15,113 nucleotides of DNA from Ignavibacteriales bacterium (GTDB lineage Bacteria > Bacteroidota > Ignavibacteria > UBA10030 > UBA6906). The translations under genes and the position numbers were made by a program. The stretch covers positions 1-15,113 of the forward strand of contig JBBIRR010000066.1 of NCBI GenBank assembly GCA_037441705.1, given 5' to 3'. Below are positions 1 through 15,113 of this stretch, piece after piece (position 1 is the stretch's first letter; every line of letters begins with the position of its first letter). The notes beneath the pieces are model-generated. The model had not been told where the DNA came from and searched no databases. It saw only the letters and a list, made by a program, of their open reading frames with translations.

Positions 1-330
1 TTTCCCCGCCGTTGCATGAATATCAATCCCCAATCGTCCGATGCTGCTCTTGCCTTCGAGGAACGGAACATGCGCATGCGTTTCCGTGTACTCCTCCGTC
101 ACGCCGAGATAAAGACGGTGAGGCAGGAGTATCAAACCGTCTTCAGGAATTTCGAGATACTCAACCTCGTTGTGCAGCTTCGCATCCAGAATATCGCTCT
201 TGTATGTTGCAAGCCATTTGCCGAGATGCACGTCGTAGGAGTTCGAGCCGAGGTACTTCCGCTCGAACGGCGAGATGACGATGGTGCCTTTCTCCATCTC
301 TTCGAGGATGCGTTTGTCGCTGAGGATCAT
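1..330 (-). CDS. dcd: dCTP deaminase, N-terminal 110 codons (runs off window start; absent from ORF track)
   Basis: Hand translation from ATG at 330: MILSDKRILEEMEKGTIVISPFERKYLGSNSYDVHLG...LYLGVTEEYTETHAHVPFLEGKSSIGRLGIDIHATAGK. MILSD, SYDVHLG and EGKSSIGRLG are characteristic dCTP deaminase motifs. Confidence 0.95.
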   Translation of the reverse strand, partial: MILSDKRILEEMEKGTIVISPFERKYLGSNSYDVHLGKWLATYKSDILDAKLHNEVEYLEIPEDGLILLPHRLYLGVTEEYTETHAHVPFLEGKSSIGRLGIDIHATAGK

Positions 331-363
331 GCGGGGATGGCCAATGGAATTGTGGTTATAGTC

Positions 364-588
364 ATGCTTAATTTAGAAAATTCCCTGCGAAAAGCCATCG
401 ATGATCGATTCTTGAAGAGCATCGAGATACTCTATGGCGACAAGGGAATTGAAATCTCTGTTGATGAGATGGACGAAACGGAGTATCTTCTTCGGTCGCC
501 TGAAAACAAACGACGGTTACTTGCAGCTCTCGACAACGTAGAACACAATCGCAAGTTGGTGATTCCTGATCGAAACCTGTTCAGGTGA
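364..588 (+). pseudogene. YefM/Phd-like antitoxin, orphan and possibly truncated (74 aa)
   Basis: IEISVDEMDETEYLLRSPENKRRLLAALDNVE resembles the YefM C-terminal ETxYLLxSPxNxxRL motif. No recognisable toxin follows. The start lies only 33 bp from the divergent dcd start and has no clear RBS. Confidence 0.6.
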
Positions 589-696
589 AGCGCTTCTCTC
601 ACCCGCCAATCTGCAGGCATGAGTACGAGTGCAAATGCACATACGCGTTGATTCGCGCGCATTTGCGGTTATGCAATATTGAGCATTACCTGAGAT

Positions 697-719
697 GTAA
701 ATTTGCATTGCATATTTAC
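697..719. promoter_or_regulatory. Imperfect 23-bp palindrome, candidate transcription-factor operator upstream of the aminotransferase
   Basis: GTAAATTTGCA-T-TGCATATTTAC has 11-bp arms with one mismatched pair and sits in AT-rich intergenic DNA. Confidence 0.35.
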
Positions 720-886
720 TACTCTGACGTAGGAATGCAATCCCCATCCCCCTTGTATTATCAATTTCGGGAATCCCTCCATTGAAAATCCCCCGAAATG
801 AGCCATTTCAAGCCTTTTCCTCTGGCATTGAATCTGCGAAGCCCACCATGGCGCACTCCCCAATGCGATTTTCAAAGGAACCCCTC

Positions 887-2104
887 ATGAGCATCAGCAA
901 ACTTGCACGAGCAATTGCCCCCTCACCTACACTGGCACTGAACGAGGAAGCACGCATTCTGCGCGAGAAAGGCGAAGCCGTTGTTCATCTCGGCGCGGGC
1001 GAGCCGAAGAACAAAGCGCCCATCAGTGCAATCCTGAGCGCTGCCGCCAAGCTCAACACCGGCGACATCAAGTACACGCCGACCGAAGGAACACCGGGAC
1101 TGCGCAAGGCGATCATCAAATACACAGAAGAGAATTACGATCGCGTCGTTGCGCCGGAGAATGTTCTCGTCTCCGCGGGAGCGAAGCAGGCTCTCTACAA
1201 TCTTCTCGTCACGCTCGTCAATCCGCAGGACGAAGTGATTGTGCTCGCGCCGTATTGGGTAAGCTATCCGGAGATGATCAAGATGGTGTACGGCATTCCC
1301 GTCATCGTCACGCCGGAAGACGGCGGCTTCTATCCGCGCATGCAGGAGATCGAGCGCACCGTCAGCTCGTACACGAAGGCGATCATCGTTAACAGTCCCA
1401 ACAATCCCTCGGGTGTGATGTATCCCGAGTCGTTCATCGCCGAGATTGTCGCGTTCTGCGAACGCAAAGGCATCTACCTCATCATGGACGACATCTACCA
1501 CAAGCTTGTCTTCGATGGGCGGCAGCCGATCTCGGCATACAAATTCACCACCAAAGATATCGAGAACACGAAAGTCATCGTCATCAACGGCATCTCGAAG
1601 CTGTACGGCATGACGGGCTTCCGCATCGGCTGGACGATTGCGCCGAAGGCGATTACGGAAGTTCTGGCGAACGTGCAGTCGCAGACGGTCTCATGCACTT
1701 CTCTCTTATTGCAGGCAGCAGCCGAAGGCGCGCTCACAGGACTGCAGAGCCACGTCGATGCGTTGCGCATGACGCTCGAGAACAACCGCAACGTGATGAT
1801 GCAGGAGCTGAAGTCGTTCAACGGCGTGAAGATCACGAAACCGGACGGGACGTACTACTGCCTGCCTGACTTCCGCGCATACAGCAACGATTCGGTGGGG
1901 CTGTCGAAGTTCTTGCTGAAGAAAGCGCTGGTCGTCACCGTGCCCGGCAAAGAGTTCGGGATGGAAGGACACCTGCGGCTGAGCTACGCAACGACAATCA
2001 AGGACGTGATGGAAGGCGTTGCCCGCATCAAGTGGGCGCTCGACCCGACGTCGCCCAATGAGATCTACATCGGCGAAAGAAAACTGATCAGGGATTGGCT
2101 CTAA
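887..2104 (+). CDS. aspC: PLP-dependent class I/II aminotransferase (aspartate aminotransferase-like), 405 aa
   Basis: Motifs LGAGEP, YTPTEG, GAKQAL, PYWVSY, NSPNNPSG, DDIY, SKLYGMTGFRIG (PLP lysine) and LRLSYA. AAGGAA RBS at 875-880 precedes ATG 887. The aspC assignment is by family; substrate is not proven. Confidence 0.9.
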   Translation: MSISKLARAIAPSPTLALNEEARILREKGEAVVHLGAGEPKNKAPISAILSAAAKLNTGDIKYTPTEGTPGLRKAIIKYTEENYDRVVAPENVLVSAGAKQALYNLLVTLVNPQDEVIVLAPYWVSYPEMIKMVYGIPVIVTPEDGGFYPRMQEIERTVSSYTKAIIVNSPNNPSGVMYPESFIAEIVAFCERKGIYLIMDDIYHKLVFDGRQPISAYKFTTKDIENTKVIVINGISKLYGMTGFRIGWTIAPKAITEVLANVQSQTVSCTSLLLQAAAEGALTGLQSHVDALRMTLENNRNVMMQELKSFNGVKITKPDGTYYCLPDFRAYSNDSVGLSKFLLKKALVVTVPGKEFGMEGHLRLSYATTIKDVMEGVARIKWALDPTSPNEIYIGERKLIRDWL

Positions 2105-2144
2105 ACGTTGAGTGTGGCATGATCACGCAGAGTTCAACCACCGA

Positions 2145-2235
2145 CTCGAACCCCGAAGGGATTGAATGTGAATAACCAACGATGCAATCGATGGACAACC
2201 GAAAGAAAATAAGACCTCGAACCCCGAAGGGGTTC
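2145..2235. repeat. Intergenic REP-like/miniature hairpin element: 16-bp direct repeat CTCGAACCCCGAAGGG with GNA-triloop hairpins
   Basis: Repeat copies at 2145-2160 and 2216-2231. Perfect hairpin GAACCCC-GAA-GGGGTTC at 2219-2235. Central hairpin CCAACGAT-GCA-ATCGATGG at 2176-2194. Confidence 0.7.
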
Positions 2236-2267
2236 AACCCATACAGCGAAACAATTGCTGCTCAGAC

Positions 2268-3923
2268 ATGAACAACCTCCTCAACATCTCAACCCCGGCG
2301 CAAGCCGAAGCTGCGGCACTCAAAAGCGACTACGGCCTGGAAAACCACGGCCTCACGAATCTGCGTATGGCGTACTGGAATCTCCCGACCGAAGCCCTGT
2401 ATGAAGAAATCACCTTCCGCAAGGAGGCGCGCATTACACGCAACGGACCGATTGTCGCGTTCACGGGCAAGCACACCGCCCGCTCCGCCAACGACAAGTT
2501 CGTCGTGAAGGAGCCGACCACCGAAGACAAAATCTGGTGGGGACAGTACAACCGCCCGATGAGTCCCGACAAGTTCAATGATCTGTACAATCGCTTGCAG
2601 GGATTTTTGCAGGGGCGGGATGTGTTCGTGCAGGATTGCTACGCCGGCGCCGACCCGAATTACCGCATGCCTATCCGCATCATCACCGAGCTTGCGTGGC
2701 ACAGCCACTTTGCGCGGAACATGTTCATCCTGCCCAAGACGAACGAAGAGTATCGCCGCCACGTTCCCGACTTCACGGTGATCTGCGCCCCGTCGTTCAA
2801 GGGCATTCCGCAGATTGATGGAACGGCGACGAACACATTCATCGCCCTCAACTTCGCGCAGAAGCTCTGCATCATCGGCAACACGGCGTATGCAGGAGAA
2901 ATCAAGAAATCCATTTTCACGATCCTCAACTATCTCTTGCCGCTCGAAGGGGTGATGCCGATGCACTGCTCGGCAAACATGGGGAAGGACGGCGACACGG
3001 CAATCTTCTTCGGACTTTCGGGAACCGGAAAGACCACGCTTTCCGCCGACCCGAACCGCGGACTCATCGGCGACGATGAGCACGGCTGGAGCGATGAAGG
3101 CGTGTTCAACTTTGAAGGAGGCTGCTACGCAAAAGTCATTCAGCTTTCGCCGGCCGCCGAGCCGCAGATTTACGCGACGACGCGGATGTTCGGCACCATT
3201 CTCGAAAACGTCCCCTTCGATCCGGTCACCCGCGTGATCGATCTCGACGACGAATCCATCACCGAAAACACCCGCGCTTCGTATCCGCTCGAGTACATCA
3301 GCAACGCTGTGCCGGAGAAGATGGGCGGGCATCCGAAGAATATCATCCTTCTCACTTGCGACGCGTCGGGCGTCATGCCGCCGATTGCGAAGCTCACGCC
3401 CGAACAGGCGATGTATCAGTTCATTTCGGGCTACACATCAAAGATCGCCGGAACGGAAGTGGGGTTGGGCAAAGAGCCGGAGATGACGTTCAGCGCGTGT
3501 TTTGGCGGACCGTTCATGGTGCATCATCCGTATTTCTATGCCAATCTCTTGAAGCGAAAGATTTTGCGCCACGGCGTGCACTGCTGGCTCGTCAACACCG
3601 GCTGGATCGGCGGGCCGTACGGGATCGGCAAACGCATCAGCATCAAGTACACCCGTGCATTGCTCAACGCTGCACTGAGCGGCAAGCTGTTGGGTGTGAA
3701 GTACTGCAGCGATCCTGTCTTCGGCTTCGAGGTTCCGCAACATTGTGAGAACGTACCTGCAAGCGTCCTCAATCCCGCGGAGTCGTGGAGCAACAAAGAG
3801 GAGTACATGCGTCGCTACAAGGACCTTGCTGCACGCTTCATCGAAAACTTCAAGAAGTTCGAAGACGGTTGTCCACCGGAGGTAATTGCCGCGGGACCGA
3901 AGAAAGAGCCGTTGCCCAGGTAA
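2268..3923 (+). CDS. pckA: Phosphoenolpyruvate carboxykinase (ATP), 551 aa
   Basis: Motifs TGKHTARS, YAGEIKKSIF, MHCSAN, FFGLSGTGKTTLS (P-loop), LIGDDEHGW, FNFEGGCYAK, ENTRASYP and LVNTGW. Confidence 0.98.
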   Translation: MNNLLNISTPAQAEAAALKSDYGLENHGLTNLRMAYWNLPTEALYEEITFRKEARITRNGPIVAFTGKHTARSANDKFVVKEPTTEDKIWWGQYNRPMSPDKFNDLYNRLQGFLQGRDVFVQDCYAGADPNYRMPIRIITELAWHSHFARNMFILPKTNEEYRRHVPDFTVICAPSFKGIPQIDGTATNTFIALNFAQKLCIIGNTAYAGEIKKSIFTILNYLLPLEGVMPMHCSANMGKDGDTAIFFGLSGTGKTTLSADPNRGLIGDDEHGWSDEGVFNFEGGCYAKVIQLSPAAEPQIYATTRMFGTILENVPFDPVTRVIDLDDESITENTRASYPLEYISNAVPEKMGGHPKNIILLTCDASGVMPPIAKLTPEQAMYQFISGYTSKIAGTEVGLGKEPEMTFSACFGGPFMVHHPYFYANLLKRKILRHGVHCWLVNTGWIGGPYGIGKRISIKYTRALLNAALSGKLLGVKYCSDPVFGFEVPQHCENVPASVLNPAESWSNKEEYMRRYKDLAARFIENFKKFEDGCPPEVIAAGPKKEPLPR

Positions 3924-3949
3924 TACCGTTACGCCTCCTCCACTTCCAT

Positions 3950-5248
3950 CTAATGCGGCGAGAGGGCGAAGAAGAGCAAGGAGAGCGCGGCCAACACCCA
4001 CATTCCCGCGCGCACTTCCTTCACTCTACCCGTCAGCACTTTGAACAGCGGATACGTCACAAAACCCGCCGTCATCCCGACGCCGATGTTGAAGGTGAAG
4101 ACCATCAGCATGATCGTCACGAAGGCCGGCACCAGTTCCGTGTAGTCGTTGAACGGGATGTTTCTGATCGGTTCAACCATCAGCAAGCCGACGATGATAA
4201 GCGCGGGCCCGTACGCATGCGCCGGCACAACGACGAACAACGGCGTGAAGAACAGCGCAAGAAGAAAAAGCAGCGCAACAACCACCGATGTGAAGCCCGT
4301 CCGTCCGCCGCTCTCGATGCCCGCCGCTGATTCGATGTACGCTCCCGTTGTGGTCGTTCCAAGCAGCGCGGCCACAGACGTGGCGACAGCATCGGTCAGC
4401 ATCGGTTTTTCGATTTCGGGGAGATTGCCGTTCTCATCCAAAAGATTCGCCCGGACGGAAAGTCCGTACAGCGTTGCAAGCGTATCCACAAACACCATCA
4501 CGAAGACGGTAAGGATGACCGGCAGCATGCCCCACTGCAGCGCCCCGCGAAAGTCCAGCTGCAGCGCGATCGTGTCGATACCCGCCGGTACGCTAAGAAG
4601 ATGCTCGGGCAGAGGAGTAATGCCCAGGACGATTGACACCACCGTGATCACAAGCATGCTCACAATGATGGCCGCGCGTACCTTCTTCATCATGAGCCAC
4701 GCAGTCAACAGAAAGCCGGCAATGGCAAGCAGCACGCTCGGATGACGAATGTCGCCCATCTTCACCGGCGCACCTGCAACACCAAGCGTTACAATCCCCG
4801 TCTCATTCAATCCGATGAACGCAAGAAACAACCCGATACCGACGGCAAAACTTTGCTTGAGCGAAGCGGGCAGGGCTTCCGCTAAATACTGCCGCACGCC
4901 GACAAGTGTGAGAAGGGCAAACAACACGCCGCTGATGAACACCGCCGCAAGCGCCGCCTGCCATGCGTAGCCCAGCACGCCCACAACCGTGAACGCGATG
5001 AACGCATTCTCGCCCATCAACGGGGCTACGGCAAACGGACGTTTTGCATAGACCCCCATCATCAATGTCCCGAACGCCGCAGCAAGAATCGTTGCCGTCA
5101 CCGTCGCCGCACGAGGGATGCCGGCCGCCTCGAGAATTGCCGGATTCACTATGATAATGTACGCCATCGTCACAAACGTGGTGAGGCCCGCAAGAGCCTC
5201 GCGTGCATAGCTCGTCTGGTTCCTGTCAAACGCAAAGTAGTCGTGCAT
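3950..5248 (-). CDS. NCS2 family nucleobase permease (AzgA/PbuG-like purine permease), 432 aa
   Basis: Motifs REALAGLTTFVTMAYIIIVNPAIL, APLMGENAF, GIGLFLAFIGL and YIESAAGIESGGRTGFT in a highly hydrophobic protein. The likely start is ATG 5248 (MHDYF). Confidence 0.93.
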   Translation of the reverse strand: MHDYFAFDRNQTSYAREALAGLTTFVTMAYIIIVNPAILEAAGIPRAATVTATILAAAFGTLMMGVYAKRPFAVAPLMGENAFIAFTVVGVLGYAWQAALAAVFISGVLFALLTLVGVRQYLAEALPASLKQSFAVGIGLFLAFIGLNETGIVTLGVAGAPVKMGDIRHPSVLLAIAGFLLTAWLMMKKVRAAIIVSMLVITVVSIVLGITPLPEHLLSVPAGIDTIALQLDFRGALQWGMLPVILTVFVMVFVDTLATLYGLSVRANLLDENGNLPEIEKPMLTDAVATSVAALLGTTTTGAYIESAAGIESGGRTGFTSVVVALLFLLALFFTPLFVVVPAHAYGPALIIVGLLMVEPIRNIPFNDYTELVPAFVTIMLMVFTFNIGVGMTAGFVTYPLFKVLTGRVKEVRAGMWVLAALSLLFFALSPH

Positions 5249-5354
5249 GAGAGTTGTGGTAGAAGTGAGCGGGATGGAAAATCTCGTCCGCCACAATATA
5301 CAAACCAATCGGAGAAGTTTCCTGAGGAAGGATGTTGAGTGTGTAAAGAATTCG

Positions 5355-5397
5355 AAGGCTTCCTTCCTCCTGCACGTGTCAGGAAGAAGGAAACCTT
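5355..5397 (-). terminator. 18-bp RNA hairpin just downstream of the 5408-6346 gene (terminator or stabiliser)
   Basis: Minus-strand RNA reads AAGGUUUCCUUCUUCCUG-ACACGUG-CAGGAGGAAGGAAGCCUU. Both non-Watson-Crick positions are G-U wobbles only on the minus strand. The U-tract is weak (CGAAUUCUUU). Confidence 0.6.
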
Positions 5398-5407
5398 GTA
5401 CTGCGCG

Positions 5408-6346
5408 CTACGGCCTCTCCCGCTCCACCTGAAGCTTCTGTATCCACCGGGAGACCGCTTCGTCGGTTGCATTCCGTGAAAGCGCAAGAAGCTCATCAAC
5501 GTAACCTACGATCAGTCGCTGAGCGCCTAAGAGCAAACGCTTGTTCTCCGCGTTCCTTGCTTGCTCGCCGTAGCCGGCGTCGGCAAGTTTCTGTTGAAGG
5601 CGAGCGTAGCGTGACTTCAGTTCTGCGCGTCGAGCAGCCCAGGTCTTCACAAGTTCCTTCAGGTACTCATTCTCCACCGCGATGTGCTTTTCCATCGTCT
5701 TTGTCCTCAGTGCATGCACCGCTTTCGCGTCCTTGAATTTTCCCGCTTCGCTGTAGTCAACCCAGGGCAGCTTATCCACCTCGGCGGCAAGCCACGCAGC
5801 AACCTCCCGATGCTTGCGATCTCGCTCTCGGGGGAGGGCGGAGTTCTTTTCTGCAATCGCTGCCGCGCGTTGCATCTCGTCCGCCACAACGGCGTTGACG
5901 CGATGGTACTCATCCAGAGCATCCTGCACCGCGCCTGACTCTGGAGTGAGCGCTTTGGGACCAAGGTTCGTCTGCTGCATCATCTTCATGGCATACTGCA
6001 TCTTCTCTGCGTCGCTCATTGTGGCCATGGTCTTTTGCATCTCTTCTGGATTGACGTTGCCCATCGCCGTTGCTGCTGGCATCGTGAGCATCGCCTCGGC
6101 CTCCTGAAATCGGTTGCCAAGAGCTGCAAGCTTGTCCGTGATCGTTGCATAGAATGCCTTCGAGTCGCAGCGATACTGGTCGCCGTTGACCGAGCATTCG
6201 GCGCGAGCATACGCCTCGACCACAGTGGCGGGCGGAGCAGGCACGTACTCATAGTACTCCAGCACGTTCACCGGCACGCTTGTCTGCCCGGATATGGTTA
6301 GCGGAAGAATGAGAACGGCAAACATCGCTTTGCAGAACGAAATCAT
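5408..6346 (-). CDS. Secreted hypothetical protein, 312 aa, predicted mostly alpha-helical
   Basis: GGAGG RBS lies 4 nt before ATG 6346. The N-terminus is signal-peptide-like (MISFCKAMFAVLILPLTISG-QTSV), followed by a Met-rich central segment and coiled-coil-like helices. Confidence 0.8.
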   Translation of the reverse strand: MISFCKAMFAVLILPLTISGQTSVPVNVLEYYEYVPAPPATVVEAYARAECSVNGDQYRCDSKAFYATITDKLAALGNRFQEAEAMLTMPAATAMGNVNPEEMQKTMATMSDAEKMQYAMKMMQQTNLGPKALTPESGAVQDALDEYHRVNAVVADEMQRAAAIAEKNSALPRERDRKHREVAAWLAAEVDKLPWVDYSEAGKFKDAKAVHALRTKTMEKHIAVENEYLKELVKTWAARRAELKSRYARLQQKLADAGYGEQARNAENKRLLLGAQRLIVGYVDELLALSRNATDEAVSRWIQKLQVERERP

Positions 6347-6589
6347 GGCACCTCCAGCGGGATTGTGGAAAGATACAGTGGTTGCTGGTCTTGTACGCAC
6401 GATGGTACGAAGAAAACCCCACATGATGATGTGGGGGAGAGATCTAGATCGAAAGGTGGACTCCACTGAGCTTCAATCAAGAACTCGTTGCCTCTTCTTA
6501 GCCTCATCGTTATCTTTCGAGGGCATGGGGGAAACTTGCCGACACGGCAGGCGAGAATCTATCAATCAGCTCATCTATCCGGACCCGTC

Positions 6590-9500
6590 ATGGATCAACC
6601 ACTCAACACCATTCTCGACAACCGCGATTCCAACACCGTTCTCGAAGCGCTCAAGAAACTCCTTCCCGAATCCCGAACGCTCGACGTTGCCACCGGCACC
6701 TTCGAAATCGGTTCGCTGCTCGCACTGGATTCTTACTGGAATGGCCTCGAGCAACTCCGGATTCTCATGGGCGACGAAACCACGAAGCGAACTCGCACGG
6801 AGTTGGTGGAGAACCTCCGGCTGGCAAGTGAGGAAAGCATCGAGCGAGAAAAGGAACGGGACGACTCGCTGCGCGGGTTGGAAGCGGTTCGAAACGCGCT
6901 GCAGAGTGGTATGATGCAAGCAAAAGTCTACACCCGCGCGAAGTTCCACTCCAAAGCTATGCTCATGAAGATGAAGCCGCCCCACCTCTCGAACTACGGC
7001 ATTATCGGATCGAGCAACTTTACCGAGCCCGGACTCTGCCGCAACGTCGAGCTGAATCTGCTCACCACCGAGCAACACCAATTGAAGGCGCTGTGGGATT
7101 GGTATGAGCAGCACTGGCAGGAAGCGGAAGAAGTGAAGGCTGAACTGCTCAGAGTGATTGAACCTCACCTCAAGTTGTATTCACCGTTCGACGTCTATGC
7201 GAAAGCGCTGTACGAGTACTTCGCCGGCAAAGAACTTCCGGCTACAACGTGGGAGGAGAGCGAATCCAAAATCTATCTGATGCTCGATGAACTGCAGCGG
7301 CGTGGGTATCGGCAGGCGCTGAAGATTGCCGCCGAGTGGGGCGGCGCGCTCATCTGCGACGGGGTTGGCTTCGGAAAAACATACATCGGATTGATGCTGA
7401 TCGAGCGCTTCTTGCACGAGCGGAAGCGTATTGCTTTGGTTGTCCCCAAGTCTGCACGCGAGAGCGTGTGGGAAAATCGTCTGAAACGATTCTTCAACTA
7501 CAAGCGCGGCAGAGGATTCTCAACGCAGATCATCGTCCTCAACCATACCGATCTTCCACGAGAGAGCGAAGATATTCAGGAAGACCTCCGCAGCATCAAA
7601 GAAGAAGCCGACGTCATTATCGTGGACGAGGCGCATCACTTCCGCACACTGAGCGCACAGCGCAGCGAGAAACTGTTTGATCTGATCGATCACAACAACA
7701 AAAGAAAGCAAGTATTCCTCATCACCGCCACACCGGTGAACAACTCGCTCTTCGACCTTCTCCACCTCATGGAGTATTTTACCGGTAAGGATCGCGCGTA
7801 TTTCCAGAAGTTGGGCATCAACGATACGCGCACGCACTTTGTCCGCTTGGAGAAAGCGGTTGAAGTGAAGATCGAGGCGGCGTCCTCGCGCAACGGCGAG
7901 GAACAACTCTTTCCTGAGGAAATTCTTGCCGAAGCGGAGCGAACACTGCGCGACGACAAACTCTTCCAGCATATCGTCATCCAGCGGAGTCGCAGTTACG
8001 CGCGGGATTTTTTCTGTCGCGAAGGCTCGGACGGCTTCTATTTTCCCGAACGTCTGCCTCCCACCGTTGCTGAGTACCAATTGGCAAAAGTGTACGGCGA
8101 ACTGTTCGACAGCATCAAGTCCGCCTTTAGTAAAGAAAAGCCATTTGTTGACCTTGCGCTCTACAACCCGGAGAGTTACCGAAAAAACGAAAGCATGATT
8201 CGGCCCGACATCCGCAACCGTGAAGTGCAGGTGATTACACTCATCCGGGCCACGCTGCTGAAGCGGATGGAATCATCCTACAAAGCGTTCGAAGCATCGT
8301 TGGAAGATCTCCTCCGCTCCATGGCGCGATTCTATCGACACTATGCTGCTGAAGGAGAGTGGGCGAAGTGGAAGCAAGACCATGAAGCATTGTGGCAGCG
8401 ACTTGAACAACACTGGCGTGAGCGTTTCGCCGCCGACGACGAGGTGGATGAAGTCGAAGAAGATGACATCCTGCCGCCGCCCAAGGAAGAACTCAAACCC
8501 GAAGAATTTCATCTCGATACCATTCTCGCCAGTGTTCGCCACGACATGGACGAACTCGCTGCGTTCCTTTCGTTCATCGATGAACGCCTGAGGCAAGAGA
8601 CCGATGACAAACTGCGCGCGCTTGTGGAGTTACTCAATTCAACCCACGTCAAAGGCAAGAAAGTCGTCATATTCACACAGTATCGGGACACGGCGCGCTA
8701 CCTCTACCGGCAACTGGTCGAGCGAGGATTCCAACGCGTGGAGGAGTTGGACAGCACGTCAAAGAAAGATCGGGAAACCGTCATCAAACGTTTCTCACCC
8801 TACTACAACTGCAGCGATGATGAACTCTCAGACTATCTCGCCAATCCCATCGACATTCTCATCTCCACCGATGTGCTTTCCGAAGGCTTGAACCTGCAAG
8901 ACGCCAATCTTCTGATCAATTATGATTTGCATTGGAATCCCGTCCGCCTGATGCAGCGTATCGGTCGCGTGGATCGCCGCCTCGACCCTGCCATCGAGAA
9001 GAAACTTGGGCGAGAGAAAAACGTCATCCGCTTCTGGAATTTCCTACCGCCCGACAAACTGGACGAACTGCTCGGGCTGTACAAGCGCGTCTCCGGCAAA
9101 GTGCTGCGTATCTCCAAGACGCTCGGCATCGAAGGGAAGAAATTGCTCACGCCCGAAGACGACTACGATGCGCTGCGCGACTTTAATGCCGAGTTCGAAG
9201 GCACACGCACTGCCGACGAGCGGCTGCATTTAGTGCTGACGGAGATTCTGCAAAAGTACCCCGCGCTTGCGGAGGAATTGCCTCGCCTGCCGAAGCGTCT
9301 GTTCTCCGGCAAGCGAGCGCCGGAGAAGCAGCCTTCGGGTGTGTTCGCGGCGTATCGCTTCCCTTCGCGCAAAGTCAGAGACGAGCAGGGCATCGAGCGT
9401 GACGTGCCCGGCGAATGCCGATGGTACTTCCATCGCTTTGGCACAGATGACGTGCTGGAAGACCTCGACGCCATTCACGCTATCATCGAGTCAACCCCCG

Positions 9501-9649
9501 AAACGCCGCGTGTGGTTGCAAAGACAAAAGACGAACTCCGCACGAGTCTCAAACTGATCGAACAGAAAAAAGTGAACCCCGAACTCCGCAATCGCCAGGC
9601 TCTGGCGGGTGAAAAAGCCACGCTCGTCTGCTGGATGGAGGTGGTATGA
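6590..9649 (+). CDS. N-terminal PLD-family nuclease fused to SNF2-type SF2 helicase/ATPase, 1019 aa
   Basis: PLD motif FHSK...GIIGSSNFT (His codon at 6947). Helicase motifs DGVGFGKT (I), DEAHH (II), ITATP (III), IFTQYRDT (IV), [12 protein letters not shown] (V) and [19 protein letters not shown] (VI). ATG 6590 is preferred over TTG 6488. Confidence 0.92.
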
Positions 9650-10352
9650 CGCGTTATCCCCATCTCCCGCCCGAACAGTGGCGCACTCAGGAAGTGATCG
9701 ATCTCTACAACAGTGATGTGAAGGAGTGGAACGAACGAATCCACAACGTAAGGAGACTGCTCATGAAGCAAACATTGATTGTTCCCGAAATCATTGAAAA
9801 GAAGATTTTCCTCATCCGAGGACAGAAGGTGATGCTGGACTTTCATCTTGCTGAACTCTACGAGGTGGAAACCAAAGCGCTGAAGCGTGCGGTGAAGAGA
9901 AATCGCGATCGGTTTCCTGATGACTTCTGTTTTGAACTCACCGAGGCCGAAGTGGAGAACTTGAGGTACCATTTTGGCACCTCAAGTTGGGGTGGGAGAA
10001 GATATCCACCGTTGGCCTTCACCGAACAAGGCGTTGCGATGCTTTCCAGCGTCCTGCGCAGCAAGCGGGCTGTGCAGGTCAACATCGAAATCATGCGTGC
10101 GTTTGTGCGCCTGCGTGAGATGCTTGCGACACACAAAGATCTTGCGCGGAAATTGGAAGAGTTGGAAAAGAAGTACGACAAGCAGTTTGCCCTTGTGTTT
10201 GAGGCAATCCGGCAACTGATGACACCGCCGGAGCCACCGCCCAAACGACGCATCGGGTTCGGCGTGGAGGAGCCGAAAGGCGTGTACAAGACTCGCAGGA
10301 ACAAATCATGAGCAAACCACTCTCAGAAGACACCGTCTGCTGGATGGAGGTG
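9625..10352 (+). repeat. 19-bp exact direct repeat CGTCTGCTGGATGGAGGTG (helicase 3' end containing a GGAGG RBS) flanking the ORF6N gene
   Basis: Copies at 9625-9643 and 10334-10352, extending to 21/22 identity with GTA versus ATA. Both copies encode VCWMEV. Confidence 0.9.
9646..10311 (+). CDS. ORF6N-domain DNA-binding protein; alternative start at 9763
   Basis: [81 protein letters not shown] and C-terminal KRRIGF. ATG 9646 overlaps the helicase stop. A second ATG at 9763 has an AAGGAG RBS at 9750-9755. Confidence 0.9.
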
Positions 10353-10361
10353 ATACCATGA
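10308..10361 (+). CDS. 17-aa chimeric minigene [17 protein letters not shown] (junction scar or translational relay)
   Basis: The ATG overlaps the ORF6N stop (ATGA 10308-10311) and the stop overlaps the YhcG start (ATGA 10358-10361). The first half resembles the methyltransferase N-terminus and the second half matches the helicase C-terminus. Confidence 0.55.
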
Positions 10362-11437
10362 AACCTGCACGATCAACAGATCATCGTGTATCAACAGGTC
10401 TGCTGAAGGACATTCGCTCACTTATTGAATCTGCACGGTCGCAGGTTGTTCGGACGGTCAATTCATCGCTCGTTATGTTGCACTGGCGGATCGGGACACG
10501 GATTCGGAAGGACATCCTCGGTGAAGAACGAGCGAAATACGGGCAACAGATTGTGACATCACTGTCGCGACAATTGGTGAAAGAATACGGGGCTGGGTGG
10601 GGAGAGAAACATTTATGGCATTGTCTACGCAGTGCGGAGACTTTTTCAGAAAAACAGATTCTCTACGCAGTGCGTAGACAATTGAATTGGACACATATTC
10701 GTACTATTGCTTATCTCGATGATAAACTACAGCGTGAATTTTACTTAGAGCTCTGCATACAGGAACGTTGGAGTACACGCCAACTCCAGGAACGCATCGC
10801 CTCCATGCTCTACGAACGCACCGCCATCTCGAAGAAACCCGCGAAGCTCATCAAGCAGGAATTGAAATCTCTTCGTAAGAAAGACACACTCTCGCCCGAC
10901 CTCGTGTTCCGCGACCCTTACTTCTTCGATTTTCTCGGGCTCAAAGACACGTACAGCGAGAGTGACCTCGAGGCTGCAATTCTCAGAGAGATGGAATCGT
11001 TCATTCTTGAGCTTGGCGTAGGTTTCAGCTTTGTCGCCCGGCAGAAGCGCATCTCGGTGGATCACGAAGATCATTACATCGACCTGCTTTTTTTTCACCG
11101 CGGGCTTCGCAGGCTCGTGGCGATTGATCTGAAATTGGGTTCCTTCAAGGCGTCGGACAAAGGACAAATGGAACTCTACCTTCGCTGGCTCGAGAAGCAC
11201 GAGATGCAGCCCGGCGAAGAAACACCAATTGGATTGATCCTCTGTGCGGGCAAATCCACCGAGCAGGTGGAACTTCTGCAACTGCACAAGAGCGGCATCC
11301 GTGTGGCGGAGTATATGACCGAACTTCCACCGCGAAAGCAGTTGGAAAAGAAACTGCATCAGGCAATCATCACTGCACGAGAGATGCTCGCACGACGACG
11401 ATTACCGGAATTATCAACAACTGGAAAAATCTCATGA
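10358..11437 (+). CDS. YhcG/DUF1016 family PD-(D/E)XK nuclease-domain protein, 359 aa
   Basis: VNSSLVMLHWRIG, RAKYG, LNWTH, WSTRQL, FRDPYFFDFLGL, ILELGVGFSFVARQKRI, YIDLLFFHRGLRRLVAIDLK, GQMELYL and PIGLILC. A GGAGG RBS lies upstream. Confidence 0.93.
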   Translation: MKPARSTDHRVSTGLLKDIRSLIESARSQVVRTVNSSLVMLHWRIGTRIRKDILGEERAKYGQQIVTSLSRQLVKEYGAGWGEKHLWHCLRSAETFSEKQILYAVRRQLNWTHIRTIAYLDDKLQREFYLELCIQERWSTRQLQERIASMLYERTAISKKPAKLIKQELKSLRKKDTLSPDLVFRDPYFFDFLGLKDTYSESDLEAAILREMESFILELGVGFSFVARQKRISVDHEDHYIDLLFFHRGLRRLVAIDLKLGSFKASDKGQMELYLRWLEKHEMQPGEETPIGLILCAGKSTEQVELLQLHKSGIRVAEYMTELPPRKQLEKKLHQAIITAREMLARRRLPELSTTGKIS

Positions 11438-14400
11438 AGCCCATCACCGAACACGCCGTGCGTTACATTCGCGACCGGCAAACGCTTCTACAGTTTCTCG
11501 AACGTGACCTCGGCTGGCGACTGCCGCCTGACCCGCCGCCCGACGAGGTAACATTCGACTGGACTGCAGATGAACTGCATCTGAGCGATTCCGCCAAACA
11601 GAAACTCGCCGGCGGCACGGTAAAGCAACTGCGACCGATGCACGACAACCAACCGTGGGGAATCTTCCTGGTCGAGTTTGCCGACGGACGGGTGTACCAA
11701 ACCGCGCTGCGGCAAATCCTGCGCGGACTCGTCCCCAAGCGCCGCCGCGACTCGAACCTCCCCGCATGGAAGCACGAGAACCTGTTGTTCATCTGCACAA
11801 CAAAAGATCAGCAGTTCACCTTTGCCCATTTCCGCGGCGAGAAGCCCGAACGCGCCAAAATCGTCCGCTTCTCCTGGTCGCCCGATGAACCGATCCGCAC
11901 GCTGTGCGAGTTCAACCTGCCCGCGCTGCGCTTTCCTGATGATCCATCACAGTGGACGCAGCAATGGCAGAGCGCCTTTGATGTGGAGAAGGTCACTAAC
12001 ACGTTCTTCGAACAATACCGCGTTATCTTTGATCGCCTCCAAAAGATTCTCCACAAGCAAACAAAAGACAAACAGTGGGCGCACGACTACGCACTGCAGT
12101 TCCTTAACCGCTTGATGTTCCTCTACTTCATCCAGAAGAAGCGTTGGCTCGGTAACAATCCTCGTTTCGTCAAAACACTCTGGGATGCTTACAAAGCGAA
12201 GTCACCGCACAAAGACACGTTCTTCAGCGAGTGGCTTTCGGTTCTCTTCTTCGAAGCCTTCAACGAACGCTACCAGAATCGTGCGGAATACGAGAAACGT
12301 TTCCCGCTGGAGATTCGCTCGGCGTTCGCTCAAGCGCCGTTCCTCAACGGCGGACTTTTTGCCGAAAACAAACTCGATACTGCCTTCACCGCCGCGATTC
12401 CCGATTCGTTCTTCACCGAACTGTTCGACCGATTCGAGAACGACTCGCCCGGCTTCTTCGAGCGCTACAACTTCACCATCTCCGAAGATACGCCGCTCGA
12501 TCAAGAAGTTGCCGTTGACCCGGAGATGATCGGAAAGGTGTATGAAAGTCTGGTCAACATCACCTTCGAAGGCATCACCGAAGAAGACCTGCGCGGCAAG
12601 GCGGGCATCTTCTACACCCCGCGCATCGAGATAGACCTGATGTGCCGACTCTCGCTCACCGATTGGCTCGTGAATCATCTCGGCGAAGAACACAAAGAGA
12701 TCATCCGCCGCGCCGTCTTCGCCTACTCGCCCGAAGAAAAGAAAGAAGCGGATGACACTTTGCTCAAAGCCAATTTGTGGGAAAGACTCAACAACGCGCT
12801 GCGTGCGGTGACCGTGCTCGACCCTGCGTGCGGCTCCGGCTCGTTCCTCATCGGCATGCTGTTGGTGTTGGACGACCTGCAAGCCCGTGCGAACAACATC
12901 CTCGGCGTTGATGAAACCCACTACGAACGCCGCAAACGCATCATCGGGCAGAGTCTCTACGGCGTGGATGTGATGGAGTGGGCGGTGCACGTTGCCGAAC
13001 TTCGTCTCTGGCTGCAACTCGTCATCGAAACCGAATTAGCTCCTGCCGAACTCAAATTCCGTCCGCTTCTGCCCAATCTCTCCTTCAAAGTCCGGAACGG
13101 CGACAGTCTCGTGCAGGAAGTGGGCGGCATCAGTTTCGGATTGCATCGTGAGCATCTCGACATTTCTCACGCGCTCAAAGGGAAGCTCACCGCGCTCAAA
13201 GGAGAAAAGCTGAAGTTCTTCCAGGGTGAATACAAACAAACCGAGCGCAAGCGTGAAGAGATCGAACAGCAGGAGCGGCAGGTCTTCACGGCGATACTCA
13301 ACGAGAAAAAAATCCTGCTCGACAAAGAGATCGCCCGGCTCACGCGCAAAATCGAACAGCCCGAAGCCGAGCAGATGGAGTTGTTAGAAACCAAAAAGCC
13401 CGGCAAGCAACTTCAACTGAAAGTGGAAGAATGGGAAACACAAAAAGAAGAACTCGAAGCCGAGCGTGACCGCATCACTCATGCGCTCGACGCGCTCAGA
13501 ACCGAACAGCGCGTCCCCTTCGTGTGGGACATTGCCTTTGTCGAAATCTTCGAGAGCGAGAAAGAGGGCTTCGACATCGTCCTCGGCAACCCGCCGTATG
13601 TGCGGCAGGAGATGATTGCCGACCCGCGGCTCGACCCCGCCGACTTCGGCGGCGAAAATAGCGACCGCTGGAAAAAGAAGAAAGCCGAATACAAAGCAAA
13701 ACTCCAGCGCTCGGTCTATGAAGCCTACCCGAAATTCTTCGGCTACAACTGGCGCAAAGGCACCGCCGCCCGCAAGATTGACGGCAAGTGCGACCTCTAC
13801 ATTTTCTTTTATCTGCACGGACTCAGTCTACTCAACCCTAAAGGCAGTTTCTGCTTCATCACCAGCAACTCGTGGCTCGATGTCGGCTACGGCGCCGACC
13901 TGCAGGAGTTTTTGCTCAAGCACTGCGCCATCCACTACATCATTGACAACGAAGCCAAACGGAGTTTTGCGCAGGCGGATGTGAACACGGTGATCTGTTT
14001 GTTTTCTGCACCTGTAGGTCGGAATGCCATTCCGACCGACAATGCTCGCTTCGTAATGTTCCGCGTGCCGTTTGAATACGCCCTCTCGCCTGTGGTGTTC
14101 GAAGAGATTGACTCCGCAACAGACCGCTTACGCCGACCTGAGTTTCGTGTAGTGGTGAAGACGCAAGAAGAGTTGCACAGCGAGGGGCTTGAGGTTGAGG
14201 AAGAGGAAGAAGCGCCGAGCGTCTCTGTTCACGAAGGTGAATATGCAGGCGACAAGTGGGGCGGCAAATACCTGCGCGCACCGGATATCTTCTTTACGAT
14301 TTTGGAGAAAGGCAAAGACAAACTCGTGCGGCTGGGGGGTATTGCGGAAGTGCGGCGCGGCTTTACAACCGGCGCCAACGAGTTTTTCTATCTCGACGAC

Positions 14401-15113
14401 GAAAAGATTGCCGAGTGGGGAATTGAGAAAGAGTTTTTGAAGCCGGTGATAAAGAGCCCGAGAGAATGCAAAAACATCTTGATTGACCCGAAGCAGCTGA
14501 AACACAAGATTTTCATGTGCCACAAGGAGAAGAAAGAACTCAAAGGCACGAAGGCGTTGAAGTATATTGAGTGGGGAGAAGAACAGGGGTTTCATAAACG
14601 ACCAAGTTGTGCTGGAAGAGAACCGTGGTGGGATTTGGGAGAGCGTCCTGGGTCGACAGTGAACTGCAATTACCTTGTCAATGAAGTAATGAGGTTTTAC
14701 TATTCGGTTAATCGGTTCTATGTCAGCGACAACTTTCAGGAGATACATTCCACAGAGGATCAGGCGAGCTTAGTGGTGTCTCTTAATTCAAGTGTTTTTG
14801 GATTGATAGTTAACATGACGGGAAGGACAAATTTCGGCGGGGGGTTGATGAAGATTCAAACTTATGAAGTTGCGAATCTCAAGCTACTAGACCCGACATG
14901 CATAGCGGATGATAATCGAACCACAAAAGTATTGCAAAGTATTTCAAATAGAGAGATGACGAGTATTTATAGAGAGTTCGGATTGAACTTAACCAAGCCC
15001 ATCCGTTCTCAGCAGCCCAAACCGCTGCCGGACCGGAAAGCGTTAGATGATGTCGTCTTCGATGCGCTCGGTCTCACCGAAGCCGAGCGGAAGGAAGTCT
15101 ATTGGGCGGTGTG
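11434..15113 (+). CDS. Large gamma-class N6-adenine DNA methyltransferase with C-terminal TRD (Eco57I/Type IIG-like), >1226 aa, runs off window end; absent from ORF track
   Basis: Frame is open from ATG 11434 (MKPITEHAVRYIRDR...). Motifs LNRLMFLYFIQKK, FLNGGLF, YNFTISED..VAVDPEMIGKVYE, GIFYTP (X), LDPACGSGSF (I, 12820), YGVD, GDSL, FDIVLGNPPY (IV, 13588), DLYIFF and ITSNSWLDVGYG. TRD region has RRGFTTGANEFF and ends ...LDDVVFDALGLTEAER. Confidence 0.93.
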   Translation, partial: MKPITEHAVRYIRDRQTLLQFLERDLGWRLPPDPPPDEVTFDWTADELHLSDSAKQKLAGGTVKQLRPMHDNQPWGIFLVEFADGRVYQTALRQILRGLVPKRRRDSNLPAWKHENLLFICTTKDQQFTFAHFRGEKPERAKIVRFSWSPDEPIRTLCEFNLPALRFPDDPSQWTQQWQSAFDVEKVTNTFFEQYRVIFDRLQKILHKQTKDKQWAHDYALQFLNRLMFLYFIQKKRWLGNNPRFVKTLWDAYKAKSPHKDTFFSEWLSVLFFEAFNERYQNRAEYEKRFPLEIRSAFAQAPFLNGGLFAENKLDTAFTAAIPDSFFTELFDRFENDSPGFFERYNFTISEDTPLDQEVAVDPEMIGKVYESLVNITFEGITEEDLRGKAGIFYTPRIEIDLMCRLSLTDWLVNHLGEEHKEIIRRAVFAYSPEEKKEADDTLLKANLWERLNNALRAVTVLDPACGSGSFLIGMLLVLDDLQARANNILGVDETHYERRKRIIGQSLYGVDVMEWAVHVAELRLWLQLVIETELAPAELKFRPLLPNLSFKVRNGDSLVQEVGGISFGLHREHLDISHALKGKLTALKGEKLKFFQGEYKQTERKREEIEQQERQVFTAILNEKKILLDKEIARLTRKIEQPEAEQMELLETKKPGKQLQLKVEEWETQKEELEAERDRITHALDALRTEQRVPFVWDIAFVEIFESEKEGFDIVLGNPPYVRQEMIADPRLDPADFGGENSDRWKKKKAEYKAKLQRSVYEAYPKFFGYNWRKGTAARKIDGKCDLYIFFYLHGLSLLNPKGSFCFITSNSWLDVGYGADLQEFLLKHCAIHYIIDNEAKRSFAQADVNTVICLFSAPVGRNAIPTDNARFVMFRVPFEYALSPVVFEEIDSATDRLRRPEFRVVVKTQEELHSEGLEVEEEEEAPSVSVHEGEYAGDKWGGKYLRAPDIFFTILEKGKDKLVRLGGIAEVRRGFTTGANEFFYLDDEKIAEWGIEKEFLKPVIKSPRECKNILIDPKQLKHKIFMCHKEKKELKGTKALKYIEWGEEQGFHKRPSCAGREPWWDLGERPGSTVNCNYLVNEVMRFYYSVNRFYVSDNFQEIHSTEDQASLVVSLNSSVFGLIVNMTGRTNFGGGLMKIQTYEVANLKLLDPTCIADDNRTTKVLQSISNREMTSIYREFGLNLTKPIRSQQPKPLPDRKALDDVVFDALGLTEAERKEVYWAV
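14013..14041. repeat. GTAG-type REP-like palindrome inside the methyltransferase coding sequence
   Basis: TGTAGGTCGGAATG-C-CATTCCGACCGACA has 14-bp arms with one mismatch and is read in frame as PVGRNAIPTD. Confidence 0.65.

Follow-up and report, generated by a model that had tools for sequence, protein, structure and literature searches.

Defence genes are found embedded within the multi-gene systems Hma, BREX, DISARM and type I restriction-modification, where 96.7% of them are co-oriented, and the PDC candidates were derived from such embedded genes (Payne et al., bioRxiv 10.1101/2024.01.29.577857, section 10 for the candidates). In section 11 of this preprint the significance and the origin of embedding are said to remain to be explored. 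Tripartite BREX-related 'BR' systems, as described in a further source, associate an HKD-nuclease-SNF2 helicase, an N6-methyltransferase and a DUF499 ATPase with embedded back-up nucleases (NAR 2026, PMC12839542). The operon considered here, from an Ignavibacteriales bacterium, is like the cases surveyed by Payne et al. in that its accessory genes are nested and co-oriented, the cargo matching PDC-S05 and PDC-S02. By contrast, its host is a two-gene pair, an HKD-SNF2 helicase with an Eco57I-type methyltransferase, which is none of the four systems surveyed there. Like the BR systems of PMC12839542, it has an N-terminal HKD nuclease fused to an SNF2 helicase and accompanied by an N6-adenine methyltransferase; unlike the tripartite form with its DUF499 ATPase, the related locus L006 shows two genes only. 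The embedding of defence genes is already known, and it is the junction scars that are a new mechanistic clue: the abstract and sections 5, 10 and 11 of Payne et al. make no mention of joint scars such as that of our locus. Word searches of the open-access literature found neither junction scars nor a stacking of cassettes through joined alleles described, and gave nothing specific on ORF6N or DUF1016 in connection with restriction-modification or on illegitimate recombination in connection with defence.

The host operon and its embedded genes

The window, i.e. the whole stretch of 15,113 nt that was analysed (assembly GCA_037441705.1, contig JBBIRR010000066.1), reads as one operon on the + strand from position 6590 to its end. 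The operon opens with a gene of 1019 aa (6590..9649, +), in which an N-terminal PLD/HKD nuclease domain precedes an SNF2-type helicase core (Pfam PLDc_2, SNF2-rel_dom, ResIII and Helicase_C); it matches the PADLOC 'HKD+Snf2' model with an E-value of 8.6e-61, and its counterpart in the protein database is P0001, also of 1019 aa. There follows a leader of 39 codons (9646..9762, +), the truncated N-terminal part of a protein of about 70-80 aa, fused in frame with the ORF6N-domain gene (9763..10311, +; Pfam ORF6N, E 4e-35; PADLOC PDC-S05, E 6.5e-59), which keeps an internal start at 9763 with AAGGAG 7 nt upstream. The second cargo gene codes for a YhcG/DUF1016 protein of the PD-(D/E)xK nuclease family (10358..11437, +; Pfam DUF1016_N and YhcG_C; PADLOC PDC-S02, E 7.2e-129), and its start is backed by P0473, a near-identical copy of 359 aa with the same start. 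Last comes an Eco57I/MmeI-type N6-adenine methyltransferase (11434..15111, +; Pfam Eco57I, MmeI_Mtase and M_Eco57I_C; PADLOC type IIG models), whose ATG overlaps the YhcG stop and which extends past the window end, its homologues having 1200-1300 aa. ORF6N and YhcG are thus nested inside the helicase-methyltransferase pair and share its strand, with an ATGA stop/start overlap at all four gene boundaries of the operon. No promoter-like site was found inside it, and terminator-like sites are not in excess (6, with 6.5 expected).

L006, a relative whose flanks are fully available, has only housekeeping genes on either side of its helicase-methyltransferase pair, and because of this the host can be regarded as a two-gene, restriction-modification-like unit. 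The full gene set of DISARM class 1 or of Hma (DrmA/B/C with DrmD and DrmMI, or the HmaC ATPase with HmaA/B) is not what L006 contains, since it has its two genes alone. The NCBIfam matches to DrmD (138.7 bits, cut-off 610) and BREX PglX (46 bits, cut-off 500) are both below cut-off, and the PADLOC matches to the operon are partial, that to the 'HKD+Snf2' model excepted. Judged by its sequence, the operon is of restriction-modification-like make-up and is best assigned to no named system.

Some features of the individual genes and of their surroundings may be recorded here. Family searches found no recombinase among the nine large ORFs of the window; genes other than those of the operon code for an aminotransferase, a PEPCK, a permease and a protein without assignment. 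A 22-nt sequence occurs twice, 91% identical and 71 nt apart, in the aminotransferase/PEPCK spacer (2145-2237), and a 352-aa ORF that has no Pfam, NCBIfam or PADLOC match runs divergently from the helicase (5408-6466, - strand). The cargo is only slightly AT-richer, a difference in base composition that is not decisive. The ORF6N protein of the window is a singleton cluster in an exact look-up. For YhcG, the window's own record lists P0472, whose 210 aa are just the C-terminal part of an intact frame of 359 aa, and near-identical full copies (P0473 and P0242) occur elsewhere on contigs of just 1240 and 2231 nt; the part coding for its N-terminal domain holds a 21-nt inverted repeat, 90% complementary, together with a 13-nt direct repeat (10620-10682). 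In the 3' part of the methyltransferase gene (14400-15000) the G+C content falls from about 0.55 to 0.43-0.45, which may mark a swapped target-recognition region.

The 17-codon frame between ORF6N and YhcG

Between the two cargo genes lies an open frame of 17 codons (10308-10361), here called the mini-gene. Its ATG at 10308 overlaps the ORF6N stop in an ATGA, and its TGA (10359-10361) overlaps the YhcG ATG at 10358. A first-pass annotation of this DNA had taken it for a chimeric frame made of a methyltransferase start and an exact 19-bp copy of the helicase 3' end, and the frame and the copy are both confirmed. The last eight codons of the mini-gene repeat the helicase 3' end: its 3' part (10334..10361, +) is a second copy of the helicase tail together with its stop. 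The first repeat copy (9625..9643, +) corresponds to the helicase tail codons V C W M E V and contains a GGAGG; the second (10334-10352) is identical over 19 nt, and the match extends to 21 of 22 nt when 9625-9646 is compared with 10334-10355. Allowing up to three mismatches, the repeat pattern occurs exactly twice in the window, while none of 200 shuffles gave any match. The annotated spacing of 709 nt and the in-frame character of the repeat are likewise correct, both copies being in the same codon phase (GTC TGC TGG ATG GAG GTG), and so is the GGAGG claimed for the helicase tail, which in the second copy stands 8 nt before the YhcG ATG. No RNA structure was found at the joint (fold of 10280-10400, z -0.71), and an exact direct-repeat scan gave no repeat before the methyltransferase.

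How much the repeat can tell depends on how the tail behaves across the family. CWME[VI] followed by one residue (107 cases) or two (4 cases) ends 111 of the 120 best helicase homologues, down to 47% identity, the remaining nine differing by one residue within the motif; in more distant loci the tail reads [CA]W[ML]E[LVI]. The W-M-E codons give a Shine-Dalgarno-like GGAG or GGAA, and in 44 of the 49 related loci where nothing intervenes between helicase and methyltransferase the start of the next gene falls, by a rough script, 4-25 nt past them. The window's 18-mer tail is present unchanged at the helicase end of four of 80 distant loci (L004, L006, L010 and L040), and because of this the 19-nt identity shows origin from a helicase end, not a recent duplication. 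The exact identity is therefore no evidence of a recent event, with the 18-mer in four of 80 distant loci and the motif in 111 of 120 homologues. One locus, L026 (87-9177), has the reversed order, methyltransferase then helicase, and there the helicase ends without the W-M-E motif. This single case suggests that the tail is conserved, in part at least, on behalf of the gene that follows, and it speaks for a link of the tail with gene order, not with docking.

The 5' part of the mini-gene consists of ten codons (10308..10337, +) with the pattern of a methyltransferase N-terminus. At the nucleotide level, 16 of 24 nt are identical to the window's own methyltransferase start over the codons from K to V; this count, put forward in the first-pass annotation, is correct, but it is not above chance and adds nothing alone. 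A Smith-Waterman probe made of the methyltransferase 5' end found its best match inside ORF6N rather than in the mini-gene, where the match is not above shuffles. At the protein level the homologues begin with M-x(0-6)-[IV]-[PSTR]-E-[HEDQ]-[ASTK]-[VI], and 37 homologues supplied 18 distinct N-terminal cores for a position matrix, the window's own methyltransferase and the mini-gene being left out; the matrix was devised after the pattern had been seen. The mini-gene core reaches 10.6 bits on this matrix, a score attained at 123 of 2,398,391 six-frame positions (5e-5) and expected at about 4e-4 for one given ORF start. The likeness to a methyltransferase N-terminus is thus significant, at the protein level only and on ten residues. 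Methyltransferases with a start similar to that of the mini-gene, which the annotation predicted, do exist: P0208 begins MLKPISEEAV, with a spacing equal to the mini-gene's, L001 begins MNKSVTEHAV and L002 MKPIPEQAV. In both L001 and L002, ORF6N is directly followed by a methyltransferase start of the mini-gene's pattern, in L002 also with the ATGA overlap. The ten codons of the mini-gene are no nearer to the methyltransferase start of L001 than to that of the window itself. Taken with the tail copy, these data support reading the mini-gene as a chimera of a methyltransferase-type start and a helicase end.

The helicase-methyltransferase junction in related loci

A helicase-alignment scan of the genome collection gave 592 confirmed helicase-family stretches, of which 80 were taken as the locus set; seven were left out, having one gene missing within reach or another gene order, and 73 comparable loci remained. 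In 49 of these the junction is empty, no more than 89 nt separating the helicase stop from the methyltransferase match. In the other 24 the gap is longer than 150 nt; 23 of them carry ORFs, i.e. cargo, and one (L051) a scar only. The junction is a cargo site, with variable co-oriented genes and with empty alleles. By Pfam, the cargo is of more than ten kinds: ORF6N in L001 (three tandem copies), L002 and L021; YhcG in L003 (full) and L064 (N-domain only); GIY-YIG in L004 (two copies); MazF in L007 (a fragment) and L008; a PIN pair in L014, L016, L023, L042, L052, L071 and L074; HicBA, again in L023; DUF433 with DUF5615 in L056; DUF4062-HATPase_c_4 in L024; 23S-rRNA-IVP with a zinc ribbon in L032 and L075; an insert of 5.5 kb in L040; and genes without a family match in L030, L047 and L072. 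If YhcG were a free-standing homing nuclease, it would cut the empty junction; it has a PD-(D/E)xK nuclease domain and in every case begins on a helicase stop. Many of the cargoes are not DNA nucleases. The three types of allele that the annotation had foretold are all present among the 73 loci: empty (49), helicase-ORF6N-methyltransferase (L001, L002 and L021) and helicase-YhcG-methyltransferase (L003). The start of a YhcG-type gene lies on the helicase stop in L003, L004 and L064, just as that of the window's YhcG lies on the stop of the mini-gene; the ORF in question in L004, of 66 aa and without a family match, is a possible YhcG remnant. Ten of the 120 best YhcG homologues lie on contigs equal in length to contigs of helicase or methyltransferase homologues, a hint that YhcG may be frequently associated with such operons. 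No second locus with the same mini-gene was found among the loci examined, a set distinct from the contigs of the closest relatives, P0002-P0011, whose helicases are 80-85% identical.

The cargo does not track the phylogeny of the operon, as may be seen from two contrasting comparisons. Between the window and L021, ORF6N is 77% identical while the last 300 aa of the helicase are 47% and the first 100 aa of the methyltransferase 35% identical; with L002 the corresponding figures are 58%, 73% and 43%. L001 is the closest relative among the loci (helicase 82% identical). It has helicase, leader and ORF6N in common order with the window, and the similarity stops after the ORF6N stop. Along the helicase its identity with the window is a mosaic, 49-95% per 150 nt, as would be expected from recombination between alleles; it is 92% for ORF6N copy 2 (91% at the amino acid level) and 88% for the methyltransferase 5' end. 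The leader belongs to a family of small proteins of about 70-80 aa, with 110 representatives at E<=1e-3, for which there was no Pfam model and no usable protein atlas match. In L021 (13090-13326) this protein is encoded by a separate gene upstream of ORF6N, and the ORF6N cassette is for this reason a two-gene module; in the window and in L001 the first gene of the module is truncated and fused. In P0364 a PLD-domain helicase fragment is fused to the helicase tail, read in another frame, and to the leader small protein.

Exact direct repeats of at least 13 nt were scanned for in 25 junction regions, those of the 24 loci and that of the window. Boundary repeats occur in five: the four multi-cassette loci, namely the window (19 nt), L023 (32 nt, a helicase-tail copy between the HicBA cassette and a second cassette), L001 (172 nt, a plain tandem ORF6N duplication) and L004 (a GIY-YIG duplication), and in addition L024, with a 27-nt repeat whose copies are 47 nt apart; two 13-nt matches in L075 are read as chance. 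In L001 (13054-14646) the three tandem ORF6N copies, the first of them truncated, come with the 172-nt exact repeat at a period of 601 nt and have no helicase-tail copies. In L004 (13054-14880) two identical GIY-YIG genes and arrays of repeat units of about 113 nt stand behind the 66-aa ORF, as though a repeat-rich element had invaded and pushed one cargo aside.

A probe made of the helicase tail is significant only in the window, L023 and L051; the two loci other than the window repeat the tail at or near a cassette boundary. In L023 (z 15.9) the second copy comprises the last 23 coding nt of the helicase, the stop and 6 nt beyond, then weaker similarity, and together with its cassette it aligns with L052, in which that cassette comes after the true helicase. 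The two L023 copies agree fully over their first 32 nt and diverge at several of the 18 positions beyond, which fits a joining of two alleles better than a simple duplication of a target; no methyltransferase-start remnant was detectable before this second tail copy (z 0.2). In L051, which has no cargo, a second copy of 45 nt (tail, stop/start and 25 further nt) is identical at 34 of 45 positions, and none of 500 shuffles did as well. A candidate methyltransferase-start remnant in L072, where the six residues after the helicase stop are those of the L042 methyltransferase start, was rejected, 18 of 200 shuffles being as good. The locus is like an integron array in stacking promoterless cassettes, all oriented alike, after a fixed entry point and in having a repeat at each boundary. 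It is unlike one in lacking an integrase in the window, in having as its boundary element the directly repeated end of a coding gene instead of an attC hairpin or imperfect inverted repeat, and in that only three of 74 loci show such a repeat.

Origin of the joint

Homology-facilitated illegitimate recombination, or unequal crossing-over, makes a joint between non-homologous points, probably with a few bases of microhomology, beside a stretch of good homology, and it duplicates the intervening sequence. To our knowledge, illegitimate recombination has not been described as a route for stacking defence cassettes inside an operon. The joint in the window is like its products in lying between non-homologous points beside homologous regions; its topology is that of the downstream flank of one unit fused to the upstream flank of another, with direct repeats around the first, and the same is seen in L023. 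We therefore favour, with a probability of roughly 0.6, the reading of the mini-gene as the scar of an illegitimate or unequal recombination that joined two cargo-bearing alleles. From these relationships we infer both the order of events and the type of recombination. Two versions of the helicase-methyltransferase operon, one with ORF6N and one with YhcG, would have been joined by an illegitimate crossover, i.e. one using short or no homology, that fused the ORF6N version's methyltransferase, at codon 10, with the YhcG version's helicase, at its eighth-last codon. Such a crossover might have come about by unequal exchange between two chromosomes, or by uptake anchored through helicase homology, with the other side closed illegitimately. 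The product would read helicase / ORF6N / joint / YhcG / methyltransferase. The joint would have inherited from one parent the methyltransferase start, which overlaps the ORF6N stop, and from the other the helicase stop, which overlaps the YhcG start with GGAGG 8 nt upstream; as it happens to be in frame, ribosomes could pass from gene to gene.

Several other explanations have to be balanced against this one. The junction might be an active, integrase-free slot, where units or circles of helicase tail, cargo and methyltransferase start integrate at the tail of about 20 nt and can be excised through the flanking repeats, the mini-gene being the closed joint of a 709-nt ORF6N circle. The structure does equal that of a Campbell-type insertion of such a circle at the tail. 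The helicase copy begins some 18-25 nt before the stop in the window, L023 and L051 alike, the tail is the most conserved nucleotide stretch common to distant alleles, and the same cargo is found at exactly the same junction in operons 47% identical. Put more generally, the near-invariant tail of about 20 nt would be conserved for its double role, as the end of the helicase and as carrier of the ribosome-binding site of the next gene, and the junction would be an enzyme-free attachment site; operons whose divergence otherwise prevents recombination could in this way swap, stack and lose cassettes, and chimeric mini-genes would be closed joints. Deletion between the repeats would give a helicase ending in the last eight codons of the mini-gene and leading into YhcG, which resembles natural alleles (the four of 111 with two residues after the motif). 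However, no deletion allele or circle was found among the loci examined, 19 nt is short for a RecA-type exchange, 20 of the 25 junction regions have no boundary repeat, and in L001 and L004 the stacking is a plain tandem duplication that involves no copy of the tail; that tail copies are so regular in extent could just as well reflect selection for a ribosome-binding site. We regard the active slot as unlikely, and the attachment site in its general form as unlikely to the same degree. It is rather less probable that only the tail copy is real, the first ten codons being a spacer of other origin whose likeness to a methyltransferase start is fortuitous. The similarity in nucleotides is indeed at chance level, the signal is carried by only six to ten residues, and the tail copy of L023 is not accompanied by a recognisable methyltransferase start; yet a protein-level score such as this is rare, and the ten codons occupy the very position, behind ORF6N, at which the methyltransferase begins in L001 and L002.

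The same joint would also result if two complete systems, one per cargo, had once stood in tandem and a single deletion had removed the body of the first methyltransferase and that of the second helicase. Defence genes do often cluster, but none of the 80 loci, with flanks of about 10 kb, has a second match to the C-terminal 300 aa of the helicase or to the N-terminal 300 aa of the methyltransferase, and L026 has a reversed gene order, not a tandem; we give this history a slightly lower chance again than that of a fortuitous 5' half. Finally, the contig could be a chimera made during assembly from an ORF6N-bearing strain and a co-occurring strain that bears YhcG. The window looks like a metagenome-type contig, and the near-identical YhcG genes on contigs of 1240 and 2231 nt hint that assemblies break near YhcG. 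For a false join, the sequences must have in common a word no shorter than the k-mer of the assembler, and assemblers seldom use k below 21, while the supposed parents share at the joint only the 19-nt tail, with both flanks unique. Similar tail duplications occur in independent assemblies, including a chromosome record (L051), and we consider an artefact the least probable account, indeed a very improbable one.

If the mini-gene is a recombination scar, it probably acts as a passive translational relay, making a 17-residue peptide. Translational coupling along the operon can persist because both halves brought a stop/start overlap and the joint is in frame; this frame is no argument for selection on coupling, since its chance is one in three. 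What this locus adds is that the joint itself has been preserved, the start of a downstream gene being fused to the end of an upstream one, and that related scars exist in two other, unrelated genomes. A route for stacking is thereby offered, recombination between cargo-bearing alleles through one illegitimate joint, and a possible reason why its products remain functional is that the copied helicase tail supplies whatever follows with a ribosome-binding site and a stop/start overlap. The helicase-methyltransferase junction, filled in a third of the loci examined, is accordingly a place to seek new defence candidates. As to microhomology at the crossover, the family consensus, valine then arginine, would allow about four shared bases. 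A stretch within ORF6N (10016-10057) resembles the methyltransferase 5' end (11441-11479) with a z of 5.7, and likewise in L001; this likeness is probably a coincidence of the T-E-x-x-V peptide, but it is a potential microhomology.
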